Assembly (NCBI GenBank): GCA_016181175.1
Contig: JACOZV010000001.1
Coordinates: 259,519 to 323,518 of the forward strand
DNA length: 64,000 bases
Origin: Candidatus Yanofskybacteria bacterium
GTDB lineage: Bacteria > Patescibacteriota > Minisyncoccia > 2-02-FULL-40-12 > IGHO2-01-FULL-4-A
Reading direction: 5' to 3'
Notes under the pieces: generated by a model
Told to the model about the DNA's origin: nothing
The model's database searches: none
Seen by the model: the letters and a program-made list of their open reading frames with translations, nothing else
Made by a program: the position numbers and the translations under genes
Shown: positions 1-64,000 of the stretch, one piece after another
Position numbering within the stretch: position 1 is the first letter of the stretch
How the letters are laid out: the number at the start of each line of letters is the position of its first letter

Positions 1-1
1 T

Positions 2-241
2 ATTTCAAACAACAAAGAGATTTTTGAGATTCCGATTTTTTCAAAAAAAGTGATTGATACCGTTGGTGCCGGAGACGCGTACTATTCTTTGGTGGCGCCG
101 TGTGTTCGCGCCGGACTGCCGCTTGAGTTGTGCGGTTTCATTGGCAATGCCGCCGGAGCCATAGCCACAACATATCTGGGTAACAAGACCACCGTAAATT
201 CTAAAATGTTGCTTGGTTTTGTTGATACTCTTTTAGGATAA
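2..241 (+). CDS. PfkB-family carbohydrate kinase, C-terminal fragment (open at window start)
   Basis: Frame open from window start; C-terminal TVGAGDAY motif typical of ribokinase/PfkB ATP-binding loop. Confidence 0.6.
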   Translation: MSNNKEIFEIPIFSKKVIDTVGAGDAYYSLVAPCVRAGLPLELCGFIGNAAGAIATTYLGNKTTVNSKMLLGFVDTLLG

Positions 242-249
242 TATAAAAA

Positions 250-283
250 CCCGCTGTAAAACGGGTTCTTTTTTTTGGCTAGA
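250..283. terminator. bidirectional rho-independent terminator between convergent genes
   Basis: aacccgctgtaaaacgggtt hairpin followed by T-run. Confidence 0.6.
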
Positions 284-284
284 C

Positions 285-872
285 TTATTCGTCCAAATAT
301 TTATGTATTTGGGTAAGACATACTTCCTGTGGTTGCGAAGTATCTACGGCTAAATGTTCAAGCGCTGGCTTTCCTCCGCATCTTGCGTATCTTGCTTTGA
401 ACATATAATAGTCTTCTGGCCGTATCGGAGCTGCTTGGGTATCTTTTAATCTTTCATCTGATCTTTTTTTGATTTCTAGTTCATTGTCGTTAGTAATTTG
501 GCACCATATTATTTTTAGTTTTACTGAATACGATTCAGCTATTTGCTTAAGACGATCTTCCATGGTACCGACATGCCATTTTTTGGTAAGTGACGGCATT
601 TCCACGATCAGCGGCACATTATGGCCCGCACTATTTTTAATCGTTTCAAAGAGTTTATCATATGCTTGGGCGGTTTTCTGGTTTTCTATCGCTTCTTTTT
701 CTTGATTAGTCCAATCTTTTGGTGCCGATAAAACCGGTCCGAATAGTTTTTTCCTTATTTTGTCTAGATTGATAAAAGGAATGCCTGTTTCTTGGGCTAT
801 TATTTTGGCGAGAGTTGTTTTACCCGAAAGCTGGACTCCGAGAAAAATGATTAGTTTTGTCTGCACTGTCAT
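285..872 (-). CDS. P-loop NTPase / AAA-type kinase family protein
   Basis: Walker A GVQLSGKTTLA near N-terminus; 195 aa. Confidence 0.55.
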   Translation of the reverse strand: MTVQTKLIIFLGVQLSGKTTLAKIIAQETGIPFINLDKIRKKLFGPVLSAPKDWTNQEKEAIENQKTAQAYDKLFETIKNSAGHNVPLIVEMPSLTKKWHVGTMEDRLKQIAESYSVKLKIIWCQITNDNELEIKKRSDERLKDTQAAPIRPEDYYMFKARYARCGGKPALEHLAVDTSQPQEVCLTQIHKYLDE

Positions 873-878
873 CTCCCG

Positions 879-2090
879 TCAGATAAAATTAACATTCTTA
901 GGTAAGGAATCCGGTTGGAACGTTTCTTGTACATTTTCCGGTCCTGATTGGCGTTTCGTTTCCAAATCCCAGAGGGCTTCATTTACAAAATGCATCCTGC
1001 AATTTTTGCGGCAGGCCGAAATGTCAAAGTTTTTCATAAATTCAATGTGCTGGCGACGGCGTTCTCCCCACCAAATTTCTTTGAAGGTCTTATCTGTAAT
1101 GTTGCCGAGGTCAAAATCCGGGTTGCTGTTGTGGGCGGCACAGCTGATTATCATACCGTCCGATTGTAGATATGCCCACGACATGGGTGTAGCCAGACAT
1201 TTTTCGTATTCCCGTTTCGGCTTTTCATAGCTTAGTATTGTATTCCACCTGAAAACAACTTTAAAATTTGCATCATTCAGTTTTTGCAGTTCACCATCCA
1301 TTTTTTCAAATTCCTTCAGGAAGCCGGTATATTTCATGTCCCCATATCTTTGCATGGTTCCCAAGCTATAGGGATTTTGGCCGTATGGTTTAATCACTAC
1401 ATGATCTAACCCTGTTTCTTTGGCTTTTTTTGCCAAGTCAATAGCTTCATGCCAGTTGGCCGGCACAACCGTGCCGTCTAAATCTAGCGTGTCATTTACC
1501 AGAAGCACTGTTTGACAGCCGATTTCGCACGAATATCCGAATTTTGTTCTCATTTCTACCGCTTTTCCGAGATTGCGCCAGATTGTATCCCAATGATTGG
1601 GTCCAGCTTTGTGTATTTTTGTGTAAGTCTCTTTTTTACCGGCGTTAACGCTGGCCTTAATCCAGCTTAGGTGCGGTAGGGCGGGGTCAAGAAATTTTTC
1701 AGTTAAACCGGTGGCGTTGGTAGTGAGAGCGCTTTCAATGCCGCATCTGGCAGTTTCTGCGATAACTTCGGCCAGGTCTTTGTAGAGTGTAGGTTCACCT
1801 TCGCCCGCGTGCATTAAGCTTCTTACGCCCAAACCATCAGGGTCTTGAGATCTCAACCATGCCAGTTCTCGGATAAACCCAATCAGCCTCTCTTTAGGAA
1901 TACTTCTGTCGGGATAGCCCATTACTTCCTTGGCGCAGAAGGTACAGCGATGATTACAAAGACCAATGGGGGATATTTCGATATAAATTGGTGGCGTTGA
2001 AAAAGGATTATCTAACCATCGTTTCAACCAAGCTGGGTGATATGAAATTTTTTGACTATCAAATTGGGTGTCAATTCGTGGAGTTTCCAT
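879..2090 (-). CDS. radical SAM protein with C-terminal SPASM-like Cys-rich domain
   Basis: CNHRCTFC (CxxxCxxC) cluster; C-terminal extra cysteines (CAAHN...CRKNCRMHF). Confidence 0.75.
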   Translation of the reverse strand: METPRIDTQFDSQKISYHPAWLKRWLDNPFSTPPIYIEISPIGLCNHRCTFCAKEVMGYPDRSIPKERLIGFIRELAWLRSQDPDGLGVRSLMHAGEGEPTLYKDLAEVIAETARCGIESALTTNATGLTEKFLDPALPHLSWIKASVNAGKKETYTKIHKAGPNHWDTIWRNLGKAVEMRTKFGYSCEIGCQTVLLVNDTLDLDGTVVPANWHEAIDLAKKAKETGLDHVVIKPYGQNPYSLGTMQRYGDMKYTGFLKEFEKMDGELQKLNDANFKVVFRWNTILSYEKPKREYEKCLATPMSWAYLQSDGMIISCAAHNSNPDFDLGNITDKTFKEIWWGERRRQHIEFMKNFDISACRKNCRMHFVNEALWDLETKRQSGPENVQETFQPDSLPKNVNFI

Positions 2091-2216
2091 TGTGTTTCCT
2101 GTATTTTTTGTGAAATAGCTTTTGTGAGTTTATAACAATCTTGACGTATTGGCAATATACCACTTTTGTGATATTGACTTAGACAAGTTCGTTGACAAAT
2201 AATTCAGGAAAATCAT

Positions 2217-2966
2217 ATGGCCGTTTCTGTGAGCGTGGTGATGCCCGCTCACAAAGAAGCGGGCAATTTAGAGGGTGCGGTCGGGTATGTCACCGACAAC
2301 ATGAATATTTTTATCCAAAACGGGAAAGTCGTGGACTGGGAAATTATAATTGTTGATTCTCTTGAACCGGATGGTTCAAGTGATGGCACGCCAGAGCTTG
2401 CCGATAAGTTGGCAAGGCAAAATCAGCATATACGCGTTATCCACAATCAGGCCTTCGTCAATTTAGGTTTTAAATATAAGCAGGGATTAGCCATGGCGCG
2501 ATTTGGTTACTTTATGATGGTGCCTGGTAAAAATACTTTGCACGGCGATTCTTTGAAAAACCTTTTCGGTTGCCTGGAACATGCTGATGTCGTCATTGGC
2601 TATCAAGCCGATATGAGCCGCCGGCCATTTGGACGACGCCTGATTTCCAAAACATTTACCGTGTTCATGAATTTAATTTTTGGTTTGCGCCTTCGTTATT
2701 ACAATGGCACGACGATTATCCCGACCCAAATACTACGCGAGCTTAATCCCGATGCCGACGACTTTGCTTACATGGCCGAAATTTTGGTGATGCTTTTGAA
2801 AAAATACCGTCTGTCCTATGCAGAAGCGCCATTTTATACCCGCGGCCGCCGTAAATACGGTCGAACCAATGCCACAAGAATTGATAATGTTATAAGCGTT
2901 GCCAAGACCGTGCTTAAACTCATAAAAAAAGTCTATTTTTCTGGCAGGATGGGTAGAAATGTTTAA
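2217..2966 (+). CDS. family 2 glycosyltransferase (dolichyl/polyprenyl-phosphate sugar transferase-like)
   Basis: N-terminal VSVVMPAHKE GT-A fold start, internal DxD-like region; paralogue of 10634..11368. Confidence 0.75.
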   Translation: MAVSVSVVMPAHKEAGNLEGAVGYVTDNMNIFIQNGKVVDWEIIIVDSLEPDGSSDGTPELADKLARQNQHIRVIHNQAFVNLGFKYKQGLAMARFGYFMMVPGKNTLHGDSLKNLFGCLEHADVVIGYQADMSRRPFGRRLISKTFTVFMNLIFGLRLRYYNGTTIIPTQILRELNPDADDFAYMAEILVMLLKKYRLSYAEAPFYTRGRRKYGRTNATRIDNVISVAKTVLKLIKKVYFSGRMGRNV

Positions 2967-3495
2967 ATCAATGCTTCGTGAAGCGGTTGTGCGCTTGAAA
3001 CATTTTATTCCCTGGCTGTCGTATGAAGACAGATTCAGATTTTACGAGGTAGAAGCGGGCAAGTTATACCGTTCATCTCAACCCGCACCTGAAGCGTTGT
3101 CTTATTTCTTCAAAAAATATGGCATAAATTCCATTATTATTTTGTTAAAACATGCCGAGGATTGGGAATTTGATTGGGCTTTGTCTCACGATCTTGCCGT
3201 TTTGCAAATTCCCATATCAGGCCGCGCTCCTAGCGACGATGAAATAAACAAATTCATTGAATTTGTTTCCTGTAAGTCTAACCAGCCAGTTTTAATTCAC
3301 TGCGTTCATGGCAGGGATCGCACCGGCTGCCTCTGTTTTTTATACAGAGTTGAAGTGATGGGCTGGGATGCCAAAGATGCCTGGCGCGAGATGAAGAAGC
3401 TGGGCTATTGCAGTTTGCCATGGCACTTTCGAGAGCAAACGCAAATAAATATCACAAGGTGGTTGGAAAATAGATATAGAGTTCAGCTCAAATAG
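2959..3495 (+). CDS. protein-tyrosine/dual-specificity phosphatase
   Basis: HCVHGRDRTG = C(X)5R P-loop signature. Confidence 0.75.
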   Translation: MFKSMLREAVVRLKHFIPWLSYEDRFRFYEVEAGKLYRSSQPAPEALSYFFKKYGINSIIILLKHAEDWEFDWALSHDLAVLQIPISGRAPSDDEINKFIEFVSCKSNQPVLIHCVHGRDRTGCLCFLYRVEVMGWDAKDAWREMKKLGYCSLPWHFREQTQINITRWLENRYRVQLK

Positions 3496-3544
3496 TGCGC
3501 ATTGACGCACTTTTTTCTTGACAAAATACACGCTTGATTTGTTG

Positions 3545-3580
3545 CCCCGGCGTGTTATATTAGCACCAAATGTTATTTAA
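3545..3580 (+). promoter_or_regulatory. candidate sigma70-type promoter (TTGATT N16 TGnTATATT) upstream of TPP-enzyme gene
   Basis: cttgatttgttgccccggcgtgttatattag with extended -10. Confidence 0.35.
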
Positions 3581-3597
3581 TAATTTGAGGAGGGCCA

Positions 3598-5439
3598 ATG
3601 AAACTCTCGGATTACGTGATTCATTTTTTGGCCGATTTGGGCTTGAAACATGTTTTTGTGCTGACGGGCGGTTATGCCGTTAATCTGATTGACTCATTCC
3701 ACAAAGAACCGAGATTGAAACATATCTGTGTTAATCATGAACAGGTTGGGGCCATGGCGGCCGAGGCCTACTCTCGTTTTGCCGGTTTTGGCGCTATGAT
3801 CAGCACTAATGCGCCGGGGGCACTGAATCTGCTTAATGGCATAGATGGCGCGTGGAATGATTCTATTCCCTGTATTTTTATCTGTGGGCAGGTAGTTAGG
3901 GAGAGATGGAACCGCAGCAAAGACGTTACTTCACATGGCCGCGAGATTGTAGATATGGTTACCATTGCCGGTTCGGTTACCAAGTATGCCCAATATGTGG
4001 AAGACCCGGAGAATATAAAATATTATATGGAGACAGCCGTTTCTATTGCCAACGAAGGCAGACCGGGACCGGTGCTCCTTGAGATTCCTTTGGATGTGCA
4101 AAAAGCAAATGTTGAGCCGGAAAAACTGGTTGGTTTTAATCCGGATCCGGATGCGCATTTAAGATTGCAAAAAGTTGGACCGCAAAACCAAGACAAGATT
4201 TCCACTAAAATTACAGAAGCTCTGGCAATGATTAAAGAAGCCAAACGTCCAGTTGTTTTGCTGGGCGGCGGGTTAAGACTATCAGGCACAATTGAACAGG
4301 CGCGAATATTTATTGAATCTCTCGGCATTCCAACTGTTGCCACTTGGGCCGCTTTTGACAATATGCCGCATAACCATCCGCTTTATCTGGGCAATATTGG
4401 CAGTTACGGGAACAGGCGGGCTAATTTTACCGTTCAAAACGCAGATTTGGTTATTGCTCTTGGAGCGCGCTTAAATGTCAGACAAACCGGCGGCAGTCCG
4501 AACACATTCGCGCGAGACGCTAAAAAAATCATGGTTGATATTGATGAATTTGAGCTGGCAAGGGCGAGAGTCAAAGTTGACCTGCCAATCAAATGCGATT
4601 TGCGTGACTTCTTTGACCTTTTGTTCGGTCAAAACAAATATCTCCCAAAGCTTAATATTGACTGTTGGCGCAATCAAACAACGACTTACAAAATCTTATA
4701 CACGGAAGTTTTACCTGAATATTATAAGCAAAAAAATTCTGTTAACGTTTATGTTTTTTTAAAAACACTTTCTAATATGATAGATGCTTCTGTTCCGGCA
4801 GTTACGGACTGCGGCGGAAACCTTATCTGGACAATGCAGGCCTTTGAGGTAAAAGATGGCCAAAGAGTTTTTTCTAATATGGGTTTGTCGTCCATGGGCT
4901 ATTCGCTTGCCGCGAGCATCGGTGTTTGCCTTGCCAACGACAAAAAACCAACTGTTTGTATAATCGGAGACGGGGGATTCCAGGTTCACATACAAGAATT
5001 GGAAACTATTAAGCGGTTGGGGCTGCCGATTAAAGTTTTTGTTTTGAACAACCACAGCTACGGAATCATTAAGCAGACAATTGAGTCGTGGTTTGGTATT
5101 GCAAGCACGGAAGAGCTTGAAAAAAGATGTTTGGCTGTATCATCGCGCGACGGTTATAGTTGTCCTGATTTTTTAAAAGTTGCCCGGGCTTATGGCATTG
5201 CCAATCTTAGGATCGGTAGTCATGCCGAAATGGAATCAGGAATAAGAGAAGCTTTGGATTATAATGGTCCAATCGTTTGTGATGTGGTGCTGGATGAACA
5301 TCAAAAAATCACTCCGCGGCTGGAATTCGGCAATCCGCTTGAAGACCAGCATCCGCTGTTGCCAAGGGAAGAATTAAAAAAGGTTATGCTAATTGATGTT
5401 TTGAAAAATAATGAAGAAGAGTGGATGCAGGGGATATAA
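3598..5439 (+). CDS. thiamine-pyrophosphate enzyme of acetolactate-synthase/sulfoacetaldehyde-acetyltransferase family
   Basis: 613 aa; TPP-binding GDGGFQ...(27 aa)...NN motif; three-domain length. Confidence 0.8.
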   Translation: MKLSDYVIHFLADLGLKHVFVLTGGYAVNLIDSFHKEPRLKHICVNHEQVGAMAAEAYSRFAGFGAMISTNAPGALNLLNGIDGAWNDSIPCIFICGQVVRERWNRSKDVTSHGREIVDMVTIAGSVTKYAQYVEDPENIKYYMETAVSIANEGRPGPVLLEIPLDVQKANVEPEKLVGFNPDPDAHLRLQKVGPQNQDKISTKITEALAMIKEAKRPVVLLGGGLRLSGTIEQARIFIESLGIPTVATWAAFDNMPHNHPLYLGNIGSYGNRRANFTVQNADLVIALGARLNVRQTGGSPNTFARDAKKIMVDIDEFELARARVKVDLPIKCDLRDFFDLLFGQNKYLPKLNIDCWRNQTTTYKILYTEVLPEYYKQKNSVNVYVFLKTLSNMIDASVPAVTDCGGNLIWTMQAFEVKDGQRVFSNMGLSSMGYSLAASIGVCLANDKKPTVCIIGDGGFQVHIQELETIKRLGLPIKVFVLNNHSYGIIKQTIESWFGIASTEELEKRCLAVSSRDGYSCPDFLKVARAYGIANLRIGSHAEMESGIREALDYNGPIVCDVVLDEHQKITPRLEFGNPLEDQHPLLPREELKKVMLIDVLKNNEEEWMQGI

Positions 5440-5448
5440 ATACTTTAG

Positions 5449-5485
5449 ACGCCTCACAATAGTGAGGCTTTTTATTTTTTTAAAA
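5449..5485 (+). terminator. rho-independent terminator
   Basis: gcctcacaatagtgaggc hairpin + T-run directly after stop. Confidence 0.7.
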
Positions 5486-5512
5486 TATAATACTATTCCA
5501 TTAAAAACCCCC

Positions 5513-5670
5513 GCTCGCCATAGAACCTTTTGGGAATTTCGAAAACCTCCAGCGAGGTTTTCTCATCTTTTGTGATTGCCGCCATTTGTCAAGACACTCA
5601 CTTCGTTCGGTCATTGACAAAACCGTGCTGGCGGCAACCCCAGAAGTCCCAAAAGGCACTATGGCTCGCT
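5513..5670. repeat. divergent member of the family-1 terminal-inverted-repeat element (contains ccagcgag box)
   Basis: ends ctcgccatagaacctttt / aaaaggcactatggctcgct; shared ccagcgag box. Confidence 0.4.
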
Positions 5671-5831
5671 AAATTTTTGAAATAATAGATATCGCTAGAG
5701 ATCCTTTCGTGATTTCTTAAAAGTGTCTTTGGTATCGGCTTGGGGTTTGTAATTTTTGCACCCTTGACACATCGCAAATTCATATGCTAACCTATTACAA
5801 TATTAGTAACTTTAAAAATCGGGGGTTTTAA

Positions 5832-6212
5832 ATGTTAGAGCAAGCAGCCGAAGGTAACTTACTAATTGAAAGAAAGCCAATTGAGGTCTTGCTTTCAAAA
5901 ATAGAGAAATTAAAAAAGAGCAAAGAAAAAGAAGTAGCCGATTCGCTAAAAGCAGTAAAGAGAAGATTTCTCATGTGTATTTTTTGGTATACAGGTAAGG
6001 AGTATTCTTTAGATTACTTATGTATGGAATATTCTTCTGGTCTTTCGCGCCAAGAAATAATAATACAAGAAGTAATAATAGATGTACTTAGAAAATTTTC
6101 AGATCAAGAACTAGTAACTTTAGCGACCCATCTAATCCAGGAATCCGTCAAAAGGACGGATTACATTAAAAAAACCGGAAAAAGGTGTTGGTATTGTCGT
6201 TATTTACGCTAG
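5832..6212 (+). CDS. hypothetical protein
   Basis: 126-aa ORF, no recognisable motif. Confidence 0.35.
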   Translation: MLEQAAEGNLLIERKPIEVLLSKIEKLKKSKEKEVADSLKAVKRRFLMCIFWYTGKEYSLDYLCMEYSSGLSRQEIIIQEVIIDVLRKFSDQELVTLATHLIQESVKRTDYIKKTGKRCWYCRYLR

Positions 6213-6420
6213 GAATATATTGGTGCTACCTTACTCGGAATTTTGTTTATAGTTTTGGTTTAATAATTAGCAATTTGGACAAATTCAATGTTACTCCCCT
6301 CCAAGTACTAGAGGAATTTCTAAACGAGTAGCGTAAAAAACTAGAGTGAGATAGAGTTGTAACAGTGTCTTGACTTGAAAAGAAAAATTATTTACCGCCA
6401 TTGCTGGCGGTTTTGTTTTT

Positions 6421-6837
6421 TCAAAACAAATACAAAAATAAAATTGCGCCGGTGAAGTTTAATGCAAGGTCAAATAAACCATCCTTCCATTCGTAATTCA
6501 CGCTTTTAAGTCTGAATTTACTTTTTATGTATCTTGAAAGCGTCGGAGCAGACGCAATCAAAAACTCCGCCGATTCCCACAAAATGCTGATGATACCAAG
6601 ACTTATTAAAATCAAACTGACGGAGCTGAAAAAACTTGAGAAAAACATAGCTACAAAAAACCCGCCCAAAAAATGCAATGTCTGGAAAAACCAGTAATGC
6701 CGAACACCAAAACCGTAGTACATTCCCACAACCAAATTGAGAACAAAAATACCCAATAGTATGGCAACCGATGCCATCATCGTGGCAAGATTTATGTTTT
6801 CCATATTTTTATTATACAAGAATACGAGCTTTCTCAA
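6421..6837 (-). CDS. hypothetical membrane protein
   Basis: 138 aa, several hydrophobic helices. Confidence 0.45.
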   Translation of the reverse strand: MRKLVFLYNKNMENINLATMMASVAILLGIFVLNLVVGMYYGFGVRHYWFFQTLHFLGGFFVAMFFSSFFSSVSLILISLGIISILWESAEFLIASAPTLSRYIKSKFRLKSVNYEWKDGLFDLALNFTGAILFLYLF

Positions 6838-6907
6838 AAATTACAAACCAAGCTCACCCTCTGATTTTCTTACAACGTCATGCCTTTCTGCAAATTTTCC
6901 TCACCGT

Positions 6908-6989
6908 GCTATTGTTCCTGGCAATTTGCGGTTATCCATTCCCCCTTCGTCTTCTGACTCCGGGGCCCGCAAATTGCCAGCGGAACAAT
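6908..6989. repeat. 22-bp inverted repeat with 35-bp spacer in divergent intergenic region
   Basis: ctattgttcctggcaatttgcgg ... ccgcaaattgccagcggaacaata. Confidence 0.6.
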
Positions 6990-7125
6990 AAACGCCCGGT
7001 TCGTTAATTTACTAGTCGGCAGACGAATGACGAAAATCAAGAGGTTTCGCTTGCCTTTGGTTTGTAATTTTTTAGCGAACCATTGTGCCTTTTGTGATTT
7101 TTGTGGATAGCAAAATGGAAAAGCG

Positions 7126-7334
7126 AGGCCATTATGCCTCATAGCACCGTCAAAAGAGTGGATTGTCCCGATTCTGCTTTGCAGAATCGAGGATCCTCGA
7201 TTTTCATGAATGAAAATCGGGACATGGTTTGCGAGCAGTATAATATTTCCTCACTGCGAGCAAAATCCACGCTTTTGACGGAATGTAGAATTCTCGCTGG
7301 GAATTCAAATGGTGATAGGAGGTATAATGGCGAG
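7126..7334 (-). repeat. family-1 TIR/stem element, copy with internal palindromic insertion, followed by tandem partial duplication (7328-7387)
   Basis: reverse complement of 28019-28168 over both ends (ccattatgcctc..tcacc..ccagcgag..ccgtcaaaag.gtggatt). Confidence 0.7.
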
Positions 7335-7462
7335 CTAGTTTTTGAAATTACCAAAAGGCACTATGGCGAGCTGGTTTTTGAATTTGATAAAAATAGTGAT
7401 TCGTGCTATTTTCAATAACAAGTTTTTTAAAAATTAAATTATAGCCGGAGAGGAGGTGGAAT

Positions 7463-9124
7463 ATGGCCGACAAAATTCTTTTTGTTGTAAATAACGTTGA
7501 TTACATTGACCCGATGGGAGTGATGCTAATGTCGGCCTTGGCCAAACGGGAGGGATTCGCGACATTTCTAACCGTTTTAAGTCAGGACGACTTGGGCGAG
7601 GAATTGAAGCGTATTAAACCGGATATAGTCGCGCATTGCAGTGTCAAAACCGGCGAACAACAGTTTTTTCTAAAAGCCAACGACAAAATAAAGGATTATT
7701 CAAAAAGCATCGTTACGATAATGGGCGGTCCTCACCCGACCTTCAACCCTGACATTATTGAAGAAAGCCTAATTGATGCCGTTGGTATGGGCGAATGCGA
7801 TGTTGCCTGGCCCAAACTCCTTAAGGCGTTACGGGACAGAGAAGACACAAGCAACATACCAAATATCTTTACCAGAGATTCCTGGCTTTCTAAATGGAAA
7901 AATGAAACTGAAGCAAATCGTAATCGTTTTAGACACAAATTGACCCACCCTTTGGATGGCCTGCCTTTTTATGACAGAGAGATTGTTTACAGTAAAACTC
8001 ATCTTGGCAAATTTCCAATGCGCTGTTTTATGAGTTCCTGGGGCTGTCCGTTTGAATGCACCTATTGTTTTGAGCCAAAAACGAATGCCCAACAGCGCGG
8101 TCTGGGTCCGATATATAGGAGATACTCTCCAAGACGATTATGCGCCGAACTTAAAGAATTAAAAAATAGATATTCCACCCAGTTCATTAAGTTTTATGAT
8201 GATATGTTCGTTTTGAGCCGGAGCGTTGATCCTTGGCTTGCCGAATTTGCCGAAATTTACCCTCAAGAAGTCGGCTTGCCGTTTTTCTGCTTAACGCGAT
8301 GTAATGTTTTGACCAGAGAGAATCTTACCGTCCTCAAGAAGGCCGGCCTTCATTCAATAACAATGTCCATTGAGTCAGGTAATGATTATATCAGAGAAAA
8401 AGTTATAAAACGCCATATGACTCGGCCTGAAATTGAAGAGGCCTTTGCGCTTTGCAATGAAATGGGCGTAAAAACTTTTGCTAATTCAATTTTGGCTATT
8501 CCGGTAAAAAAGGAAATAATGGCCGAACAAGATAAAACCCCGATTGATTACGATTTTGATTCCCTGGAATTGAATCTCAAATCAAGAGTTACTTTTGGAG
8601 AATTTTCGCCGGTATATCCCTACCCAGGCTGTGAGCTTTCAGAATATGTAGTGGAAAACGGCTGGTTTGACTATACTGACTTTGGAAAACTTCACGCGAG
8701 TTATCAAAACGAGAGTCCGTTAAATTGTTTTACCCCACTGGAAAAAAGAATGCAAAGCAACATGTCGTTGCTGGGAACGGTATTTCTCGCTTTCCCGTTC
8801 TTATATTCCAGGAAATTTGCCGAATTTCTGTTCAAACTGCCGCTGGCAAAACTTTATTTTATTTTATACTTTTTCGTTAAGGGTTATCTAAATGTTTTCA
8901 AAATATATCCGATGAAATTTTCAGTTGTTAGCCTTTTGTTAAATATCCGCAGAAGCATAGCGTTAGAGTACAAGAAACATGCTCCCGGCGAGCGTATTTA
9001 TGAATCCAAGAGGACCATGTCTCAAGCGACTACGCCCATGCTTGGCGGTTTGCCGCAAGGCGGACTGATACCTCCACCGCCAAAGCCAAAAAAGAAAGAC
9101 GACATTTTTAAGATAATTGATTAA
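7463..9124 (+). CDS. B12-binding-domain radical SAM protein (class B)
   Basis: N-terminal B12-binding-like region; CPFECTYC (CxxxCxxC). Confidence 0.75.
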   Translation: MADKILFVVNNVDYIDPMGVMLMSALAKREGFATFLTVLSQDDLGEELKRIKPDIVAHCSVKTGEQQFFLKANDKIKDYSKSIVTIMGGPHPTFNPDIIEESLIDAVGMGECDVAWPKLLKALRDREDTSNIPNIFTRDSWLSKWKNETEANRNRFRHKLTHPLDGLPFYDREIVYSKTHLGKFPMRCFMSSWGCPFECTYCFEPKTNAQQRGLGPIYRRYSPRRLCAELKELKNRYSTQFIKFYDDMFVLSRSVDPWLAEFAEIYPQEVGLPFFCLTRCNVLTRENLTVLKKAGLHSITMSIESGNDYIREKVIKRHMTRPEIEEAFALCNEMGVKTFANSILAIPVKKEIMAEQDKTPIDYDFDSLELNLKSRVTFGEFSPVYPYPGCELSEYVVENGWFDYTDFGKLHASYQNESPLNCFTPLEKRMQSNMSLLGTVFLAFPFLYSRKFAEFLFKLPLAKLYFILYFFVKGYLNVFKIYPMKFSVVSLLLNIRRSIALEYKKHAPGERIYESKRTMSQATTPMLGGLPQGGLIPPPPKPKKKDDIFKIID

Positions 9125-9160
9125 ACAAAGACCCAGATCGGGTCTTTTAATTTAGCAAGG

Positions 9161-9475
9161 GGGTTGACCCCGCACCTTTTCAGCACAATAATCACAGCAT
9201 GCACTGGTTATACATAATTAAAAGTAAGGAAAATGGAGAATTATATATCGGCAGCACAGGAAATTTAGTGAAAAGACTGGCCGAACATAATACTGGCAAA
9301 TCTAGAGCTACGACCAGATATAAACCATGGTTTTTTGTTTATATTGAAGGCTATTTTTCTAAGGATGATGCCTTGCATCGCGAACGGAATCTGAAATACT
9401 TTGGCAAAGTCTATGCCCAATTAAAAAGACGTATTAAAAATAGCCTTCAGGGTGCTGAAAAGGTGCGGGGTTGAC
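9161..9475 (+). mobile_element. family-2 inverted-repeat element enclosing a GIY-YIG nuclease ORF
   Basis: ggttgaccccgcaccttttcagcac ... gtgctgaaaaggtgcggggttgac flank the ORF exactly. Confidence 0.6.
9199..9474 (+). CDS. GIY-YIG nuclease family protein (YhbQ/UPF0213-like)
   Basis: 91 aa; YIGSTGNL...RLAEHN GIY-YIG core. Confidence 0.75.
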   Translation: MHWLYIIKSKENGELYIGSTGNLVKRLAEHNTGKSRATTRYKPWFFVYIEGYFSKDDALHRERNLKYFGKVYAQLKRRIKNSLQGAEKVRG

Positions 9476-9548
9476 TTTGTATTCCATTTTGATTTACTGG
9501 TTATAAATATCAAGGTTCTTTTAAATAAAATAAAAAAGGAGACAAATT

Positions 9549-10472
9549 GTGTCTGACGAAAAAAATGCCATTCCTCTCCAATCGAAAATCAAGCGGGTGA
9601 CCATTAAAACCTTGCATGACATGAAGAAAAAAAGACCGGAGCCGGAAATTATTTGTGCTTTGAGCATCTATGATTCTTTACATGCCCGGCTATTTGACAG
9701 GGCTGGCGGAGATATGATTATTGTCGGCGATTCTGTAGGTATGACTTTGCAGGGTAGAGCTAACACCCTGCCGGTAACAATGGATGAAATGGTTATGTTT
9801 ACCCAAGCTGTAAGAAGGGGCACGGATAGATTATTTGTTGTTGGTGATATGCCCTTGGGTTCGTATGAGGTTTCAAACGAAGAAGCGGTGCGTAATGCTT
9901 TGCGCTTTGTCAAAGAAGCGGGTTGTAACGCAGTGAAGGTGGAAACCAATCTTGATTACATTGACCGCATCAGAGTTATTGCCAGCGCCTGTTTGGTGGT
10001 GGCGCATATCGGTTTAAATCCCAACAAAGCCGAGATGCTTGGAGGTTACAGGACGCAAGGTAAGACAAGAGAAAGCTTTTTGGAATTAAGCAAGGTAATT
10101 GTTGAAGCTGAAAAAGCGGGTGCCTGTATAATTTTAATAGAATCGGTTACGGAAGAAATAGCCGAAATGCTAAAGTCCAAAGTTAATATTCCAGTATTTG
10201 GCATTGCCGCCGGTCGCAAGCTTGATGGCCAGCTTGTCATCAGTTCTGATTTACTTGGATTTTTCGAATGGCCGGGCAACCCCCCGATTCACTTTGAAAA
10301 ATATCTTACAGAAAGACAGGGCATTACGATCGGTGATGTTACCCTGGATGCTTTTCGCTGGTATGTCAAAGCCGTAAAGGAAAAAAGATTTCCAAGCGAC
10401 AAACATGTCCATCACATTTCAGCCGACGAGTTAAGTCAAGTGTTACAAACCAATAACAATTCATCAGCCTAA
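9549..10472 (+). CDS. panB: 3-methyl-2-oxobutanoate hydroxymethyltransferase (PanB)-like protein with C-terminal extension
   Basis: IVGDSVGMTLQG and VVGDMPLGSYE match PanB hallmark GDSLGM / DMPFGSY. Confidence 0.65.
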   Translation: MSDEKNAIPLQSKIKRVTIKTLHDMKKKRPEPEIICALSIYDSLHARLFDRAGGDMIIVGDSVGMTLQGRANTLPVTMDEMVMFTQAVRRGTDRLFVVGDMPLGSYEVSNEEAVRNALRFVKEAGCNAVKVETNLDYIDRIRVIASACLVVAHIGLNPNKAEMLGGYRTQGKTRESFLELSKVIVEAEKAGACIILIESVTEEIAEMLKSKVNIPVFGIAAGRKLDGQLVISSDLLGFFEWPGNPPIHFEKYLTERQGITIGDVTLDAFRWYVKAVKEKRFPSDKHVHHISADELSQVLQTNNNSSA

Positions 10473-10473
10473 G

Positions 10474-10498
10474 ACCGTCTTAACGGTCTTTATTTTTA
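10474..10498 (+). terminator. rho-independent terminator
   Basis: gaccgtcttaacggtc hairpin + T-run. Confidence 0.6.
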
Positions 10499-10592
10499 GC
10501 CGTGCGATTGATTTTCAGAGAATATTGTGTTATTCAATATGCAGAAAACGAGAACTTTAAAAACGTTATCATCTACCACAAGAAGGGGGATT

Positions 10593-10637
10593 ATGCTATT
10601 TATTAGAATGAAACACAAACAGCGATGGAAAAAATGA
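10593..10637 (+). CDS. 14-codon upstream leader ORF (MLFIRMKHKQRWKK) with strong SD, stop overlapping GT2 start (ATGA)
   Basis: aagaagggggatt-ATG; TGA at 10635-10637 overlaps ATG 10634. Confidence 0.3.
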   Translation: MLFIRMKHKQRWKK

Positions 10638-11368
10638 AACCAACATTAACCGTAATAATGCCGGCCTACAATGAGCTTAAAAATCTTAGGGGGGCTTTTA
10701 TAAGCGCAACCGGGGCCCTTAAAATAGCCGGTATTTCTGATTACGAAATAATAATCATAACCAACACGAAGCGTGATGGTAGCCACGACGGTACGCCGTA
10801 TGTTGCCGAACAAATCGTGAAGGAAGATTCCAGGGTTAGGCATATTCATAACAACTCTTACGTGGGCTTGGGTTTTAAATTTAGACAAGGCATTGGAGAT
10901 GCCCGGAAGAGCTTCATAACTTGGGTGCCGGGCGATAATGAAAATATTGAGGAGTCCGTTGCCGGCATCTTCAGACATATCGGCGAAGCCGATATGATTA
11001 CCAGTTATACTTCCAACACTCAAGTCAGGAAATGGAAAAGACGTTTTGTGTCCAGATGTTTTACTGAGTTTTGTAATTTGCTGTTTGGTTTGAGATTGAA
11101 GTATTACAACGGTATTTGTATTTATCCGACGAAACTACTCCAAAAAGTGCCGACGAAGTCCGATAATTTTGCATACATGGCCGAGATTATTATTTACTTG
11201 GTCAAATCCGGAGTTAGATACAAAGAGGTTCCAATGGAAATCAAACCCACTGCAATCTCATCTTCCTTTAAGTTAAAAAGTGTTTTTGAAGCTTTGGGCA
11301 CTATCGCTTTGTTATTTTGGAATATTCATTTTAAGAGGACAAGGATTAAAATTGGTTCAATAAATTAA
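10634..11368 (+). CDS. family 2 glycosyltransferase (paralogue of 2217..2966)
   Basis: LTVIMPAYNE, YNGICIYP, FAYMAEII conserved with 2217 ORF; start chosen at ATGA-coupled ATG (alternative 10625). Confidence 0.75.
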   Translation: MKPTLTVIMPAYNELKNLRGAFISATGALKIAGISDYEIIIITNTKRDGSHDGTPYVAEQIVKEDSRVRHIHNNSYVGLGFKFRQGIGDARKSFITWVPGDNENIEESVAGIFRHIGEADMITSYTSNTQVRKWKRRFVSRCFTEFCNLLFGLRLKYYNGICIYPTKLLQKVPTKSDNFAYMAEIIIYLVKSGVRYKEVPMEIKPTAISSSFKLKSVFEALGTIALLFWNIHFKRTRIKIGSIN

Positions 11369-11431
11369 ATTCAATCGGATTATATCCGATTTTTTATTGT
11401 GAAATAATTTTGCATGTGCTAAGTTGAACTT

Positions 11432-12322
11432 ATGAATTGTATTATTTGCGGCGGAACTTCCCCGCGTTTTTTTAGGGAAAAAGATGGCTGGCAGTTAGTC
11501 GAATGTCCCAATGACGGGCTTATTTACGTTGATCCGCAGCCAACCGTGGAACAATTAACGGAATTTTATAATTCGGGAAAGTACTTTCATTCTGATGATC
11601 ATGGGGTGGGGTATAAAGATTATATCCGAGAAAAATTTTTTATAAACCTCGGGCATAAGCCAATACTTCGCAAGATTTCAAAATATTTTTCAAAGCTGAA
11701 TAAAAAAGAAGGAGCTCCACGCAAATTATTGGATGTCGGTGCCGCATATGGTTTTTTCGTTGAGTTGGCTTCAAAGTACGGGTTTGAAGCTATGGGAAAC
11801 GACATAACGCGGGAAGCGGTGGATTATGCAAAGAGCCGCAATGTAAACGTGGTTTTGGGCAAAACCAAAGAGCTTAATTTTCCGGACGGTTCTTTTGATG
11901 TTGTGACAGTTTTGGGGGTTATTGAGCATTGGTATGATCCCAAGGAAGAGTTATCGGAAATACGAAGAATTCTCAAAGTGGGGGGTCTACTAGTTGTTTT
12001 AACATTGGATACCGGAAACTTTTTAGGGAGAGGTGCGGTTAAAGTGCCGGAACACGTATTCTATTTTTCAAAAAGAAACCTAATCAGGTTTTTATCAGAT
12101 TGCGGTTTTAAAACCATTAAAACTTCAATCAACTGTACCTTTTTCAGTGTTGAAGAATTCTTCTTCCATTTATTTGGGCGTTTTTTCAAAAACGATAGTT
12201 TTGGTTGGTTGGAAAAACTCTTAGTCGGTTTGGCTCAAAAAACTCGTTTAGACAAAGTTCCTTTGCCGGTAATAGACGGCCAGATTCTTTTTATATGCCG
12301 AAAAGAAGGTAGTGCAAAATAA
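11432..12322 (+). CDS. class I SAM-dependent methyltransferase with N-terminal Zn-ribbon
   Basis: CIICGG...C...C ribbon; motif I LLDVGAAYGFF. Confidence 0.7.
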   Translation: MNCIICGGTSPRFFREKDGWQLVECPNDGLIYVDPQPTVEQLTEFYNSGKYFHSDDHGVGYKDYIREKFFINLGHKPILRKISKYFSKLNKKEGAPRKLLDVGAAYGFFVELASKYGFEAMGNDITREAVDYAKSRNVNVVLGKTKELNFPDGSFDVVTVLGVIEHWYDPKEELSEIRRILKVGGLLVVLTLDTGNFLGRGAVKVPEHVFYFSKRNLIRFLSDCGFKTIKTSINCTFFSVEEFFFHLFGRFFKNDSFGWLEKLLVGLAQKTRLDKVPLPVIDGQILFICRKEGSAK

Positions 12323-12401
12323 TCCTCTTTGATTTGACCTTATTTTAGTAATGGTTTATCTTGTTTGGGTGAAAGTTCTTTTATAAAGAAGAGGATAATT
12401 T

Positions 12402-12764
12402 ATGTCGGTTGAAATAAAAAACTTAGACGGAGAAGTTGTTTTTGTTTTTCCCGGTGATTCGTTGGTTGAAGCCAATTTGAGCAATAACAAAAACTTGGGT
12501 CGGGCCGATTTTCGCGGCCAAGACATGAGAAATGTTAACCTTGGTGGCGCTCATTGCCGCGGAGCTGACTTTTCCGGTGCGGATATGTCCGGCCAGAAAA
12601 CCTGCCTAGTTTATGCGCAGTGCCAAGATGCCAAGTTTGTCGGTACCAATCTTGAAGGAGCAGACATGGAAAGAATAAACATATGCGGGGCTGACCTGAC
12701 TGGCGCCAGAAAAAATGGCGCCAGAACATCATATTGGCACTGGGATGAAGATACGAAATTTTAG
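12402..12764 (+). CDS. pentapeptide-repeat protein
   Basis: tandem A(D/N)(L/F)xG repeats. Confidence 0.65.
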   Translation: MSVEIKNLDGEVVFVFPGDSLVEANLSNNKNLGRADFRGQDMRNVNLGGAHCRGADFSGADMSGQKTCLVYAQCQDAKFVGTNLEGADMERINICGADLTGARKNGARTSYWHWDEDTKF

Positions 12765-12769
12765 GGAGG

Positions 12770-13345
12770 GTGAAGAGAATGATAAAAATTCTGCACCGCC
12801 ATACAAGAGAATTGCTTTTTGTTTATCCTCGTGACACGTTTATCGGCCAAGACCTGCGGGGTTTCAATCTGGAGTTTGCAGACTTAAGCGGACAAGATTT
12901 AACAGAAGCAATTATGGAAGGCATGAATCTTGATGAAACCGAATTTTCTTATGCGACCTTGATTGGAGCCAAGATGGCTCGCTGTAGCTTAAGGGAAGCA
13001 ATTTTTGATAGTACCGACCTAACAGAAGCGAAACTGGATAATTGTAAATTTTCAATGACGGCCTTTGTACGAGCTGTTCTTACTCGAGCTGATTTTTCTG
13101 GTTCAGATTTTGAGGGGGTAACAAATTTTACGTACGCGATTGCTATTGGTACGAAGTTTAGGAATATTAAAAAAATTGGTTCACCAATTTTTGAAAATAT
13201 AGACTGTGGTGGCGCCGATTTTACGGGTACTGATTTAACGGTAATTTCGGAAGGCGATATTTTGGACGCAAACTTTGAGGGTGCCGTACTGGACCCGGCA
13301 TCAAAAGAATATTTGGAAAAAATTTTACGGAAGGAGATAAAATGA
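12770..13345 (+). CDS. pentapeptide-repeat protein
   Basis: ADLSGQDLTEA-type repeats. Confidence 0.65.
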   Translation: MKRMIKILHRHTRELLFVYPRDTFIGQDLRGFNLEFADLSGQDLTEAIMEGMNLDETEFSYATLIGAKMARCSLREAIFDSTDLTEAKLDNCKFSMTAFVRAVLTRADFSGSDFEGVTNFTYAIAIGTKFRNIKKIGSPIFENIDCGGADFTGTDLTVISEGDILDANFEGAVLDPASKEYLEKILRKEIK

Positions 13346-13539
13346 CCGATTCACCGTCCCCGCTTTGCGAAAACCATAAAGATACGCCCAAGCTAGAAGA
13401 TTCGGTAAAAATAAAATGCCGTATGTGTTCAACGGGTGATCCCGATTCACTTCGTGATTCATTTTATGAGGATGCCCAGCTTTGTCAGGAATGTCATGAC
13501 AACACGCAGTTCTGTATTATCTGCCAAGAACCCATCTAA
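13342..13539 (+). CDS. small Cys-rich zinc-ribbon protein
   Basis: CxxC...CxxC...CxxC; ATGA overlap with upstream gene. Confidence 0.45.
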   Translation: MTDSPSPLCENHKDTPKLEDSVKIKCRMCSTGDPDSLRDSFYEDAQLCQECHDNTQFCIICQEPI

Positions 13540-13540
13540 A

Positions 13541-13618
13541 TAGGACTTACGCGCATAGTCCTATGTAGGTCCAAATTAAAAACCCTAGCTTAATCTAATT
13601 AGCTAGGGTGTTTTTGTG
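13541..13618. terminator. pair of hairpins (palindrome ataggacttacgcgcatagtcctat; ccctagc..gctaggg + T-run) between convergent genes
   Basis: perfect palindromes followed by T-run. Confidence 0.55.
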
Positions 13619-13619
13619 T

Positions 13620-15290
13620 TTAAACAACGTCTTTAGGCTTTTCTTTGGAGTCAATTTGATCCTTTTGATGTTTGGCGGCTTCTTTCATGCCGGCCCGGAT
13701 ATTATCTAAAGGACTCGCGGGAAAAAGGCGCGGGAAAAAGGTTTTGGCGGCATAGCCCACATTTCTTAAGAACGAACCGTCGCCAATAGATTTTTTTATT
13801 TTCCAGAAAGCGTATCCGGGATTGTGAAGCGGTGAGTAAAATTCGCGATAAAACTTATTATACCAAGCCCGTAAAACTTCGGGTGTTAACTCTGGGTTGG
13901 GATGGCGGAACATGCCTTCTGCCCGATGAATATTATACAGGTCCCAACGTTCACTTAGAATTAATCCGGCTCGTTTCCAATCTTTGAATGCTCGAGTATC
14001 GGGAAAGGGAGTAAATATTGTCGCCTTGGCGAAATCTGGCCGCAACTTTTTGGCAAAATCAATAGTTTTTTGCATTGACCTTGGAGTGTCCTTAGGCGCT
14101 CCGATCATGAAAAAACCGATGGTCTCGACATTAAATTCTTTTAGCAATTTCATACATTCAATGGATTTATCTAGACTTAATGATTTTTGAATAGAATCCA
14201 GCGCGTCTTGGTCGCCTGATTCAAAGCCGGCGCCAAGAGAGTAAAGTCCGGTGCGGGTAGCTAGATCTAAGAATTCTCTGTCTATTCGGTCGGCCCGGAC
14301 TCCATTACCTAGATTTATCGCAAAATGGAGGCCGTGCTCTAACATTTTTTGATGAATGATTTTACCTCTTTTCACGTTGGTTAAATACTGATCGTCGGTA
14401 ATTCTTAATTCTTTGATATTTCTGAATTTGAAATACTTCATCAGTTCAATAACCTTATCCGGACTGAATACCCGATACGCATCTTCGGCTGAACAAAAAT
14501 TGCAATGAAATGGGCAACCGCGGCTGGTCTCAAAACCAATCCAGGGGTGTTCGTGAGCAAGAAGTCTTGGCATTTTGTAAAGATAGTAGGGATACAAGTC
14601 CAAATCCAATGGTGGCAGGTCATCCATTGTCAGAAATTTCCTGGGCGGGGTTTCTAGAACCTCCAATTTAACACTTTGTTCGGGCGGGTACATTGCGTCC
14701 AGAGCAACATAATAAGCAAGCTCGCCAGTCGAGAGGCGACGAATTATTTCATCAGTTGTTGTTTTGATGCTCCGATCATCTTCGCCAGTTCGATAAAATA
14801 CACCCCTAACATCCTTAATTGGCATACCAGAGCAGATATCAGCTAAAGTAGCCTCGCCTTCACCCTTAACGACAACATCGCACAGCGTCTCGCTAAGAGC
14901 TTCACTGGCCAAATTAGATGCGTGAACTCCGCCATGAATCAAAACTAATTCCGGACCCAAAACTTCTTTGGCGATAATGCCGGCTAATTTTGTACTAAAA
15001 AATGATGGCGTTACTACCATTAAGCCCAAATATTTAGGACGTTCCTCAAGCAGAAATCTCTTATAAGTGTGCCAAGCTAATTCTAGCTCAATTATGCCCA
15101 TATCTATCACGCAAGTCTTAAAACCCTTAAGATTAAGTTTTAGATAAGCCGATAACCATTGATAGGCCTGAATTGGAAACACCTGGGTCGCTGCATTAAT
15201 ACGGGTTCCAGTATAAGCGGTAAATATCTCTGGCATAACCGCAAAAGCGATTTTACGTTCATCCAGAACCGGATAGTTCTTTTTATTCAT
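13620..15290 (-). CDS. B12-binding-domain radical SAM protein (class B)
   Basis: SRGCPFHCNFC cluster; 556 aa. Confidence 0.75.
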   Translation of the reverse strand: MNKKNYPVLDERKIAFAVMPEIFTAYTGTRINAATQVFPIQAYQWLSAYLKLNLKGFKTCVIDMGIIELELAWHTYKRFLLEERPKYLGLMVVTPSFFSTKLAGIIAKEVLGPELVLIHGGVHASNLASEALSETLCDVVVKGEGEATLADICSGMPIKDVRGVFYRTGEDDRSIKTTTDEIIRRLSTGELAYYVALDAMYPPEQSVKLEVLETPPRKFLTMDDLPPLDLDLYPYYLYKMPRLLAHEHPWIGFETSRGCPFHCNFCSAEDAYRVFSPDKVIELMKYFKFRNIKELRITDDQYLTNVKRGKIIHQKMLEHGLHFAINLGNGVRADRIDREFLDLATRTGLYSLGAGFESGDQDALDSIQKSLSLDKSIECMKLLKEFNVETIGFFMIGAPKDTPRSMQKTIDFAKKLRPDFAKATIFTPFPDTRAFKDWKRAGLILSERWDLYNIHRAEGMFRHPNPELTPEVLRAWYNKFYREFYSPLHNPGYAFWKIKKSIGDGSFLRNVGYAAKTFFPRLFPASPLDNIRAGMKEAAKHQKDQIDSKEKPKDVV

Positions 15291-15422
15291 CAGTTCTTCT
15301 CCCTGAAGATTTGTTCGTTTTTTAAAGTTCGTATGAATAATTTTAACCTAAATACGGTGGTTGTCAATCTGTTGTGTAGGTAACATTTTCTATGTTAAGT
15401 TTTTATCAATGTAATTTTTATT

Positions 15423-17927
15423 ATGAATAATAAACTTAAAATATTTTTTGTGAGAAAAAACATTACACGTTTTTTTATTTTTTTAACGCCCGTAATAATT
15501 ACACTGGTTTTAATCGGCCCTACTCTTTGGGGCGGCAAGGTGTTTTTGGATTCCGCGCATTCTACGGTTCAATATTCGGCCCTGTTTTCCCTAAAGAGTT
15601 CTCTTAATTCCGGTGTATGGTTTCCGGTTTGGATTTCCCAATGGACAAGCGGATTTTCCCTCTGGCTACTTCCGGCGAATTTCGGGCTATTAAACCCGCT
15701 CCATATTATTCTGACTAAATTTTTAGATTTTGCTTTGGCGTCCCATATTCTTACCCTTTTTTATTTTATAGCCGGATTTTATGCGGCATATTTTTTGGGC
15801 AGGGCGTTGAGTTTATCCAGGGCTGCCTCCCTTATTGTCGCTCTAGCTTATGCTTTTAACAGTTTTAATGTTTGGTGGGGGCTTCTCCTTTCCTTTTCGT
15901 TTCTCTATTTTCTTTTGCCTTTTTTGTTTTTGACGTTGCTTAAGGCTTATCGGGGTGAGCGCAAGTTTATATATTGGTCGGCCCTTTTTATTTTTTTGGC
16001 TTGGCCGTTCGCTCTGCCCCAGATATTTTTATACTCGCTTATTGCGACATTTGCTTTTGCTTTGTATTTAGACTTTGCCAAACGTACGGAAGGTTTAGTT
16101 CAGAAACGCTGGCTGGCCATTAAAAGTTTTTTTTACTTTATCATCCCCGGCACTTTTTTGGCTCTCATTTGGTTGCTTCCGGTTTATGATTTTATTCAGC
16201 TTTCTTCCAGAGCCGGAGGTCTTGCTTTAGAGGCGGCAGGAGAAGGACGGCTTCTACCTTGGGATCTCATTTTTTCATATATCTATCCGTCTTTTTCAAT
16301 GCCCAAACTTATCCGCGAACATTTTTTATATATCGGTATTTTACCTTTTGCTTTAGCCATTTTTTCTTTGGTAAATTTTAGAAAAGACCGGCTGGTTAGA
16401 TTTTTTTTCATCGGTTATATTTTTATTATCTCTGCTTTATTTCCCGGTTCGCCTGTTTGGAGATTATTTAACATTACTCCGGTGCTTAATCTTTTCCGAG
16501 TGCCCCTGCAGTTACTTTTCGTGGGAAATTTTTTCTTGGCGATACTTGCTGGATTCGGTTTAGACGGATTGTCGGAAAACAAAACAATCTCGTATCTAAG
16601 GTTTTTCAAAAATTATGTCCGGGGATTGAAAATAATGGTTATATTTGGACTTGCGACGGCAATGGTTATAGCATTGATTATGAAGTTTTACAGGTCTAAC
16701 CTGCAAAATTTCGGTTATAATTATTTTGTTGAAAACTTGTTGCAATATACAAAATACCGTCCCTTGGAGCACTACTATGCCTTAATCAACGGATATTTTG
16801 ATAAGTTTTCTTGGCACGTATCTTTTCTAAATCCATATTTTTTGACCGCACTGTTTACGTTGAGTGCGGTTTTCGCCCTATTTTATTTTTACAGTCGGGG
16901 CAAACTTACATTTAACAACTTTAAAATAATCGCCGTTATTATTACTGTTCTTGATTTACTTTTCGTTTGGCGTGGCCACTACAGATTTATGCCCAGGGAT
17001 TGGTTAGACCCGGCTCCGGCGGCGGTATTTCTGAATTCAAGGGATAAAGAACCATTTAGGATTTATGTCATTTCCGAAGGGTATTTAGAGCTGGAAAAAA
17101 TGGGCTATGATAAATACGACCTCTCTAATTACAAAAAAGATATGCTTTTTAAACGGAGCCGGATGCTTGGTTTTGGATTAAACGGCGTATCTGGCATACA
17201 AGGTGAAATAACGATGCTTGATACGCGCCGTTATGCCAAAATTATAGATCTTATTACAGATTCAGACGACGGAAGGAGAATAGAACTTTCAACCGCTGAC
17301 AGAATTAAAGCATGGCAATCTTTGCAAAACAGAAATTTGCTTTCAATGATGAATGTAAAATACATTATTTCATCCTTTGACTTTAAGATGCCATGGAAAA
17401 AGATATTTGAAACCAAACCGGTTGAGGACGAGAAAATTATGACTTATGTTTATGAAAATACCGAAGTTTTGCCTAGGGTCTATTTTGCTAATAATGCAAG
17501 TTTTGCAGAACCAGACGAGTCCAGCACCAGTTTAGCCAAGGCCAAACTGGTGCTGGACGAGGCCAAAGCTTTTGACGCGTTACTGGCTATTAAAAACTTT
17601 AAGAACACAACGCTTGTTGAATGTGCGAGCGGGGATTGCGCTTATTCGGGCCAGCCGAATTTCAAAGATAGTCTGGAAATCATTGAAAAAAAAGAAGGCT
17701 ATTTAAAAGTTAAAACGCAAACCAAAAATCCAAGATATTTAGTTTATTCGGAGTCTAATTTGCCGTATTGGGAGGCGAGGATTGATGGGAAAATGTCCCC
17801 GATTCTTATGGCAAATTACGCGTATCAGGCGGTTTTGGTTCCACCGGGGGAGCATTTAGTGGAATTTCAGTATCCCGGCCCAATTACGCAGTTTAAGTAC
17901 TCACTCAAAAAACTGCTTGATTTCTAG
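15423..17927 (+). CDS. large polytopic membrane protein, YfhO-like (glycan/teichoic-acid glycosylation family)
   Basis: 834 aa, >12 predicted TM helices N-terminal, large C-terminal extracytoplasmic domain. Confidence 0.5.
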   Translation: MNNKLKIFFVRKNITRFFIFLTPVIITLVLIGPTLWGGKVFLDSAHSTVQYSALFSLKSSLNSGVWFPVWISQWTSGFSLWLLPANFGLLNPLHIILTKFLDFALASHILTLFYFIAGFYAAYFLGRALSLSRAASLIVALAYAFNSFNVWWGLLLSFSFLYFLLPFLFLTLLKAYRGERKFIYWSALFIFLAWPFALPQIFLYSLIATFAFALYLDFAKRTEGLVQKRWLAIKSFFYFIIPGTFLALIWLLPVYDFIQLSSRAGGLALEAAGEGRLLPWDLIFSYIYPSFSMPKLIREHFLYIGILPFALAIFSLVNFRKDRLVRFFFIGYIFIISALFPGSPVWRLFNITPVLNLFRVPLQLLFVGNFFLAILAGFGLDGLSENKTISYLRFFKNYVRGLKIMVIFGLATAMVIALIMKFYRSNLQNFGYNYFVENLLQYTKYRPLEHYYALINGYFDKFSWHVSFLNPYFLTALFTLSAVFALFYFYSRGKLTFNNFKIIAVIITVLDLLFVWRGHYRFMPRDWLDPAPAAVFLNSRDKEPFRIYVISEGYLELEKMGYDKYDLSNYKKDMLFKRSRMLGFGLNGVSGIQGEITMLDTRRYAKIIDLITDSDDGRRIELSTADRIKAWQSLQNRNLLSMMNVKYIISSFDFKMPWKKIFETKPVEDEKIMTYVYENTEVLPRVYFANNASFAEPDESSTSLAKAKLVLDEAKAFDALLAIKNFKNTTLVECASGDCAYSGQPNFKDSLEIIEKKEGYLKVKTQTKNPRYLVYSESNLPYWEARIDGKMSPILMANYAYQAVLVPPGEHLVEFQYPGPITQFKYSLKKLLDF

Positions 17928-17934
17928 TTCTAAA

Positions 17935-18094
17935 AGCTTGGCAAATACTGCCTTCTATCACCGCTAGCAACCCCAGCGAGATTGCGTCGCTCCGTTGAAA
18001 GCGTGGATTCGCCTCGCAGTTCAACCATTATACTGCTCGGTGACCGTGCAATCCACCCTTTCAACGGTGCTATAAAGCAGTATTTGCCAAGCTT
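17935..18094 (+). repeat. family-1 TIR/stem element
   Basis: aagcttggcaaatactgc...gcagtatttgccaagctt termini; internal tatcacc, cccagcgag, ccgttgaaagcgtggatt / aatccaccctttcaacgg. Confidence 0.75.
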
Positions 18095-18147
18095 TTAGAC
18101 TTGACATGTAATGTGTCCGCATATTAAATTTTATATTACTTAATGCC

Positions 18148-18930
18148 ATGAAAAATTCTATTAATAAAATGTCTATGAGAAAAAACCCAATTTGTCCATT
18201 TGGGGATTTAGCTTGGAAAAAATACTATTGGTTTTATCCCAGGCGCACCCCGCATTATGAAAAAAGTTATTGGGGAGAGGCGGTAGATCCCGATGGAAAC
18301 AAAAGAAATCTTCTGAAAGAGTGGGACCAGCAGGTTAAAAACCGTAAGCATATAGCCGGATTTTTGAAACAGGTAAAACCGGGCAGGATACTTGATATCG
18401 GCTGCGGTCCCGGGTTTTTGTTGTCGGTTTTAGACAAAAAATGGGATAAATACGGGACCGATATTTCCAAGTCCAAAACGGCTCTAGATATCTGTTCTAA
18501 ATACGCGCGGGTTTATCAGGGTGAATTGCCGCGCATTAATTTTAATAAAAAATATTTTGATGTTGTGGTTTTGAATCATGTGATAGAACAGTTGCCTAAG
18601 CCACTCGAATATATTAAAGAAATAAAAAGAATACTTAAAAAAGGCGGCGTCTTAATTATAGAAACTCCTGATTTTGATTCCGGCTGTGCGAGGAGATTCA
18701 AAAAAAATTTCCGCCTGCTTCATGATTCGGATCATGTCAGTTTATTCACTTCGTTTTCCTTGGTAAAGATGCTGGAAGATTATGGTTTTGAAATAATGCG
18801 TGTTGAATATCCATTTTTTGATTCCGCTTACTTTACGAAGGAAAACCTTCTTCGCCTATTTGATAATAAAAAAGTTTCCCCGCCCTTTTACGGCAACAAT
18901 ATTTTTGTTTGTTCACGACTCACCCGGTAA
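18148..18930 (+). CDS. class I SAM-dependent methyltransferase
   Basis: motif I ILDIGCGPGFL. Confidence 0.7.
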   Translation: MKNSINKMSMRKNPICPFGDLAWKKYYWFYPRRTPHYEKSYWGEAVDPDGNKRNLLKEWDQQVKNRKHIAGFLKQVKPGRILDIGCGPGFLLSVLDKKWDKYGTDISKSKTALDICSKYARVYQGELPRINFNKKYFDVVVLNHVIEQLPKPLEYIKEIKRILKKGGVLIIETPDFDSGCARRFKKNFRLLHDSDHVSLFTSFSLVKMLEDYGFEIMRVEYPFFDSAYFTKENLLRLFDNKKVSPPFYGNNIFVCSRLTR

Positions 18931-19011
18931 CGCATAATACCCTTGACGTAAGTTAGTTTGTTTTGTAATTTGAAATTAAGACAGCACCTTGTCAATAAAA
19001 CAGGAGAAAGA

Positions 19012-20064
19012 ATGCCATTTCCGAAGCTTGATCCTAAAAAAGTCCGACAGCTTCCGCTTTCCATGCGTCGGGATAAAATGACCTTTCAGAAAATAAAGTA
19101 TTTGGACGAGCCGGTGCCATCAATTAACAGCCCCGAAGTCCAACAAGAAATTAACGGCCTGGCCAAGAAAATTGCCGAGGCGCACAGGAATAACCGTCCA
19201 GTTATTTGGATGACAGGAGACCACGTCACTTTGAGGCGCGGTAACCAGCGCTATCTTATAGATTTGATGGAACGAGGCATAGTAACCCATCTTGCAGGAA
19301 ATGGTGCCGTTCCAATACACGATTTTGAGCTCGCGCTTATCGGCTCAACACTTGAAGACGTTGAATTTTATATCCGCGATGGCAAGTTTGGAAACTGGGA
19401 CGAAGTCGGTTTTGCAATCAATGAAGCGGCCAAATGGGCTGCTGAATTCAAGTGGGGTTTTGGCGAAACAATCGGCTGGATGATAGAAAATGACCGTTTT
19501 GACTTCAAGTTCCCGCACAAGGATATAAGTATTTTTGCCGCGGCTCATCGTTTGGGAATTCCGGCTACGGTACATGTTCTTATTGGCGCCGACATTGTTC
19601 ACCAGCATCCGAATATGGACGGCGCGGCTACTGGCCAGGCAACTTACACAGATTTACTTATTTTTGCTCGCGCGCTTAGAAATCTTGAAGGCGGGGTATT
19701 TTTAAACCTTGGCACGGCGGTTCACGGGCCTGAAGTATATCTCAAGGCCTTGTCTATGGCCAGAAACGTTGAGCTTCAAGAGGGCCGTGAAAATATTTTG
19801 AATTTTACCACGGCAGTTTTTGACATTTTGGATTTGGGTAACTGGCGTGAGTCACGAAAAGAGATTTACGACTGGCGTCGCGATATGAAAGCCATGGATA
19901 ATGGAGATAAAGAAAATCTTGACTCCAGATATTATTTTCGTCCCGGAAAAACTATTTTAACTCGCACGGTTGCCGGAGGATTCGGACAAAGCTTTTATAT
20001 AAGAGGCGATTGCGGTATTACCGTGCCGAATCTTTATCAGAGCATTATGAAAGAATTGGGATAA
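19012..20064 (+). CDS. hypothetical protein (start moved to SD-preceded ATG)
   Basis: aaacaggagaaagaATG; no confident family assignment. Confidence 0.45.
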   Translation: MPFPKLDPKKVRQLPLSMRRDKMTFQKIKYLDEPVPSINSPEVQQEINGLAKKIAEAHRNNRPVIWMTGDHVTLRRGNQRYLIDLMERGIVTHLAGNGAVPIHDFELALIGSTLEDVEFYIRDGKFGNWDEVGFAINEAAKWAAEFKWGFGETIGWMIENDRFDFKFPHKDISIFAAAHRLGIPATVHVLIGADIVHQHPNMDGAATGQATYTDLLIFARALRNLEGGVFLNLGTAVHGPEVYLKALSMARNVELQEGRENILNFTTAVFDILDLGNWRESRKEIYDWRRDMKAMDNGDKENLDSRYYFRPGKTILTRTVAGGFGQSFYIRGDCGITVPNLYQSIMKELG

Positions 20065-20211
20065 ACTGCAACATAATAAATTTGACAAGGTAGCGGCGCG
20101 AATTATCACGCCGTTTTTATTTACGCATAAACCACTTGGTCAACTAACTATTTTAAAAATCTTAAAGATTGCCATTGGCTCAGAAAATAAAACTATGTTA
20201 TTAATCTAATT

Positions 20212-20796
20212 ATGACCAGAGATAAATTTTTTGAGATAATAGACAAGAAGATGGGCTTTGAAGGTAGAGAGCAGATAGAATGGGCTTATGTGTTGGCTAA
20301 ACAATTTCATAGAGAGCAGGTACGGGATGAGGGTGTAAGATATTTTGAGCATTGTCGTGACGTGGCCCTTATTTTGATAAAGTATGGACCGACTAATCCC
20401 GATGAATTAATTGTCGGACTTTTGCATGATGTTTATGAAGATCAGTTTGTTCCCAGGGGCATGATAAGGCAACTTTTCGGTAATGAAGTTGACGAAGCTC
20501 TGAAGGCTTTATCTCACGAAAAGCTATTCTACAAAAGTCACGGTAAAATTACCAAAACACCAGAAAATAAAAAAGAATATTTTGATTCAATTAAACGTGG
20601 TTCTATTCTAATAAGAAGGGTAAAACTTGCCGATAGATTACACAATCTTTTAACCCTGGAGTTCTGTAAACCAGAGAAACGAATTAGAAAAATTAAAGAA
20701 ACAATGGCGCATATTTTACCGATAGCCCAAGAGACAGACTTGAGGTTTTTAAAAGCCATTAAAAATAGATGCGACTATTGGGAGCGTAAGTCTTAA
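20212..20796 (+). CDS. HD-domain phosphohydrolase, small alarmone hydrolase (SpoT/Mesh1 HD)-like
   Basis: H...LLHDVYEDQ pattern typical of (p)ppGpp-hydrolase HD domains. Confidence 0.55.
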   Translation: MTRDKFFEIIDKKMGFEGREQIEWAYVLAKQFHREQVRDEGVRYFEHCRDVALILIKYGPTNPDELIVGLLHDVYEDQFVPRGMIRQLFGNEVDEALKALSHEKLFYKSHGKITKTPENKKEYFDSIKRGSILIRRVKLADRLHNLLTLEFCKPEKRIRKIKETMAHILPIAQETDLRFLKAIKNRCDYWERKS

Positions 20797-20926
20797 ATAC
20801 CAAATATGTTTTCCTTGACACATAACAGACCAATATGTTAACCTATTTATGTTGTTGGAGAGCCATAAAAAGCCCCAGCAAATTGGTCTTTTTCAATTAA
20901 ATTGAATAGAGGAAGGAGAAGTTAAA

Positions 20927-21622
20927 ATGAATTCTTTGCAACCAACCAAACCAGAAACATTATTTCAAAGGCTTCATAAATCAATTACAAAAACAAGAAG
21001 AAACGCTAAAAAATCTGCTAAATTAAAACTTGAAACCGAAAGCGCAAACGCCAAGAGAGAAGCAGAGGGAATGTATGTGGAAATTGAAATACTTAGAAAA
21101 AAGGCACAAAAAAATTTGGAGAAAACACTTCGTGAATCTCCTAGTTTTAAAAAGTTTTTGTTAAAAAAACTTTCTTCTTCTCCTAGCGGCTTAGAAGATC
21201 GGGAAGAATTTATTCCAAGATTGGGTTTTAAACTTATTCCTAATCAGGATGAGTTTAGCCAATGGTTATCTGATGAGGATATTAAGGATTTGAATAAACA
21301 ATGGTTATCTGAATCTTTATCTAACTATTATGTTACAATAGACGAGAAACTTAGAATTGGTATTATGCATTATGGCAGTCCATTTAAAGATGGGGAAAAT
21401 ATATTCTTGTCTGGGATATGGCACGATCTTGGCTCACATAGAAATGAGTGGCAACTGAAAAACAAAGAAATCTATCCAACATTAAAAAGACTCCTTGAGC
21501 TTTTTTGTAATTCGGAGGCGTTGATCAAATTTTTACTCTATCTGAATTGGACCGACTTGGATTATCTTGGTAAAAATCAAGTTAAATATTTTGGCTTTTA
21601 CTATTTTCCTGAATGCTTTTGA
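20927..21622 (+). CDS. hypothetical protein
   Basis: 231-aa ORF with SD ggaaggagaag. Confidence 0.4.
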   Translation: MNSLQPTKPETLFQRLHKSITKTRRNAKKSAKLKLETESANAKREAEGMYVEIEILRKKAQKNLEKTLRESPSFKKFLLKKLSSSPSGLEDREEFIPRLGFKLIPNQDEFSQWLSDEDIKDLNKQWLSESLSNYYVTIDEKLRIGIMHYGSPFKDGENIFLSGIWHDLGSHRNEWQLKNKEIYPTLKRLLELFCNSEALIKFLLYLNWTDLDYLGKNQVKYFGFYYFPECF

Positions 21623-21807
21623 GTGGGCTGATTCTTTAAGGGGTTAAATACCATTTTGCTTAGGTCACGAAGGATAAGGAATCAATACCCGCTTGATGAA
21701 TGCCCGTCATAATTGATGGGTTTTATTTTCCTAACTATTTGAGCCACCACCAAAACCGGTCTCGGTCAAATTGGCTATAAAAAAACCCGCCAAGTCAGAC
21801 TTGGCGG

Positions 21808-22428
21808 TTATTTATTTTCTTTAGTCAAAAGATAAATATCCAAAATGCAGTCGAGAATGAAAAGGTGGGTTCTTTCGGTGTGACGATAGGCAGTTGATGG
21901 TACCGCATATTTAGTCAGTAATGGCACATAGAAATTAATGTCGCCCATTTGACGCAATCTGTTATTCGACTGAAAACCGGATAGAGTGATTATGGCTAAA
22001 CCCTTAGATTTGGCTGTGGCAACCGCGTTAATAATATTTTGTGATTCGCCGGAACTTGAAATTGCGATTAAAATATCGCCCGCTTGCCCAAAAGTATCAA
22101 GTGGCAGTTCAAAAACTCTTTCCCAACCCATGTCGTTTGCCGTGGCGGTGAGCATGGCCGGATCGTTGAAAGTATGAGCCTTCAAACCGCAAAACTTCCA
22201 AAAACGATTTGCCGTTTCGCTGGCAATTGAGGCGCTTCCACCGTTTCCGATTATAAAAATACGACCGCCGGATTGTTTTAGAACCTTTAACTTTGAGATG
22301 GCCGCAAAAACCACCCTTGAAAATTTTCTTGGAACGTCACAACAATCAGCCTCAATTGAACTAATAGAATCTACACATTGTTTAAAATATTCTTTGCATG
22401 CTGAATCTCGCCAGTCTAAAGTGTCCAT
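21808..22428 (-). CDS. gmhA: SIS-domain sugar-phosphate isomerase (GmhA/DiaA-like, sedoheptulose-7-phosphate isomerase family)
   Basis: IFIIGNGGSASIASE ... DILIAISSSGES. Confidence 0.75.
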   Translation of the reverse strand: MDTLDWRDSACKEYFKQCVDSISSIEADCCDVPRKFSRVVFAAISKLKVLKQSGGRIFIIGNGGSASIASETANRFWKFCGLKAHTFNDPAMLTATANDMGWERVFELPLDTFGQAGDILIAISSSGESQNIINAVATAKSKGLAIITLSGFQSNNRLRQMGDINFYVPLLTKYAVPSTAYRHTERTHLFILDCILDIYLLTKENK

Positions 22429-22548
22429 GCTTTTACCTCGTCAAGTTTTGGATTGTTAATAGTGCTAATAAATGGATACCCAATTTCAGGAATAATTGCA
22501 ATAGAATTTGTAGATGCCCCATTTTCACGACTTTAATTAAGTGTTAAT

Positions 22549-22689
22549 CTAACGGGATGAATCCCGAACGAGACAGCCTTTGCCAACAACAAGGAAGGGT
22601 TACGATGGCTATCTAAACGGGATTAATAAAGTATTTTTAATAGGCACGGAAATGATTTACTCAATAAATCATTTCCTGTCTCGTACGGG
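22549..22689 (+). repeat. family-3 element: gaatcccgaacgagacag / ctgtctcgtacggg arms with internal hairpin, ending at start codon
   Basis: near-identical copy at 30285-30377 (opposite strand). Confidence 0.75.
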
Positions 22690-23652
22690 ATGAGACGATA
22701 CCTATTTTTATTAATTCAGATTGTTGTCAGCGCGATGCTGGTTTTTTTTATTTTTCAAAATATTCATTTCGGTGACCTCTCGGGAGCGTTTAAGAACGTG
22801 CAGATAGAATATATTTTTATTGCTTTGGTGTTTTCCATTCCCGCGTGGCTTGTGGGTATTTTCAAATGGCAATTCCTGGCCAAAACCATCGTGGACAAAA
22901 CCCCGCCTTTTAGATTTTTTATTTCATACTATCTTGTGGGATATTTCTACGCTTTATTTGTGCCAGGCGGCCAACTTCTAGGCGAAGGAATGAAGGCTTG
23001 GAGGATGTCTAACAAGTCAGAATTCAAACCCCAGTTGTATTTATCGGTTTTTGCCGATAAGGCCATAGGTTTTATGGCTCTAGGCTGTCTGGTTTTAATA
23101 TCTTTTTTGACACAGCCTGTTTTATACGGCGACAGATTGAGTATTTTGAGTCTCGCGGTAAGTGCCGCCATTGTGCTGGCCGGTATTATGATTTTCTTCA
23201 GTCGCGTTTTGCTGGAATACTTTTATAAGGTTCCTGAATTTTTAGTCAAATTTTTGCCGTTATTTATAGCCGGCCACGTCGCCATTTTAAAGGGACTTCT
23301 CATTAAATACAATCAGCGCAGAAAATCTACTCTTATAGGTATCGGAATCGGAGCCATTGCACAGCTTATATGGGTTTTGGTTATATATTTTATTGCCCTC
23401 TCATTTAATCTCCATGTACCATTTTTATTTATTGCCTGGACTTTTTTGATAATGTCTGTAGCCACTTTTCTGCCGGTATCCTATGCCGGCTTGGGAGTGA
23501 GAGAGGGAACGTTTGTCTATTTTTTTTCGTTGTTGGGCGTATCCCGTGAGCTAGCCTTAAGCATATCGCTTATGCTATTCGGTTTTCAGGTGCTGGCTGC
23601 TTTAATCGGGGGAGGTTTTGAATTAAAAGAATTATGGAGTAGAATAAAATAA
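22690..23652 (+). CDS. polytopic membrane protein, flippase-like / lysylphosphatidylglycerol-synthase-TM-region (UPF0104) family
   Basis: 320 aa, ~8 TM helices. Confidence 0.5.
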   Translation: MRRYLFLLIQIVVSAMLVFFIFQNIHFGDLSGAFKNVQIEYIFIALVFSIPAWLVGIFKWQFLAKTIVDKTPPFRFFISYYLVGYFYALFVPGGQLLGEGMKAWRMSNKSEFKPQLYLSVFADKAIGFMALGCLVLISFLTQPVLYGDRLSILSLAVSAAIVLAGIMIFFSRVLLEYFYKVPEFLVKFLPLFIAGHVAILKGLLIKYNQRRKSTLIGIGIGAIAQLIWVLVIYFIALSFNLHVPFLFIAWTFLIMSVATFLPVSYAGLGVREGTFVYFFSLLGVSRELALSISLMLFGFQVLAALIGGGFELKELWSRIK

Positions 23653-23658
23653 AATCAC

Positions 23659-25956
23659 ATGCGCGAGCTATTACTAGTCAAAATCACTAAATATTTAGTT
23701 TATGCCACGGCCTTTGTGCCGTTGATTATATTCTCGCAATTCATATCGCCATTCCATTTCGGCAAAGTGGTGGTTTTTCGTTCGCTTGTGGAGATAATGG
23801 CCGTTTTTTATTTTATTCTGATCATCAAAGACAGAGGTTATTTTCCCAAAAAGCATATACTTCTGACAATTTTCTCTCTTTTCACGCTGATTTTTGTCAT
23901 TTCAACTTTTATCAGCGTCAACCCTTATCTAAGTTTTTGGGGTTCGCTTGAACGTATGGGCGGACTCTGGAGTTTTATCCATTATCTTGTCTATTTCATA
24001 ATTCTTATTTCCATATTCAAGACCCGCGAGGACTGGCTGCGGTTGTTTAAGATAGTTATTTTTGTCGGAGCTCTTTCCGCGTTTTATGGTTTTGGCCAAA
24101 AGACAAATATTGAATTTTTCATAGGTTCTGGGAAACGCGAGAGGATATTTGGCACTATCGGCAATGCCGCTCTGTTTGCTGGTTATCAGATTATAATTTT
24201 ATTCCTTGCTTTGTCTTTGGCTCTTTCTTCTTGGGTATCGACTAAACACAGAGGTTATTTTTTTACCGCCGCTCTTATAAACACAGTTGCTGTTTTAATG
24301 ACTGCCGTTAGGGGTTCTATATTGGGTGTTGGCGTAGGTTTTTTACTTTTTGCTTTCCTTTACACTATTTCTTCTCATTCGCGTACGGCAAAAAAGATTT
24401 TATTGGGCTTGGTCGGTTTGGCTGTTATTTTTGTCGGGTTTGCTTTTGCTTTCAAAACCTCCAATTTTGTAAAAAGTTCCGGTTACTTGACGCGTTTGAC
24501 TGATTTTTCATTCCAGACGCTTACGGTTCAAACTCGTTTTTGGGCTTGGCGAGCTGGGTTAACCGGCTGGGTGGAGACACCAAAAACAATTTTATTCGGC
24601 TGGGGTCCGGAAAACTTTAATGTCCCTTTTTCCAAGCATTTTAATCCCAAGTTTTTCCGCGGTATTGGTTCTGAAACTCTTTTTGACCGTGCCCATAATC
24701 AGTTCGTTGAGATTTTAGTAACAATGGGCGCATTGGCATTTCTGCTCTATATAGCCCTGTTTGCTGTAGCCATGCGTTTGTTGTGGAAACGCGTAGTGCA
24801 AAACGGAAAAGAAAGGGCGATTGGTGTGGGTTTGATATCTTTAATTACCGCATATATTATTCACAATTCATTCATATTTGACACCTCGGCTAATTTTATA
24901 ATATTTTTTACGGTTTTAGGTTTTATTGCATGGTTGACCCCGCACCTTTCTGCGGCAGGTAACATGGGCTTGCGCGAAGCGCAGCCGCAGAAAGGTGCGG
25001 GGCAAGCCCCCATTACCAGTTACCAGTTACCAGTTACCAGTTATAAATTAACCGTCGGTCAACAAACCCTATTGTTTCTTTTGCTGATTGGCGCGGCAGT
25101 CCTGATTTATCGGACGAATATCACGCAGTCCAAGGCTAATTACACAACCACACGTGCCATTGTTAGAAGTTGGTCTGGGGATTTTGATGGTGCTTTGGCT
25201 AAGTATAAAGAAGCGTTGGCTTACGATATACCCGGCAAATATGAGTATCGCCACCGTTTTGCCCAGTGGCTTCTTGAATATGCAAATGGCAAAAAACGGG
25301 GAGAAAAAGAAGAGGCCGCTTTGACGTATGCCATACAGCAAGTGCAGAAAAATGCTGATGAGTCTAATCAGGACTATTTACCATATCTTTACATTTCGCG
25401 TGCCTATATAATTTTAGGCAAAGACGATCTGAAATCGCCGTATAACGACGAAGCATTAAAAAATTCTATGAAAGCATTGGAAATTTCTCCAAGTTTTGTA
25501 AGAGCGTATTACGAAGTAGCGCAGGCTTTTCTAAATAAAAAAGATTATAGCAATGCTATAAAATATTTTGAGCAGGCAGTTAAATTAAACCCCGATGTTG
25601 GTTTGAGCCATTGGTACTTGGGGGCAATCCTAATAGAAACGGGCGATATCGAGGGGGGATTAAAGGCGGTTAGCAGAGCCACTGAACTGGGTTATATGCT
25701 TTCCGAATCCGATACCTTAAGACTGATCAACCTTTACATTAAAACCGGCGATCTTAACAAAATAACTTTCCTTTTTGAGAGATTGATTAGTATAAAGCCC
25801 AATAACCCGCAATATCGTGCTTCGTTGGCGGCAGGTTATGCAAAAATCGGAAAAATAGATGAAGCAGTTGAACAGGCACGTGCCGCTGCTCAACTAGACA
25901 AAACTTTTGAAAGTGAAGCTCGTTCGTTTGTGCGGAGTTTGGGCAGGGAGTGGTAA
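23659..25956 (+). CDS. O-antigen ligase/polymerase (Wzy_C)-like membrane protein with C-terminal TPR repeats; carries in-frame repeat insertion
   Basis: multi-TM N-terminal domain, TPR-like C-terminal; palindrome + heptamer repeat at 24942-25043 inside CDS. Confidence 0.6.
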   Translation: MRELLLVKITKYLVYATAFVPLIIFSQFISPFHFGKVVVFRSLVEIMAVFYFILIIKDRGYFPKKHILLTIFSLFTLIFVISTFISVNPYLSFWGSLERMGGLWSFIHYLVYFIILISIFKTREDWLRLFKIVIFVGALSAFYGFGQKTNIEFFIGSGKRERIFGTIGNAALFAGYQIIILFLALSLALSSWVSTKHRGYFFTAALINTVAVLMTAVRGSILGVGVGFLLFAFLYTISSHSRTAKKILLGLVGLAVIFVGFAFAFKTSNFVKSSGYLTRLTDFSFQTLTVQTRFWAWRAGLTGWVETPKTILFGWGPENFNVPFSKHFNPKFFRGIGSETLFDRAHNQFVEILVTMGALAFLLYIALFAVAMRLLWKRVVQNGKERAIGVGLISLITAYIIHNSFIFDTSANFIIFFTVLGFIAWLTPHLSAAGNMGLREAQPQKGAGQAPITSYQLPVTSYKLTVGQQTLLFLLLIGAAVLIYRTNITQSKANYTTTRAIVRSWSGDFDGALAKYKEALAYDIPGKYEYRHRFAQWLLEYANGKKRGEKEEAALTYAIQQVQKNADESNQDYLPYLYISRAYIILGKDDLKSPYNDEALKNSMKALEISPSFVRAYYEVAQAFLNKKDYSNAIKYFEQAVKLNPDVGLSHWYLGAILIETGDIEGGLKAVSRATELGYMLSESDTLRLINLYIKTGDLNKITFLFERLISIKPNNPQYRASLAAGYAKIGKIDEAVEQARAAAQLDKTFESEARSFVRSLGREW
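24942..25003 (+). repeat. family-2 inverted repeat (ggttgaccccgcacctttctgcggc...gccgcagaaaggtgcgggg) inside CDS, in frame
   Basis: same arms as 9161/9455. Confidence 0.75.
25014..25043 (+). repeat. heptamer tandem repeat (accagtt)x4
   Basis: direct reading; related heptamers at 47691-47768. Confidence 0.8.
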
Positions 25957-25969
25957 GCGTGTTTTGGGT

Positions 25970-26968
25970 TTATATGACTTTTCCCTTGGCTACTAACTTC
26001 ATATCCGATTCAACCATCATTTTGACCAAATCTTTGAATTTTGTTTTGGGTTTCCAGCCGAGAATTTTGCGGGCTTTGGAATAGTCGCCAATTAGTAGAT
26101 TGACTTCGGATGGACGAATGTCGGCTGAATTATTCCATACGATATATTTTGCCGGATTAAGTCCGGCAACCCTGAACGCTTCTTCGGCAAATTCTCTAAC
26201 CGAGTGATTTTCTCCGGTAGCGATAACATAATCATCGGGTTTTGGCTGCTGCATCATCATCCACATGGCTTGAACAAAATCCCCGGCATAGCCCCAGTCA
26301 CGCTTAGCGTTTGGATTGCCGAGATATAACTTACTGGCTAGGCCGTGTTTGATAAGCGCGGCGGTGTGAGTAATTTTTCTGGTCACGAATTCTATACCGC
26401 GGCGAGGACTTTCGTGGTTAAAAAGTATGCCGCAAACGGCAAACATCTTAATAGCAGGATGGTTACGGTAGTAGCGCGTCATATGATGGCCGGTAACCTT
26501 GGATATTCCGTAAGGGGATCGCGGGTTAAACGCGGTCAGTTCAGTTTGCGGCACCTCCAGGACGTCCCCGAACATCTCGCTTGAAGCTGCGAAGTAAAAC
26601 TTTGCCTTTGGTACGATTTGGCTTATAGCCGCTAAAACAAAATGCACCCCAGAAACATTCGTGTGCATTGTTGAATGCTCATCTTCAAAAGAGTAAGAGA
26701 CAAAACTTTGTGCGGCTAAGTGGTATACCTCGTCGGGTTTTACTTTGGTTAAAACGTTGCAAATACTCGGGTAGCTTTCCAAGGATGCGCCATGCAGTTT
26801 AATGCGACCAGTTTTGATTAGATGGTTAATCCTGGAAAAGCGGTTATCGCTGTCCTCAAAAGCAACCCGGCGTACCATGCCGTGAACCCGATAGCCTTTT
26901 TTTAATAAAAATTCGGCTAGATAAGAGCCGTCTTGGCCAGTTATTCCCGTTATTAGTGCCTTTTTCAC
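25970..26968 (-). CDS. gmd: GDP-mannose 4,6-dehydratase
   Basis: N-terminal KKALITGITGQDGSYLAEFLL, full-length SDR-extended fold. Confidence 0.9.
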   Translation of the reverse strand: MKKALITGITGQDGSYLAEFLLKKGYRVHGMVRRVAFEDSDNRFSRINHLIKTGRIKLHGASLESYPSICNVLTKVKPDEVYHLAAQSFVSYSFEDEHSTMHTNVSGVHFVLAAISQIVPKAKFYFAASSEMFGDVLEVPQTELTAFNPRSPYGISKVTGHHMTRYYRNHPAIKMFAVCGILFNHESPRRGIEFVTRKITHTAALIKHGLASKLYLGNPNAKRDWGYAGDFVQAMWMMMQQPKPDDYVIATGENHSVREFAEEAFRVAGLNPAKYIVWNNSADIRPSEVNLLIGDYSKARKILGWKPKTKFKDLVKMMVESDMKLVAKGKVI

Positions 26969-27041
26969 TTTTTTAAGTTATTAAACATTGGTTATATTGT
27001 CAATCTTGTTTTTGGATATAAATATGTCATAATTTTTTTGG

Positions 27042-27527
27042 ATGAAACTTAGAGAACATCTGATAATTGGCGTTGTGTCTGTGATTATTTTAACTCCGCA
27101 TTGGGGCCTGTGGCGGGCGCTTTTATTTTGGGGAGCGGAGGTACTGATAGACGCCGACCATTATTGGGACTATTTGTGGCGGAGCAAGTTTCAGGATTGG
27201 AGCGGTTGGCGGATGTTTAGGTATTATAACCGAATAACCGAGCACATGCATGATAAAAACTTTTTTGCAATCAGCATATTGCATACCGTCGAAGTTTTTA
27301 TCGGCGTGTATTTGTTGGCCAGTTATTGGAATTACAACTTTTTTATGACGATTTTTTGGGGGTTGGTGTTTCATCTGATTTTGGATATGATTTATCAGTT
27401 GAAACTCAAATGCTTCTTCGTTCGCGCCTACTCAATAGTTGAGTATTTAATTCGCAAACGTTTAATGCTTAATCGCGGCCTCAACCCCGATGGCTTTTAC
27501 AAAAAAATGTTTGAGCTGTCAAAGTGA
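27042..27527 (+). CDS. hypothetical membrane protein
   Basis: 161 aa, hydrophobic. Confidence 0.4.
   Translation: MKLREHLIIGVVSVIILTPHWGLWRALLFWGAEVLIDADHYWDYLWRSKFQDWSGWRMFRYYNRITEHMHDKNFFAISILHTVEVFIGVYLLASYWNYNFFMTIFWGLVFHLILDMIYQLKLKCFFVRAYSIVEYLIRKRLMLNRGLNPDGFYKKMFELSK
27478..27514 (+). repeat. 37-bp direct repeat, copy 1 (gcctcaaccccgatggcttttacaaaaaaatgtttga)
   Basis: second copy at 27945-27981. Confidence 0.8.
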
Positions 27528-27933
27528 ATTTGACAGTATTTTCACCGGTGCTAGACTAAATGTCATGAAGAAGGATTTAAATAAAAAAGATAAATTAGTT
27601 ACCGAAAGTATTCTAGAGCGGAAACTTAAAAATGCGCTCGAACCTTATGTTACCAAGGATTTCTTGAAGAAAGAGTTTGTCAGACAAAACGAAAGAAATT
27701 TGGCGATTTTTGCGACCAAGCAAGACCTGAAAGAAGGATTGGGTGGGCTAGAAGAAAAAATGAATTGGAAGTTTGATAAATTACTAACTGCTTCAGAAAA
27801 AATATACGCCAAGCTGGAAAAGAAAGAACTTGAGGGTGTGGTGCATAGCTACCTCCACAAATCTGCAGAAGACCAATTGGCTAACCACGACAAACGAATC
27901 ACAAATCTTGAAAAAACTGTCCTGACGCAATGA
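27490..27933 (+). CDS. hypothetical coiled-coil protein within cassette bounded by 37-bp direct repeats
   Basis: ORF lies exactly between the direct repeats; likely true start at internal Met. Confidence 0.35.
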   Translation: MAFTKKCLSCQSEFDSIFTGARLNVMKKDLNKKDKLVTESILERKLKNALEPYVTKDFLKKEFVRQNERNLAIFATKQDLKEGLGGLEEKMNWKFDKLLTASEKIYAKLEKKELEGVVHSYLHKSAEDQLANHDKRITNLEKTVLTQ

Positions 27934-27944
27934 GCTTTACCGCA

Positions 27945-27981
27945 GCCTCAACCCCGATGGCTTTTACAAAAAAATGTTTGA
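27945..27981 (+). repeat. 37-bp direct repeat, copy 2
   Basis: matches 27478-27514. Confidence 0.8.
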
Positions 27982-28018
27982 ATTTTCAAAATAACACTTG
28001 CCCCCATCAAAAATTATC

Positions 28019-28168
28019 GCTCGCCATTATGCCTCCTATCACCATTTGAATTCCCAGCGAGAATTCTACATTCCGTCAAAAGCGTGGATTTTGCTCGCAG
28101 TGTTTTACTATTATACTGCTCGCAAACCGTGCAATCCACTCTTTTGACGGTGCTATGAGGCATAATGC
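28019..28168 (+). repeat. family-1 TIR/stem element
   Basis: ctcgccattatgcctcctatcacc...cccagcgag...ccgtcaaaagcgtggatt...aatccactcttttgacggtgctatgaggcataatgc. Confidence 0.75.
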
Positions 28169-28229
28169 TTTGACCGAATTAGAAAAATAAAAACCGCCTC
28201 AGCCATGAAAGCATCGACGGTAGATTTAT

Positions 28230-28661
28230 TTATAAAGGAAAACGCTTGAACCTATCTTCATAGGTACGCATAAGTTCATTAAACTCCCGTTCGGTTATAC
28301 CAAGTTTTTCCCAAGAAATTTCACCGCAATGCACCCCTTTTCTAATGGCGGTGGCAGATGCTCTTGCATGATAAGGATAGTTTGCTGCACGACGGAGTTC
28401 TTTTAATGCCAAGGGGTAATAAAGAAGCTTGTTTTGTAAAACCAGTTCTTTTAATTTCCCCGGCGTTGTTCCAAGCTCTTCCCATGAAATAACGGCATCA
28501 GAAACAGAAGATAGAATTTCTTGAGCCGAATATTCAGCGTGGAATGGTAACATTCCAAGGCAAAAATGAATCATATTTCGCAGTTGCTTAATATTTTCTA
28601 GTGCTATTCTTTTTCTTTGCTTACGAGTAGGCTTGTTTTGTAATGTTTCACACCTTGTCAT
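28230..28661 (-). CDS. hypothetical protein with internal duplicated ~35-aa motif
   Basis: EISWEELGTTPGKLKELV / EISWEKLGITEREFNELM. Confidence 0.4.
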   Translation of the reverse strand: MTRCETLQNKPTRKQRKRIALENIKQLRNMIHFCLGMLPFHAEYSAQEILSSVSDAVISWEELGTTPGKLKELVLQNKLLYYPLALKELRRAANYPYHARASATAIRKGVHCGEISWEKLGITEREFNELMRTYEDRFKRFPL

Positions 28662-28949
28662 TTTAATCTCCTATTTTTAAAAAACTAGTTTAAAACAGCA
28701 TAGCATAAATAGTGATATGTTGTCAAATTTTTGCTATGTTTCAGAATGCTTTCTCAAAAATTAAAAAACCTAAGCCGTCAACAGACGGCGGTTTTTATCA
28801 CTCCCATAATTGTTAAGGAGAGGATGTCAGTTTCCGGCGCAGGCGGACCCTTTTTGTGAAAAATCCCAGCAGGGTGGATTGAACAAAAAGGGTCCGCGGA
28901 GCCGGAAGATAAACTATTATGCTACCTTATTTTAATTTTTGAGGTCTAA

Positions 28950-30284
28950 CTAGCGGAATGCTTTTTTTAAGAGGATATTTATTGTTTTAAGTAAAATTCC
29001 CAGGTCTAAGATCAATGACCTGTTTTTTATGTAAAACAAATCATGCTGGAGTTTTTCATACGTATCTTTGATGGTCATGCCGCCGCGGAAGTCCAGCTTA
29101 TATTTGATTTGCGCCCAACCGGTCAGTCCCGGCTTGACCAAGTAGCGTTCTTCGTAAAAAGGGATTTCAGATTTTAATTTCTGGTGGAACTCGGGTCTTT
29201 CCGGGCGAGGCCCAACAAATGACATTTCGCCGCGCAATATGTTCCAAATTTGCGGTAGTTCGTCAATTCTTGTTTTGCGCAAAAACTTGCCGACTCGCGT
29301 AGTTCGAGCATCATTTTCAGCGGCCCAAATCGGACCCGTACTTTTTTCAATCTCCTGAAACATTGTCCTGAACTTTATTACGGTGAAAATTTTGCCGATT
29401 CGTCCCATTCGTCCTTGGTGATAGAAAACTTGACCACGCGAATCAAGTTTTATAGCTAAGATTATCAAGGGATAAAACGGCAGGGTCAGCAGCCCTATGA
29501 TTATGGTGCCGATTAAATCTAAAATTCTTTTTCCAGTTTCGTATCCGCGTCGGCTACCCTGAGAGAGGTTTTCCAAAAACCAAACCTGATCTATAGTTTC
29601 CAGTGGTATTCTTCCGGCAACTCGTTCATAAAAATCGGACAAGTTGAAAAAATTTATCCCAAAACCTACCAGGTGGTAAAACACGTCTATTATGTGCGGT
29701 ATCTTATAAACCGTCGGAGCCAGAACCAATGTCCGGATATTTTTTCTCTTAATCAGGTTGTCTAAAATTGCAGAAGCGGTTTTATCTCCAATATCAAGTA
29801 TGCCTAAGACGCCGTATCCCAGTTGTGGATTATTCAACAAAAAGTCGTAAAGCTCTTGAGATTGTTGACTCAAGCCGACTATTAATGTATTATTTTTGTA
29901 GCCGTTTTTGGCGGTGAGCCGATTAAAGAAAAAGCGCCAAAATCCTTGTAAGGCTGCAATAATGACAATAAAAACAAATAAGTTGGTTTTGGGGGCGATT
30001 CTAAAAAACTGGACAAAATAGAAGAAAAAAATAGAGATAGACGAAATAACGGCAATTGTATAAAAAAGATCGGAAAAAAAGCGGGCGTTATTTTTAGAAA
30101 GACCTATTTCATACAGATTGGAAATATAAAAAACTATTACCCAAACAACAAAAATAATGGTGAACGGTAGAAAGTGCATGCTGATCTGCTCGTCAAAACT
30201 ACGCCCATACCTTGCATAGAGGGTCAAAAAAAGCGCTAGATATAGGGTAATAATGTCGCCCAAGAAGAGTAAAAATTTACGCAT
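28950..30284 (-). CDS. polyprenyl-phosphate sugar phosphotransferase (bacterial sugar transferase, WbaP/PglC-like)
   Basis: C-terminal [25 protein letters not shown]; N-terminal TM helices; start moved to ATG abutting family-3 repeat. Confidence 0.8.
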
Positions 30285-30377
30285 CCCGTACGAGACAGGA
30301 AATGATTTATCTGAGTAAATCATTTCCGTGCCCATTTAATCTACTTTATTAATCCCGCCTAGATAACCATCGTAACC
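30285..30377 (-). repeat. family-3 element copy (lacks left arm), abuts sugar-transferase start
   Basis: ~90% identical to 22592-22689. Confidence 0.75.
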
Positions 30378-30391
30378 ATTTCGGTATTGGA

Positions 30392-31345
30392 ATGGTGGGG
30401 GAACCGATTAAAAGGTGGTTTGAAGAAAACCAAAAATATAGACGCGGAAAGGAACTGTTTTGTTACGATGCCGATCCCAAAAAGGGTTATAGCGATGACG
30501 TTAATTTGGCTGATATTATTTTTGTTGCCGTACCGACACCAACAAATCCTGATGGTAGCTGTAATGTTTCTATTGTACAAAGCGTTACCTCAACAATTAA
30601 TGACGGTAAGATCGTGATTATTAAATCTACAGTGCCGCCGGGGACAGTGGAGGGGCTGCAAAAGAAATATCCTAGCAAGAAGTTTGTTTTTAATCCGGAA
30701 TTTTTAACCGAGTCACAAGCTTGGCTTGATTTTATAAAGCCAAGCCGTCAGATTCTTGGCCACACAGCCCGAAGCTATGCTGACGTAAAAGAAATTATGG
30801 CTTTGCTTCCTCAAGCGCATTTTGAGCGCCCCTGGGCGAGTGATTATAGCAAGAAAGATATCAACGCTACCGAAGCGGAACTTGCCAAATATGCCAGCAA
30901 CGTTTTTGGCTATATCAAGGTAATTTATGGCAATATTTTAGCTGATCTGTGCCATGCTCTCGCAGTCAATTTTAAAAACAATAAAATAAATTCGGAAGTT
31001 ACCTACGAAAATATAAAAGAAGTTATTTCTGCAGATCCCAGAATCGGCCCGGCATGGCTCAATGTGGAGCATGGCAATTATTGCGGAGCCGGCGGATATT
31101 GTTTTCCCAAGGATATGAACGCCCTGATAAGTTTTGCAGAAAGTTTGGTTAAAGACTTGTCCAAGAATAAAAAGAACTTGGATTTGGTCACTTCTTTAAA
31201 AAAGGGTGTAGCTGTTTTAAGGGCTGTTACGGATTACAATAAGTCAATTCTTAATTTGCAGGGATTAACCATTGAAGATGTCTCGCGTCACGATAAAGAA
31301 ATTATTACGCTAAAACGCAAGCCGATACGAGTTAGAAAATCATAA
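30392..31345 (+). pseudogene. UDP-glucose/GDP-mannose dehydrogenase family protein lacking N-terminal ~45 aa (GxGxxG NAD-binding turn)
   Basis: begins at the GEPI...EPGL-equivalent region; ADIIFVAVPTP and catalytic-domain C motifs present; the missing 5' region is occupied by family-3 repeat and divergent gene. Confidence 0.5.
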
Positions 31346-31349
31346 AAAA

Positions 31350-32369
31350 ATGATCGATCAAATTATAAAAAAACGAAAAAAAGCAGTGGTAACCGGCGGG
31401 GCTGGTTTTATCGGGTCGCACTTAACGGACGCGTTGATAAAAGACGGTTTTGACGTTGTGGTTTTGGATAATCTTTCAACCGGCAAGAGATCGCAAGTCA
31501 ATAAAGCAGCCAAGTTCGTCAAAACAGATATCCGGAATCTTAAAAAAATCAAGCCATATTTCAAAGGAGCGGAATTGGTTTTTCATACCGCGGCTCAAGC
31601 GCGAATGCAGCCATCAATAAAAGATCCGACCCTTACTTTGGATAATAACGTAACAGGAACACTCAATGTTTTAATTGCGGCTAGCGATGCCGGAGTTAAG
31701 CGGTTAATTTACTCGGCTTCGTCTTCTTTTTACGGCGATCAAGAAACAGTGCCGTTTCATGAAGAAATGACACCAAATTTTAAAAATCCTTACGCGCTAT
31801 TCAAATATGTGGGTGAAAAACTATGCCAGCTTTTTACCGATTTGCATGGCTTAGAAACCGTTTCTTTAAGATATTTTAATGTCTATGGTCCGAGGCAATT
31901 GTCATCCGGTAATTATGCCACGGTAATTGGTATTTTTCTAAAACAAGAAAAACAGGGTAAGCCCCTTACAATTGTTGGTGATGGTAGAATGCGTCGAGAT
32001 TTCACACACGTTTATGATGTGGTAAGGGCAAATATGCTGGCGGCCCAATCCAAGAAAGTAGGCAGGGGTGAAGTAATAAATATCGGACCCGGCAAAAGTT
32101 ATTCAATAAACGAAGTGGCGGCAATGATTTTGGCACCAGATACATTCCAGTCGATGGGCGGTTCGCAGGCCAGAACCGTTGCAATTGAAAATTCACAACC
32201 CGAAGTTGTGCTTGCGGCCGCTCTTAAAAGTAACCGTGCTAAATATATTCCCCCGCGTATTAATGAATCTCAGCGCAGTTTAGCTAATAACTCAAAAGCC
32301 CGTGAACTTCTCGACTGGAAACCAACAATTTCATTTGAAGACGGCTTGGCGATGTTAAAAAAAATTTAA
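31350..32369 (+). CDS. NAD-dependent epimerase/dehydratase (UDP-sugar 4-epimerase/decarboxylase-like)
   Basis: VVTGGAGFIGSHL; YxxxK. Confidence 0.8.
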   Translation: MIDQIIKKRKKAVVTGGAGFIGSHLTDALIKDGFDVVVLDNLSTGKRSQVNKAAKFVKTDIRNLKKIKPYFKGAELVFHTAAQARMQPSIKDPTLTLDNNVTGTLNVLIAASDAGVKRLIYSASSSFYGDQETVPFHEEMTPNFKNPYALFKYVGEKLCQLFTDLHGLETVSLRYFNVYGPRQLSSGNYATVIGIFLKQEKQGKPLTIVGDGRMRRDFTHVYDVVRANMLAAQSKKVGRGEVINIGPGKSYSINEVAAMILAPDTFQSMGGSQARTVAIENSQPEVVLAAALKSNRAKYIPPRINESQRSLANNSKARELLDWKPTISFEDGLAMLKKI

Positions 32370-32436
32370 TTTATCTACTTTGAAGCAATTAAAAACCGGC
32401 TAGGCCGGTTTTTAATATTAGTGTAAGATTATTAGA

Positions 32437-34212
32437 ATGGAAAATAAAATTAAGTTGTACACTGTTTCTATTTTTGTATTTTTTATTTCGGTTTCTTTTA
32501 GCGCGAGTGCAGATACTCTTGGCCAAAATCAGCGGTTTTTTATCAGTTCGCAATATGACGCTCAATCACGCGAGTCAACTTCGGCTACCCTTAGGCATGT
32601 TTCAGAACACGCCTATTTTTATATTGCTGATGACTATTGGAATGTCATAAGTACGAATGCGCGTAATCAGGTTTTGAACAAAGTAGAAATTATTGCTCGT
32701 GAGTTCGACGGACGTATTTATCCTATTGAGACTCAATTTTTCGGTTCCGAACCCAATCCGGGTATTGATGGCGATTCTCGTATTACGATTCTAATGGCGC
32801 CGCTTATAGAAAACGCCGGTGGTTATTTTGATGCGGTTAATCAGTATAGCATTTCCGAAGCCAACAACTCTAACCAGAGGGAGATTATTTATCTGAACGT
32901 CAAAGAAGTGGCTGATCAAGCCAGGATGTTTATTTTTCTAGCCCATGAATTTCAGCACCTTATTTCTTTTAATCAAAAAGAAAAACTCCGAAATATCTAC
33001 GATGACATTTGGCTCAATGAGTTGAGGTCGGAATACGCGCCCACCCTGCTTGGTTATAACGATATCTTCCTGGGTTCAAATTTAGAAAAGCGTAGCCTTG
33101 ATTTATCAGATGCGCCATCCGACAGTTTAACCGAATGGAAAAACCTTCCGGCAGATTACGGTCAGATTGGCATGTTCAGTGAATATATAGCCGAACACTG
33201 GTCGCCTCAAGTAATAGCCGATACACTGAAGAATAATCTTAAAAGTATACCCAGTTTTAATTATGCGCTTTCGCAAAACGGATTTTCCGACAACTTCACT
33301 GATGTTTATCGAGATTGGCTTATTTCTAATTACTTGAACGACGATTCTTATAACGGTAAATTTGGTTATTCAAGGATAGACTTGGCCAATTTCAAGGTGT
33401 CAGCCACAAAAACCTTAAGTAATCTTGACGATAATGCTGCATTTCTTGTTTCTGGTTCTATAAAAGATTGGCAAGGCAGATGGTACGATCTTATTCAACT
33501 TGCGCCTGGTCAGAAGAACGTCTTGAAGATTTCTTTTACCTCGTCGTCACTGGCCAGTTTTTACGTTCCTTATGTTGTTTTTGATTCTACTGGTAAACAT
33601 CAATTATACATTTTCAATCCTACGCCTAGTTCTAACGCTATTTATGTTTCAAACATAGGAGCCGATGTTAGAAGAGTTTTGATTTTGCCTATTAAAAAAG
33701 ACAAACTTTCCAATTTTTTTATTAATGAAACGTCCGTACGGTTGGATACTACTTTTGAACGTGTTGCTTCGGTGCCGTCAATCATTTCCGCACCCGTTTC
33801 TGTAATGGCTGATTCTGTGCCATCTGTGTCTGATACTAAATACGAAATACCTAAAAATAATTTTCCCGACGGTTCTTTGATCCGCGCGCGCGGAGATTAC
33901 AAGGTTTATGTCGTAAAGGGTAAATGGCGAAGACACATAATAGATTCAAGGATTTTCAATTTTTATCCCGGACTTGGTTTTGAAAAAGTAACGGAAGTTG
34001 AACCGTCTATATTAAATCAGTATCAGGAAAGCGACCTTGTCCGTTATGCTGATAGCCAGCGAGTTTATAGTATTGATAAGATTGGTGTCCGCCACTGGTT
34101 AGATATAAGCGGCGCGCAATTCACTGCTTCTGGCCGTGCGTGGGACGCTATTTTTGAAGTTAATATAAGAGAGTTGAATTTCTACAAGATCGGGACTAGT
34201 ATAGTGGAATAG
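32437..34212 (+). CDS. secreted protein with HExxH zinc-metallopeptidase motif
   Basis: N-terminal signal peptide; FLAHEFQHLISF. Confidence 0.5.
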   Translation: MENKIKLYTVSIFVFFISVSFSASADTLGQNQRFFISSQYDAQSRESTSATLRHVSEHAYFYIADDYWNVISTNARNQVLNKVEIIAREFDGRIYPIETQFFGSEPNPGIDGDSRITILMAPLIENAGGYFDAVNQYSISEANNSNQREIIYLNVKEVADQARMFIFLAHEFQHLISFNQKEKLRNIYDDIWLNELRSEYAPTLLGYNDIFLGSNLEKRSLDLSDAPSDSLTEWKNLPADYGQIGMFSEYIAEHWSPQVIADTLKNNLKSIPSFNYALSQNGFSDNFTDVYRDWLISNYLNDDSYNGKFGYSRIDLANFKVSATKTLSNLDDNAAFLVSGSIKDWQGRWYDLIQLAPGQKNVLKISFTSSSLASFYVPYVVFDSTGKHQLYIFNPTPSSNAIYVSNIGADVRRVLILPIKKDKLSNFFINETSVRLDTTFERVASVPSIISAPVSVMADSVPSVSDTKYEIPKNNFPDGSLIRARGDYKVYVVKGKWRRHIIDSRIFNFYPGLGFEKVTEVEPSILNQYQESDLVRYADSQRVYSIDKIGVRHWLDISGAQFTASGRAWDAIFEVNIRELNFYKIGTSIVE

Positions 34213-34237
34213 TTTTTTCAAAATTGGGAGGATAAAT

Positions 34238-35176
34238 ATGAAGTTGCCGGACTTTATAAGACAAAATGTTCCATTGGCCGGCTACTCTACGCTGGGAGTG
34301 GGCGGTACGGCTGACTATTTTACTGATATCAAAAGGATCAAAACATATAATTCCAGGTCTGAAGAAACTTACATTCAGGAAGCCAAGGCGGAGTTTTTTG
34401 TTAATCTGTGCGAAACTCATGAATTTGCAAAAGAAAACGGACTTGATATTTTTGTTCTTGGGCGTGGTTCTAATATTATGTTTGCCGATTCCGGTTTTCG
34501 GGGATTAGTTTTGCGCATGGGCATGTCGCGGGTGCATTTTTACAATGACGAATTATGGGTTGAAGCGGGAGTATTAGTTTCTGAACTGGTTACGCTGTAC
34601 GAAAATGGTTACATGGGATTGGAGTGTTTTGCAGGTTTACCCGGCACTGTTGGCGGTGCAATCTTCGGAAATGCCGGTTGTTACGGCGGACAGTTCTGGG
34701 ATGTGGTTGAGGAGGTTATGTTTTTTGACGGGGAATATTTTAAAACTATAAAAAAAGACCCGGTTCTGTTCGGCTATCGCCAGAGTATTTTTAAAAGAAA
34801 TCCCAACTGGATTATTACTGGCTGTCGTTTAAAATTTGAGCCAAAAGACAGAGAACTAGTTGTAAAAGAAACAAAAAGAATAAGAAAATTGCGCCAGACA
34901 AGTCAGCCAAAATCGCCCAGCGTTGGTTGCATTTTTAAAAATCCGGATGTTGACGGTGAAAAAGTATCAGCCGGTTTGCTTATTGAAAGAGCCGGTCTTA
35001 AGGGTATGTGCATTGGCGGGGCGATGATATCTTACGAGCATGCCAATTTTTTTATAAATCTTGGTGGCGCCATTGCAAGCGATTTTCTTAAGCTGATTAA
35101 AGTTGCCAAGAGCCGCGTTCTTGAACAATCAGGAATTTTACTGGAAGAAGAAATTATTCAAATCGGAGAGTTTTAA
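34238..35176 (+). CDS. murB: UDP-N-acetylenolpyruvoylglucosamine reductase
   Basis: LAGYSTLGVGGTADYF FAD-binding N-terminus; C-terminal MurB domain. Confidence 0.85.
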   Translation: MKLPDFIRQNVPLAGYSTLGVGGTADYFTDIKRIKTYNSRSEETYIQEAKAEFFVNLCETHEFAKENGLDIFVLGRGSNIMFADSGFRGLVLRMGMSRVHFYNDELWVEAGVLVSELVTLYENGYMGLECFAGLPGTVGGAIFGNAGCYGGQFWDVVEEVMFFDGEYFKTIKKDPVLFGYRQSIFKRNPNWIITGCRLKFEPKDRELVVKETKRIRKLRQTSQPKSPSVGCIFKNPDVDGEKVSAGLLIERAGLKGMCIGGAMISYEHANFFINLGGAIASDFLKLIKVAKSRVLEQSGILLEEEIIQIGEF

Positions 35177-35352
35177 CCCGCCATTAAGGCGGTTTTAATT
35201 TGCCGCCAAGTTATCCACTTTTTTATAATAAAAAAATTTTTTCGTGATATAATTAATAAGTAAGTGGAAAATATTTTTGATAACAAAAATATTTTTGAAA
35301 ACTTTTGACGGCTTGGTCAGTCGTCATATTAGGAGGGCGAGATAACTGATCG

Positions 35353-35370
35353 CTAGAAACTAGTTTCTAG
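35353..35370. promoter_or_regulatory. perfect 18-bp palindrome ctagaaactagtttctag (operator-like)
   Basis: self-complementary. Confidence 0.4.
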
Positions 35371-35465
35371 GAACTAGCAAAAAGTTGTCTCGTGACTTCA
35401 AAGCCAAATGGCAAAGAAAAAGAAGGCAAAGAAGAAGAAGAGAATATAAGCTTCTTCGCGCCGGA

Positions 35466-35498
35466 AGGCGTACTCCGAAAACCCCGCGTTGCGGGGTT
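35466..35498 (+). terminator. rho-independent terminator
   Basis: aaaaccccgcgttgcggggtttt. Confidence 0.65.
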
Positions 35499-35531
35499 TT
35501 CAATTTGTTTATTTTGTGATAAATTATAGGG

Positions 35532-35690
35532 GCTTAGCGAATAATACCTTCTATCACCATTTGTCGCCCCAGCGAGGCGACTGCATTCCGTCAAAAATAT
35601 TAATTTTGATTTTGTTGAAGAAATATTGTAACAAAATCAAACCATGCAATTAACACTTTTGACGGTGCTATAAGGTATTATTCGCTAAGC
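35532..35690 (+). repeat. family-1 TIR/stem element
   Basis: gcttagcgaataatacc...ggtattattcgctaagc termini; tatcacc, ccccagcgag, ccgtcaaaa / ttttgacggtgctata. Confidence 0.75.
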
Positions 35691-35700
35691 CCGTTCATAT

Positions 35701-36036
35701 ATGCGTACAATGATTCATACTAAAAACCTGGAGCTGACTCCGTCAATAGAAATTTTTGTTAAACAAAAGATGGATACGATTGCCAAGCTTTTTAAGCCAG
35801 GTGAACAATTAACCGAGGCGCGTATTGAAATTGGTAAGCCCTCTAGTCATCACCAAAAAGGCCCGGTTTATTATGCCGAGATTAACCTCAAAATAGGCGG
35901 CAAGTTATTGAGAGCTACTACCGAACACGTGGATCTTCGAACCGCCATTGACTTTGCTAGGGACGAAGTTGAACGTCAAATCAAAAAATTTAAATCTAAA
36001 ATTAGAGATACACAGAGGATTCCAAAACGGTCATGA
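35701..36036 (+). CDS. hpf: ribosome hibernation-promoting factor / RaiA family
   Basis: MIHTKNLELTPSI... typical S30AE family. Confidence 0.8.
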   Translation: MRTMIHTKNLELTPSIEIFVKQKMDTIAKLFKPGEQLTEARIEIGKPSSHHQKGPVYYAEINLKIGGKLLRATTEHVDLRTAIDFARDEVERQIKKFKSKIRDTQRIPKRS

Positions 36037-38768
36037 ATTTATTATCCAAAATATTCGGTGATGCCAATCAGCGGACAGTTGATAGTTACAAGCCGATTGT
36101 CCAGAAAATAAACGAGCTCGAACCGACGTTCGAGCGTTTTTCATTTGATGAACTTCGGAGCAAGACAACTGAATTTAAACAACGGCTTGCTGGTGGTGAA
36201 TCACCAGATGACATATTGCCTGACGCCTTTGCTATGGTCCGTGAAGCATCCAAGCGCACGCTTGGCCAGAGGCACTTTGATGTTCAGCTGATGGGTGGCG
36301 TAGCGCTTCATCAAGGTAAAATTTCTGAAATGAAAACCGGTGAAGGCAAGACTTTGGTCGCAACTCTGCCAGCCTATCTCAATGCGCTTACTGGGCGCGG
36401 TGTCCACATAGTAACCGTTAACGATTATCTTTCACGACGCGATGCGGTTTGGATGGGTCAAATATATCACTTGCTTGGATTAACTGTGGGATGTATTAAC
36501 CACGAATCATCTTTTGTATACGATCCGCTACATAGTGAAATTCAAAATGATAATTTAAAATTTAAAAGTGAAAAGGAAAATGAAAAATCAGAAAAGTTAG
36601 ATGAAATACGCGATACAACCGGTTCATTTCGGGTTGTGCATGAATTCTTAAGACCGGTTACAAGACAAGAGGCTTACGAGGCGGACATAACCTATGGTAC
36701 CAACAATGAATTCGGTTTTGATTATCTGCGTGACAATATGGCTTATGAGCTGGTGCAAATTGCACAAACTAAATCCCACAATTACGCAATAGTAGACGAG
36801 ATTGATTCCATTTTGATAGATGAAGCGCGCACTCCACTCATTATTTCCGCGCCAGACTCCGATTCAACCAAACTTTACGAAACTTTTGCCAAAATCGTTC
36901 CGCGTCTTCATGAAAACGAAGATTACAATGTTGATGAAAAATTAAAGGCCGTGTCAATTACCGAGAAAGGTATTGAAAAAGTTGAAGGCATGCTTAACTT
37001 AAAAAATATTTACGAAGAAGGCGGTACTCGCTATGTCCACCACCTTGAGCAAGCGTTAAAGGCGGAAATACTTTTTCACCGCGACAAAGACTACGTTGTT
37101 AAAGATGGAGAAGTTATTATAGTTGATGAGTTTACGGGGCGTTTGATGCCGGGCCGACGCTGGTCGGAGGGATTGCATCAGGCCGTGGAGGCTAAGGAGG
37201 GCGTTTACGTGCAGAAAGAATCGCGCACATTTGCCACGATTACTTTTCAAAATTATTTTCGTTTGTACAAAAAACTGGCAGGCATGACCGGTACGGCGCA
37301 GACATCTGCTGAAGAATTCCACAAAGTTTACAAACTTGATGTTGTTTCAATTCCGACAAATAAACAAATGGTTCGTAACGATTTACCCGATCGCATTTAC
37401 AAAACTGAAGCCGGCAAATTAAGGGCGATTGTCGCTGAAATCAAAGATCGTCATTTGAGGGGTCAACCGGTGCTTGTCGGCACCGCGGCGATTACCAAGA
37501 ATGAACTTTTATCGGTTCATCTCAATCGGGAAGGTATTCCGCATAAAGTATTAAATGCTAAAAATCACGAGCAGGAAGGTGAAATCATTGCTCAAGCTGG
37601 TCGTCCGGGTGCCGTAACGGTAGCGACCAATATGGCGGGAAGGGGAGTTGATATTATTCTTGGCGGCAATCCGCTAGACACAGAAGAAGCAATCAGGGTT
37701 CGCGAATATGGTGGTTTGCACGTTATGGGCACTGAGAGACACGAGGCGAGACGGATTGACAACCAATTGCGCGGGCGCGCTGGTCGTCAAGGCGATCCCG
37801 GTTCCTCACAATTTTTTGTATCCACCGAAGATGAATTAGTGCGCATATTCGGCGGTGACCGTTTAAAGAACCTCATGGATCGCTTGGGAGTGGGCGAGGA
37901 TGATGTTATTGAAAACCGATTTATTTCACGCGCTATTGAACAAGCGCAATCCAAGATTGAGGGCAACAACTTTGACATAAGAAAATACGTCTTAGAATAT
38001 GACGATGTAATGAATAAGCACAGAACAGCGATTTATGGATTGCGCAACGATATACTTAGATCGGCTAATACCAGAGAAAAAACACTAGATTATGTCCACA
38101 ATCAAATTGATAAAATTTTGCAATTCCATACAAGTGTCACTTCGGAATCTTTTAGTGAGGGATGGAATATTGAAGAAATTGCCGAAAACATCAAAACTAT
38201 TATACCCATTGAAAATGACCTGCACGGCAAGTTAAAAGAAATTTCAACCACAAAGGACCCGAACCAATTATCAGAATTTTCTCACAAAATAATTGATGAT
38301 GCCTATGCTGCACGTGAAAAGCAGGTTGGTGTTGAAGCAATGAGGCATCTTGAAAAAATGGTTTTACTACGTGTGATTGACGAATTGTGGGTTGACCATC
38401 TTGAGCAAATGGAATATCTGCGTGATTCGGTGCGTTTACGCGCCTACGGTCAGCGTGACCCGTTGGTTGAGTATAAAATAGAAGGCCAGAAAATGTTCAA
38501 CCAATTGCAAGAGGCAATCGGCGCGCAAGTCGCCGGCATGATTTTTAAAGTAGGATTTGTTCACCCCGAACGAAGCCGTAAGGGAACGCAGCATGCTCTT
38601 GCTTCATCTGGAGTTCAGAAATCGAATGCTATGGTAATTGAAGAAAAGCGTCGCAATGATCAAGAACAAAGTCGGTTGGCAAATGTTCATGACCATAATA
38701 AAATAGGCAGGAATGATCCCTGCCCTTGCGGGTCTGGTAAAAAATATAAGAAGTGTCATGGAAAGTGA
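36033..38768 (+). CDS. secA: preprotein translocase ATPase SecA
   Basis: 911 aa; MKTGEGKT Walker A; C-terminal CPCGSGKKYKKCHG zinc motif. Confidence 0.95.
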   Translation: MNLLSKIFGDANQRTVDSYKPIVQKINELEPTFERFSFDELRSKTTEFKQRLAGGESPDDILPDAFAMVREASKRTLGQRHFDVQLMGGVALHQGKISEMKTGEGKTLVATLPAYLNALTGRGVHIVTVNDYLSRRDAVWMGQIYHLLGLTVGCINHESSFVYDPLHSEIQNDNLKFKSEKENEKSEKLDEIRDTTGSFRVVHEFLRPVTRQEAYEADITYGTNNEFGFDYLRDNMAYELVQIAQTKSHNYAIVDEIDSILIDEARTPLIISAPDSDSTKLYETFAKIVPRLHENEDYNVDEKLKAVSITEKGIEKVEGMLNLKNIYEEGGTRYVHHLEQALKAEILFHRDKDYVVKDGEVIIVDEFTGRLMPGRRWSEGLHQAVEAKEGVYVQKESRTFATITFQNYFRLYKKLAGMTGTAQTSAEEFHKVYKLDVVSIPTNKQMVRNDLPDRIYKTEAGKLRAIVAEIKDRHLRGQPVLVGTAAITKNELLSVHLNREGIPHKVLNAKNHEQEGEIIAQAGRPGAVTVATNMAGRGVDIILGGNPLDTEEAIRVREYGGLHVMGTERHEARRIDNQLRGRAGRQGDPGSSQFFVSTEDELVRIFGGDRLKNLMDRLGVGEDDVIENRFISRAIEQAQSKIEGNNFDIRKYVLEYDDVMNKHRTAIYGLRNDILRSANTREKTLDYVHNQIDKILQFHTSVTSESFSEGWNIEEIAENIKTIIPIENDLHGKLKEISTTKDPNQLSEFSHKIIDDAYAAREKQVGVEAMRHLEKMVLLRVIDELWVDHLEQMEYLRDSVRLRAYGQRDPLVEYKIEGQKMFNQLQEAIGAQVAGMIFKVGFVHPERSRKGTQHALASSGVQKSNAMVIEEKRRNDQEQSRLANVHDHNKIGRNDPCPCGSGKKYKKCHGK

Positions 38769-38810
38769 GGATAAAAAACCGTTGGTTGGACCAACGGGTG
38801 ACAAAAAAAT

Positions 38811-39107
38811 TTACTCTCTAATTGGGCAGACAATTCTAGTTTCTTTGCCATTATTTTTAATGTGCCTATCTTGAGGATTTTGGAGGTCAATTGCCGATTT
38901 GCAGTTGGGGCAAGTCTTCAGATTGTTCGGGTAAACAAATTGCCCGCATTCCGTACACCATTCCACAATAGTGCCATTGCGCTTTATTCCATAGCGGAAA
39001 GGAGAATTGCCGCAGAGCGGATGGAAGCGTCCTTTGTTGGGGCACAGGTCTTTAATTCCTAAGCTGCGTGCATCTTCCTCAAGCTCACTAAGCATTTTAG
39101 ACCTCAC
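38811..39107 (-). CDS. Cys-rich double zinc-ribbon protein
   Basis: CTECGQ...CPNCK. Confidence 0.4.
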   Translation of the reverse strand: MRSKMLSELEEDARSLGIKDLCPNKGRFHPLCGNSPFRYGIKRNGTIVEWCTECGQFVYPNNLKTCPNCKSAIDLQNPQDRHIKNNGKETRIVCPIRE

Positions 39108-39167
39108 CTGATTTTAAGCCGCTTTCATGTTTAAAATTAACTGTTAATATTAATAGAGTCAACCCCG

Positions 39168-39240
39168 TTAGAAGTCTCGCTCGTGCCTAATGGCACGAGT
39201 CCGAAGGACATCGGCGAGGCCACTTCTAACGGGGTCAACC
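39168..39240. repeat. family-2 inverted repeat, ORF-less (gtcaaccccgttagaagt...acttctaacggggtcaacc)
   Basis: arms share gttgaccccg core with 9161 element. Confidence 0.7.
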
Positions 39241-39276
39241 CGTCCCCACTTGGAAAGCATTTGCTTTTTATCTTTC

Positions 39277-39720
39277 ATGAAAAACAAAAATAAAATTATT
39301 ATAGTCGTGTCAGGCGGTATGGATCCGCTTCATCCGGGCCACATACGTCTTTTCCAGGAAGCCAAGAAGTTGGGCGATGAGCTTGTTGTCATTCTAAATA
39401 ACGACAACTGGTTGAAAAAGAAAAAAGGTTACGTGTTTATGTCTGAAAAAGAACGCAAGGAAGTCATTGAGGCAATCAAGGGGGTTGATCGGGTAATTCT
39501 TACTAAACATTCGTCTAAGACGTTAGATATGAGTGTGCGTGCCGAACTGAAAAAAATTCGGCCCCACATTTTTGCAAACGGCGGCGACAGAAACGAAGGT
39601 AATATTCCAGAAATTGCTGTTTGCAAAAAAATAGGATGCAAGGTGGTTTTTAATGTCGGACGAGGAGGCAAAATCGCTTCAAGTTCTAAACTTGTTGCCG
39701 GCTTTGCAAAAGAAAGTTAA
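39277..39720 (+). CDS. cytidylyltransferase-like nucleotidyltransferase (HxGH; glycerol-3-P cytidylyltransferase/heptose-1-P adenylyltransferase family)
   Basis: IIVVSGGMDPLHPGHIRLF. Confidence 0.75.
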   Translation: MKNKNKIIIVVSGGMDPLHPGHIRLFQEAKKLGDELVVILNNDNWLKKKKGYVFMSEKERKEVIEAIKGVDRVILTKHSSKTLDMSVRAELKKIRPHIFANGGDRNEGNIPEIAVCKKIGCKVVFNVGRGGKIASSSKLVAGFAKES

Positions 39721-39724
39721 TAAT

Positions 39725-39847
39725 GAATCCCGAACGAGACAGCTAATTTTTACCTTGCTAAATAATTGCCGTGTTATTAGTTGTCATTTATGGCGGGATT
39801 ACTTATAATCAACGGAAATGCATAAAGCATTTCCTGTCTCGTACGGG
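39725..39847 (+). repeat. family-3 element spanning the whole intergenic spacer (arm after stop, arm before ATG)
   Basis: gaatcccgaacgagacagc ... ggaaatgcataaagcatttcctgtctcgtacggg-ATG. Confidence 0.75.
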
Positions 39848-40408
39848 ATGAATATTCAAAAAGTAATTTCGGAGACGAGAGATATATTTCTCAAGTCGGA
39901 CGTGTCTTTACCGCTTTTGCTTAAAATAAAAACCACCGAGCTGGTTTTGAATCTTATGGCCCATCAAAAAAATTTTGGTCTTTTTATAATACTTGGCTGG
40001 CAGGATAAATGGCAGGAATATACGGATATTTCTGATGCCGCTCAGGATATTTTTGTTGCTCACCGCATAAACCTGAACGATATAGAAAATCACTCTGATT
40101 GGTATCTTGAGGTGGAGTCTACGGTTGGTTTTGACGGTGCTATCCTGATAGATGGTAACGGCGTGATACAACACTCCGGCGTTATATTGGAAGGTTTGCG
40201 TCCCCGAATGGTTGCCGACGCGATAAATCCGGGTCAGTTCAAGGACTTGTCAGAACAGTTTGGTTTCAAGCAAAAAGTCCATTCAAGACATCTTTTTGCC
40301 ATTACTTCTTCTCATGTTTTTAAAAATACCGCCGTTTTTACTGTTTCTGAAGAGAACAACACTTTCCACATTTTTGAAGCCGGAAAGATTGTTTACTCAA
40401 CAGACTGA
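39848..40408 (+). CDS. hypothetical protein, possible DisA_N/diadenylate-cyclase-like domain (tentative)
   Basis: FDGAILIDGNGVI...RHLFAIT weakly resembles DAC DGA/RHR motifs. Confidence 0.3.
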   Translation: MNIQKVISETRDIFLKSDVSLPLLLKIKTTELVLNLMAHQKNFGLFIILGWQDKWQEYTDISDAAQDIFVAHRINLNDIENHSDWYLEVESTVGFDGAILIDGNGVIQHSGVILEGLRPRMVADAINPGQFKDLSEQFGFKQKVHSRHLFAITSSHVFKNTAVFTVSEENNTFHIFEAGKIVYSTD

Positions 40409-40794
40409 TGCAATTTAAACCTCCTAAAAACGACGATAAATACCAGTGGACTAACCATGTTAAAGGCAAGATGGTTTATTACGGGATTTCTGAAAGTTTA
40501 ATAAAACGTATAACTAGATTTCCTAAACGTAAAGAAGTTGGCATTGCGACCAATACCGTTGCAGTTATGCAGTCGACTAGCAACAAGAATAAACCGCAAG
40601 AAGTGTGGGTGATGTTTCAACCCGTGGGTTCTGGACGCACAAGTAACAATAAGTCACCGGTTTTTGATTTCAAGCAAAATAAGATAAGAATAATTTCCGC
40701 GTGGCGTTACCCCGGCGTAAGTCCGGTTGGCAAAACCGTACCCATACCCGATGAAATTTTACAGGAACTTAGCAATTTGATAGAGTTGGCTTAA
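40408..40794 (+). CDS. hypothetical protein
   Basis: 128-aa ORF overlapping upstream stop. Confidence 0.4.
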
Positions 40795-40795
40795 C

Positions 40796-41476
40796 ATGAA
40801 AATTTTAGTTTTACTTTTCGCAATAGCGGTCGTAGCCCTTGGTGGTTATTTTGCCATGAAGAAAGGTGGTGGCGTCAATGTAAGCGCATCGCCAGAGCCG
40901 TCACCGACACCGACTGCTCCTGTAGACATTCAGTCACAAGAACCATTGCCAGATGTAGTCAAAGCCATACTGGTAACCGCTCGCGGCAATATTGAGCTTG
41001 AACTTTACCAGAAAGTGGCGCCCAAAACCGTTGCTAACTTTGTAAAATTAGCCGCATCGGGTTTCTACGATGGCACCAAGTTTCATCGGGTCATTGACGA
41101 TTTTATGATACAAGGGGGCGATCCATTATCTAAAACTGACGATCCTCGCGTGGGCACAGGCGGGCCCGGTTATCAATTTGAAGACGAAATTAACCTCAAA
41201 TCACTTGGCGCTCCGGATGAACTAATTGCCCAATATGAAGCGCAAGGTTATAAATATAGCAACATCCTTCAGTCATTGCCTGTGGATCCGGGTTACATTG
41301 CCATGGCTAATGCCGGACCTAATACCAATGGCAGTCAGTTTTTTATCGTGACAACTAAACCCCAACAACATCTCTATGGCAAACACACGGTATTTGGCAA
41401 AGTGGTTAAGGGAATGGATGTGGTGTTAAAAATCAAACAGGGAGATTTATTAAAGAAGGCAGTTGTTAATTTTTAA
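40796..41476 (+). CDS. cyclophilin-type peptidyl-prolyl cis-trans isomerase, membrane-anchored/secreted
   Basis: [22 protein letters not shown]. Confidence 0.85.
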
Positions 41477-41525
41477 ACATTGATATTTATTTAAAAATTA
41501 AAAATTGGAAATTAAAAATTCTTGA
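41476..41525. promoter_or_regulatory. AT-rich repeat motif ttaaaaattaaaaattggaaattaaaaatt (shared with 49060-49139 in opposite orientation)
   Basis: ~30-bp near-identical block. Confidence 0.5.
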
Positions 41526-42233
41526 ATGTCGTTTGTAAGAACCTCAAAACTACTAAAAATATCCCGCGCCAATATTCAGCTGATGAAAGAATGTCCGCGC
41601 TGTTTTTGGTTATACAAGCATAAGGGTATCGGTCGGCCGCAGGGCTATCCGTACACGCTTTCAATAGCAGTAGACCAGTTGCTTAAGCATGAGTTTGACG
41701 AGTATCGGGAGAGGGGAGAGATGCACCCGGTTTTAGTTGGATTTGATGGGCTGGCGGAAGCTCATCTTTTTTCTGACCAAGGACAGCTTCAAAAGTGGCG
41801 CAATAATTTTGAAGGACTTAAATACCACGACGAGGGTCTGGATGCCACGCTTTTCGGTGCGGTTGACGATATGTTGGAGTTTTCCGATGGTTCGCTTGCG
41901 GTGATAGATTATAAATCTTCAGGTGCCAAGGAAATATCCGTTTATGATGATTACAAAATGCAGATGGATGTCTATACGTATATTTTGGAACAACTCGGTT
42001 ATAAGACTGCCCGAAAAGGGTATTTCGTATTTTTTCAGGTAGACAAAACAGACGGTTTTAGAGGGCGTTTGCCGTTTCGTGGTGAAATACGTGATGTGGA
42101 TGCTGATCCAAGCTATATTTATGATCTTTTTGCTAAGGCCGTTACCTTGGCTCGTTCAGACAATCCACCTCCGTCTCATGCCGAGTGTCAATATTGTATG
42201 TATGCGGAGCACCATAAACATATAAATGAATAA
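41526..42233 (+). CDS. PD-(D/E)xK nuclease, Cas4/RecB-nuclease-like with Cys cluster
   Basis: N-terminal CPRCFWL, VIDYKS (D-x-K), C-terminal CQYCMY. Confidence 0.6.
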   Translation: MSFVRTSKLLKISRANIQLMKECPRCFWLYKHKGIGRPQGYPYTLSIAVDQLLKHEFDEYRERGEMHPVLVGFDGLAEAHLFSDQGQLQKWRNNFEGLKYHDEGLDATLFGAVDDMLEFSDGSLAVIDYKSSGAKEISVYDDYKMQMDVYTYILEQLGYKTARKGYFVFFQVDKTDGFRGRLPFRGEIRDVDADPSYIYDLFAKAVTLARSDNPPPSHAECQYCMYAEHHKHINE

Positions 42234-43689
42234 AATGGTTGATAAAAAACCAAAACTTACCGGCGAACATTTTTATAAATTTTTCCAATGTCCGCATTGG
42301 ATTTGGTATGATATCTATGCCGATCAAACCAAAAAGGGTGGAATTCCTCCTCTGATAGAGATGATTCACCGGGGCGGTCTCAAGCATGAAAAAGAAATGA
42401 TCCAGACGCGCAAGTTTGAAGAAATAAAGCCGGAACTTTTTCGCGATCTTGATGAAGCTTTTTTGTCTACGCTTGAGCTGATGAAACAAGGGAAAAATAT
42501 CTACCACGGTGTGTTGATGGATCAGAATTGGGTTGGCATTCCGGACCTGCTTGAAGCGCGGCCAGTGGAGAAAGGAATGAAATCTAACTTTGGTGACCAT
42601 TACTATGTTGTATATGATGTTAAAACCGGCAAAGAAATGCGTGACGAATACAAATTCCAGCTGGTTTTCTACAGTTTAATTTTGGAACGACTGCAGGGGG
42701 TTTTGCCGCGCGATGCTTTTATCGTCAACTCTGACGGCGAGGAGCGTTCATTCATGGTTGATGACTTTCTTGACTATTTTCACTTGACCAGGGAGAGAAT
42801 TGAACGAGTTTTGGCCGGCGAAAAACCGCCACCATTTCTTAAAAGTGGCTGCAAGCAATCGCCATGGTATTCACTTTGTGTTGATGAGACAAAGGGTTGC
42901 GACGATGTCTCGTTGATTTACAGGTTGAGCCAGAACGACCAACGGCGTTTTTATGAACTTGGTATACATAGCGTAAAAGATTTGGCTTCAGCCGATTTGG
43001 ATAACTTACGTTCGCGGCTTGAAGACTGGCCGTTTGATAAAATCCTGCGTTTTTATAATCAGGCCCAAGTACTGGTTTCAAACGAGCCAAAAGTTCTCAA
43101 GAAAAGCGAGTTTCCTCAAGTAGAAAACGAAATATATTTTGATATTGAATCTGATCCAACGGAGGGCATCGATTATCTTTTTGGGATGCTCATAAAAAGC
43201 GGAAACAAAAAACCCGAATACAAATATTTTTTGGCACAGGATAAAAAGGACGAGGAAAGGGTGTGGCGTGATTTTTTGGATTTTCTCGAATCTCTTAATG
43301 ACTTTGTCATTTATCACTATTCTTATTACGAAAGAGAAGTTTTTAAGCGTTTGGGCAATGAATATGGTATTTCAGTGGCGCTTGAAGATAAGTTCAAAAA
43401 TAATACAATTGATTTACACTGGAAATTTATTGAAGCAGCAGTTTTGCCAATTTATTTTTACAGCCTAAAAGATGTTGCCAAGTATCTTGGCTTCAAATGG
43501 CAGGCCGATGACGCTGGCGGAGCAGAATCGGTGGTTTGGTACAATGATTGGTTGCAGAAGCATGACCAAAAAATCATGGACAAAATCATCAAATATAATG
43601 AGGACGATGTAAAAGCTACACTGTTTCTCAAGGAGTGGTTGGATAAACAAAAACCCCGAACAAGCAAGGAGCGACTGCCGGAAGACTAG
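42226..43689 (+). CDS. RecB-family nuclease (TM0106-like) with C-terminal RNase-H-like 3'-5' exonuclease (YprB-like) domain
   Basis: CPHWIWY, YDVKTGKEMRDEYKFQL; IYFDIESDP...YHYSYYE. Confidence 0.55.
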   Translation: MNKMVDKKPKLTGEHFYKFFQCPHWIWYDIYADQTKKGGIPPLIEMIHRGGLKHEKEMIQTRKFEEIKPELFRDLDEAFLSTLELMKQGKNIYHGVLMDQNWVGIPDLLEARPVEKGMKSNFGDHYYVVYDVKTGKEMRDEYKFQLVFYSLILERLQGVLPRDAFIVNSDGEERSFMVDDFLDYFHLTRERIERVLAGEKPPPFLKSGCKQSPWYSLCVDETKGCDDVSLIYRLSQNDQRRFYELGIHSVKDLASADLDNLRSRLEDWPFDKILRFYNQAQVLVSNEPKVLKKSEFPQVENEIYFDIESDPTEGIDYLFGMLIKSGNKKPEYKYFLAQDKKDEERVWRDFLDFLESLNDFVIYHYSYYEREVFKRLGNEYGISVALEDKFKNNTIDLHWKFIEAAVLPIYFYSLKDVAKYLGFKWQADDAGGAESVVWYNDWLQKHDQKIMDKIIKYNEDDVKATLFLKEWLDKQKPRTSKERLPED

Positions 43690-43778
43690 TGTTTATATTA
43701 AAACAAGAAAAAAATCAGCTTATGCTGATTTTTTGGTGACTTGATTTTTAAATAATAGTATTTTACTATCAAATTTAA

Positions 43779-43891
43779 TCCCGTTAGAAGTCGCCCTAAC
43801 GGGTTCGCGGTCATAATTAGCAAATAATTTAAAGTCTTATTGTTTAGCCGTAACTTATGTATAAGGCTACACAGTAGCGACTTCTAACGGG
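43779..43891. repeat. family-2-related inverted repeat, ORF-less (cccgttagaagtcgc ... gcgacttctaacggg)
   Basis: arms share ccgttagaagt with 39168 copy. Confidence 0.65.
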
Positions 43892-43895
43892 ACAA

Positions 43896-45287
43896 GTGTT
43901 ACGTAGATTTACTCCATTGATAATTTTAGCCGTTGCTCTGTTTTTGGGCGTTTTTGCTTATCCTCAAGGTTGGGATATGGGCGCGGACATAGTAAATTCA
44001 AAACTCAAAATCCAAAATTCAAAATATAAGATTCCACGTATGTTTAAAATTCCGCCATTTCGTCTTGGTCTTGACCTGTTGGGCGGTACCCACTTAGTTT
44101 ATCAAGCCGATTTGTCTGGAACCGAGGGTCAAAGCGCTGGTGACGCTATGTCTGGTGTGCGTGACGTTATCGAGCGCAGAGTTAATCTTTTTGGCGTTGC
44201 AGAACCGTTGGTGCAAATTGAAGGCAACGATCGTCTTGTGGTGGAATTGGCCGGCATCAAAGATGTAAATCAGGCAATACAGATGATTGGTCAGACGCCA
44301 TTTTTGGAATTCAAAGAAGAACGTCCGTCAGAAGAGTCGCAAAAAATTATTGAAGCCCAACAAAAAGGTTCATCCAGCACCAGTTTGGACAGCCCCGAAC
44401 TGGTGCTGGACAAGCAACAGTTTGAAGATCCGTATTTTAAGCCAACCGGTTTAACCGGTCGATATCTTAAGCGTTCCCAATTGACATTTGATCAGACAAC
44501 ATCACAACCGGAGGTTTCGCTGGAATTAAACGACGACGGAGCAAAATTATTTGCTGAAATTACAAAGCGAAATATTGGGAAGCGTGTTGCAATTTATGTT
44601 GACGGCGTGGGCATAAGCGCACCGACGGTTCAAAGCGAAATTCCAAGCGGTCGTGCCGTGATCAGTGGCAGTTTTTCCATAAAAGAAGCCAGGGATTTAG
44701 TTAACAATCTTAATGCCGGGGCACTGCCGGTACCGATAAATTTAATTTCACAACAGACGGTGGGCCCTTCTTTGGGGCAGGAATCACTGCAAAAATCATT
44801 GACGGCCGGCTTATACGGATTGCTTGCGGTAGCCATTTTCATGATATTGTTTTACCGTTTGCCCGGCCTTGTGTCAGTTGTCGCTTTGTTGGTGTATGTT
44901 GCAATTGTTCTGACTGTCTATAAAGTAATTCCGGTAACGCTGACTTTGGCCGGAATAGCAGGTTTTATATTGTCTTTGGGTATGGCTGTGGATGCCAATA
45001 TTTTGATTTTTGCCAGAATGCGCGAAGAGTTAAAGGCTGGCAATTCTTTAGCACAGTCATTTGCAAGCGGTTTCCACCGAGCTTGGTACTCAATCCGTGA
45101 CAGTCACGTTACAACTTTGCTCGGCGCTTTTGTGCTGTATGCTTTTTCAACATCTGTGGTTAGGGGATTTGCTTTGACGCTTGGAATCGGAGTTTTGGCA
45201 AGTTTGTTTACGGCCATTGTTATTACTAAATCATTTTTAAGGTTGTTTATTGGACACAAAATGGAGAAAACAAAGTGGATGTTTTAA
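43896..45287 (+). CDS. secD: protein-export membrane protein SecD
   Basis: 463 aa; N-terminal TM, periplasmic domain, C-terminal 6-TM RND-like block. Confidence 0.9.
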   Translation: MLRRFTPLIILAVALFLGVFAYPQGWDMGADIVNSKLKIQNSKYKIPRMFKIPPFRLGLDLLGGTHLVYQADLSGTEGQSAGDAMSGVRDVIERRVNLFGVAEPLVQIEGNDRLVVELAGIKDVNQAIQMIGQTPFLEFKEERPSEESQKIIEAQQKGSSSTSLDSPELVLDKQQFEDPYFKPTGLTGRYLKRSQLTFDQTTSQPEVSLELNDDGAKLFAEITKRNIGKRVAIYVDGVGISAPTVQSEIPSGRAVISGSFSIKEARDLVNNLNAGALPVPINLISQQTVGPSLGQESLQKSLTAGLYGLLAVAIFMILFYRLPGLVSVVALLVYVAIVLTVYKVIPVTLTLAGIAGFILSLGMAVDANILIFARMREELKAGNSLAQSFASGFHRAWYSIRDSHVTTLLGAFVLYAFSTSVVRGFALTLGIGVLASLFTAIVITKSFLRLFIGHKMEKTKWMF

Positions 45288-45291
45288 ATAT

Positions 45292-45570
45292 GAATCCCAA
45301 ACGAGACAGCAAAACCATGTTTTATACATATGTTTTAAGAAATAAAAAAAGCCGCTTTTATGTTGGTTTTACTTATGATTTACGGAAACGCTTCAATGAA
45401 CATAATAATAAAAAATCAACTTATACAAAATATCGTGGCCCATACGAACTTATTTACTATGAAGCTTGTCTTGATGAGAATGACGCTCGTTAAAGAGAAA
45501 AGTATTTTAAATCTGGAACAGGTAAACGCTACTTCAAAAACAGATTGAAGCGTTTCCTGTCTCGTACTGG
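45292..45570 (+). mobile_element. family-3 arms enclosing a GIY-YIG ORF, inserted between secD and secF
   Basis: gaatcccaaacgagacagc after secD stop; ttcctgtctcgtactgg immediately before secF ATG. Confidence 0.6.
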
Positions 45571-45571
45571 A
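45317..45571 (+). pseudogene. GIY-YIG nuclease (YhbQ-like) interrupted by in-frame TAA at codon 59; would otherwise end ATGA-overlapped with secF
   Basis: FYTYVLRNKKSRFYVGFTYDLRKRFNEHN...YELIYYEACLDENDAR-stop-REKYFKSGTGKRYFKNRLKRFL. Confidence 0.6.
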
Positions 45572-46461
45572 TGAAACCCATATATACAATTATGTTTTTT
45601 ATTTCCATGGCGCTGACTGTCGCGGCCGTTATTTTGGTGGCAGTTTTTGGTTTGCGTTTTGGGGTAGATTTCAAGGGCGGCTCTTTACTGGAAATTGCCT
45701 TTGTTAATCCTCGTCCATCAACCGGAGAAATACAAAATATTATAAGCGGGATTGACGGTGTCAAAAACATAAATGTAAATCCGGTGGGTGACAACGGTGC
45801 TTTAATAAGGCTAAATGATATCAATGAGCAGACTCATCAAGATATTTTAACTAAGATTTCCGGAAGTTTTGGTGAGATAATGGAAAATCGCTTTGATTCC
45901 ATAGGTCCTGTAGTCGGCAATGAGTTGAGAGATAAGAGCGTTAAGGCAATAGTAATTTTATTAATAGCTATAATTATTTATCTCGCTTTTGTTTTTAGGA
46001 AAATTTCACGCGTTCTTTCCTCTTGGGCTATGGGTTTAGCTGCCATTGTTGCGCTGGTTCATGATGTTATTATACCCGTTGGCGTTTTTGCGTTACTTGG
46101 GCATTATTATGGAATTGAGATTACGGCAATTTTTGTGGCGGCCGCATTAACTATTTTGGGGTATTCGCTTTCTGACTCCGTTGTTATTTTTGATAGAGTA
46201 AGAGAAAACGTGCTTCGTTTGGGCATTTCTCATCAAAGTTTCGGAGCACTTGTCCACAAAAGTGTCTTACAAACCCTGGTCCGTTCCATTAATACGACCC
46301 TCACAACGCTATTTTCTCTGATTGTGATTTACTTTTTTGGAGGAGAATCAATAAAATACTTTTCTTTAGCCCTAATTATAGGTATTTTTTCAGGCGCTTA
46401 TTCTTCAATTTTTGTTGCTTCTCCGATTCTAGTTTGGCTTAGCAATCGACGCAAGAGTTAA
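45571..46461 (+). CDS. secF: protein-export membrane protein SecF
   Basis: 296 aa, 6-TM SecF pattern. Confidence 0.9.
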   Translation: MKPIYTIMFFISMALTVAAVILVAVFGLRFGVDFKGGSLLEIAFVNPRPSTGEIQNIISGIDGVKNINVNPVGDNGALIRLNDINEQTHQDILTKISGSFGEIMENRFDSIGPVVGNELRDKSVKAIVILLIAIIIYLAFVFRKISRVLSSWAMGLAAIVALVHDVIIPVGVFALLGHYYGIEITAIFVAAALTILGYSLSDSVVIFDRVRENVLRLGISHQSFGALVHKSVLQTLVRSINTTLTTLFSLIVIYFFGGESIKYFSLALIIGIFSGAYSSIFVASPILVWLSNRRKS

Positions 46462-46628
46462 AAAATATGGTGGTATTGACATGTCAGGCGCACGGTTATA
46501 TGTTGATATGTTAAGCAGTTGACCCATTTAAAACTATATGGTATCTTTATAAATAACAACCAACTAATGGTTAGAAAATAGTAATAATTAGTTTACTTTT
46601 TACTATTATTTGTTGGCATAAGTGATAC

Positions 46629-47684
46629 TTGACAAATTTGAATAGTACAATCAGGGGGGTAGTCGGACAGGTGCTTTATGTTTTAAACACCAGAAATAAG
46701 GATGTGATATCCCGGCGTTTTGGTTTGAAAACCGGCAAAAAAGAGACGCTGGAATCGATTGGTAAAAGCTACGGTATTACTCGTGAAAGAGTCAGGCAGA
46801 TTGAAGAAGCATCGCTAAAGCAGATTAGGGAAAATTTAAATTCCAGCCTGGCCAGTAAGGTGAAGCCCTTTGTTGACCTTGCTGAAAACACTCTTGAACA
46901 AGCCGGAGGTGTAACCAGCGAAGATAATCTTTTTGCAAAGTTTTCGGGTGTTGCTAAAGAAAATCCGGCCAATGCTACACTAGTCTTTTTTCTTTCTTTG
47001 GATGGCAGACTCAGGAAATTTATTGAGACTGATGATTTTAATACTTTTTGGGCATTATCCGATCAGCATGCCGAATCATTTAATAAGTCCATTTTTGCTT
47101 TTATCGACGCTCTAAAAAAGTTAGGGACGCCAATTGCCGAATCGGCAGTTGTCGATTTTTATAAGAAATCTGGTGCCACCCTCAAAGATGTAACGTCTGC
47201 AACTGTTGCTTCTTTTATTTCAGTTTCTAAGAATATTGCCAAAAACAACTTTGGCCAGCTTGGTTTGACTAGTTGGCCTGACATAAAACCTCGTGGCGTA
47301 AAAGATAAGGCCTTTCTTGTGCTTAAGCGTGATGGTAAGCCCCGACATTTCAGGGAAATAACCCAATTGATTAATACGTCAAGTTTTGGTAACCGCAAGG
47401 CTAATGTACAAACAGTTCACAACGAACTAATCAAGGACAAAAGATTTGTTTTAGTTGGCCGCGGTTTATACGGTTTGACCGAATGGGGATATAAGGCGGG
47501 AACCGTTAAAGATGTTATAGTTGACATATTGCGTTCTACCGGTCAGCCCATGCATAAAAAAGACATTGTAACCCAGGTTTTATCTAATCGTATGGTTAAA
47601 GAAAATACGATTCTTTTAAATTTACAGAACCCCAAAGTCTTTGAAAGAAAAGGCAATGGAGTCTACGCACTTAAAGAAGCATAA
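46629..47684 (+). CDS. sigma-70 region-4-like HTH protein with C-terminal HARE-HTH-like domain
   Basis: ETLESIGKSYGITRERVRQIEEASLKQIR; C-terminal KKDIV...GVYALKE. Confidence 0.55.
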   Translation: MTNLNSTIRGVVGQVLYVLNTRNKDVISRRFGLKTGKKETLESIGKSYGITRERVRQIEEASLKQIRENLNSSLASKVKPFVDLAENTLEQAGGVTSEDNLFAKFSGVAKENPANATLVFFLSLDGRLRKFIETDDFNTFWALSDQHAESFNKSIFAFIDALKKLGTPIAESAVVDFYKKSGATLKDVTSATVASFISVSKNIAKNNFGQLGLTSWPDIKPRGVKDKAFLVLKRDGKPRHFREITQLINTSSFGNRKANVQTVHNELIKDKRFVLVGRGLYGLTEWGYKAGTVKDVIVDILRSTGQPMHKKDIVTQVLSNRMVKENTILLNLQNPKVFERKGNGVYALKEA

Positions 47685-47690
47685 ATGCTT

Positions 47691-47768
47691 CCAGTAAACG
47701 GTAATCAGTAACCAGTAATCAGTAATTTATTTTTTGATTTTTCCAGTTACCAGTTACGAGTTACTAAT
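47691..47768. repeat. inverted arrays of agtaacc/agtaatc heptamers around a T-run
   Basis: taatcagtaaccagtaatcagtaat ... ccagttaccagttacgagttactaat. Confidence 0.7.
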
Positions 47769-47779
47769 TACTTTGTATT

Positions 47780-49057
47780 TTGTTCTACGACGTTTTTAGT
47801 CCACTAAAAACCGCTTTTTCTCTTATCTTGCTCTATTGGTGGATTTTCACCCCGTTTTTATTTTTTTTCGGCGCACTTGACGGCTGGCTTTTTTATAAAA
47901 GAAAAAAGCACCTGCTCTCCATCAGGTGGGTTTTACTTGAGGTTAAGCCTCCACCTGACGTCCAAAAAAGTCCCAAAATAGCTGAAAATATATTTTCTGG
48001 CCTTCACGCTGTTTATTCGGGACCAAAAAGCTGGAAGGACAAATTTTTTAAAGGCGAAGTTCAGCCCTGGTTTTCGTTTGAAATCGTTGGCAATGGCGGT
48101 GAAATTAACTTTTATGTCAGGACACCAGAAGACCTGCGCAACTTAGTCGAAGCTCAAATTTTCGCGCAGTATCCAGACGCGGAAATTAAAATTGCTGATG
48201 ATTACATAAGCCAACTTCCCGAGCATTTGCCCAACAATGACTATGATATGTTCGGCACCGAACTCGTATTTTCAAAACCAAACGCCTATCCAGTCAAAAC
48301 GTATCCGTTTTTTGAAGAGGAGTCCGGCAAGGACGAATTCAGGCGGACGGATCCACTGGCACCGCTTGCAGAAATAATGAGTGCGTTGGAATCAGGCGAG
48401 CACATCTGGGTGCAGCTTTTAATAAGGGCTACTGGCGATGCGTGGGTTAAAGAAGCAAAGATTGAGATAGACAAACTAGTCGGCAAAGAGCCAAAAATTG
48501 AACGCGATGCGCTTGGCAAAGCTGTTGACTTTGTGGACCAGCTTTTGCCTGGCGGAACACCACCGCAGGAAGAAAAGAAAAAAGAAGATTTTTCACCGCA
48601 AAAACTTACGCCGGGTCAGAAATTTACTCTTGAACAGGTTGAAAATAAAATTTCAAAACTGGGCTTCAAATCCGGTTATAGATTTTTTTACATTGCGCGC
48701 AAAGACCGTTTTCATGGGTCACATATTTCAGCGGTTATGGGCATGTTCAAACAGCTTTATTTCAATAACCTTAACAGTTTCAAACCCAATAAAAGGGTTA
48801 TTACCAAGGACAAAGGATGGTTCCCATGGCTTTTCCCTTCGGAAAAAGGATTTTTTTATCGTGAACGTGAATATAGGCGCAAGGAGTATCTTTATCAGAA
48901 ATACCGCGAGAGGGCTTTTGTCGACCAGTTTATAATTTTAAACACTGAAGAACTAGCCACATTATTCCATTTGCCTGGCATTGGCGTGAAGGCGCCGGCA
49001 TTTCCAAGGGTTGAAGCGAAGAAGGGGCAACCGCCTGCCGGTTTACCAACAGGGTAG
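47780..49057 (+). CDS. hypothetical membrane-anchored protein
   Basis: N-terminal TM helices; 425 aa. Confidence 0.45.
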   Translation: MFYDVFSPLKTAFSLILLYWWIFTPFLFFFGALDGWLFYKRKKHLLSIRWVLLEVKPPPDVQKSPKIAENIFSGLHAVYSGPKSWKDKFFKGEVQPWFSFEIVGNGGEINFYVRTPEDLRNLVEAQIFAQYPDAEIKIADDYISQLPEHLPNNDYDMFGTELVFSKPNAYPVKTYPFFEEESGKDEFRRTDPLAPLAEIMSALESGEHIWVQLLIRATGDAWVKEAKIEIDKLVGKEPKIERDALGKAVDFVDQLLPGGTPPQEEKKKEDFSPQKLTPGQKFTLEQVENKISKLGFKSGYRFFYIARKDRFHGSHISAVMGMFKQLYFNNLNSFKPNKRVITKDKGWFPWLFPSEKGFFYREREYRRKEYLYQKYRERAFVDQFIILNTEELATLFHLPGIGVKAPAFPRVEAKKGQPPAGLPTG

Positions 49058-49059
49058 AA

Positions 49060-49139
49060 TGTTGATAATTTTTAATTTCCAATTTTTAATTTTTAAACAT
49101 TAGAAATTATTTATAAAATTAAAAATTTAAAAATTTTTC
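49060..49139. promoter_or_regulatory. AT-rich repeat motif (inverted copy of 41476-41525 block)
   Basis: aatttccaatttttaatttttaa. Confidence 0.5.
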
Positions 49140-50828
49140 ATGAACGTAGTGAATGACAATCCAGTCGTATTATTTGGTGAAACTAACTTTCGCAATAAGA
49201 AAGTGACTTTTGGTGTTAAGATGGATGACCGCCGCCGCCATATGTATGTAATCGGTAAAACCGGTATGGGCAAATCAGAACTGCTCAAAAATATTGCCAT
49301 ACAGGATATTCAGGATGGCAGGGGGCTTGCTTTTGTTGATCCGCACGGGGATCCTGTTGAAGACCTGTTTGATTACATTCCAGAAGACAGAATAAAAGAT
49401 GTTATTTATATAAATCCTGCCGATTTGGAATATCCGATTGCTTTCAATGTCATGGAACAAGTTGATCCAGACAAGCGCCACCTGGTTGCTGACGGTGTGA
49501 TGGGCGTATTCAAAAAAATATGGGTTGACGTATGGTCGCCGCGCATGGAATACATCCTCAATAACACCATCTTGGCTTTGTTGGAAACTCCGGATGCGAC
49601 ACTGCTTGGCATTAATAGAATGCTTGCCGAGAAGGAATATCGGGCAAAAGTTGTGAATCAGCTAACTGATCCGGTTGTAAAAGCGTTTTGGACTGAAGAA
49701 TTTGCCAAATACGCCGACAGATTTGCTTCGGAGGCAACAGCGGCGATACAAAACAAAGTTGGTCAGTTCGTATCCTCATCTTTAATCCGCAACATTATTG
49801 GCCAATCGAAATCCACGCTTGATATGCGAAAAATTATGGACGACGGTAAGATTCTGCTGGTCAATATTTCAAAGGGAAGAATCGGCGAAGATGCCTCGCG
49901 ATTGCTTGGTGCGTTGATTATCACCAAAATTCAGCTTGCGGCAATGTCTCGTGTTGACATGCCAGAGCGGGAGCGCAAGGATTTTATACTTATGGTAGAC
50001 GAATTCCAGAATTTTGCCACTGCTTCATTCGCCAATATTTTATCGGAGGCCCGCAAATATCATTTAAGTTTGGTTATTGCACACCAGTATGTTGCACAAA
50101 TGGACGAAGGTGTCAGAGATGCGGTTTTTGGCAATGTGGGAACAATTGTTTCTTTTAGAGTGGGCGCAGAAGATGCAGAATTACTGGAAAAAGAATTAGC
50201 GCCGGAATTCATGGCAACCGATATAGTTAATCTAGGCAAAAGGCAGATATATTTGAAGCTTATGATTGACGGTGTGGCGTCGCGCGCTTTTTCAGCAATG
50301 ACGATGGATACAATTAAACGCTTACCCATCGGTTATCGCCAAAGAATTATCGACTATTCAAGAGAACATTATTCTGCTCGCCGTGAAGATGTGGAGAAAA
50401 AAATTGCTGACTGGCATGCCCCGGTAACTGCTGATATTAGCAGATTCGACAAATCCACCGCGGGCAGATTTTATGATGAACGTCCGCAACGCGAAATGCG
50501 TTCGCCACGCCCAAATTATGGCGAGTCAAACCGATTCGATACTCTTCCAACACGATTTGAACCCAGACCCCAAGTTTTTCAGCATCGTCCCGCACCCAGC
50601 GAGGTTAGGGCCGTGCCTGGACCCATGCGATCTAATCCCATTGCTTCATCTAAACCACCAATTAAACCAATTTCTTTTTCAGAAGCCATAAAAAGCGGTC
50701 CTGTTGATTTTAAGGGGCGCAAACTTGAGCCAAAAACAGTTGTGCCGCGACCAAAAGTTGAAGTTGATGTCGGTGGATTGCGTAAGATTCTGGAAGAGAG
50801 CATGAACAAAGAAGAAAGCCCTGATTAG
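49140..50828 (+). CDS. FtsK/HerA/TraD(VirD4)-superfamily P-loop ATPase with Pro-rich disordered C-terminus
   Basis: GKTGMGKS Walker A, VDPHGD, ILMVDEFQNF Walker B. Confidence 0.6.
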   Translation: MNVVNDNPVVLFGETNFRNKKVTFGVKMDDRRRHMYVIGKTGMGKSELLKNIAIQDIQDGRGLAFVDPHGDPVEDLFDYIPEDRIKDVIYINPADLEYPIAFNVMEQVDPDKRHLVADGVMGVFKKIWVDVWSPRMEYILNNTILALLETPDATLLGINRMLAEKEYRAKVVNQLTDPVVKAFWTEEFAKYADRFASEATAAIQNKVGQFVSSSLIRNIIGQSKSTLDMRKIMDDGKILLVNISKGRIGEDASRLLGALIITKIQLAAMSRVDMPERERKDFILMVDEFQNFATASFANILSEARKYHLSLVIAHQYVAQMDEGVRDAVFGNVGTIVSFRVGAEDAELLEKELAPEFMATDIVNLGKRQIYLKLMIDGVASRAFSAMTMDTIKRLPIGYRQRIIDYSREHYSARREDVEKKIADWHAPVTADISRFDKSTAGRFYDERPQREMRSPRPNYGESNRFDTLPTRFEPRPQVFQHRPAPSEVRAVPGPMRSNPIASSKPPIKPISFSEAIKSGPVDFKGRKLEPKTVVPRPKVEVDVGGLRKILEESMNKEESPD

Positions 50829-51077
50829 GCAAACCCTGGAGTTACATCAAAAATTACAAATTTAATTAGCAAAAAAGATTATTTGCCGGCTACGCGCACG
50901 TGTTTTGCTGGCCCTCTTGGACAGGCGCAAAACGCGCGCGCCTCCGCCGGTAAGTAACATCCTCTGCTTAGCAATTATGGGAGTGATAAAAACCGCCGAT
51001 TGGTATCGGCTTTTGTTTTGTAATTTTTGATGATAGCAATTTGATTTTTTGTATTTTTTGATATTTAATCAAAGGTA

Positions 51078-52364
51078 ATGGCTACTCATAAATGGATTCC
51101 GTGGCCGGGCATAGGACAGGTGGACAAGGGGAGCATCTCTCCGGTTGTAGACAATCATTTTTTCCGACGTTTGAGCGATAAGCGCCAGCTCGCTTTCAGT
51201 TACTTGGTTTTTCCCGGGGCGACACATGACCGCCGTCAGCATTCAATGGGCGCTTACATTAAAACTTGCGAGTTTACCGCGCGGATGGTTGAGCGCGGTT
51301 TTTTAACCAAAAAACAAGCCTTGAACCTCGGCCTTTACGCACTGTTACACGATATCGGCCACGGTCCCTTTTCTCATATTATAGAACCGTTTACCAAGAT
51401 TAACCACAAGGAATACGGCCTTAAGATTGTGGATAGGATGACGGATGATATTAAAAAATGCGGCGGTGATATTAAGCTGATAAAAAGCTATATGAAAAAA
51501 AAGGATCCGGCTTGGCGGATAGTCAGCGATAAGAATTTTGGCATGGAAAAAATGGATTACCTGGTTCGCGATCAAGAAGCGACAGAATTCGGCCCTAATA
51601 TACGTCGCTGTGTGGAGAGCGTTTTTAACCATTTGGAATATAAAAACGGCAGTCTTACGGTTGATTTAAAAGCGTTGGATGCGGCTATTGAAATACAGAG
51701 AGCTTACATCTATTTTTACAGAAACGTTCATCTGGAGAAAAGCGCCTATTTAATCCAGCGTTTTATGCAGAAGCTGATGTACAGATTACTCAATACGCCC
51801 AAAAAACTCGGTGGGATTACCGAAGACGAGCTGTGGGAGATGGTAGACGGCGACTTGATTCATGCTTTGAAAAAATGCCGTGACGAGACCGTCAGAAATG
51901 GCATAGCGATTTTTGATAACGGTGTGCGCCATTTTCCAAAGACTGCTTTGGCAATCCGTTTAACAGGATATAAGTGGCTTGAACGGCGCGCTGGCAAGCA
52001 GATAAAGGTTGTTGAAGCTGATAAGAAATTTTTTGATAAGTTTTTTGTAAAATCCAGCGCCGCCGATTTGGAAAAAATAGAAACAGCAATTGCCAAATTG
52101 TTGGGCATAGAAAGTTGGAAAATGGCCGTAAGCCATATAGTGGAGAAAAACCGCTTTATTCCAGAGGATATTTTATTTTTTGACGGACCGAAAACTTATT
52201 CATTAAAACAGCAAGATCCGAGTTATTTTGAACTTCTTGAAAAAGAATTGGATAAATATTTGTGTGTCAGGGTCTGCGTGGTGCCTGAACATCGCCAGGC
52301 GCTATATTCCAAATGGAAAGAAGTTTTTGATCTTGTTTGCAAATATGTTGGTCATAAACCATAA
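51078..52364 (+). CDS. HD-domain phosphohydrolase (dGTPase/SAMHD1-like)
   Basis: H...HD...LLHDIGHGPFSH. Confidence 0.7.
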   Translation: MATHKWIPWPGIGQVDKGSISPVVDNHFFRRLSDKRQLAFSYLVFPGATHDRRQHSMGAYIKTCEFTARMVERGFLTKKQALNLGLYALLHDIGHGPFSHIIEPFTKINHKEYGLKIVDRMTDDIKKCGGDIKLIKSYMKKKDPAWRIVSDKNFGMEKMDYLVRDQEATEFGPNIRRCVESVFNHLEYKNGSLTVDLKALDAAIEIQRAYIYFYRNVHLEKSAYLIQRFMQKLMYRLLNTPKKLGGITEDELWEMVDGDLIHALKKCRDETVRNGIAIFDNGVRHFPKTALAIRLTGYKWLERRAGKQIKVVEADKKFFDKFFVKSSAADLEKIETAIAKLLGIESWKMAVSHIVEKNRFIPEDILFFDGPKTYSLKQQDPSYFELLEKELDKYLCVRVCVVPEHRQALYSKWKEVFDLVCKYVGHKP

Positions 52365-52398
52365 AACCGGCTTAAGCCGGTTTTATGGTTTATGAGGG

Positions 52399-52447
52399 TC
52401 CGTCCACCAGGAATCGAACCTGGAACCTTCTCCTTAAAAGGGAGCTG
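52399..52447 (-). repeat. duplicated 3' half (anticodon stem to 3' end) of tRNA-Lys, not a complete tRNA
   Basis: 49 nt identical to 52489-52537 region of the full gene. Confidence 0.8.
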
Positions 52448-52488
52448 TCCTGGTTTTGTAAACAAAATCGAGGATTCTCGATACAAAG

Positions 52489-52561
52489 TCCGTCCACCAG
52501 GAATCGAACCTGGAACCTTCTCCTTAAAAGGGAGCTGCTCTACCAATTGAGCTATGGACGG
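52489..52561 (-). tRNA. tRNA-Lys (anticodon UUU)
   Basis: manual fold: acceptor CCGTCCA/TGGACGG, U8, D-loop AATTGGTA, anticodon loop CUUUUAA, T-loop TTCGATT. Confidence 0.75.
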
Positions 52562-52639
52562 ACTTTGTATCGGAACTCTTCCGGGGAATTTTTTGACGGA
52601 AATCGAGACGATTTCCTAAAATTACCGTCAAAGCCAAGC

Positions 52640-52678
52640 AGTTGGTTTTGACCCAACTGAGCTAAGGGCGGAAAGTAA
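52640..52678 (-). other. tRNA-like 5' fragment (GCCCTTAGCTCAGTTGG...) without matching 3' half
   Basis: acceptor/D-arm-like sequence, no GAGC/T-arm. Confidence 0.25.
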
Positions 52679-52704
52679 CATTCTAGCATAGAAAACGAGT
52701 TTAC

Positions 52705-52745
52705 TCAATAAAAAAGCCTCGTGTGCATGAGCTACACGAGGCTTG
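52705..52745 (-). terminator. rho-independent terminator of SPFH gene
   Basis: gcctcgtgtagctcatgcacacgaggc + T-run on minus strand. Confidence 0.6.
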
Positions 52746-52864
52746 CCAGTTCAGTATGGAACTTGACGGTTTACTGCTTGGGGCTTGTCCGAGGAATACT
52801 CATGTCTAGCCCGAGCTCTCTTGCCGTTTTGGTGGATAGCACAGTCAGCACTATCCTGTTGTGA

Positions 52865-53692
52865 TTACTTTTGTGGCAATTGGAGAAAAGGAATAGCTCC
52901 ACCACCATTGTAGGTCGGTAGGTTGCCGTTCCATTTGACGATCGCCTGGCCTTGTAGCTCTAGGCGTCGCCACTCCAGGAGTGTTGGCGAGAGCGAACTC
53001 GTGAGGATCTTGTTTGACTCCGCTTCGCCTTCGGCTGCTGCGATTCGTTTCTGTGCCTCTGCCCTAGAGGTTCGCAATTGGTTCTCCGCCATGATGGCTT
53101 GCTGGATGGCCCTTACCTTTTCGTTGATTGCGTCCACAACTGCTTGAGGTGGTCGTGGTGCACCAATGAAACCGAACTGATCGAGAATTACCCCCTGCGG
53201 CTCCAGTTCTTCTTGGAGGGCCTTCCTGGTATCTGCCAGGAACTTAGCGTTGTCGCCCATGATGTCCTCTATTTTATACTTGCCGGCTATGTTGTCGAAC
53301 TTCTCGCGGGCCATGTTACGGAGAAAACCGTGCGTAAACGTTTGCAGATCGTCAGACCTGAACTTGACGTAAAATGCAGGCACTTTCTCTGCAACGAGAT
53401 GGTAGGCCAAACTGATGTCCGCGTCCACCTTCATCTGGTCACCGGTGGTGAACGTAATTTCCTCATTCACCGGATTTCCTTCTTCAAGCGACTTTGTCCA
53501 GGCCACTGTTTGGACGAAGGTAGGATATTCCTCAATTTCTGTCGAAATCGGGTTGTAAAATACCCAGCCCGTTTTCAATGTGAAGTCCTGAACTCCACGC
53601 TGGCTGCCAGCAAGATCCACTTCAATCCCCACATGGCCAGGGCCGATCCGCGTACAGCCACTGCCGGCTAGCATTGAAGAAGCAACCGCCAA
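52865..53692 (-). CDS. SPFH/band-7 (prohibitin/HflK-like) protein; upstream in-frame extension to 53938 contains TGA at 53909-53911
   Basis: SPFH domain with coiled-coil C-terminus; GC-rich (~55-60%) versus ~40% surroundings. Confidence 0.7.
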   Translation of the reverse strand: MAVASSMLAGSGCTRIGPGHVGIEVDLAGSQRGVQDFTLKTGWVFYNPISTEIEEYPTFVQTVAWTKSLEEGNPVNEEITFTTGDQMKVDADISLAYHLVAEKVPAFYVKFRSDDLQTFTHGFLRNMAREKFDNIAGKYKIEDIMGDNAKFLADTRKALQEELEPQGVILDQFGFIGAPRPPQAVVDAINEKVRAIQQAIMAENQLRTSRAEAQKRIAAAEGEAESNKILTSSLSPTLLEWRRLELQGQAIVKWNGNLPTYNGGGAIPFLQLPQK

Positions 53693-54065
53693 AATAATGA
53701 CGGCTGACCTTACGTTGTCTTCCCTCTGCTCGCCAGTCAGGCATGGCTTCAGTATCCTTTTGCAGTAGTAGAATCCGCAAATTCCGACTGTGAGCAGAAT
53801 CGCTACACCCTCGACGACGCCAGCGTCGCTCGGTGAGTTGATCAGAGCGAAAGCGAAGTTAACGACCCGGATGGCGACAAGACCTAAAACGATCGTCAGA
53901 ACAACGGTTCAGACACTAAACTTCTTTCGTATCCGCATGAGATTTCTCCTTCTGCTATTTTTAGGCCTTTTGCCTCGGCATAGCTACCAGTTTGGTTGTC
54001 AGCGAACTACTTCTACATTCTAACAAACAGCTACATTTTTGTCAAACAAGACAACGACTCAAAAA

Positions 54066-56072
54066 TTATAACTGTTTTCGGAGCTTAAGCATCTGTTCCC
54101 GCAGATACATCGCCTTTTCAAATTTGAGTTCTTTGACTGCCCGTTCCATTTCTTTTTGCAGGCGTTCTACTTGCATTGTGGGCGTTAGATGTTCTATTTC
54201 TTTTTCTTTGTCGGATAAATCATAACTATACCACTTGCTGATTCGTGCTTTTTTTGCCGAAGGTAAATCCGAGCGTTTAACCGCTTTTTGTATGGATGTA
54301 GGAGTAACGCCATGCTTGCGATTATATTCTTCCTGCACCTTGCGCCTGCGTTCCGTTTCTTTTATTGCATTAGCCATTGAACGCGTTATTTTGTCGGCAT
54401 ACATAATGACATGGCCGTCCAAATGCCGTGCCGCACGGCCCATGGTCTGTATCAATGTGGTGGCGTTGCGCAGAAAACCTTCTTTATCGGCATCCAAAAT
54501 TGCGATCAATGAGACTTCCGGTAAGTCCAACCCTTCCCGAAGCAAATTAACGCCGACAATGACATCATAGTTACCAAGTCGCAGGTCATGTATAATCTCA
54601 AGCCGTTGGAGAGTTTTGATTTCTGAATGTATGTAGTTGACCTTGATACCGTTGTCGGCCAAGTGTTCCGACAAATCCTCGGCCATTCTTTTGGTAAGTG
54701 TTGTAACCAAAATTCTCTGGCCATTAGTTATACGTTTTTTTATTTCACCGAGCAGATGTTTTATTTGATTTTTGGTTGGTCTGATTTCAATAGTCGGATC
54801 AAGTAGTCCGGTAGGTCGTACCAGTTGCTCGGCTATACCCTTTTTGCCGGATTTCTTGAGCTCATATTCCTTGGGAGTGGCTGACATATATATTGTCTGG
54901 CCGACATTTTTTTTGAATTCATCAAAACGGAGCGGACGGTTATCCAGCGCCGATGGCAAGCGGAAGCCATATTCAACTAGCGTGGCCTTGCGGGAGTAAT
55001 CGCCGGCATGCATGCCGTTTAATTGTGGGATCGTGAGGTGTGATTCGTCTATGATCGTCAAAAAGTTGCTTTTAGTTTTGAAGAAGTCAAGCATTGTAAA
55101 AGGTGGTGCGCCGGGGGTGCGGAAATCAAGGTGGCGCGAGTAATTTTCAATGCCATGGCAGTAACCGGTTTGTTTTATCATTCGGATATCGCGTTCAGTG
55201 CGTTCTTTTAGCCTGGCTGCTTCAAGGGCTAGCCCATTTCGTTCAAGTTTTTTTATGTGCCACTGAAGCTCGGTTTTTATGTTTTCAATAGCCAGATCTA
55301 TTTTATCGTCTGCGGCTATCCAGTATTTGGCCGGAAAAATTTTAGTTTCAATGATTTTCTCATATGCCGGATCTGTATAAATAAGAGAATCCAAATCCAC
55401 GCCATCGGCAACGGCGATTTTTTCTATGTGATTGTTTTTTGTTTTGATCCTTGTGATTTTGTTGCCAGTCGCCGAAACTATTTCTATTTCATCAGTTGAT
55501 TTACGAAATGTTCCTCGCTTGAGTTCTATGTCCTGGGCGTATTGTAATTTCAGTAGGGAGAATGCCAATTGTTTTAAATTTATTTTTTGTCCTTCAAAAA
55601 GGTGAAGCGACATTTTCTGGTAATCTTCGGGCGAGCCGAGGTTATAAATGCAGGAAACCGAAGCTATTACTATGACGTCATCGCGAGTCATAACTGCCTG
55701 AGTTGCCGCGTGGCGCAAGCGGTCTATTTCCTCGTTTATGCGGGCATCCTTTTCTATGTAAGTGTCGGTGTGGGGAATGTAGGCCTCGGGCTGATAGTAG
55801 TCGTAATAACTGACAAAGTAGTGAACGGAATTATGGGGGAAAAACTCCCTGAATTCCTGATAAAGTTGTGCGGCTAATGTTTTGTTGTGGGAAATGATAA
55901 GCGTCGGCTTTTTGATGTTGGCGATTACGTTAGCGATTGTGTAGGTTTTACCGCTACCAGTTACGCCGACCAAAGTTTGATGTTTTGCGCCGCGCTCAAG
56001 CCCACGAGTTAGTTTTGCTATGGCATCAGGCTGGTCGCCAGTCGGCTTGAATTTTGAGTTTAGGTTAAACAT
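54066..56072 (-). CDS. uvrB: excinuclease ABC subunit B
   Basis: GVTGSGKT Walker A; helicase motifs; C-terminal UVR domain. Confidence 0.95.
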   Translation of the reverse strand: MFNLNSKFKPTGDQPDAIAKLTRGLERGAKHQTLVGVTGSGKTYTIANVIANIKKPTLIISHNKTLAAQLYQEFREFFPHNSVHYFVSYYDYYQPEAYIPHTDTYIEKDARINEEIDRLRHAATQAVMTRDDVIVIASVSCIYNLGSPEDYQKMSLHLFEGQKINLKQLAFSLLKLQYAQDIELKRGTFRKSTDEIEIVSATGNKITRIKTKNNHIEKIAVADGVDLDSLIYTDPAYEKIIETKIFPAKYWIAADDKIDLAIENIKTELQWHIKKLERNGLALEAARLKERTERDIRMIKQTGYCHGIENYSRHLDFRTPGAPPFTMLDFFKTKSNFLTIIDESHLTIPQLNGMHAGDYSRKATLVEYGFRLPSALDNRPLRFDEFKKNVGQTIYMSATPKEYELKKSGKKGIAEQLVRPTGLLDPTIEIRPTKNQIKHLLGEIKKRITNGQRILVTTLTKRMAEDLSEHLADNGIKVNYIHSEIKTLQRLEIIHDLRLGNYDVIVGVNLLREGLDLPEVSLIAILDADKEGFLRNATTLIQTMGRAARHLDGHVIMYADKITRSMANAIKETERRRKVQEEYNRKHGVTPTSIQKAVKRSDLPSAKKARISKWYSYDLSDKEKEIEHLTPTMQVERLQKEMERAVKELKFEKAMYLREQMLKLRKQL

Positions 56073-56086
56073 GTTATTATAAAGAC

Positions 56087-56677
56087 ATGATTGGCTATAT
56101 ATCAGGCACAATTCAGGCGATTTCAGGTAAGTATGCCATTGTTGATGTCCATGGCGTGGGTTATCGCGTGACTATGCCAACTAAAAGCCTGAATAGTATA
56201 GCAAAAATAGGGGAGACAGTCAAGCTTTTTACGCACTATCAAACCAACCCCAGAGACGGTTCGGTAGAGTTATATGGTTTTACCACACCCGAGGAACTGA
56301 ATTTCTTTGAATTGCTTACTACTGTGTCAGGTATTGGCCCAAAATCAGCCCAAGCAATATTGGCTTCAGCTGAATTGCAGACTCTACAAATTGGCATAAT
56401 CCGTGGTGACGGCGATTATTTACATAAAGTATCCGGAATTAGTGAGAAAACCGCCCACCGGCTTGTGCTTGAACTTAAAAACAAAATTATGACCGCCGAC
56501 GTCGGTGTTGTCGCAGATTCAGATGCTGGCACGGATTCGGATGCCATAGATGCTCTTGTAACTCTTGGTTACTCACAGTATCAGGCCAGAGACATACTTA
56601 AGCATGTTGGAAAAACCGCCAAGACATCGGAAGAAAAAATAAAAGAAGCACTGAGAATTCTTGGGTCTAAAAAATAA
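56087..56677 (+). CDS. ruvA: Holliday junction branch-migration protein RuvA
   Basis: MIGYISGTI...VDVHGVGYRV. Confidence 0.9.
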   Translation: MIGYISGTIQAISGKYAIVDVHGVGYRVTMPTKSLNSIAKIGETVKLFTHYQTNPRDGSVELYGFTTPEELNFFELLTTVSGIGPKSAQAILASAELQTLQIGIIRGDGDYLHKVSGISEKTAHRLVLELKNKIMTADVGVVADSDAGTDSDAIDALVTLGYSQYQARDILKHVGKTAKTSEEKIKEALRILGSKK

Positions 56678-56759
56678 AAAGCCGCATTTCTACAGAAGTA
56701 TACTTTGCGGCCATAGGTGTGCCTACGCCAAGAGTAACTTTTGGCAGGTTCCAGGTTTG

Positions 56760-56855
56760 TTACTGGAACAATGCCCAAACAACTACTGCTATTGAGGCAA
56801 TACCTGCGAGAGCACTAATGATCGCGGCCCACCTTACTAATTCTTTGTTATTCAT
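56760..56855 (-). CDS. 31-aa single-TM small protein
   Basis: strong SD aaagaggaggggg 6 nt upstream of ATG; hydrophobic core. Confidence 0.3.
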   Translation of the reverse strand: MNNKELVRWAAIISALAGIASIAVVVWALFQ

Positions 56856-56903
56856 TTAGCCCCCTCCTCTTTGTTAGTATTAGTATATCAAATAAGTTAC
56901 GAT

Positions 56904-57818
56904 ATGTCAATATTTCTGCAATCCAAACAATGGATGGAATTTCAAAAGTCGCTGGGGCGGGAGGTTTTTGAATATGAGAAAGGGGGGATATCAGCCAAGA
57001 TAATAAAGCATGATTTACCACTCGGCAAGAATTACTTATACATTCCCTATGGGCCGGATATGGATTTTAACCAAATGATCGGCGGGTTCAAAAATCCGGT
57101 TGCTAATTTTGTCGGGTGGCTGCGCGAAGAAGCCAAAATGCGCAAATCTATTTTTGTAAAAATTGAACCGATGACCGACGGCGTGGCACAGGTATTGGCT
57201 GAACATAAATTTAAAAAATCTAAAAAAGAAGTCCAGCCTAGCAAAACTGTGGTTATTGATTTAAGCAAAGGCGAGGAAGAGTTACTTGCCGAGATGCACC
57301 ACAAAACCCGCTATAACATTGGGGTCGCTGACAGGCACGGCGTGGTTGTTGGCGAGCATAGCGACTCAGATTCTTTCTTGGGCTTACTTAAAAAAACTAC
57401 TAAAAGAGATAAGTTCAATCCGCACCCAGCTGATTATTATAAAAAACTTTTTGATTGCAGAGAATTGCAAACCAAACTATATTTTGCCAATCACAACGGT
57501 AAACCTGTTGCGGCGGCTTTAGTTTTAGTTTTTGGCGATACCGGTTACTATCTCCATGGCGCGTCAGACTATGAGTATCGGTCGTTGATGGCGCCCTATG
57601 CCCTTCATTGGCACATAATTAAACAATTAAAAACTGAAGGATTGAAACAGTATGACTTTTGGGGTATAGATGCCCGTAAGTGGCCCGGCGTCACCCGTTT
57701 CAAGCTGGGCTGGGGAGGTAAAACCGTTGAATACCCGGGTTCATTCAATTTGCCTATTTCTAAGTTTTGGTATATGGTTTATAAAATAACTCAAAAGTTG
57801 TCAGTAATACGCATTTGA
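56904..57818 (+). CDS. FemAB-family peptidoglycan interpeptide-bridge aminoacyltransferase-like protein
   Basis: N-terminal FLQSKQWMEFQK; Fem fold length. Confidence 0.65.
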   Translation: MSIFLQSKQWMEFQKSLGREVFEYEKGGISAKIIKHDLPLGKNYLYIPYGPDMDFNQMIGGFKNPVANFVGWLREEAKMRKSIFVKIEPMTDGVAQVLAEHKFKKSKKEVQPSKTVVIDLSKGEEELLAEMHHKTRYNIGVADRHGVVVGEHSDSDSFLGLLKKTTKRDKFNPHPADYYKKLFDCRELQTKLYFANHNGKPVAAALVLVFGDTGYYLHGASDYEYRSLMAPYALHWHIIKQLKTEGLKQYDFWGIDARKWPGVTRFKLGWGGKTVEYPGSFNLPISKFWYMVYKITQKLSVIRI

Positions 57819-57879
57819 CGAATCAAGCCAGTTCTCATATGCTTTTTTATTATTAGTACTTTTATAACTGGAGAGTGAT

Positions 57880-59703
57880 ATGCCGGAACAGACACAGCCA
57901 CACCCGCTGCGCAGATTTATTATTTCCCTTAAGTTATACAGGGCACACATAGGATTGGGTAGTAACGAAAAGCTTATTAAGTTTGTTGATGAGCTTGTTC
58001 AAAGTGCTGAAAGAATTGAAACAAGGCAGGAGGCATCGGGCAGATCGGTTGGGTTAAGTTTTGAGTTTTTAGATTCAGTTTGCGGTTTCCTTTATAACCA
58101 ACTGCAAAAAGTAACAGCAGAAAACAATAAAAATAAGGCCGAAGCCAATAAATTATTGGAAAACCTGAAAAGTGCCGTTGAAGAAATAAAAGCTCTTCAA
58201 CGCCCTCCCCATTCGTTTGTTTTTTTTCAGAAGTTGGAAGAAAGAGGTGGCGAATTTTGGATTCGTACAAAAGATAGTACTGCTTTAGTATTTTCAGACG
58301 AATTGGTTGAGAAACTAAAAACCGCCAAAGCGGGCCAAAAGGTTCGGCTCAACGAATCCGGTGTAGCCATAGAATTGTTGGACGAGTTTGATAAAGACGG
58401 CGACATGGTGCAAGTTCTCGAGTTGTTGGGTGACAACCGATTGAGGGTTAGCCAAGAAAATAGGGGTGAAAGCATAGTTTTTATTTCTCCTTGTGTCCAA
58501 GAGGCGGATCTCAAAATAGGCGATAAGGTTTTACTTTCGCGATATAACAATTTAGTTACTGAAAAATTGTCCAGCTCCGAAGTAACCGAACTGGTTTTGC
58601 ATAAAGTTCCTAATTATACCTGGGATGATATTGGTGGTTTGGAAGAACAAATTGGTGCGTGGCGGGACGAAGTTGAAACCAACCTGGTTGATCCCGAATC
58701 AGCCAAAATTTACGGAATTGAGCAAACGAAAGGCGTTTTAATTACCGGTCCGCCCGGAGTCGGTAAGACTTTTCTCGTAAAAGTCGCGCTTAGCGAAACC
58801 GTAAAGTTTGTTAATCAGCAAACAGGCAGAAATATCGAGGGTTTTTATATCCTTGTAAACGGTCCAGCCGATATTTTGCGCGGTATTGTGGGGGATTCGC
58901 CGCGGCGAATCCAATATCTTTTCGCTGAAGCCAAAAGAAGGGCCAAGGAAGGCCATTTGGTTTTTATAATTTTGGATGAGTTCGAATCGTTATTTAGAAT
59001 ACGCGGCTCAATGGTTTTGGATGCCGGGGTTGGCAATGAAGATGTTAACCAGTTAAATGCTGAAATGGACGGCATTGAAGAATTGGATGGCGTACTGGTT
59101 GTGGCTTTGTCAAACAGGGCTGACCTAATTGACCCCGCCGTAATCAGACCCGGCAGGTTTGATCTCAAGATAGAAATTCCGAGATATGATAAAAAAACTG
59201 CCGCCAAAGTCTTTAGCAAATACATCAAACCGACACTCAAGTTCCATCACCAATATAAAAATCAAGACCCGGAACAAACTGCAAACCTGTTTGTTAACAA
59301 CATCGTTGATCTGTGTTATGACAGTCAGAGACCAGAAAATCAGCTGGCAGAAGTCATAGATGATGACTCCGGAGAATCTATCGTGTTCACTATTGGCAAC
59401 TTTATGTCCGGAGCTTTGATTAAAAACATAGTTTCAAGGGCAAAAAAAATTGCCCGTCGCCGGTTTGTGAATATTCCCAAAGAACAAGGCGAGAAAAGAG
59501 AATTAGAAGGGCTTATGTTGGACGACTTTTTCCAATCCATTGCAATAATTATCAGAAGCGAAATTAAATTACCGACCGGCGAGCAGGCACTAGAAGAATG
59601 GCTTCAAATTGAAGGTTATCAACACAGAAAAATAAGAAGAATGCGTTTTCTTTTGGACAAGAAAGATCCGTCCCGGACACCGGAACGCAGGGTCATGTCT
59701 TAA
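57880..59703 (+). CDS. proteasome-associated AAA ATPase (ARC/Mpa-like): coiled coil + OB-like region + AAA module
   Basis: GPPGVGKT Walker A, IILDEF Walker B, N-terminal coiled coil. Confidence 0.75.
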   Translation: MPEQTQPHPLRRFIISLKLYRAHIGLGSNEKLIKFVDELVQSAERIETRQEASGRSVGLSFEFLDSVCGFLYNQLQKVTAENNKNKAEANKLLENLKSAVEEIKALQRPPHSFVFFQKLEERGGEFWIRTKDSTALVFSDELVEKLKTAKAGQKVRLNESGVAIELLDEFDKDGDMVQVLELLGDNRLRVSQENRGESIVFISPCVQEADLKIGDKVLLSRYNNLVTEKLSSSEVTELVLHKVPNYTWDDIGGLEEQIGAWRDEVETNLVDPESAKIYGIEQTKGVLITGPPGVGKTFLVKVALSETVKFVNQQTGRNIEGFYILVNGPADILRGIVGDSPRRIQYLFAEAKRRAKEGHLVFIILDEFESLFRIRGSMVLDAGVGNEDVNQLNAEMDGIEELDGVLVVALSNRADLIDPAVIRPGRFDLKIEIPRYDKKTAAKVFSKYIKPTLKFHHQYKNQDPEQTANLFVNNIVDLCYDSQRPENQLAEVIDDDSGESIVFTIGNFMSGALIKNIVSRAKKIARRRFVNIPKEQGEKRELEGLMLDDFFQSIAIIIRSEIKLPTGEQALEEWLQIEGYQHRKIRRMRFLLDKKDPSRTPERRVMS

Positions 59704-59745
59704 TAAAATAAATAAAACCTCGCTTTACTTGGCGAGGTTTTTTAC
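59704..59745 (+). terminator. rho-independent terminator
   Basis: cctcgctttacttggcgagg + T-run. Confidence 0.6.
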
Positions 59746-59789
59746 TTAGAGTGGTTTAATTAGTGCAGATCTTTAAAAACGAGAGGAAT

Positions 59790-61445
59790 ATGAGTATTAA
59801 AAAAATTGTTGGAATAGAAACCGAGCTAAGACTTGACTGCGTCGATCCCGAAAATGACAAAAACCGAAAGAATTCTGGAGAATTGGAAGATTACGTGCTT
59901 CCGGGGAGTGTTGTTAAAAACGCGTTGAGCCAATCTGGTGGAGTTGTCGCCGTTGGTTCCGACACGCAACCCGCAAATTTGCAAAAAAATTTGGCGATTG
60001 TGGAAAATTTAAAAAAACTTTATCCGTCGTCACAAAAAGCCATACAAGAGCATTTGGAAAACAGAAGCGCAAGAAAGCGGGACCGTGGCATATCTGAAGA
60101 AGACTGCCTTGATACATATCAAAGATTTGGCCTTTCGGGCGGTTATACGTTTTCGGGTTTTAGGATTTATGTTGATGGAACTCATCCCGAAGTGTCAACG
60201 CCTGAATGTGCCACTCCTTTTGATTTGGTTTGCCGGCAAAAAGCCGGGGAAAGGATCATAGAAGAGGGCAGAAAGAAAACCGAAGAAGAAACCGGACGAC
60301 GGATTACGCTTTCGGCTGACAACAGCGACGGTTTGGGGGGAAGCTGGGGTTCTCACGAAAATTACCTTGTAAGCGATGAGCTTTTCGAGAGCCTTACTGA
60401 GGAAGGATGCCACCGTCACGATTTTCGCAGAACCCTTAATTCATATCAGGACTTTTGGGCCTCTTTTTTGGTGACACGTTTTGTATTTTGTGGTTCTGGC
60501 AAAATGGGCAGTGAAATTGACCAGGATTTGGAAAATAAATTTTTGATTTCGCAAAGAGCGGAGTTTATAAGCTGTAATTTTAGTCATAGAACCATGGAAC
60601 ACCGTCCCATTATAAATCTGCGCGATATTCCTTATGTTGGACCCGGATTTGGCCGGAGGCTGCACGTAATAATTGGTGACTCTAACATGTGTGAACCGGC
60701 AATTTACCTAAAAGTTGGCACGGCGATGATAATGCTGATGATGTTAGAAGATAATTTTATTTCTGAAGGTTCTTTCCCTATTTTTGAAAAACCGGTTAAA
60801 GCCTTGCAAACCGTCATGTCTGACGTTGATTGCTCCAATCTCCTAGATGTCTATGTTGGCGGTCAGTTTAGACACATGACCGCGATAGATATACAGAAGT
60901 TTTTTTGCGAATTGGCGGCAAAATGGCTTGAAGAACGTTTTAAAAATACCAGCGACAAAAAATCTGTTTCTTGGGTTTCGGAAGTTTTGTTCAGATTAGA
61001 TCAAGTTTTGACCAAGTTAAAAAATGATCCCATGGATCTTTTTGGCACAATTGACTGGGTGACCAAGTATGGCTTATGTTGTTCTGAACTTGAAAACCGA
61101 AATGCTGGTTGGACAGACGTAACCTCGCGTTCGAACCCGCTATTTCGCCGTTTGATCGGGATATGCGGCGCATATCATAGGTTAGACGAACTTGGCATAT
61201 ACAATAAATTAGAAGAAGCTCAAGAAGTTGAACGTATTGTTCAGGACGTTAATATTCACATTGCTTGTCTTGAGCCGCCGCAAGGCACCAGGGCTTTTGA
61301 GAGGGGCAAATTTCTTAGACATTTCAGGGACGACATATATCTTGTAAACTGGAACCTCATTTGCATTAAACGCAATCCTTACAAAATATTTCTAAACAGT
61401 CCATATTCATTTTCACCCGCTTTAGATGTGGAGCAAGAATCATGA
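59790..61445 (+). CDS. Pup-ligase/deamidase (PafA/Dop) family homologue 1, divergent N-terminal motif
   Basis: IVGIETELRL (instead of ETEYG), HPEVSTPECATPFD; SD gagagga. Confidence 0.65.
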   Translation: MSIKKIVGIETELRLDCVDPENDKNRKNSGELEDYVLPGSVVKNALSQSGGVVAVGSDTQPANLQKNLAIVENLKKLYPSSQKAIQEHLENRSARKRDRGISEEDCLDTYQRFGLSGGYTFSGFRIYVDGTHPEVSTPECATPFDLVCRQKAGERIIEEGRKKTEEETGRRITLSADNSDGLGGSWGSHENYLVSDELFESLTEEGCHRHDFRRTLNSYQDFWASFLVTRFVFCGSGKMGSEIDQDLENKFLISQRAEFISCNFSHRTMEHRPIINLRDIPYVGPGFGRRLHVIIGDSNMCEPAIYLKVGTAMIMLMMLEDNFISEGSFPIFEKPVKALQTVMSDVDCSNLLDVYVGGQFRHMTAIDIQKFFCELAAKWLEERFKNTSDKKSVSWVSEVLFRLDQVLTKLKNDPMDLFGTIDWVTKYGLCCSELENRNAGWTDVTSRSNPLFRRLIGICGAYHRLDELGIYNKLEEAQEVERIVQDVNIHIACLEPPQGTRAFERGKFLRHFRDDIYLVNWNLICIKRNPYKIFLNSPYSFSPALDVEQES

Positions 61446-62956
61446 AACCACTAACCAGTTTTGCATGTGAGCTGGACCGGATTTACGGTACGGAAACAGA
61501 ATACGGCCTCTATTGGAATACCAATAAAACCGACATTTTTGATTTGATGGATAGAAATTTTGCTCTATCCATTACGGATTATGAAAACCTTTTTAACTGT
61601 TTTGATAACTTAAATTTTAGTCGATTGTCCGAATTTTTTGTTCAAAATGGCGGTTTAATCAAGAAAGATAATCCAAATGATTACTGTGATTGTACGCCAG
61701 AATTTGCCACACCGGAATGTAAATCAGCCAGAGACGCGGTTTGTTGGGAAAAAGCCGGGGAAATAATAATGCGGGGCTTGTTCGATCTTTCAGGTGCGAA
61801 TAATTCTGTTTTTTTGATGGTCAAGCACGGCCGCGGCATGGCAAATTATTGGGGTTTGGACGGCACAGTAGTGGAAGTTTCTTGCGGCCATCATGAAAAT
61901 TATTCATATGACGAAGAACTTAAAGCAAGATTAAAAAAAGACAGCTGGGAATCCTGCGTATTTGTTTCGTTTCTTGCCTCGCGTATTCTATTTAGCGGAG
62001 CAGGTTGGTTGGATTCAAAAGGTTTGGGTTATAAGTTAAGTCAACGGGTTGATTTTTTAGAACAAATTAAAGGTTTGAGCACAACCGAAAAACGAGCCCT
62101 GATTTGTACTCGTGATGAACCATTGGGAACACTAAGTCCGCCACGATTGCATCTTATTGCCGGCGATCATTTAATGTCGGAAGTGGCCTTGTATTTAACC
62201 CTTGGATCCACGGGTTTGGTTGTGAGGATGTTGGAATCGGGATACGATTTTGCCGGTGTGCCAATTTTGGAAAATCCGATTTTGGCCTTGCGTATATTTA
62301 ATTCGGACCCGTTGTTAAAAAATAAGGCAATGCTTAGCGGACTCCAAAAAGAAATAACTGCTCTTGAAATTCAGGAATATTTTTGTGCCAGAGCCGGTGA
62401 GTTTATTAATTGTAACCCGTCGACTGAAGAAGAAAATGATATTGTAGCCTATTGGGCAAGCGTGCTGAAGCGTCTCAAAAAAGATATTTACTCTCTTTAT
62501 GGTGAACTCGACTGGGTTACCAAATTGTGTTTAATGGAATCTTATTTGGAAAAATACGGCATTTGTCCCGAGAGGATTAGGGAGACCAATGGTTTGCCGC
62601 TAGAAACTTTAAATTGTTGCATGAGCCTTGATCTGACATATCATTTTATCACGCCTGACGGCCTGTATAACAAACTTAAAGAAGCGGGTTTGATCAAAAG
62701 GCTTCTGTCTGACGAAGAAATAACTCATGCCGTGACCAATCCGCCGCAAGATACCAGAGCAAGAATTAGGGGAGAAATGATTCAACTTATGAAGTCTGGC
62801 AAAATAGAAGGCCGAGTTGGCAATTGGAATAGCTTTAGCTTAAGTGGTCTTCCGCCGCACCAGCGTTTGGTTAGATCCGTCATAGGCATGGAAGATCCTT
62901 TTGATTTTTATTGCAAAGTATGGCAAGATCAAAAAAGATCATTAGGCTTCTCTTAA
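61442..62956 (+). CDS. Pup-ligase/deamidase (PafA/Dop) family homologue 2
   Basis: YGTETEYGLYW and TPEFATPECKSARD match PafA/Dop N-terminal signatures; ATGA overlap with homologue 1. Confidence 0.7.
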   Translation: MKPLTSFACELDRIYGTETEYGLYWNTNKTDIFDLMDRNFALSITDYENLFNCFDNLNFSRLSEFFVQNGGLIKKDNPNDYCDCTPEFATPECKSARDAVCWEKAGEIIMRGLFDLSGANNSVFLMVKHGRGMANYWGLDGTVVEVSCGHHENYSYDEELKARLKKDSWESCVFVSFLASRILFSGAGWLDSKGLGYKLSQRVDFLEQIKGLSTTEKRALICTRDEPLGTLSPPRLHLIAGDHLMSEVALYLTLGSTGLVVRMLESGYDFAGVPILENPILALRIFNSDPLLKNKAMLSGLQKEITALEIQEYFCARAGEFINCNPSTEEENDIVAYWASVLKRLKKDIYSLYGELDWVTKLCLMESYLEKYGICPERIRETNGLPLETLNCCMSLDLTYHFITPDGLYNKLKEAGLIKRLLSDEEITHAVTNPPQDTRARIRGEMIQLMKSGKIEGRVGNWNSFSLSGLPPHQRLVRSVIGMEDPFDFYCKVWQDQKRSLGFS

Positions 62957-62967
62957 GAGGTGATGAA

Positions 62968-63150
62968 ATGTCGCAGGAAGAAAAAACCAAAAAAAGGCCT
63001 GGCGATAATCGCGAACCGCAAGAAGAATCAAGAAAAAAAGCAGAACGAGAGCGAAGATCAAAAAAGCATAAAGACATTCTTGAAGACCTTCAAGATGTAA
63101 TAGGTGAAACGGAAAAACAAAGGCAGAAGGGCCGCAAGGGCGGTCAGTAA
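62968..63150 (+). CDS. prokaryotic ubiquitin-like protein (Pup/UBact-like), 60 aa, C-terminal GGQ
   Basis: disordered K/R/E-rich N-terminus, ILEDLQDVIGETE helix, ...KGRKGGQ-stop; SD agaggtga. Confidence 0.65.
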   Translation: MSQEEKTKKRPGDNREPQEESRKKAERERRSKKHKDILEDLQDVIGETEKQRQKGRKGGQ

Positions 63151-63151
63151 A

Positions 63152-63177
63152 GCGGATTTAATCCGCTTTTTTTCTTG
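63152..63177 (+). terminator. rho-independent terminator
   Basis: agcggatttaatccgct + T-run. Confidence 0.6.
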
Positions 63178-63241
63178 ACTTCAGCATGGTATCTAGGATA
63201 AACTTTTAGCAACTTGCTGTTTGAAATTTATAGGGGATATT

Positions 63242-64000
63242 ATGGAATTTCTAACCGCCGAAGAGGTTTTTGATAAATCTAGTGCTGAAGCGTTTAAGGG
63301 GTTAAATGATACAAATGGCGTCAGTATTGCTGACATTGGAAAGTTTTTATTGCACGGCACGACTGATTTAGCCATTCTTTTTGAGAGCGGGATAGTGTTA
63401 GCTACAGACGGCCGAGCCGCCGGACAAGATATGCATATCGGAGATGAATTTTTTGACAAAACATGCATGCTTGATAGTCACTCCCTGATTGCAATTTCTG
63501 GCGTTCCCGGGCTGGGTTTTTCCATGGCGAAACTAATAAGAGCAAGATTCATGTTTTCAGCAATGGACCACGAAAACCTTCCGCTTCCTGCCGAGACCAA
63601 AGCCAATGTCGTTGCCGCAAGCATCAGGGATAATTTGGGTTTGGTGTTAACTCACAAACTGGTTGTTCAGCCAATTTTGGCAATTTTTGATTTAAGTGAA
63701 TCCAAACCGTGCGGTAAAATTTTTAGCATCTGGATTGACGGAACGGTGCAAAAAGGAAACCGCTACGTTACTTGCGGTTCTGGCGGTCAAGTCGCGGACG
63801 TTGTTCTGGACCTGGCCCTTAACGTTATAAAAAAGAAACCGGACCAACTTTCACTCCAGGATGCCCAACATCTAGCGGTCTTAGCGCTTGAGTATGCCCA
63901 CAAAAGAGATGCGGCCACCGGAGGAAAGATATTTATGCGCGTTATTACCAAACACGGCGTAGAGTCCGTTTCGGAAGAAGAGATAAGCGGGTTTAGCGAA
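63242..64000 (+). CDS. prcB: 20S proteasome beta subunit (partial, runs off window)
   Basis: propeptide then HGTTDLAILFESGIVLATDGRA (N-terminal Thr nucleophile context); ORF open at window end. Confidence 0.75.
   Translation, partial: MEFLTAEEVFDKSSAEAFKGLNDTNGVSIADIGKFLLHGTTDLAILFESGIVLATDGRAAGQDMHIGDEFFDKTCMLDSHSLIAISGVPGLGFSMAKLIRARFMFSAMDHENLPLPAETKANVVAASIRDNLGLVLTHKLVVQPILAIFDLSESKPCGKIFSIWIDGTVQKGNRYVTCGSGGQVADVVLDLALNVIKKKPDQLSLQDAQHLAVLALEYAHKRDAATGGKIFMRVITKHGVESVSEEEISGFSE

Follow-up and report, generated by a model that had tools for sequence, protein, structure and literature searches.

The locus at the end of the window, the 64,000-nucleotide stretch of DNA that was analysed, is very likely, judging by its sequences, a complete chromosomal Pup-proteasome system of Candidatus Yanofskybacteria in a diverged, clade-specific form. 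Between positions 57880 and 64000, the initial annotation had described five contiguous genes, and all five open reading frames are indeed present on the + strand, encoding an Mpa/ARC-like AAA ATPase, two PafA/Dop-family paralogues, a 60-aa protein with a GGQ terminus, and a 20S β subunit (Table 1). An α subunit had been expected beyond the window. The public contig L001, with 100% identity over 7,765 shared bases, supplies the remainder of β and an overlapping 228-aa gene whose clade profile matches PrcA over its full length, making six genes in all. The same operon is seen in seven distinct Paceibacteria-type loci, and its gene order is repeated in independent assemblies from several samples (L004, L005, L008/L089, L009, and L088), which excludes a chance arrangement.

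Table 1. Features of the locus; coordinates are those of the window unless L001 is named.
Feature	Position	Strand	Basis
Mpa/ARC-like proteasomal AAA ATPase, 607 aa	57880..59703	+	Pfam, NCBIfam, PDB matches
PafA/Dop-family paralogue 1, 551 aa, proposed Dop-like deamidase/depupylase	59790..61445	+	PF03136, Dop-type signature, insertion
PafA/Dop-family paralogue 2, 504 aa, proposed PafA-like ligase	61442..62956	+	PF03136, ATPEC signature, HMM sign
Pup-like modifier, 60 aa, MSQEEKTKKRPGDNREPQEESRKKAERERRSKKHKDILEDLQDVIGETEKQRQKGRKGGQ	62968..63150	+	position, tail type, profile match to Pup
Intrinsic-terminator-like hairpin (AAAGCGGATTTAATCCGCTTT) and T-run, directly after modifier stop codon	63149..63176	+	terminator scan
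Weak promoter-like element (TTGACT, 18 nt, TAAACT) between hairpin and prcB	63175..63204	+	9/12 consensus positions
20S β subunit (PrcB-like), 262 aa in full	63242..64000 (ATG 63242, runs past window end)	+	PF00227, TIGR03690
20S α subunit, 228 aa, overlaps β end by 4 nt	L001 7792-8478 (off-window)		clade profile

The system belongs to the same six protein families as the Pup-proteasome of Actinobacteria and Nitrospirae (Mpa/ARC, Dop, Pup, PrcB, PrcA, and PafA) and keeps the core order of ATPase, Dop-like enzyme, modifier, β, and α. However, the gene for the ligase-like enzyme follows the dop-like gene and precedes the modifier, whereas in the canonical arrangement it is found downstream of prcA, and prcB is set apart from the modifier gene by a terminator-like hairpin. 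No component reaches its NCBIfam equivalog cut-off, and neither Pup nor UBact models match the modifier, so that the word divergent, used in the initial annotation, is apt. Standard annotation covers only part of the system: NCBI labels both PafA/Dop-family genes as "PafA2 family", and the modifier, β, and α as hypothetical. The variant is clearly diverged from the system of the tuberculosis bacterium and its relatives; as a sequence variant it is real and new, while the underlying kind of system is already known. Pup/UBact loci were reportedly noted by Lehmann et al. in 2017 in candidate phyla, e.g., Yanofskybacteria and Parcubacteria.

In the ATPase, a coiled-coil region at the N-terminus is combined with an OB domain and a single AAA module (Pfam AAA, 87.8 bits; Prot_ATP_ID_OB_C, 35.7 bits). 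Among NCBIfam models, TIGR03689 pup_AAA fits the protein best, with 321 bits where the cut-off is 505, and its best full-length PDB matches are Mpa/ARC proteins (7px9 over residues 78-598; 5kwa, 216 bits). Canonical Mpa docks on the 20S particle via GQYL. This motif is absent at the C-terminus of the present ATPase, which ends in ...RRVMS (x-Met-Ser); the ends found within the clade are RVMS, GIMS, GPMA, DSMS, GKMQ, and RRVMS, whereas 41 canonical loci have GQYL or GHYL. The combination of a coiled-coil and OB-domain AAA ATPase with a two-gene α/β 20S particle is shared with the archaeal PAN-20S system. However, PAN models are secondary matches of this ATPase, at 155 bits, and the tag here would be a disordered Pup-like peptide handled by ligases of the glutamine-synthetase fold, in contrast to archaeal tagging, which uses ubiquitin-fold SAMPs and E1-like enzymes.

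The identification of the β subunit is borne out by a match to PF00227 (66.9 bits) and by 85 bits to TIGR03690, whose cut-off is 192. With 253 of its 262 codons inside the window, its full sequence was taken from L001. As in the canonical system, a propeptide, here of 39 aa, precedes Thr1, and the Gly/Thr1 processing site (HG/TTD), Asp17, and the conserved Lys are common to this protein and its clade homologues. The 228-aa product, by its profile matches, is a divergent 20S α subunit. Unlike its actinobacterial and Nitrospirae counterparts, it is too diverged for the Pfam threshold (only 17.1 bits for the L001 sequence), but the clade profile aligns over its full length with PrcA of Rhodococcus (1q5q_A, E = 6e-15) and of M. 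tuberculosis (E = 2e-12).

In the GGQ-ending protein reported in the initial annotation, an acidic amphipathic helix leads into a short basic tail that closes with ...GRKGGQ. Like that of Pup, the Gly-Gly-Gln end of the protein implies deamidation prior to ligation. When the clade profile was compared with that of canonical Pup by hhalign, 28 helix columns aligned (E = 2.4e-5, probability 75%), corresponding to the Mpa-binding helix of Pup, and the top PDB match is Pup itself (3m91_B, E = 0.15). This statistical support makes homology to Pup a moderately supported proposition. The modifier nevertheless lacks the ...EENAEEFV..YVQKGG tail of Pup, its own being basic and shorter by two residues (...EKQRQKGRKGGQ), and it does not match the Pup models TIGR03687 and PF05639. 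Of the proposed HMM searches with the five proteins, those with the ATPase, both PafA/Dop homologues, and β gave matches, and that with the modifier against Pup and UBact models did not. The label UBact has to be given up for this modifier: the UBact models NF033388 and PF20513 match neither it nor the related CPR modifiers of L006, L009, and L057, while UBact-type proteins of Opitutus (L056) and of an Archangium MAG (L079), as positive controls in the same runs, scored 69-87 bits. The resemblance to UBact lies in a non-actinobacterial Pup-like modifier adjoining Mpa, Dop/PafA, and 20S homologues, and in a basic C-terminal tail ending G-[QE]; however, the ...LLKRMRKVDP...RYRQR[TS]G[EQ] motif is missing.

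The absence of a curated family match, together with a low-complexity composition rich in Lys, Arg, and Glu, might suggest that the 60-aa frame is not the modifier but a small gene that is spurious or unrelated, with substrates left untagged or marked otherwise and the PafA/Dop homologues serving another purpose. In the same direction points an exhaustive search of 1.84 billion proteins, which at E < 0.001 yielded only two representative clusters, that is, only one other. We consider this reading highly improbable, as in all seven clade loci this place in the operon is taken by an ORF of 54-64 aa, with a Pup-like acidic helix and an end (GGQ, SGQ, GGE, or SGE) that is always G-[GS]-[QE]. The ORF is also preceded by a strong Shine-Dalgarno sequence (GAGGTG), the profile-profile and PDB searches both indicate Pup, and among the small proteins there is a gradation that begins with canonical Pup (L033), passes through L006 (...EDYVRKRREKSGE), and ends with the type in the window. 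Still harder to credit is an origin of the locus in faulty binning or assembly, or in very recent horizontal transfer from Actinobacteria or Nitrospirae, in which case it would be no feature of CPR bacteria. It is true that pupylation outside these two groups has been described as sporadic and ascribed to horizontal transfer (PMC7947786), and that an Azambacteria locus (L033) in another CPR genome, whose Pup is canonical and whose ATPase ends in GHYL, looks imported. However, the operon sits within a 374,535-bp contig of an NCBI MAG. This MAG represents Candidatus Yanofskybacteria, a member of the candidate phyla (CPR/Patescibacteria) whose genome is reduced, and NCBI assigns to it these exact proteins as well as the flanking genes, in keeping with the earlier view that the host is not actinobacterial. 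The GC content, given before as about 40%, is about 0.41 for the window and uniform along it at ~0.41-0.42, operon included. In a relative from a different sample (L004, 60-68% identity), synteny extends to the FemAB gene upstream and the Mur ligase gene downstream. The closest named genomes are those of Paceibacterota and Yanofskybacteria, and homologues from Actinobacteria or Nitrospirae reach only 35-41% identity. FemAB, SecD, SecA, and UvrB are encoded in the window.

Both proposed PafA/Dop homologues match PF03136, paralogue 1 at 312 bits and paralogue 2 at 264 bits, and they keep the motifs GxExE, (H/T)PE...PEC, and HENY. Their genes are coupled, as had been noticed, by a 4-nt overlap (ATGA) of the paralogue 2 ATG with the paralogue 1 TGA. 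The frame of paralogue 1 opens with GTG at 59763, and gene callers and NCBI use the ATG at 59790. In PDB comparisons, paralogue 1 scores 216 bits to Dop (4b0r) and 138 bits to PafA (4b0t), and its signature, D-GT-HPEV-STPEC, has the Dop spacing and the Dop-type Ser. At the position of the Dop loop it carries an insertion of 114 aa, compared with 72-83 aa in Dop and ~43 aa in PafA; unlike the canonical loop, this insertion is predicted to be helical and lacks the W[DN][YF]..E.P..DARG motif (WDYE...DARG). Its AF2 model (pLDDT 78.8) gives a Foldseek TMt of 0.82 to 4b0r, and its closest matches beyond the clade are annotated as Dop or PafA2. In paralogue 2, the corresponding segment is 53 aa long and the long insertion is absent. 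This protein has the PafA-type ATPEC signature and differs from canonical PafA in an insertion of at least 8 residues after the catalytic Asp and in TPE where HPE is canonical. Beyond the clade, its closest matches have the length of PafA (451-459 aa, 94% coverage), and some are named Pup--protein ligase. Its fold cannot discriminate its role, because the AF2 model (pLDDT 87.7, pTM 0.92) has TM-scores of 0.77 to Dop and 0.74 to PafA.

Custom core HMMs for Dop and PafA, which on held-out Nitrospirae, Nitrospinota, and KSB3 proteins gave +85 to +146 bits (Dop minus PafA) for Dop and -87 to -115 for PafA, returned +45 bits for paralogue 1 and -15.5 bits, a small lean to PafA, for paralogue 2. Among the CPR homologues, the first genes scored +22 to +57 (8/8) and the second-type genes -1 to -39 (10/10). 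These signals are concordant but modest, and the assignment of paralogue 1 as the deamidase/depupylase (Dop-like) and of paralogue 2 as the ligase (PafA-like), the distinction that the initial annotation had sought from a phylogeny, is moderately supported. In a distance-based quartet test, the two CPR paralogues grouped together in 183 of 200 bootstraps, a result that could reflect independent duplication or, with distances near saturation (1.3-1.9 substitutions per site), long-branch attraction. That the pair arose by duplication within a CPR/Gram-negative lineage, independently of the Dop/PafA split, seems unlikely to us. Under such a duplication the two enzymes could have reversed, overlapping, or bifunctional roles; paralogue 2, for instance, might carry out deamidation as well as ligation, while paralogue 1 might have a regulatory role or be a substrate-specific depupylase. 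Besides the favoured quartet, this would fit the higher scores of solved Dop over solved PafA for both paralogues, the F, E, G, L, TT, and K positions that the α-loop of paralogue 2 (DFLEQIKGLSTTEKR) has in common with that of Dop (DFFEVEVGLETTLKR), and the lack of a PafA-type α-loop helix in the AF2 models of either paralogue. Engineered Dop variants, moreover, are capable of ligation (Hecht et al., PMC7947786). On the other hand, the reversed orthology, pairing paralogue 1 with PafA and paralogue 2 with Dop, was obtained in 0 of 200 bootstraps, and the STPEC/ATPEC signatures, the post-Asp spacing, and the insertion at the Dop-loop site in paralogue 1 only all fit a Dop-like paralogue 1 and a PafA-like paralogue 2. 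The HMM signs are likewise consistent in 18 of 18 cases, and the nearest relatives outside the clade are reciprocal.

With paralogue 1 as the Dop-like and paralogue 2 as the PafA-like enzyme, homology to the known components suggests how the system may work. The modifier is encoded with the Gln already at its C-terminus, as is seen directly in the sequence, and paralogue 1 would deamidate it to Glu and might later remove the tag from substrates. Using ATP, paralogue 2 would phosphorylate the γ-carboxylate of this terminal Glu and then join it to the ε-amine of a substrate lysine. The N-terminal coiled coils of the Mpa/ARC-like hexamer would catch the central acidic helix of the tag, and the substrate, once unfolded and threaded, would be degraded by a 20S particle made of the divergent α ring and the Thr1 β ring. 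The clade-specific x-Met-Ser tail probably docks the ATPase on the α ring in place of the canonical GQYL.

The hairpin and T-run after the modifier gene, located by the terminator scan at 6914-6934 of L001 (63149-63169 of the window), occur at the same place in 5/5 clade loci examined, with the structure kept and the stem sequence differing. They probably attenuate or separate transcription, giving a tagging unit (AAA, dop-like, pafA-like, and pup-like genes) and a protease unit (prcB and prcA). The promoter-like element before prcB is only suggestive, because such sites are no more frequent in the region (20) than in shuffled sequences (17 ± 4). A TTGAC element is also found 3' of the hairpin in L005, L008, and L009.

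The initial annotation had described five contiguous genes on one strand, and five successive ORFs indeed occupy the plus strand over 57880-64000, with the claimed ATGA overlap present between the two PafA/Dop-family genes, here called paralogues 1 and 2. A 14.6-kb Logan contig, L001, was found by exact-protein look-up and has 100% identity to the window across 7,765 common bases; it completes the 20S beta subunit to 262 aa and continues with a 228-aa gene, which shares a 4-nt overlap with the 3' end of the beta gene and is followed by a terminator-like hairpin and a Mur-ligase gene. In NCBI the operon proteins are MBI2062912-MBI2062917, from a MAG named "Candidatus Yanofskybacteria bacterium" (contig of 374,535 bp), with different start codons for the modifier (76 aa) and alpha (224 aa). 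The GC content is uniform over the window at ~0.41, and ordinary chromosomal genes, including those for UvrB, RuvA, FemAB, SecA and SecD, are present. Contamination or misbinning was rejected on the grounds of this uniform GC, the assignment of the NCBI contig to Yanofskybacteria, and synteny with a related locus, L004, which has a FemAB gene upstream and a Mur-ligase gene downstream, as at the window's operon.

Coordinates of the operon genes and of other features and loci discussed in the text
Feature	Sequence	Position	Strand	Details
AAA ATPase	window	57880-59703	+	607 aa; Pfam AAA and Prot_ATP_ID_OB_C
Paralogue 1	window	59790-61445	+	551 aa; ORF open from GTG 59763; start ATG 59790 in gene calls and NCBI
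Paralogue 2	window	61442-62956	+	504 aa; PF03136
Modifier ORF	window	62968-63150	+	60 aa; ends ...GRKGGQ; GAGGTG ribosome-binding site upstream
Proteasome beta subunit	window	63242-window end	+	PF00227, 66.9 bits
Alpha subunit (PrcA-like)	L001	7792-8478		228 aa; off-window, directly after prcB
GC-rich hairpin and T-run	window	63149-63176
834-aa ORF	window	15423-17927
425-aa ORF	window	47780-49057
562-aa ORF	window	49140-50828
tRNA gene	window	52489-52561	-	70.9 bits
Azambacteria locus	L033	7728-16620		Ca. Azambacteria RIFCSPLOWO2_01_FULL_44_84
Saccharibacteria locus	L057	7860-14268		MAG
DPMVG-type ATPase locus	L116	4896-7739		metagenome
DPMVG-type ATPase locus	L117	5281-8284		metagenome
Tandem small ORFs	L121	38-858		1.2-kb metagenome contig

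At the level of superfamily and architecture everything fits, and from its sequence the operon is predicted to be, functionally, a Pup-proteasome system. The curated Pup and UBact models do not match the modifier, GQYL is missing from the ATPase, and the Dop-loop motif is missing from the Dop-like enzyme. The best NCBIfam model for the ATPase, TIGR03689 pup_AAA, gave 321 bits against a cut-off of 505, with profile positions 9-510 of 512 covered. Paralogue 1 scored 312 bits on PF03136 and 249 on its best NCBIfam model, TIGR03688 Dop (cut-off 492), while paralogue 2 scored 264 on PF03136, 219 on TIGR03688 and 194 on TIGR03686 PafA (cut-off 551). The beta subunit reached 85 bits on TIGR03690, below the cut-off of 192, and exceeded the PF00227 cut-off. 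As the NCBIfam scores of these four proteins all lie under the equivalog cut-offs, they provide an objective measure of divergence. The 60-aa modifier had no match in either Pfam or NCBIfam.

Mpa/ARC proteins were defined by a score above the TIGR03689 cut-off together with a coiled-coil, double-OB and AAA architecture. The window ATPase aligned full-length with Mpa/ARC structures, and among its OB domains in Pfam OB_C was significant and OB_N weak. The C-terminal GQYL of Mpa/ARC, with its penultimate Tyr, docks on the 20S particle. All 41 canonical loci have GQYL or GHYL at this end, whereas the window ATPase ends in RVMS. In the clade of Paceibacteria-type loci that share the window's gene order, the ends are RVMS, RRVMS, GIMS, DSMS, GPMA and GKMQ, giving x-M-[S/A/Q] in 6/6 distinct loci, with a penultimate Met conserved at the position of the canonical Tyr. 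We infer that this tail may be a variant docking motif. AAA ATPases ending in DPMVG were also observed in two metagenome loci (L116 and L117), beside a single short PafA/Dop gene (429-456 aa); their surroundings yielded neither a beta or alpha gene nor a small ORF ending in G[QE], and this arrangement may be yet another variant.

A 20S beta subunit is defined by an Ntn-hydrolase fold, a propeptide cleaved at Gly|Thr1, Asp17 and Lys33; in agreement, the beta subunit here has HG|TTD, Asp17 and a Lys (offset by one residue from Lys33) conserved across the clade. The alpha subunit that had been expected beyond the window's end corresponds to the 228-aa gene after beta in L001. As a single sequence, this protein gave only 17.1 bits on PF00227, below the Pfam cut-off; however, a clade profile of six sequences matched the alpha subunits of Rhodococcus (E = 6e-15) and M. 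tuberculosis (1.7e-12) over their full length, and alpha-subunit structures ranked ahead of every beta subunit in that search. It also matches the Actinoplanes ORF at the PrcA position, with shared synteny. Together with the place of the gene directly after prcB, these matches assign the protein to PrcA, the 20S subunit type without Thr1, and the predicted alpha subunit is therefore present. Its divergence would fit a putative co-evolution with the variant ATPase tail.

The Pup family pattern (TIGR03687 / PF05639) is a C-terminal ...L[DE]EID.VLE.NAE.F[VI]..[YF][VI]QKGG[QE], and the window protein gave no match to these models at E <= 10. None of the clade modifiers was recognised by TIGR03687, while four canonical Pups were in the same NCBIfam run (best E 3.7e-22). 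Likewise, the UBact models NF033388 / PF20513 did not match the modifiers of the window, L009 or two remoter CPR loci (L006 and L057), although the UBact controls from Opitutus (L056) and an Archangium MAG (L079) scored 69-87 bits. Nevertheless, the window protein answers to the functional definition of Pup (about 60-70 aa, Gly-Gly-Gln/Glu end, Mpa/Dop/20S locus, Mpa-binding helix), being 60 aa long, ending in GGQ and lying between a ligase-like gene and prcB. Over the helix with which Pup binds the Mpa coiled coil, hhalign comparison of the clade profile with a canonical Pup profile gave E = 2.4e-5 and a probability of 75%; a PDB search placed Pup on top, weakly. Homology of the modifier to Pup is supported by these comparisons, and binding to Mpa is predicted. 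In contrast to Pup, the clade modifiers have a two-residue deletion and a replaced second helix in the joint alignment.

Small ORFs ending in G[QE] were gathered from 120 loci and sorted into four tail types. The canonical Pup tail (...EENAEEFV..YVQKGG[QE]) occurs in Actinobacteria, Nitrospirae, Nitrospinota, KSB3 and Azambacteria, and the UBact tail (...LLKRMRKVDP..RYRQR[TS]G[EQ]) in Opitutus and the Archangium MAG. The window clade (window, L004, L005, L008/L089, L009 and L088) has an acidic helix followed by a short basic tail: KQRQKGRKGGQ, QQRQRGRRGGQ, EQSKQGRKSGQ, KARQKGRVGGE, QHAKRKKKSGE or KQRRKGRKGGQ. A further type, ...FL.QNRQ.GG[EQ], was seen in Myxococcota and "delta-proteobacteria" MAGs (L076-L078, L087). 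The one example tested, from L078, had a weak Pfam Pup match (E = 0.047) and no UBact match, and L077 and L078 have an unusually long second ligase-family gene (820-840 aa). On the short contig L121, a PafA/Dop fragment is preceded by three tandem small ORFs ending in GQ, two in ...RQ.[GS]GQ and one in ...RIGQ, which may be multiple modifier genes.

Directly at the modifier's stop codon begins a GC-rich hairpin with a T-run, and hairpins that are equivalent in structure but differ in their stem sequences are found in 5/5 clade loci examined (window, L004, L005, L008, L009), usually with a TTGAC element 3' of them. This suggests a candidate terminator or attenuator that would divide the tagging unit from prcBA. 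Promoter prediction after the hairpin performed no better than chance.

Which of the two ligase-family paralogues is the Dop and which the PafA was assessed from features measured in 155 family members. TIGRFAM scores were rejected as a discriminator, since both paralogues score higher on Dop and Hecht et al. reported that these profiles do not discriminate Dop from PafA paralogues (PMC7947786). One of three discriminators given in the literature is the Dop-loop, an insertion of 40-65 aa that precedes strand beta-2 and carries a WDYEV-type motif in its conserved first half; all Dop and no PafA enzymes have it (PMC8599861, PMC9556782). At this site PafA has ~43 aa and Dop 72-83 aa with W[DN][YF]..E.P..DARG, compared with 114 aa without the motif in paralogue 1 and 53 aa in paralogue 2. 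Where Dop has WDYEV...DARG, the paralogue 1 insertion carries a clade motif, EHL...QRFG[FL]SGGY, and its AF2 model places helices there with low to moderate confidence. After the catalytic Asp, PafA reads D-VGS-HPE and Dop D-HA-HPE, and before the EC they read Y-ATPEC and F-STPEC, respectively. Paralogue 1 reads D-GT-HPEV-STPEC, as do 7/8 CPR first genes (the counterparts of paralogue 1), in agreement with the Dop pattern of D-xx-HPE spacing and a Ser in [FY]-S-T/A-P-E-C. Paralogue 2 reads D-NPNDYCDC-TPEF-ATPEC, with 8 aa between the Asp and TPE, and like PafA has no Dop-loop, extra residues after the Asp, and the Ala of Y-A-T-P/A-E-C.

Custom core-only HMMs built from actinobacterial Dop and PafA, scored as Dop minus PafA, separated held-out sequences from Nitrospirae, Nitrospinota and KSB3, with Dop at +85 to +146 bits and PafA at -87 to -115. 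The differences were +22 to +57 in 8/8 CPR first genes and -1 to -39 in 10/10 second-type genes (the counterparts of paralogue 2), with +45 and -15.5 bits for window paralogues 1 and 2, respectively. The nearest relatives outside each clade are named Dop for paralogue 1 and have PafA length for paralogue 2. Against this stand the scores of both paralogues, which are higher on solved Dop than on solved PafA, and the alpha-loop of paralogue 2, whose sequence F.LEQIKGLSTTEK is nearer the Dop pattern than PafA H.WEG.SSATTRS. The PafA-type alpha-loop helix is absent from the AF2 models of both paralogues and was counted against the assignment; in paralogue 2, residues 206-217 form a strand and then coil, a predicted model being weak evidence on a conformational switch. 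When the AF2 models were compared by Foldseek with the solved structures of Dop and PafA, the two enzymes were not separated (TM-scores 0.77 and 0.74). A distance quartet test grouped the two CPR paralogues with each other in 183/200 bootstraps, a grouping that may reflect long-branch attraction, as the distances are saturated; reversed orthology was never supported. The side of the best Dop/PafA split in bootstrapped NJ trees was uninformative, since the split merely isolates a tight PafA clade, and that test was replaced by the quartet tests and custom HMMs. Because features, HMMs and relatives agree while four results oppose them, with moderate confidence we regard paralogue 1 as the Dop-like enzyme and paralogue 2 as the PafA-like one, their catalysis being predicted.

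The six-gene order recurs in L004, L005, L008/L089 (Ca. Paceibacterota) and L009 (Ca. Yanofskybacteria CG10), and the groundwater locus L088 keeps it up to the modifier gene, where the contig ends. As a query for sequence search the modifier was too short and diverged: among 1.84 billion representatives, an exhaustive HMMER run with it recovered only the modifier itself and one other cluster (the L004 protein). Gene context proved more productive. Close relatives of paralogue 1 number ~14 among 5.8 billion clustered proteins, and those of paralogue 2 about 10. A GTDB genome scan with the clade alignment succeeded where paralogue 2 as a single-protein query had given no matches. Only two further loci of the window's clade came from the metagenome scan; nearly all other modifier-bearing metagenome loci are canonical Pup systems with a GQYL ATPase and a canonical Pup tail. 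Remoter versions occur in CPR MAGs assigned to the "Patescibacteria group" (L006, with the modifier gene after alpha), Saccharibacteria (L057) and Azambacteria (L033). The order in L057 is AAA, Dop-like, beta, alpha, a small ORF ending ...YRNRDKKEGQ and PafA-like, and its ATPase ends in EGVV. L033 encodes four PafA/Dop-family paralogues (623, 553, 495 and 504 aa), an ATPase with a GHYL end and a canonical Pup (...EENAEEFMKSYVQRGGQ). No 20S genes were found among its locus ORFs, the locus running ~10 kb beyond the match; it appears to be a case of pupylation with no proteasome genes alongside, and to represent an independent second origin of such systems within CPR.

Bacterial proteasomes were called restricted to actinobacteria in one review (PMC6466877). 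Another paper regards pupylation as conserved in Actinobacteria and Nitrospirae, with sporadic occurrence in NC10, Armatimonadetes, Verrucomicrobia, Nitrospinae, Firmicutes, Proteobacteria and Planctomycetes, and does not mention CPR (PMC7947786). For CPR, Patescibacteria, Parcubacteria and Yanofskybacteria, our literature search found nothing relevant on pupylation or proteasomes. In BBRC in 2017, Lehmann et al. reportedly described UBact loci from several candidate phyla, Yanofskybacteria and Parcubacteria among them. Given that report and the NCBI naming of the ligase-family genes, the window system is therefore not a new principle; it is real, complete and unusually diverged, in a reduced-genome lineage. 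It is doubtful, in our estimate, that the Paceibacteria-type loci form a third, separately evolving Pup-like tagging lineage besides Pup and UBact, with its own modifier family, its own ATPase-20S docking motif (penultimate Met for Tyr) and a ligase/deamidase pair specialised independently of the actinobacterial Dop/PafA split. Were this so, the division of labour between hydrolase and ligase would be a convergent outcome, and this would speak for a bacterial Pup-proteasome that is older or more widely exchanged than in the model of actinobacterial origin followed by transfer.

As a diverged Pup-proteasome system, the locus bears on the true extent of such systems. Those of this type are under-counted, since current pipelines label only the ATPase ("AAA family ATPase" in NCBI) and the two "PafA2 family proteins" and leave modifier, beta and alpha as hypothetical proteins. 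CPR/Patescibacteria are presumed episymbionts with very small genomes. That a six-gene machine for regulated proteolysis is retained in such reduced cells suggests that they, too, benefit from targeted protein turnover. The natural variants are ready structure-function material for a pathway that is a drug target in M. tuberculosis: the Dop-like enzyme is missing the canonical Dop-loop motif, the ligase-like enzyme has an alpha-loop sequence resembling that of Dop, and the ATPase does not end in GQYL.

Elsewhere in the window, the 834-aa ORF has no Pfam match at E <= 1e-5, and a 425-aa ORF, also without a Pfam match, adjoins the 562-aa ORF with a TrwB/type IV secretion coupling-protein domain (PF10412, E = 1.9e-9). 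The tRNA gene is the sole Rfam match within the window.

Follow-up and report, generated by a model that had tools for sequence, protein, structure and literature searches.

We have found that the H1 gene, which lies in a 64,000-nucleotide stretch of a Candidatus Yanofskybacteria (Patescibacteria) MAG (the window) in the order mpa–H1–H2–pup(GGQ)–prcB, is an intact gene encoding a conserved but unusual relative of Dop that is under purifying selection. Within this Patescibacterial Pup/UBact–proteasome operon, H1 is probably functional as the Dop-type enzyme, with a remodelled lid.

The H1 open reading frame (59790-61445, + strand) encodes 551 aa, and its translation opens MSIKKIVGIETELRLDCV. 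The ATG at 59790 is favored over an upstream GTG at 59763 because the relatives all begin MS(I/V)xKI(V/A)G and GAGAGG lies 5' of the ATG. H1 matches PF03136 (Pup_ligase; the Pup-ligase/deamidase family of the carboxylate-amine ligase superfamily) with 312.1 bits over residues 5-523, against a gathering cut-off of 25, and is assigned to a divergent branch of the Dop lineage by Pfam, PDB phmmer, AF2, Foldseek and ML/RELL analysis. A pseudogene or sequencing error was ruled out, the same protein being found on two independent Logan contigs as well as in the NCBI MAG (MBI2062913.1, 'PafA2 family protein'). The adjacent paralogue, H2 (61442..62956, + strand, 504 aa), characterized by Pfam, alignment, AF2 and Foldseek, is a second and more aberrant family member that scores 264 bits against the same PF03136 cut-off; its start overlaps the H1 stop by 4 nt (ATGA). 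The sequence-only reading had taken H1 to be ~50 aa longer than H2, and the difference is indeed 47 aa. The N-terminal G-x-E-T-E block that it described is likewise common to both (GIETELRLD in H1, IYGTETEYGLY in H2). A downstream PE(Y/F)xTPEC block, ascribed to both paralogues, is present in H2 (PEFATPEC) but not in H1, which has Val instead (PEVSTPEC).

Direct reading of the sequence places L13-R14-L15-D16 immediately after GIETE, the GhExE ATP/Mg motif at residues 8-12 (59811..59837, + strand), where Y-G-(I/L)-(S/T) would otherwise stand. The substitution of ETEYG by ETELRL noted earlier is therefore real, GIETELRLD contrasting with G-x-E-x-E-(Y/F)-G in characterized Dop and PafA proteins. 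Alignment revealed E-x-E-Y-G in AcelDop, MtbDop and CgluPafA from the PDB, and the second position is Gly in all 21 canonical Dop and all 13 canonical PafA sequences of the set analyzed here. Bona fide enzymes thus keep Tyr-Gly, and the claim that H1 departs from them stands. Across a wider census of ~320 family members this position is G, A or S in ~94%; outside the H1 clade, only two representatives, unrelated to it, have Arg. The Gly position of other divergent members of the wider family is variously A, S, N, D or R. In all, ~3750 representatives of the family were identified by search.

Leu-Arg is shared by 15 of the 17 known members of the H1 clade, which span 36-66% identity. The two exceptions also lack Tyr-Gly, one having ETEFR with the Arg kept (P0006) and the other ESEIW (P0011). 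R14 was found in 13 of 14 clade members, and D16 in all. Within the clade the Arg codon is AGA or CGT, and the Leu and Asp codons also differ synonymously. Conservation across such divergence, with codons varying synonymously, argues that ETELR is neither chance nor error. Judged by these comparisons, selection has kept ETELRL as a hallmark of a rare lineage, and it is no mark of a dead enzyme; Leu-Arg is only one among ~15 clade-fixed swaps. The clade is small, with about 10 clusters among 1.84 billion representatives. A scan of genome contigs with the H1-clade alignment matched >600 canonical actinobacterial dop genes, and no H1-type gene was present in the 80 loci listed. The literature searched yielded no description of the ETELR clade, of the helical insert or of the non-PafA placement of H2 discussed below, and nothing usable on pupylation in Patescibacteria or candidate phyla.

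The catalytic inventory of H1 is well preserved. With the roles of Dop active-site residues assigned after PMC8599861, the Mg ligands E8, E10, Y92, E99, H155 and H241 and the catalytic D94 (AcelDop numbering) are all invariant in the H1 clade; in H1 numbering, the clade-invariant residues are G8-I-E10-T-E12, Y127, D129, E134, H189 and H292. The full set of invariant catalytic positions, again in AcelDop numbering, comprises E8, E10, R90, Y92, D94, H97, E99, E104, D146, H155, E156, N157, R180, R205, T217, R221, N225, R227, D228, R239, H241, D246, R433, R437 and W453, and the alignment indicates that conserved phosphate- and Pup-binding residues are retained. In the catalytic strand and loop, Y127-V-D129-G-T-H-P-E134 (60168..60191, + strand), alignment to AcelDop, MtbDop and CgluPafA shows that H1 retains the catalytic Asp and both Mg ligands of this segment, Tyr and Glu, and that Dop H95-A96 is replaced by G-T. 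Further swaps fall at positions that Dop and PafA otherwise both conserve, giving the series G12R, N87S, A89F, H95G, Y152W, E229I, H231Y and D395R. The AF2 model of H1 (pLDDT 89.6, pTM 0.92) has a two-domain fold with a beta-sheet cradle, and its first 11 PDB matches in Foldseek are all Dop or PafA, followed by YbdK, GCL and GS. A clade-specific insertion of ~17 aa after HENYLV, identified from alignments (residues ~197-222; 60378..60455, + strand), is partly of low confidence in the model, with pLDDT <50 at residues 207-212.

These observations bear directly on whether H1 could be a dead pseudoenzyme or regulator, inactivated through loss of Tyr-Gly after GhExE. In favor of this reading, every canonical Dop and PafA examined has the Gly, a bulky Arg is unusual and H1 scores under the NCBIfam equivalog cut-offs. 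We nevertheless consider it very improbable since H1 retains the catalytic Asp together with all known Mg ligands. Invariance of the metal ligands, the catalytic Asp and the Arg, His and Asn residues would not be expected of a dead protein in a clade diverged to 36% identity. Furthermore, other divergent members also carry A, S, N, D or R at the same position, and a Gln-ended tag needs an active deamidase, for which just two paralogues are present. The earlier suggestion of a 'catalytically altered regulator' thus finds no footing in a clade where the Mg ligands, D94 and the conserved Arg and Asn residues never vary.

All measures applied place H1 closer to Dop than to PafA. Its best-scoring NCBIfam model is the Dop equivalog TIGR03688 (249.2 bits; cut-off 492.3), ahead of PafA TIGR03686 (212.6; cut-off 551.3), although both scores lie below their cut-offs. 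The same preference emerged from phmmer against the PDB (Dop 216 vs PafA 138 bits), from hhalign of the H1-clade profile (Dop 800 vs PafA 578; mean identity 34.0 vs 31.6%) and from Foldseek with the H1 model (TM 0.81-0.92 for Dop vs 0.73-0.75 for PafA). In a neighbor-joining tree the H1 clade (100% bootstrap) fell on the Dop side, the deep nodes being weak at 20-50% support. A maximum likelihood test of 105 backbone topologies, using a home-made BLOSUM62-derived model with fixed subtrees in an unrooted family, gave a RELL value of 0.98 for Dop grouped with Patescibacterial YG forms plus the H1 clade. Hallmarks of PafA, namely the inserted residue in D-V-G-S-H-P-E-Y-A-T and the HxWEGxSSATTRSR helix, are absent from H1, which has D-G-T-H instead. 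Its insert is the longest of all members, and PafA has no Dop-loop. These comparisons put H1 with Dop in the family tree. The proposal that one copy is Dop-like is borne out by H1 as a predicted activity, through sequence, profile, fold, the dop position after mpa and the length at the Dop-loop site.

It is at the Dop-loop site that H1 differs most visibly from canonical Dop, and here its extra length is mainly found. The canonical Dop-loop, ~40 aa long, precedes strand beta2 and contains W47, F/Y49 and a run of acidic residues (PMC8599861). Spacing, AF2 and clade invariants define an expanded insert at this site in H1 (residues ~19-118; 59844..60143, + strand), and the distance from G8 to Y127 is 119 in H1, compared with 86-87 in Dop, 48 in PafA and 65 in H2. 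AF2 predicts helices at 23-48, 61-77, 81-93 and 103-112 (pLDDT 58-96). The insert contains no Trp; H88, Q111 and G114-x-S-G-G-Y119 are clade-invariant. Searched alone (residues 15-120) against Pfam and PDB sequences, it gave chance-level matches only (E >= 0.08). The suggested Dop-loop insertion is thus present in position, and 33 aa longer, but not in kind, since it lacks W47/F49 and RWD(Y/F)E and is predicted to be helical.

The surroundings of the loop are changed as well. The canonical docking residues, taken from PMC8599861, are altered in H1 (H95G, E229I and H231Y). In its alpha-loop region (F259-R272 and R278-D-I280-P-Y282; 60564..60635, + strand), assigned by alignment and AF2, T268 and R272 are retained and the Dop signature E210/G214/L215/E216 is gone. 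We envisage Leu13-Arg14(-Asp16) as part of a remodelling of a regulatory 'lid' that the whole clade has inherited together. The Dop-loop (W47/F49), which is for the most part disordered, and the residues on which it docks, H95, E229 and H231, are all replaced, and a longer, predicted-helical insert with invariant H88, Q111 and GxSGGY stands in place of the loop. It is tempting to speculate that Arg14, at the end of strand beta1, anchors the insert or substitutes for the lost loop or for His95 close to the nucleotide and the catalytic loop.

The residues that discriminate hydrolase from ligase send mixed signals in H1 as well as in H2. Hecht et al. 2021 define a set comprising S27, V31, I84/85, V93, H95, A96, S101, P103, F208, E210, G214, L215, E216, K220 and S452. 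H1 is Dop-like at V31, V93, S101-T-P103 and F208, and PafA-like or neither at S27P, I84Y, H95G, A96T, E210S, G214S, L215H, E216R and S452N; within its clade the A96 position is T or S and the I84 position is aromatic. The alpha-loop is of little help in this respect: AF2 predicts strand and loop, with no helix, at residues 260-272 of H1 and the same in H2, in a comparison confined to the two paralogues, and hence its secondary structure separates no ligase from hydrolase.

Such mixed signals invite the possibility that the roles are swapped, H1 being the Pup ligase and H2 the deamidase and depupylase. In H1 the catalytic Asp is followed by G-(T/S) and the I84 position is aromatic, and 'VHA to LVGS' together with 'I85F' formed one mutational route supporting conversion of Dop to a ligase (PMC7947786). 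The Dop alpha-loop signature is also missing from H1, and the alpha-loop of the H2 in the window resembles that of Dop (GLSTTEKR vs GLETTLKR), with E229 retained. The H2 model (pLDDT 90.1) is slightly closer to Dop structures (TM 0.77-0.84) than to PafA (0.75-0.76). Nor does the missing loop exclude H2 as Dop, because Dop activity survives deletion of the Dop-loop (PMC7947786). Despite this, we consider a swap unlikely. Every similarity and tree measure puts H1 on the Dop side, and the largest insert at the Dop-loop site belongs to H1; in the conversion experiments, a loop at this site worked against ligase activity (PMC7947786). H1 retains V93 and S-T-P and is without the one-residue PafA insertion, and G95 also occurs in some named Nitrospira Dop sequences. 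Conversely, the Dop-like alpha-loop of H2 is not conserved in the H2 clade, and the F/W84, A101 and DPF + tail C-terminus of H2 are PafA-like.

H2 is the probable Pup ligase of the pair. H2, which is 100% identical to a Ca. Yanofskybacteria 'PafA2 family protein' (P0121), has lost more of the universally conserved active-site residues than H1, and the ML/RELL topology test did not recover it as sister to canonical PafA. Its lineage may be shared with other short, non-actinobacterial paralogues bearing a 'C-T-R/K' motif. As H2 is no canonical PafA, 'one Dop, one PafA' is a functional guess only.

The genetic context is consistent with a complete pupylation module. Upstream lies a 607-aa Mpa/ARC-type proteasomal AAA+ ATPase (57880..59703, + strand; NCBI MBI2062912.1, 'AAA family ATPase') recognized by Pfam AAA and Prot_ATP_ID_OB_C, which scores 321 bits with TIGR03689 pup_AAA, under its cut-off of 505. 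Between mpa and H1, a terminator scan located a GC-rich hairpin followed by a U-tract (59714..59741, + strand; RNA fold -16.1 kcal/mol, z = -3.0), a putative terminator or attenuator. Downstream of H2, translation and a position conserved in relatives identify a Pup/UBact-like tag of 60 aa ending KQRQKGRKGGQ (62968..63150, + strand), which has no Pfam match and is recorded by NCBI as MBI2062915.1, 'hypothetical protein'. The proteasome beta subunit PrcB (63242..64000, + strand; Pfam Proteasome 66.9 bits, and translation) is cut by the window end, and its translation contains the propeptide cleavage site LHG|TTD; in L001 and L003 a full prcB is followed by a prcA-like gene. The order mpa–H1–H2–pup–prcB–prcA recurs in five related loci (L001, L002, L003/4, L007 and L008/9), with no third paralogue in any of them, nor in the 8-10 kb downstream in L001 and L008.

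The sequence-only reading had argued that a Dop-like deamidase is required because Pup ends in Gln, and the Pup-like gene does end in GGQ, which implies that a deamidase is needed. The tag ends GGQ in the window and L001, SGQ in L002 and GGE in L007 and L008. Since L007 and L008 keep H1 despite their GGE tag, a depupylase role also fits, and deamidation is not the sole constraint. In the mechanism that we propose, H1 would bind ATP and Mg in its beta-sheet cradle to generate the catalytic phosphate, and D129 would serve in converting the terminal Gln of the tag to Glu by deamidation (GGQ to GGE) and in stripping the tag from lysines. H2 would join the Glu-form tag to targets, and Mpa would pass the tagged targets to the 20S proteasome.

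H1 might alternatively be active with a shifted chemistry or specificity, as a bifunctional transamidase acting on the tag Gln, a lid-gated depupylase or a regulated partner of H2. The ~15 clade-fixed replacements, several of them near the nucleotide pocket and catalytic loop, could be read in this way, and there is a precedent in a Dop mutant with mixed Dop and PafA residues plus the Dop-loop, which carried out a mixed reaction taking PupQ directly to conjugate (PMC7947786). Translational coupling of H1 and H2 through the ATGA overlap would also suit partnership, but the overlap is not conserved, L001 having a 36-nt gap, and one hydrolase plus one ligase is the simplest reading of two paralogues with a Gln-ended tag. 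We accordingly hold a shifted chemistry to be unlikely and prefer a Dop-type hydrolase with a remodelled lid.

A broader proposition, which we put forward tentatively and with some doubt, is that the two pupylation enzymes of Patescibacteria are something other than a plain Dop/PafA orthologue pair, H1 having a folded helical lid in place of the disordered Dop-loop gate with its Trp, this lid being wired to Arg14/Asp16 on strand beta1 and to Arg464, and H2 belonging to a non-PafA lineage. If the H2 lineage is separate, ligase activity may be older than the actinobacterial Dop/PafA split or may have arisen independently; the ligase and hydrolase roles might also be shared out otherwise than in the textbook scheme.

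Dop and PafA are the textbook pair of homologous enzymes with opposite reactions, and to our knowledge the residues that separate hydrolase from ligase have been mapped only in Actinobacteria. The lineage described here breaks several Dop/PafA 'rules', in the Dop-loop, the docking residues, Arg for Gly and an aberrant H2, and keeps its catalytic core. It can thus serve as a natural experiment on which features each activity requires and on how the gate of an active site can be remade. A complete Pup/UBact–proteasome operon is also documented here for a CPR bacterium with a reduced genome, where public annotation could be improved: both enzymes are named 'PafA2 family protein' and the tag 'hypothetical'. 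In practical terms the gain is modest, namely better annotation and a target for biochemistry, and no new kind of system is revealed.

Among known systems, actinobacterial Dop, represented by Acidothermus cellulolyticus Dop (PDB 4B0R, 5LRT, 7OXV-7OYH) and M. tuberculosis/M. smegmatis Dop (9CKU), is like H1 in its fold, GhExE, Mg ligands, catalytic Asp, D-x-x-H-P-E spacing, S-T-P-E-C block, insertion between beta1 and beta2 and gene position directly after mpa/arc. H1 differs in being only ~27-29% identical, in having ETELR for E-x-E-Y-G and in the residues H95G, A96T, I84Y, N87S, A89F, Y152W, E229I, H231Y and D395R; it has the additional ~17-aa insertion after HENYL and a shorter C-terminus, and misses the TIGR03688 cut-off. 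In the Patescibacterial operon H2 stands between H1 and pup, which is not so in Actinobacteria. With PafA, represented by Corynebacterium glutamicum PafA (PDB 4B0T, 4BJR), H1 shares the family, the fold and the catalytic residues. Both also have Gly and a hydroxyl-bearing residue downstream of the catalytic Asp, and an aromatic residue at position F47/F54. H1 departs from PafA in having S-T rather than A-T, no D-V-G-S-H inserted residue or HxWEGxSSATTRSR and a very long insert where PafA has none.

Closer relatives are found in the 'PafA2 family' proteins P0014, P0070 and P0185, from Patescibacterial and other non-actinobacterial genomes, which the neighbor-joining tree places as the outgroup nearest to the H1 clade. 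They share I/N229, Y231 and a long insert (spacing 90-109) with H1 and differ from it in keeping Tyr-Gly (ETEYG/EHEYG), N87, A89, D/N395 and remnants of the Dop-loop (SPLD and a Trp). In the intermediate Patescibacterial forms P0014 and P0070, I/N229 and Y231 are already present with YG still kept. One operon of such YG forms (L005) runs mpa–paralogue1–paralogue2–prcB–prcA, with the tag gene after prcA and ending SGE. Lehmann et al. are said to have described, in 2017 (BBRC), UBact-type Pup homologues in Gram-negative and candidate phyla, with Candidatus Yanofskybacteria among the listed taxa; as far as we know, the Dop/PafA paralogues were not analyzed there residue by residue. Like UBact systems, the operon described here encodes a basic-tailed Pup-like tag ending (G/S)G(Q/E) beside Mpa, Dop/PafA homologues and prcBA, outside Actinobacteria. 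The Dop/PafA family itself is already known; to it, H1 would add a divergent Dop-type form with a predicted remodelled lid.

H1 is encoded by an intact open reading frame of 551 aa on the forward strand (59790-61445; N-terminus MSIKKIVGIETELRLDCV), with GAGAGG standing ahead of its ATG. As the equivalent Met is used in all relatives, we place the start at ATG 59790 rather than GTG 59763. Membership of the Pup ligase family is secure: Pfam Pup_ligase (PF03136) matches H1 with 312 bits and the adjacent 504-aa paralogue H2 with 264 bits (cut-off 25). The NCBIfam scores for the depupylase/deamidase Dop and the ligase PafA are 249 and 213 for H1 (cut-offs 492 and 551) and 219 and 194 for H2, both proteins thus lying far under the equivalog cut-offs. 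The sequence-only reading had contrasted ETELRL in H1 with ETEYG in H2 and judged H1 approximately 50 aa longer; both observations hold, H2 reading IYGTETEYGLY and the difference being 47 aa. The PE(Y/F)xTPEC block that it assigned to H1 is in fact PEVSTPEC, with Val in place of Tyr/Phe.

The Tyr-Gly pair is, as that reading presumed, conserved in bona fide family members. E-x-E-Y-G occurs in all three structurally characterised references (A. cellulolyticus Dop, mycobacterial Dop and C. glutamicum PafA), and the Gly is invariant throughout the reference set (21/21 canonical Dop, 13/13 canonical PafA; 34/34), preceded by Tyr or Phe in 32 of the 34 and by one Leu and one Val in the others. Across some 320 family members, approximately 94% carry Gly, Ala or Ser at the second position, and Arg is found only in the H1 clade and two unrelated representatives. 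Among 17 known relatives of H1 (36-66% identity), 15 possess E-L-R-(L/A)-D; the other two also lack Tyr-Gly, reading ETEFR (P0006, Arg kept) and ESEIW (P0011). Four genes encode this Arg by AGA and one by CGT, and the Leu and Asp codons differ synonymously. Leu-Arg is a clade character under purifying selection, not decay. The clade is rare: when 1.84 billion cluster representatives were searched exhaustively with HMMER, only approximately 10 full-length H1-type clusters were recovered, at 302 bits or more, the next score (260 bits) belonging to a Tyr-Gly form. H1 itself was absent as a self-match from the first homology search: a 37-aa fragment (P0338) stands for its 90% cluster, and the protein at full length is present in NCBI and on two Logan contigs.

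From an alignment of the H1 clade to canonical Dop and PafA, all positions at which these two enzymes are both conserved were tabulated (residues numbered as in Acidothermus cellulolyticus Dop, AcelDop, unless stated). In AcelDop, Mg is ligated by E8, E10, Y92, E99, H155 and H241; R90 contacts Y92 by stacking and the alpha-phosphate by a salt bridge, R227 and H241 hold the catalytic phosphate, and T217 hydrogen-bonds the C-terminal residue of the tag (PMC8599861). All of these Mg ligands are kept in the H1 clade, as is the catalytic D94 with the exact D-x-x-H-P-E spacing of Dop. R90, R227, H241 and T217 are retained across the clade, together with R180, R205, R221, N225, R239, D246, R433, R437 and W453. 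The proposal that a copy such as H1 might be a catalytically altered regulator is therefore rejected in its inactive sense, and a dead regulator is highly improbable, because a dead enzyme would not hold Mg ligands, D94 and phosphate-binding residues invariant down to 36% identity.

By every global measure H1 is nearer to Dop than to PafA: phmmer against the PDB (216 versus 138 bits), clade-profile hhalign (800 versus 578), mean identity of the clade (34.0% versus 31.6%) and Foldseek TM of the H1 model (0.81-0.92 versus 0.73-0.75). A neighbour-joining tree with weak deep nodes places the H1 clade (100% bootstrap) on the Dop side, beside Patescibacterial Tyr-Gly forms. A maximum-likelihood test of 30 taxa (BLOSUM62-derived reversible model, four gamma categories, within-group subtrees fixed, all 105 backbone topologies) gave the grouping of Dop with the Tyr-Gly forms plus the H1 clade a RELL support of 0.98. 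The suggestion that one copy is Dop-like is accordingly supported for H1 by tree, profile and fold; against a clean Dop assignment count its score under the TIGR03688 cut-off, the missing Dop-loop motif and a mixed set of residues. At the positions that discriminate the two enzymes according to Hecht et al. (PMC7947786), H1 is Dop-like at V31, V93, S-T-P and F208, and PafA-like in H95G, A96T and an aromatic residue at 84, and it has lost the alpha-loop signature of Dop. As Gly95 also occurs in some named Nitrospira Dop sequences, position 95 is not decisive outside Actinobacteria.

H2 is the stranger of the two paralogues. Its clade has lost sites that are conserved across Dop and PafA alike (Y92 to K/H/R, H97 to T, N143-N144 to H-G, N225 to C, H231 to L and K257 to T, with D146 variable), and carries a variable insertion of 8-25 aa that directly follows the catalytic Asp, with a further one of 11 aa ahead of HHENY. 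Nevertheless, H2 looks still functional: E8, E10, D94, E99, H155, R205, T217, R221, R239, H241, R433 and R437 are kept, and positions 90 and 92 covary perfectly across the clade (H2, P0122-P0131) as GGR-x-(Y/H/F) or GG(L/M/G)-x-(K/R), a basic residue beside the nucleotide always being kept. Phylogenetically, the H2 clade is equidistant (31.0% identity to Dop, 30.9% to PafA), H1 and H2 share 28.6% identity, less than canonical Dop and PafA (39.8%), and a sister relationship of H2 to canonical PafA received a RELL value of 0.004 in the same test. The best unrooted backbone, ((Dop, H1 side), PafA, (short 'C-T-R/K' paralogues, (H2 clade, distant members))), is compatible both with a single ancient Dop/non-Dop split followed by a fast-evolving ligase lineage, and with H2 being older than the Dop/PafA duplication. 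H2 is favoured as the ligase by F or W where PafA has Phe47, by Ala at 101, by the lack of a large insert and by a PafA-like DPF plus tail C-terminus; an exchange of roles between the paralogues is considered unlikely. The alpha-helix of the PafA alpha-loop region is predicted by AlphaFold in neither protein and offers no contrast.

Approximately 15 swaps at otherwise conserved positions are fixed in the H1 clade: Y11L, G12R, S14D, N82G, I84Y, N87S, A89F, H95G, A96T/S, Y152W, L173W, E229I, H231Y, W343L and D395R. In AcelDop, Dop-loop W47 stacks on H231 and W453 when the loop is inserted, its partner with bound Pup being R90, and F49 stacks on H155 (PMC8599861). By alignment, several of the swaps fall exactly on residues used by this loop, its contact positions H95, H231 and E229 having become Gly, Tyr and Ile; the canonical Dop-loop and its docking residues are lost. 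There is indeed an insert at the Dop-loop site, approximately 33 aa beyond AcelDop, but it contains no Trp anywhere and is not the familiar loop. Between GhExE and the Y-x-D strand H1 has 119 residues, H2 65, Dop 86-87 and PafA 48, and in the AlphaFold model (pLDDT 89.6, pTM 0.92) the segment is predicted to form four helices (H1 residues 23-48, 61-77, 81-93 and 103-112) rather than a disordered loop. The clade-invariant H88, Q111 and G114-x-S-G-G-Y119 of H1 are located within or next to this segment; the insert alone matched nothing in Pfam or the PDB. Further length relative to AcelDop is gained after HENYLV (H1 residues ~197-222, ~17 aa, partly of low confidence), near residue 390 (~9 aa) and before Y462-H-R of H1 (~9 aa), and the C-terminus is shorter. 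Because the Patescibacterial Tyr-Gly relatives P0014 and P0070 already possess I/N229, Y231 and long inserts with Dop-loop remnants, the sequences suggest that remodelling went in steps, with Leu-Arg-x-Asp among the late ones. Leu13, Arg14 and Asp16 (H1 numbering) may belong to a remade lid that covers the active site. That H1 is the Dop-type enzyme is probable; an active H1 of shifted chemistry or specificity is as unlikely as the exchange of roles, and the small remainder falls to other explanations.

The operon is conserved and its tag ends in Gln. On the forward strand, a FemAB-like gene (56871-57818) is followed by the Mpa/ARC AAA+ ATPase (57880-59703; MBI2062912.1), H1 (MBI2062913.1, 'PafA2 family protein'), H2 (61442-62956; 4-nt overlap with the H1 stop; 'PafA2 family protein'), a 60-aa Pup-like tag (62968-63150; C-terminus ...KGRKGGQ; MBI2062915.1, 'hypothetical') and a proteasome beta subunit starting at 63242 and extending past the window end. 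Five related metagenomic loci repeat the arrangement mpa–H1–H2–pup–prcB–prcA. A protein of a Candidatus Yanofskybacteria MAG is 100% identical to H2, and the H1, tag and Mpa records lie on the same 374-kb contig. No third family member occurs in the 8-10 kb of downstream sequence available for two of the loci (L001 and L008), leaving H1 and H2 as sole candidates for the hydrolase and ligase roles. H1 would bind ATP/Mg, generate the catalytic phosphate and deamidate tag-GGQ to GGE via D129 (H1 numbering), and may also depupylate; H2 would phosphorylate the tag Glu and move the tag onto lysines, and Mpa would unfold the tagged proteins into the 20S proteasome. As the gate, the Dop-loop would be replaced by the helical insert, which Arg14/Asp16, perhaps together with Arg464 (the D395R swap), would connect to strand beta1.

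The 60-aa tag has no Pfam Pup match (the NCBI call is longer, at 76 aa), and its tail is strongly basic (EKQRQKGRKGGQ). Among relatives the tag ends in GGQ, SGQ, GGE or SGE, closer to UBact than to actinobacterial Pup. The 'UBact' report of non-actinobacterial Pup-like systems is said to include Yanofskybacteria among its taxa. A variant order, mpa–paralogue(EHEYG)–paralogue–prcB–prcA–tag, occurs in a Patescibacteria MAG (GCA_022563755.1; L005:6240-12610), where the 64-aa tag ends KSGE and its gene lies 3' of the proteasome genes instead of 5'. Terminator-like hairpins with U-tracts at 59714-59741, between mpa and H1, and 63149-63169, directly after the tag gene, divide the operon into mpa / H1-H2-pup / prcBA and may set subunit stoichiometry. 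In Actinobacteria, Mpa has a C-terminal GQYL tail for docking to the proteasome; the ATPases of this clade (window 57880-59703; L001:8072-9916; L002:5939-7864; L007:4273-6273; L008:4479-6320) end in ...VMS, ...IMS, ...PMA, ...NMA or ...SMS, and Pfam Proteasome only barely matches their prcA-like genes. Docking to the 20S particle may differ here. Elsewhere, the 3' part of a tRNA-Lys(TTT) gene (52488-52561) has an exact 50-nt copy (52398-52447), both on the minus strand and 90 nt apart; this truncated duplicate could be what an old integration event at the tRNA left behind.

Our literature search brought up neither a study of Patescibacterial pupylation enzymes nor an account of the ETELR clade, of its helical insert or of a second paralogue placed apart from PafA. 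Beyond Actinobacteria, Nitrospirae and, sporadically, other phyla are known to have Pup-like systems (PMC7947786; PMC3511204), and the H1/H2 operon is not a new type of system. Rather, its lineage provides a natural test of the 'rules' that separate Dop from PafA, and is useful for annotation.

What the first reader, a model, noticed from the sequence alone, without database searches (positions are those of the whole stretch)
62968..63150. Pup-like protein with C-terminal GGQ
A C-terminal Gln implies a deamidation step before ligation (known for mycobacterial Pup). The N-terminal half is extremely K/R/E-rich (EEKTKKRPGDNREPQEESRKKAERERRSKKHKD), unlike the acidic actinobacterial Pup. Charge inversion suggests a different recognition partner or a UBact-type lineage.
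Basis: partly seen in the sequence, partly recalled or inferred. Interest (0 to 1): 0.55.

Follow-up and report, generated by a model that had tools for sequence, protein, structure and literature searches.

The report
Divergent basic-tailed Pup tag gene
This 60-residue gene in a Candidatus Yanofskybacteria genome is a real, very divergent relative of Pup, the bacterial "ubiquitin-like" degradation tag; it sits inside a complete tag-and-proteasome operon, and public records call it a hypothetical protein.

Summary
The ORF is real: 62968-63150 (+) encodes 60 aa ending in GGQ. It is basic (net +5, pI 9.75), whereas actinobacterial Pup is acidic (net -10 to -14). It has a Shine-Dalgarno site and a terminator hairpin, and it is under purifying selection (dN/dS 0.11).

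It lies in a conserved operon: Mpa-like ATPase, Dop-like enzyme, PafA-like enzyme, tag, proteasome beta, then alpha in the matching contig L001.

Pfam Pup, Pfam UBact and TIGR03687 do not detect it. An exhaustive profile search of 1.84 billion proteins found only 11 relatives, all ending GR[KRQT][GS]G[QE] (one VPRKGGE).

Profile-profile comparison nevertheless links the family to Pup (hhalign 94%, P 1e-7, far above shuffled controls). The shared parts are the N-terminus and the first amphipathic helix. There is no link to UBact (P 0.26). Pup's hydrophobic second helix is replaced by a basic tail.

Family members end in either Q or E, as Pups do, and the upstream paralogue carries an enlarged Dop-loop. 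This fits deamidation followed by ligation.

Net positive charge is not constant across the family; the basic tail is.

Verdict: a new sequence variant of a known kind. Biochemistry is inferred, not shown.

The parts
57880..59703 (+). Mpa/ARC-like proteasomal AAA+ ATPase (607 aa), with OB domains and an N-terminal coiled-coil region
   Evidence: TIGR03689 pup_AAA 1.3e-95 (321 bits, below the 505-bit cut-off). Also PF16450, PF17758 and PF00004. The C-terminus is ...RRVMS, with no GQYL motif.
59790..61445 (+). Pup-ligase-family paralogue #1, Dop-like (predicted tag deamidase / de-tagging enzyme), 551 aa from the ATG at 59790 (the ORF runs from GTG 59763)
   Evidence: PF03136 9e-93; TIGR03688 Dop 249 bits against PafA 212. 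PDB Dop 4B0R 216 bits against PafA 4B0T 138. A 107-residue insertion at the Dop-loop site, where Dop has 65-92 and PafA 36-37. YVD plus 2 residues before HPE, as in Dop. A locally built Dop HMM beats the PafA HMM by 52 bits.
61442..62956 (+). Pup-ligase-family paralogue #2, PafA-like (predicted tag ligase), 504 aa, with a divergent active-site neighbourhood (KKD...TPE, 8-residue insertion after the catalytic Asp)
   Evidence: PF03136 3.5e-78. No Dop-loop (46 residues). An insertion after the catalytic Asp in the PafA direction. Pairwise scores are higher to PafAs than to Dops in all 7 family members; the HMM difference is small, -22 to +4 bits. 100% identical to an NCBI 'PafA2 family protein' of Ca. 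Yanofskybacteria.
62955..62963 (+). Shine-Dalgarno sequence AAGAGGTGA for the tag gene
   Evidence: Read directly from the sequence.
62968..63150 (+). Tag gene: 60-aa divergent Pup homologue ending in GRKGGQ
63149..63177 (+). Intrinsic-terminator-like hairpin (AAAGCGGATTTAATCCGCTTT) plus T-run, directly after the tag stop codon. A promoter-like site follows at 63175-63204.
   Evidence: Equivalent hairpins sit downstream of the tag gene in L055-L058.
63242..64000 (+). 20S proteasome beta subunit, cut by the window end (262 aa in L001). HGTT processing / active-site Thr motif at residues 38-41.
   Evidence: PF00227 2.4e-18; TIGR03690 5.5e-24. In L001 it is followed by a 228-aa alpha-like subunit.

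Best explanation
The ORF encodes a highly divergent member of the Pup family of small, intrinsically disordered protein tags. It serves a complete pupylation-proteasome system in a Candidatus Yanofskybacteria (CPR/Patescibacteria) bacterium.

Proposed mechanism, by analogy with actinobacterial pupylation; every step is inferred and none is shown:
1. The Dop-like paralogue #1 deamidates the C-terminal Gln60 to Glu.
2. The PafA-like paralogue #2 phosphorylates the gamma-carboxylate with ATP and ligates it to a lysine epsilon-amine of a target protein.
3. The conserved acidic amphipathic helix (residues ~35-48, DILEDLQDVIGETE) docks on the coiled coil of the Mpa-like ATPase.
4. The disordered N-terminus is threaded into the ATPase pore and the substrate is delivered to the 20S proteasome encoded just downstream.
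5. Paralogue #1 can also remove the tag.

The family differs from canonical Pup in its last ~16 residues. The hydrophobic helix 2 that binds the ligase groove is replaced by a basic tail, E-x-Q-R-x-K-G-R-K-G-G-Q. This change presumably co-evolved with the unusually divergent PafA-like enzyme.
For: Context:
- The gene order ATPase, Dop-like, PafA-like, tag, PrcB, PrcA is conserved in L001, L055, L056, L057 and L058. The tag also follows ligase #2 in L005, L006 and L019.

Family:
- 18 members were collected. All are 52-61 aa and end in G[QE].
- 13 end in Q and 5 in E. This is the same Q/E alternation seen among the actinobacterial Pups collected here.

Homology to Pup:
- hhalign of the family against 24 Pups gives 94% probability and P = 1.1e-7 over columns 1-50.
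- The score is 36.8, against 7.9 +/- 1.6 (maximum 14.1) for 150 column shuffles.
- The CPR HMM scores 17 of 24 Pups above all 50 of their shuffles, up to 22.5 bits. The Pup HMM scores the window tag at 7.8 bits, against a shuffle maximum of 6.2.
- Relative P0092 gives a sub-threshold Pfam Pup hit, E = 0.017.
- Shared features are visible in the alignments: the N-terminal M[AS]QE.K..[RK]K motif and the helix-1 hydrophobic spacing i, i+1, i+4, i+7, i+8.

Structure:
- AF2 predicts residues 1-15 disordered, a helix at 16-57 with pLDDT above 90 at about 31-50, and a free GGQ.

Enzymes:
- Dop and PafA discriminators taken from PMC7947786 were applied.

Selection:
- dN/dS is 0.11.

Mechanism reference: PMC3511204, PMC2588565.
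Against: - No curated model recognises the tag. Pfam Pup, Pfam UBact and TIGR03687 give no hit at E <= 10.
- The exhaustive HMMER profile search recovered no canonical Pup.
- The reversed-column control still reached score 23.6 and 49% probability in local hhalign. Part of the signal is therefore pattern or composition.
- The segment that contacts PafA and Dop in Pup, by my recollection of the 4BJR work, is not conserved here.
- Both ligase paralogues score far below the NCBIfam equivalog cut-offs.
- The PafA assignment of #2 is weak: its alpha-loop motif GL.TT.KR looks Dop-like, and PDB Dop outscores PDB PafA for it.
- The ATPase lacks the C-terminal GQYL docking motif.
- There are no biochemical or proteomic data.
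Confidence: 0.68

Rival explanations
1. It is a UBact, the Pup-like tag described in 2017 for Gram-negative and candidate phyla, rather than a Pup-lineage protein.
For: - It is non-actinobacterial, basic, and in the same operon position as the Latescibacterota UBact in L054.
- From my memory of Lehmann et al. 2017 (BBRC 483:946; the reference is confirmed via PMC5751360, but the text was not readable), Yanofskybacteria and Parcubacteria were listed among the UBact-bearing taxa.
- Some relatives end in SGQ or SGE, like UBact's [ST]G[QE].
Against: - Pfam UBact PF20513 scores the L054 control at 76.7 bits, but none of the 14 CPR tags scanned.
- hhalign of the CPR family against UBact gives P = 0.26, and the CPR HMM scores UBact at 2.7 bits. 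Against Pup the P-value is 1e-7.
- The UBact signature seen in the L054 example (RMRKVDP..ARRYRQR[ST]G[QE]) is absent.
- Caveat: only one verified UBact sequence was available for comparison.
Confidence: 0.15
2. It is an independently evolved (convergent) tag. It was recruited by a PafA/Dop-type ligase pair and only resembles Pup because any such tag needs a disordered N-terminus, an amphipathic helix and a G[QE] end.
For: - Standard HMM searches find no Pup similarity.
- The reversed-alignment control gave 49% hhalign probability.
- In a neighbour-joining tree the ligases fall outside the actinobacterial and Nitrospira Dop and PafA clades.
- Several other unrelated-looking tag types sit next to Pup-ligase homologues (L014/L038/L052 and L045/L050).
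Against: - The real alignment scores far above 150 column shuffles and above the reversed control.
- The similarity includes the N-terminal MxQE.K..RK motif and the exact hydrophobic spacing of helix 1, plus KGG[QE].
- P0092 bridges weakly to Pfam Pup.
Confidence: 0.12
3. It is not a conjugated tag. It is a small basic regulatory or nucleic-acid-binding protein, or an adaptor or inhibitor of the ligases or the proteasome, that happens to end in GGQ.
For: The protein is Lys/Arg-rich with pI 9.75. There is no experimental evidence of conjugation.
Against: - The strict conservation is at the extreme C-terminus: G59 is invariant and the last residue is only Q or E.
- Net charge is not conserved; L057 and L058 are acidic.
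- The gene is always immediately downstream of the ligase pair, even where no proteasome follows (P0092).
Confidence: 0.04

Closest known systems
Pup (prokaryotic ubiquitin-like protein; Pfam PF05639, TIGR03687) of Actinobacteria
   Same: - About 60 aa, with a disordered N-terminus starting M[AS]QE.K..[RK]K.
- An acidic amphipathic helix D-[IL]-L-[DE]-[DE]-[IL]-x-D-V-[IL]-x-E with identical hydrophobic spacing.
- Ends in KGG[QE], with Q/E alternation between species.
- Encoded next to Dop, PafA, the Mpa-type ATPase and the proteasome genes prcB/prcA.
- Profile-profile probability 94%.
   Different: - Not detected by the Pfam or TIGR models.
- Net charge +5 against -10 to -14.
- The hydrophobic second helix (AExFVxx[FY]VQ) is replaced by a basic E-x-Q-R-x-K-G-R tail and is 2 residues shorter.
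- 11 lysines.
- Gene order has both ligase paralogues upstream of the tag.
- The host is a CPR bacterium.
UBact (Pfam PF20513; Lehmann et al. 2017)
   Same: A basic, non-actinobacterial small protein ending in G[QE]. It lies between a Dop-like gene and the proteasome genes, as in L054.
   Different: - No PF20513 hit, while the control scores 76.7 bits.
- No hhalign or HMM similarity.
- Lacks the RMRKVDP...RYRQR[ST]G[QE] signature seen in the L054 example.
- Has an acidic helix 1 like Pup, where UBact has a basic one (DDLLRRMRKV).
Dop / PafA enzyme pair (TIGR03688 / TIGR03686; PDB 4B0R, 4BJR)
   Same: - Two paralogues of the carboxylate-amine ligase fold (PF03136).
- One has a Dop-loop and the YVD-xx-HPE arrangement. 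The other has no loop and an insertion after the catalytic Asp.
   Different: - Both are far below the equivalog cut-offs.
- The Dop-loop is enlarged to 99-115 residues.
- The PafA-like enzyme has KKD and TPE in place of YLD and HPE, and a 7-16-residue insertion instead of 1.
- Both fall outside the actinobacterial and Nitrospira clades in a neighbour-joining tree.

Membership tests
Pup family (sensu Iyer, Burroughs & Aravind 2008, PMC2588565) | A 50-90 residue protein with a conserved C-terminal G[EQ] signature | tested here: met
   60 aa ending in GGQ. All 18 family members are 52-61 aa and end in G[QE].
Pup family | Encoded in the neighbourhood of PafA/Dop-type ligase(s), usually with an ARC/Mpa ATPase and the proteasome genes prcB/prcA | tested here: met
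Pup family (Pfam PF05639 / NCBIfam TIGR03687) | Score above the curated cut-off of the family model | tested here: not met
   No hit at E <= 10 for the window protein. Actinobacterial controls score 44-86 bits. The best relative, P0092, scores 16.4 bits against a 27-bit cut-off.
Pup family | Detectable homology to Pup by profile-profile comparison | tested here: met
   hhalign 94%, P = 1.1e-7. Score 36.8 against a shuffle maximum of 14.1; the reversed control scored 23.6.
Pup family | Bihelical C-terminal half with a hydrophobic second helix (AExFVxx[FY]V) followed by QKGG[QE] | tested here: not met
   Helix 1 is conserved. The helix 2 positions are polar or basic (EKQRQKGRK). Only 5 hydrophobic residues lie in the last 27, against 8-9 in Pup.
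Pup family | Disordered N-terminus with a helix-forming C-terminal half | tested here: met
   AF2 gives residues 1-15 as coil (pLDDT 55-59) and a helix at 16-57 (pLDDT above 90 at about 31-50). This is a prediction only.
Pup family | Covalent isopeptide conjugation through the C-terminal Glu gamma-carboxylate to target lysines | not testable with these tools
   Needs biochemistry or proteomics.
UBact (Pfam PF20513) | Score above the PF20513 gathering threshold | tested here: not met
   No hit for the window protein or 13 relatives. The L054 UBact control scores 76.7 bits.
UBact | Conserved C-terminal block ...LL+RMR+VDP..A+RYRQR[ST]G[EQ] (taken from the L054 example and my recollection of the 2017 paper) | tested here: not met
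   The window has DILEDLQDVIGETEKQRQKGRKGGQ. hhalign against UBact gives P = 0.26.
Dop (for paralogue #1, 59790-61445) | Dop-loop insertion; Val before the catalytic Asp; no residue inserted after it (PMC7947786, Table 1) | tested here: met
   107-residue insertion (Dop 65-92, PafA 36-37). YVD, then 2 residues before HPE. The Dop HMM beats the PafA HMM by 48-68 bits in all 7 orthologues.
Dop (TIGR03688 equivalog) | Score above the 492-bit cut-off | tested here: not met
   249 bits.
PafA (for paralogue #2, 61442-62956) | No Dop-loop; an insertion after the catalytic Asp; PafA-type alpha-loop (PMC7947786) | tested here: inconclusive
   No loop (46 residues), and an insertion is present but 8 residues long rather than 1. 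The alpha-loop motif GLSTTEKR resembles Dop's GLETTLKR. The PafA-versus-Dop HMM difference is only -22 to +4 bits. TIGR03686 scores 194 bits against a 551-bit cut-off.

The most novel reading that the evidence does not exclude
The CPR system may be a separately evolving, possibly early-diverging form of pupylation.
- Tag recognition by the ligase and deamidase would have switched from a hydrophobic helix-in-groove contact to an electrostatic contact with a basic GR[KR]GG[QE] tail.
- The partner would be a remodelled PafA-like enzyme (KKD/TPE active-site surroundings, 7-16-residue insertion) and a Dop with a loop of about 100 residues.
- With 11 lysines in the tag, poly-tag chains might also form.

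If the two paralogue clades truly branch outside the actinobacterial Dop and PafA clades, this would challenge the view that pupylation arose in Actinobacteria and spread by transfer (PMC7947786).
Probability: 0.15. Interest if true: 0.65.

Novelty: new variant of a known kind. Interest (0 to 1): 0.42.

Why it matters
- Pupylation is the only known bacterial pathway that tags proteins for proteasomal degradation in the way ubiquitin does, and it has been studied almost only in Actinobacteria.
- This work identifies the missing tag gene for the system in CPR/Patescibacteria (Yanofskybacteria, Paceibacterota). These are tiny-genome, probably symbiotic bacteria that nevertheless keep a whole proteasome operon.
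- Curated models miss the tag and public records label it hypothetical. Annotation pipelines would therefore report these operons as lacking a tag.
- The family gives a natural experiment on which parts of Pup are essential. Helix 1 and GG[QE] are kept; helix 2 is replaced.
- Lys57 precedes GGQ, so trypsin would leave the same Lys+GGE (+243.09 Da) remnant used in pupylome studies. The prediction can be tested directly in existing groundwater metaproteomes.

Tried and rejected
- Pfam and NCBIfam scans of the tag and 13 relatives at E <= 10 gave no Pup or UBact hit, except P0092's weak Pup hit.
- phmmer of the tag against PDB sequences gave only a chance match to a de novo helical protein, E = 3.3.
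- The word-indexed homologue search with the single tag found 2 proteins. With a 9-sequence profile it found 8.
- The genome-contig scan with the single ligase found nothing. It succeeded once an alignment was used.
- A neighbour-joining tree could not assign the two ligase paralogues to Dop or PafA. I used indel and motif discriminators and HMM score differences instead.
- Three contig look-ups intended to collect more UBact sequences returned only canonical Pup loci. The UBact comparison therefore rests on one verified sequence.
- Literature: the UBact paper is not held. No held paper links pupylation with Patescibacteria or Yanofskybacteria.
- Rejected: translation from the upstream starts at 62911 (TTG) or 62920 (ATG). 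They have no SD, they overlap the ligase gene, and homologues start at the 62968 position.
- My first shuffle script parsed the wrong hhalign column. It was redone.

Full report
**Observation**

The window contains an ORF at 62968-63150 (+) that encodes MSQEEKTKKRPGDNREPQEESRKKAERERRSKKHKDILEDLQDVIGETEKQRQKGRKGGQ. A Shine-Dalgarno sequence, AAGAGGTGA, ends 5 nt before the ATG. A 9-bp hairpin with a T-run starts at the stop codon (63149-63169). The protein has 19 K+R and 14 D+E, net +5, pI 9.75. Four actinobacterial Pups from related loci have net -10 to -14.

**Surroundings**

The genes immediately around the ORF, all on the + strand, are:
- an Mpa/ARC-type proteasomal AAA ATPase at 57880-59703 (TIGR03689, 1.3e-95);
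- two Pup_ligase PF03136 paralogues at 59790-61445 and 61442-62956;
- the small ORF;
- a proteasome beta subunit from 63242, cut by the window end.

An identical contig, L001, shows the beta subunit (262 aa) followed by a 228-aa alpha-like subunit. The second ligase is 100% identical to an NCBI protein from a Candidatus Yanofskybacteria MAG. That record annotates the small ORF as a 76-aa 'hypothetical protein HYT61_01590', called from an upstream ATG.

**Is it a real, conserved gene?**

- Scans with a ligase alignment and contig look-ups recovered related operons from Paceibacterota, another Yanofskybacteria genome and unnamed metagenome contigs.
- In each, a 54-61 aa ORF ending in G[QE] lies directly after ligase #2, followed by a hairpin terminator.
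- dN/dS between the window and the 68%-identical L019 copy is 0.11, with dS about 1.7.
- A profile of 8 members, searched exhaustively with HMMER against 1.84 billion representative proteins, found only 11 representatives at E <= 1e-3. All are 52-61 aa, and all but P0092 (VPRKGGE) end in GR[KRQT][GS]G[QE].
- The family is therefore real, rare and sharply defined.

**What is conserved**

- An N-terminal M-[SP]-Q-x-E-K..-[KR]-K-x-P start.
- A variable charged linker.
- An acidic amphipathic helix, D-[IL]-L-x-[DE]-[LI]-x-D-[VI]-I-x-E-[AT]-E.
- A basic tail, x-Q-[RK]-x-[KR]-G-R-[KR]-G-G-[QE].

Thirteen members end in Q and five in E. Net charge is not conserved: L057 is -5 and L058 is -3. The last 12 residues are always positive, +1 to +5. 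AF2 with the family alignment predicts residues 1-15 as coil, one long helix at 16-57 that is most confident at about 31-50, and a free GGQ.

**Relationship to Pup and UBact**

- Curated models do not see the family. There is no Pfam Pup, Pfam UBact or TIGR03687 hit at E <= 10 for the window protein and 13 relatives. Actinobacterial Pups score 44-86 bits, and a Latescibacterota UBact (L054) scores 76.7 bits on PF20513.
- One relative, P0092, gives a sub-threshold Pfam Pup hit (16.4 bits, E = 0.017).
- Profile-profile comparison is clearer. hhalign of the 18-member family against 24 Pups extracted from the loci gives 94% probability and P = 1.1e-7 over columns 1-50.
- The score of 36.8 compares with 7.9 +/- 1.6 (maximum 14.1) for 150 column-shuffled alignments, and with 23.6 for the reversed alignment.
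- The family HMM scores 17 of 24 Pups above all of their shuffles. The Pup HMM scores the window protein above all 100 of its shuffles.
- The aligned features are the N-terminal MxQE.K..RK motif and helix 1, which has the same hydrophobic spacing as Pup's LLDEIDxVL.
- Against the one verified UBact there is no signal: hhalign P = 0.26, HMM 2.7 bits.
- I conclude that this is a divergent Pup-lineage tag, not a PF20513-type UBact.
- The real difference from Pup is the loss of the hydrophobic second helix (AExFVxx[FY]VQ). By my recollection of the PafA-Pup complex (4BJR), that helix lies in the ligase groove. Here it is replaced by a basic segment 2 residues shorter.

**The two enzymes**

A neighbour-joining tree places CPR paralogues #1 and #2 in two separate conserved clades. 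Both lie outside the actinobacterial, Nitrospira and Latescibacterota Dop and PafA clades, so the tree does not assign them. I then used the discriminators published by Hecht et al. (PMC7947786).

| Feature | Dop | PafA | CPR #1 | CPR #2 |
|---|---|---|---|---|
| Residues at the Dop-loop site | 65-92 | 36-37 | 99-115 | 28-52 |
| Motif at the catalytic Asp (window copy for #1 and #2) | YVD | Y[LIQ]D | YVD | KKD |
| Residues between the Asp and HPE | 2 | 3 | 2 | 7-16 (TPE replaces HPE) |

Other comparisons:
- Locally built Dop and PafA HMMs favour Dop for #1 by 48-68 bits in all seven orthologues. For #2 they are nearly neutral, -22 to +4 bits.
- Pairwise scores for #2 are higher to PafAs in all seven.
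- PDB Dop outscores PDB PafA for both paralogues.
- The alpha-loop of #2 looks Dop-like.

So #1 as the deamidase and de-tagging enzyme is well supported. #2 as the ligase is the likely assignment but rests on weaker evidence.

**Mechanism (inferred)**

The model follows the actinobacterial pathway (PMC3511204, PMC2588565):
1. Paralogue #1 converts Gln60 to Glu.
2. Paralogue #2 ligates the gamma-carboxylate to target lysines.
3. Helix 1 binds the ATPase coiled coil.
4. The N-terminus is threaded into the ATPase and the substrate is degraded by the 20S proteasome.
5. Paralogue #1 reverses the tagging.

The Q/E alternation within the family is what this chemistry predicts. Nothing here shows conjugation directly.

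**Novelty**

- Pup-like tags outside Actinobacteria have been known since 2008 (PMC2588565).
- UBact was described in 2017. From memory, that paper lists Yanofskybacteria and Parcubacteria among its taxa, but I could not read it.
- The system's presence in CPR is therefore probably not new.
- What appears new is the recognition of this particular tag family: a basic-tailed Pup variant that Pfam and NCBIfam miss and that is annotated as hypothetical. It is paired with an unusually divergent PafA-like enzyme and a Dop with an enlarged loop.
- I rate it a new variant of a known kind, of moderate interest.

**Limits**

- Only one verified UBact sequence was available for comparison.
- The reversed-alignment control shows that some of the hhalign signal comes from pattern or composition.
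- The tree is neighbour-joining only.
- No complex structure could be predicted.
- There are no experimental data.

Noticed in passing
window 59640-59703; L055, L057, L058 ATPase C-termini: The CPR Mpa-like ATPases lack the C-terminal GQYL/GHYL motif present in the actinobacterial (L059) and Nitrospira (L053) ATPases. By my recollection, that motif docks the ATPase on the 20S proteasome. The CPR proteins end instead in ...VMS...IMS...PMA and ...NMA, a conserved M-[SA] end. Docking to the 20S may differ.
   Followed up: partly
window 63149-63204: A terminator-like hairpin directly after the tag gene is followed by a promoter-like TTGACT-18-TAAACT site before the proteasome beta gene. The hairpin recurs in L055-L058. 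This suggests the tag is made in excess of the proteasome subunits, or that they are transcribed separately.
   Followed up: partly
window 62920-63150: The NCBI record (MBI2062915.1) calls this gene from an upstream ATG as a 76-aa hypothetical protein that overlaps the end of the ligase gene. The conserved start is 62968.
   Followed up: yes
L014:6625-6861, L038:252-458, L052:32-858: A different small-protein family sits next to Pup-ligase homologues in Candidatus Zipacnadia and in metagenome contigs. Its members read MQRQLERHRPAPV...RLVxAMRRQRGGQ. Pfam Pup, Pfam UBact and my CPR profile all fail to detect it. L052 carries three such G-Q-ending ORFs in tandem within 1.2 kb.
   Followed up: partly
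L045:3687-3914, L046, L050:2978-3157: Another tag type (...FVKNWTVPGGGE) lies upstream of very long Pup-ligase homologues of 644-752 aa. These may be the membrane-anchored planctomycete or deltaproteobacterial ligases described by Iyer et al. 2008. No Pfam hit.
   Followed up: no
L065:1-628, L066: P0092 is the family member closest to Pup (ends VPRKGGE). It follows a Pup-ligase C-terminal fragment, but a P-type cation ATPase (E1-E2 type) and a ClpB/ClpX-like AAA protein follow it instead of proteasome genes. This may be a proteasome-independent version of the system.
   Followed up: partly
L016, L017, L018 (Halobacteriales, Thermoplasmatota, Methanobacteriota MAGs): Archaeal contigs encode Pup-ligase-family homologues (27-30% identity to ligase #2, no Dop-loop). 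My scan found no adjacent small ORF ending in G[QE].
   Followed up: no
window 52488-52561 (-): A single tRNA-Lys(UUU) is the only Rfam or ARAGORN hit in the 64-kb window. The window's GC content is 41%.
   Followed up: no
window 56871-57818: A FemAB-family peptidyltransferase gene lies directly upstream of the ATPase here and in L001 and L055. A Mur ligase gene follows the proteasome genes in L001, L002 and L055. This is conserved linkage between cell-wall genes and the proteasome operon.
   Followed up: no
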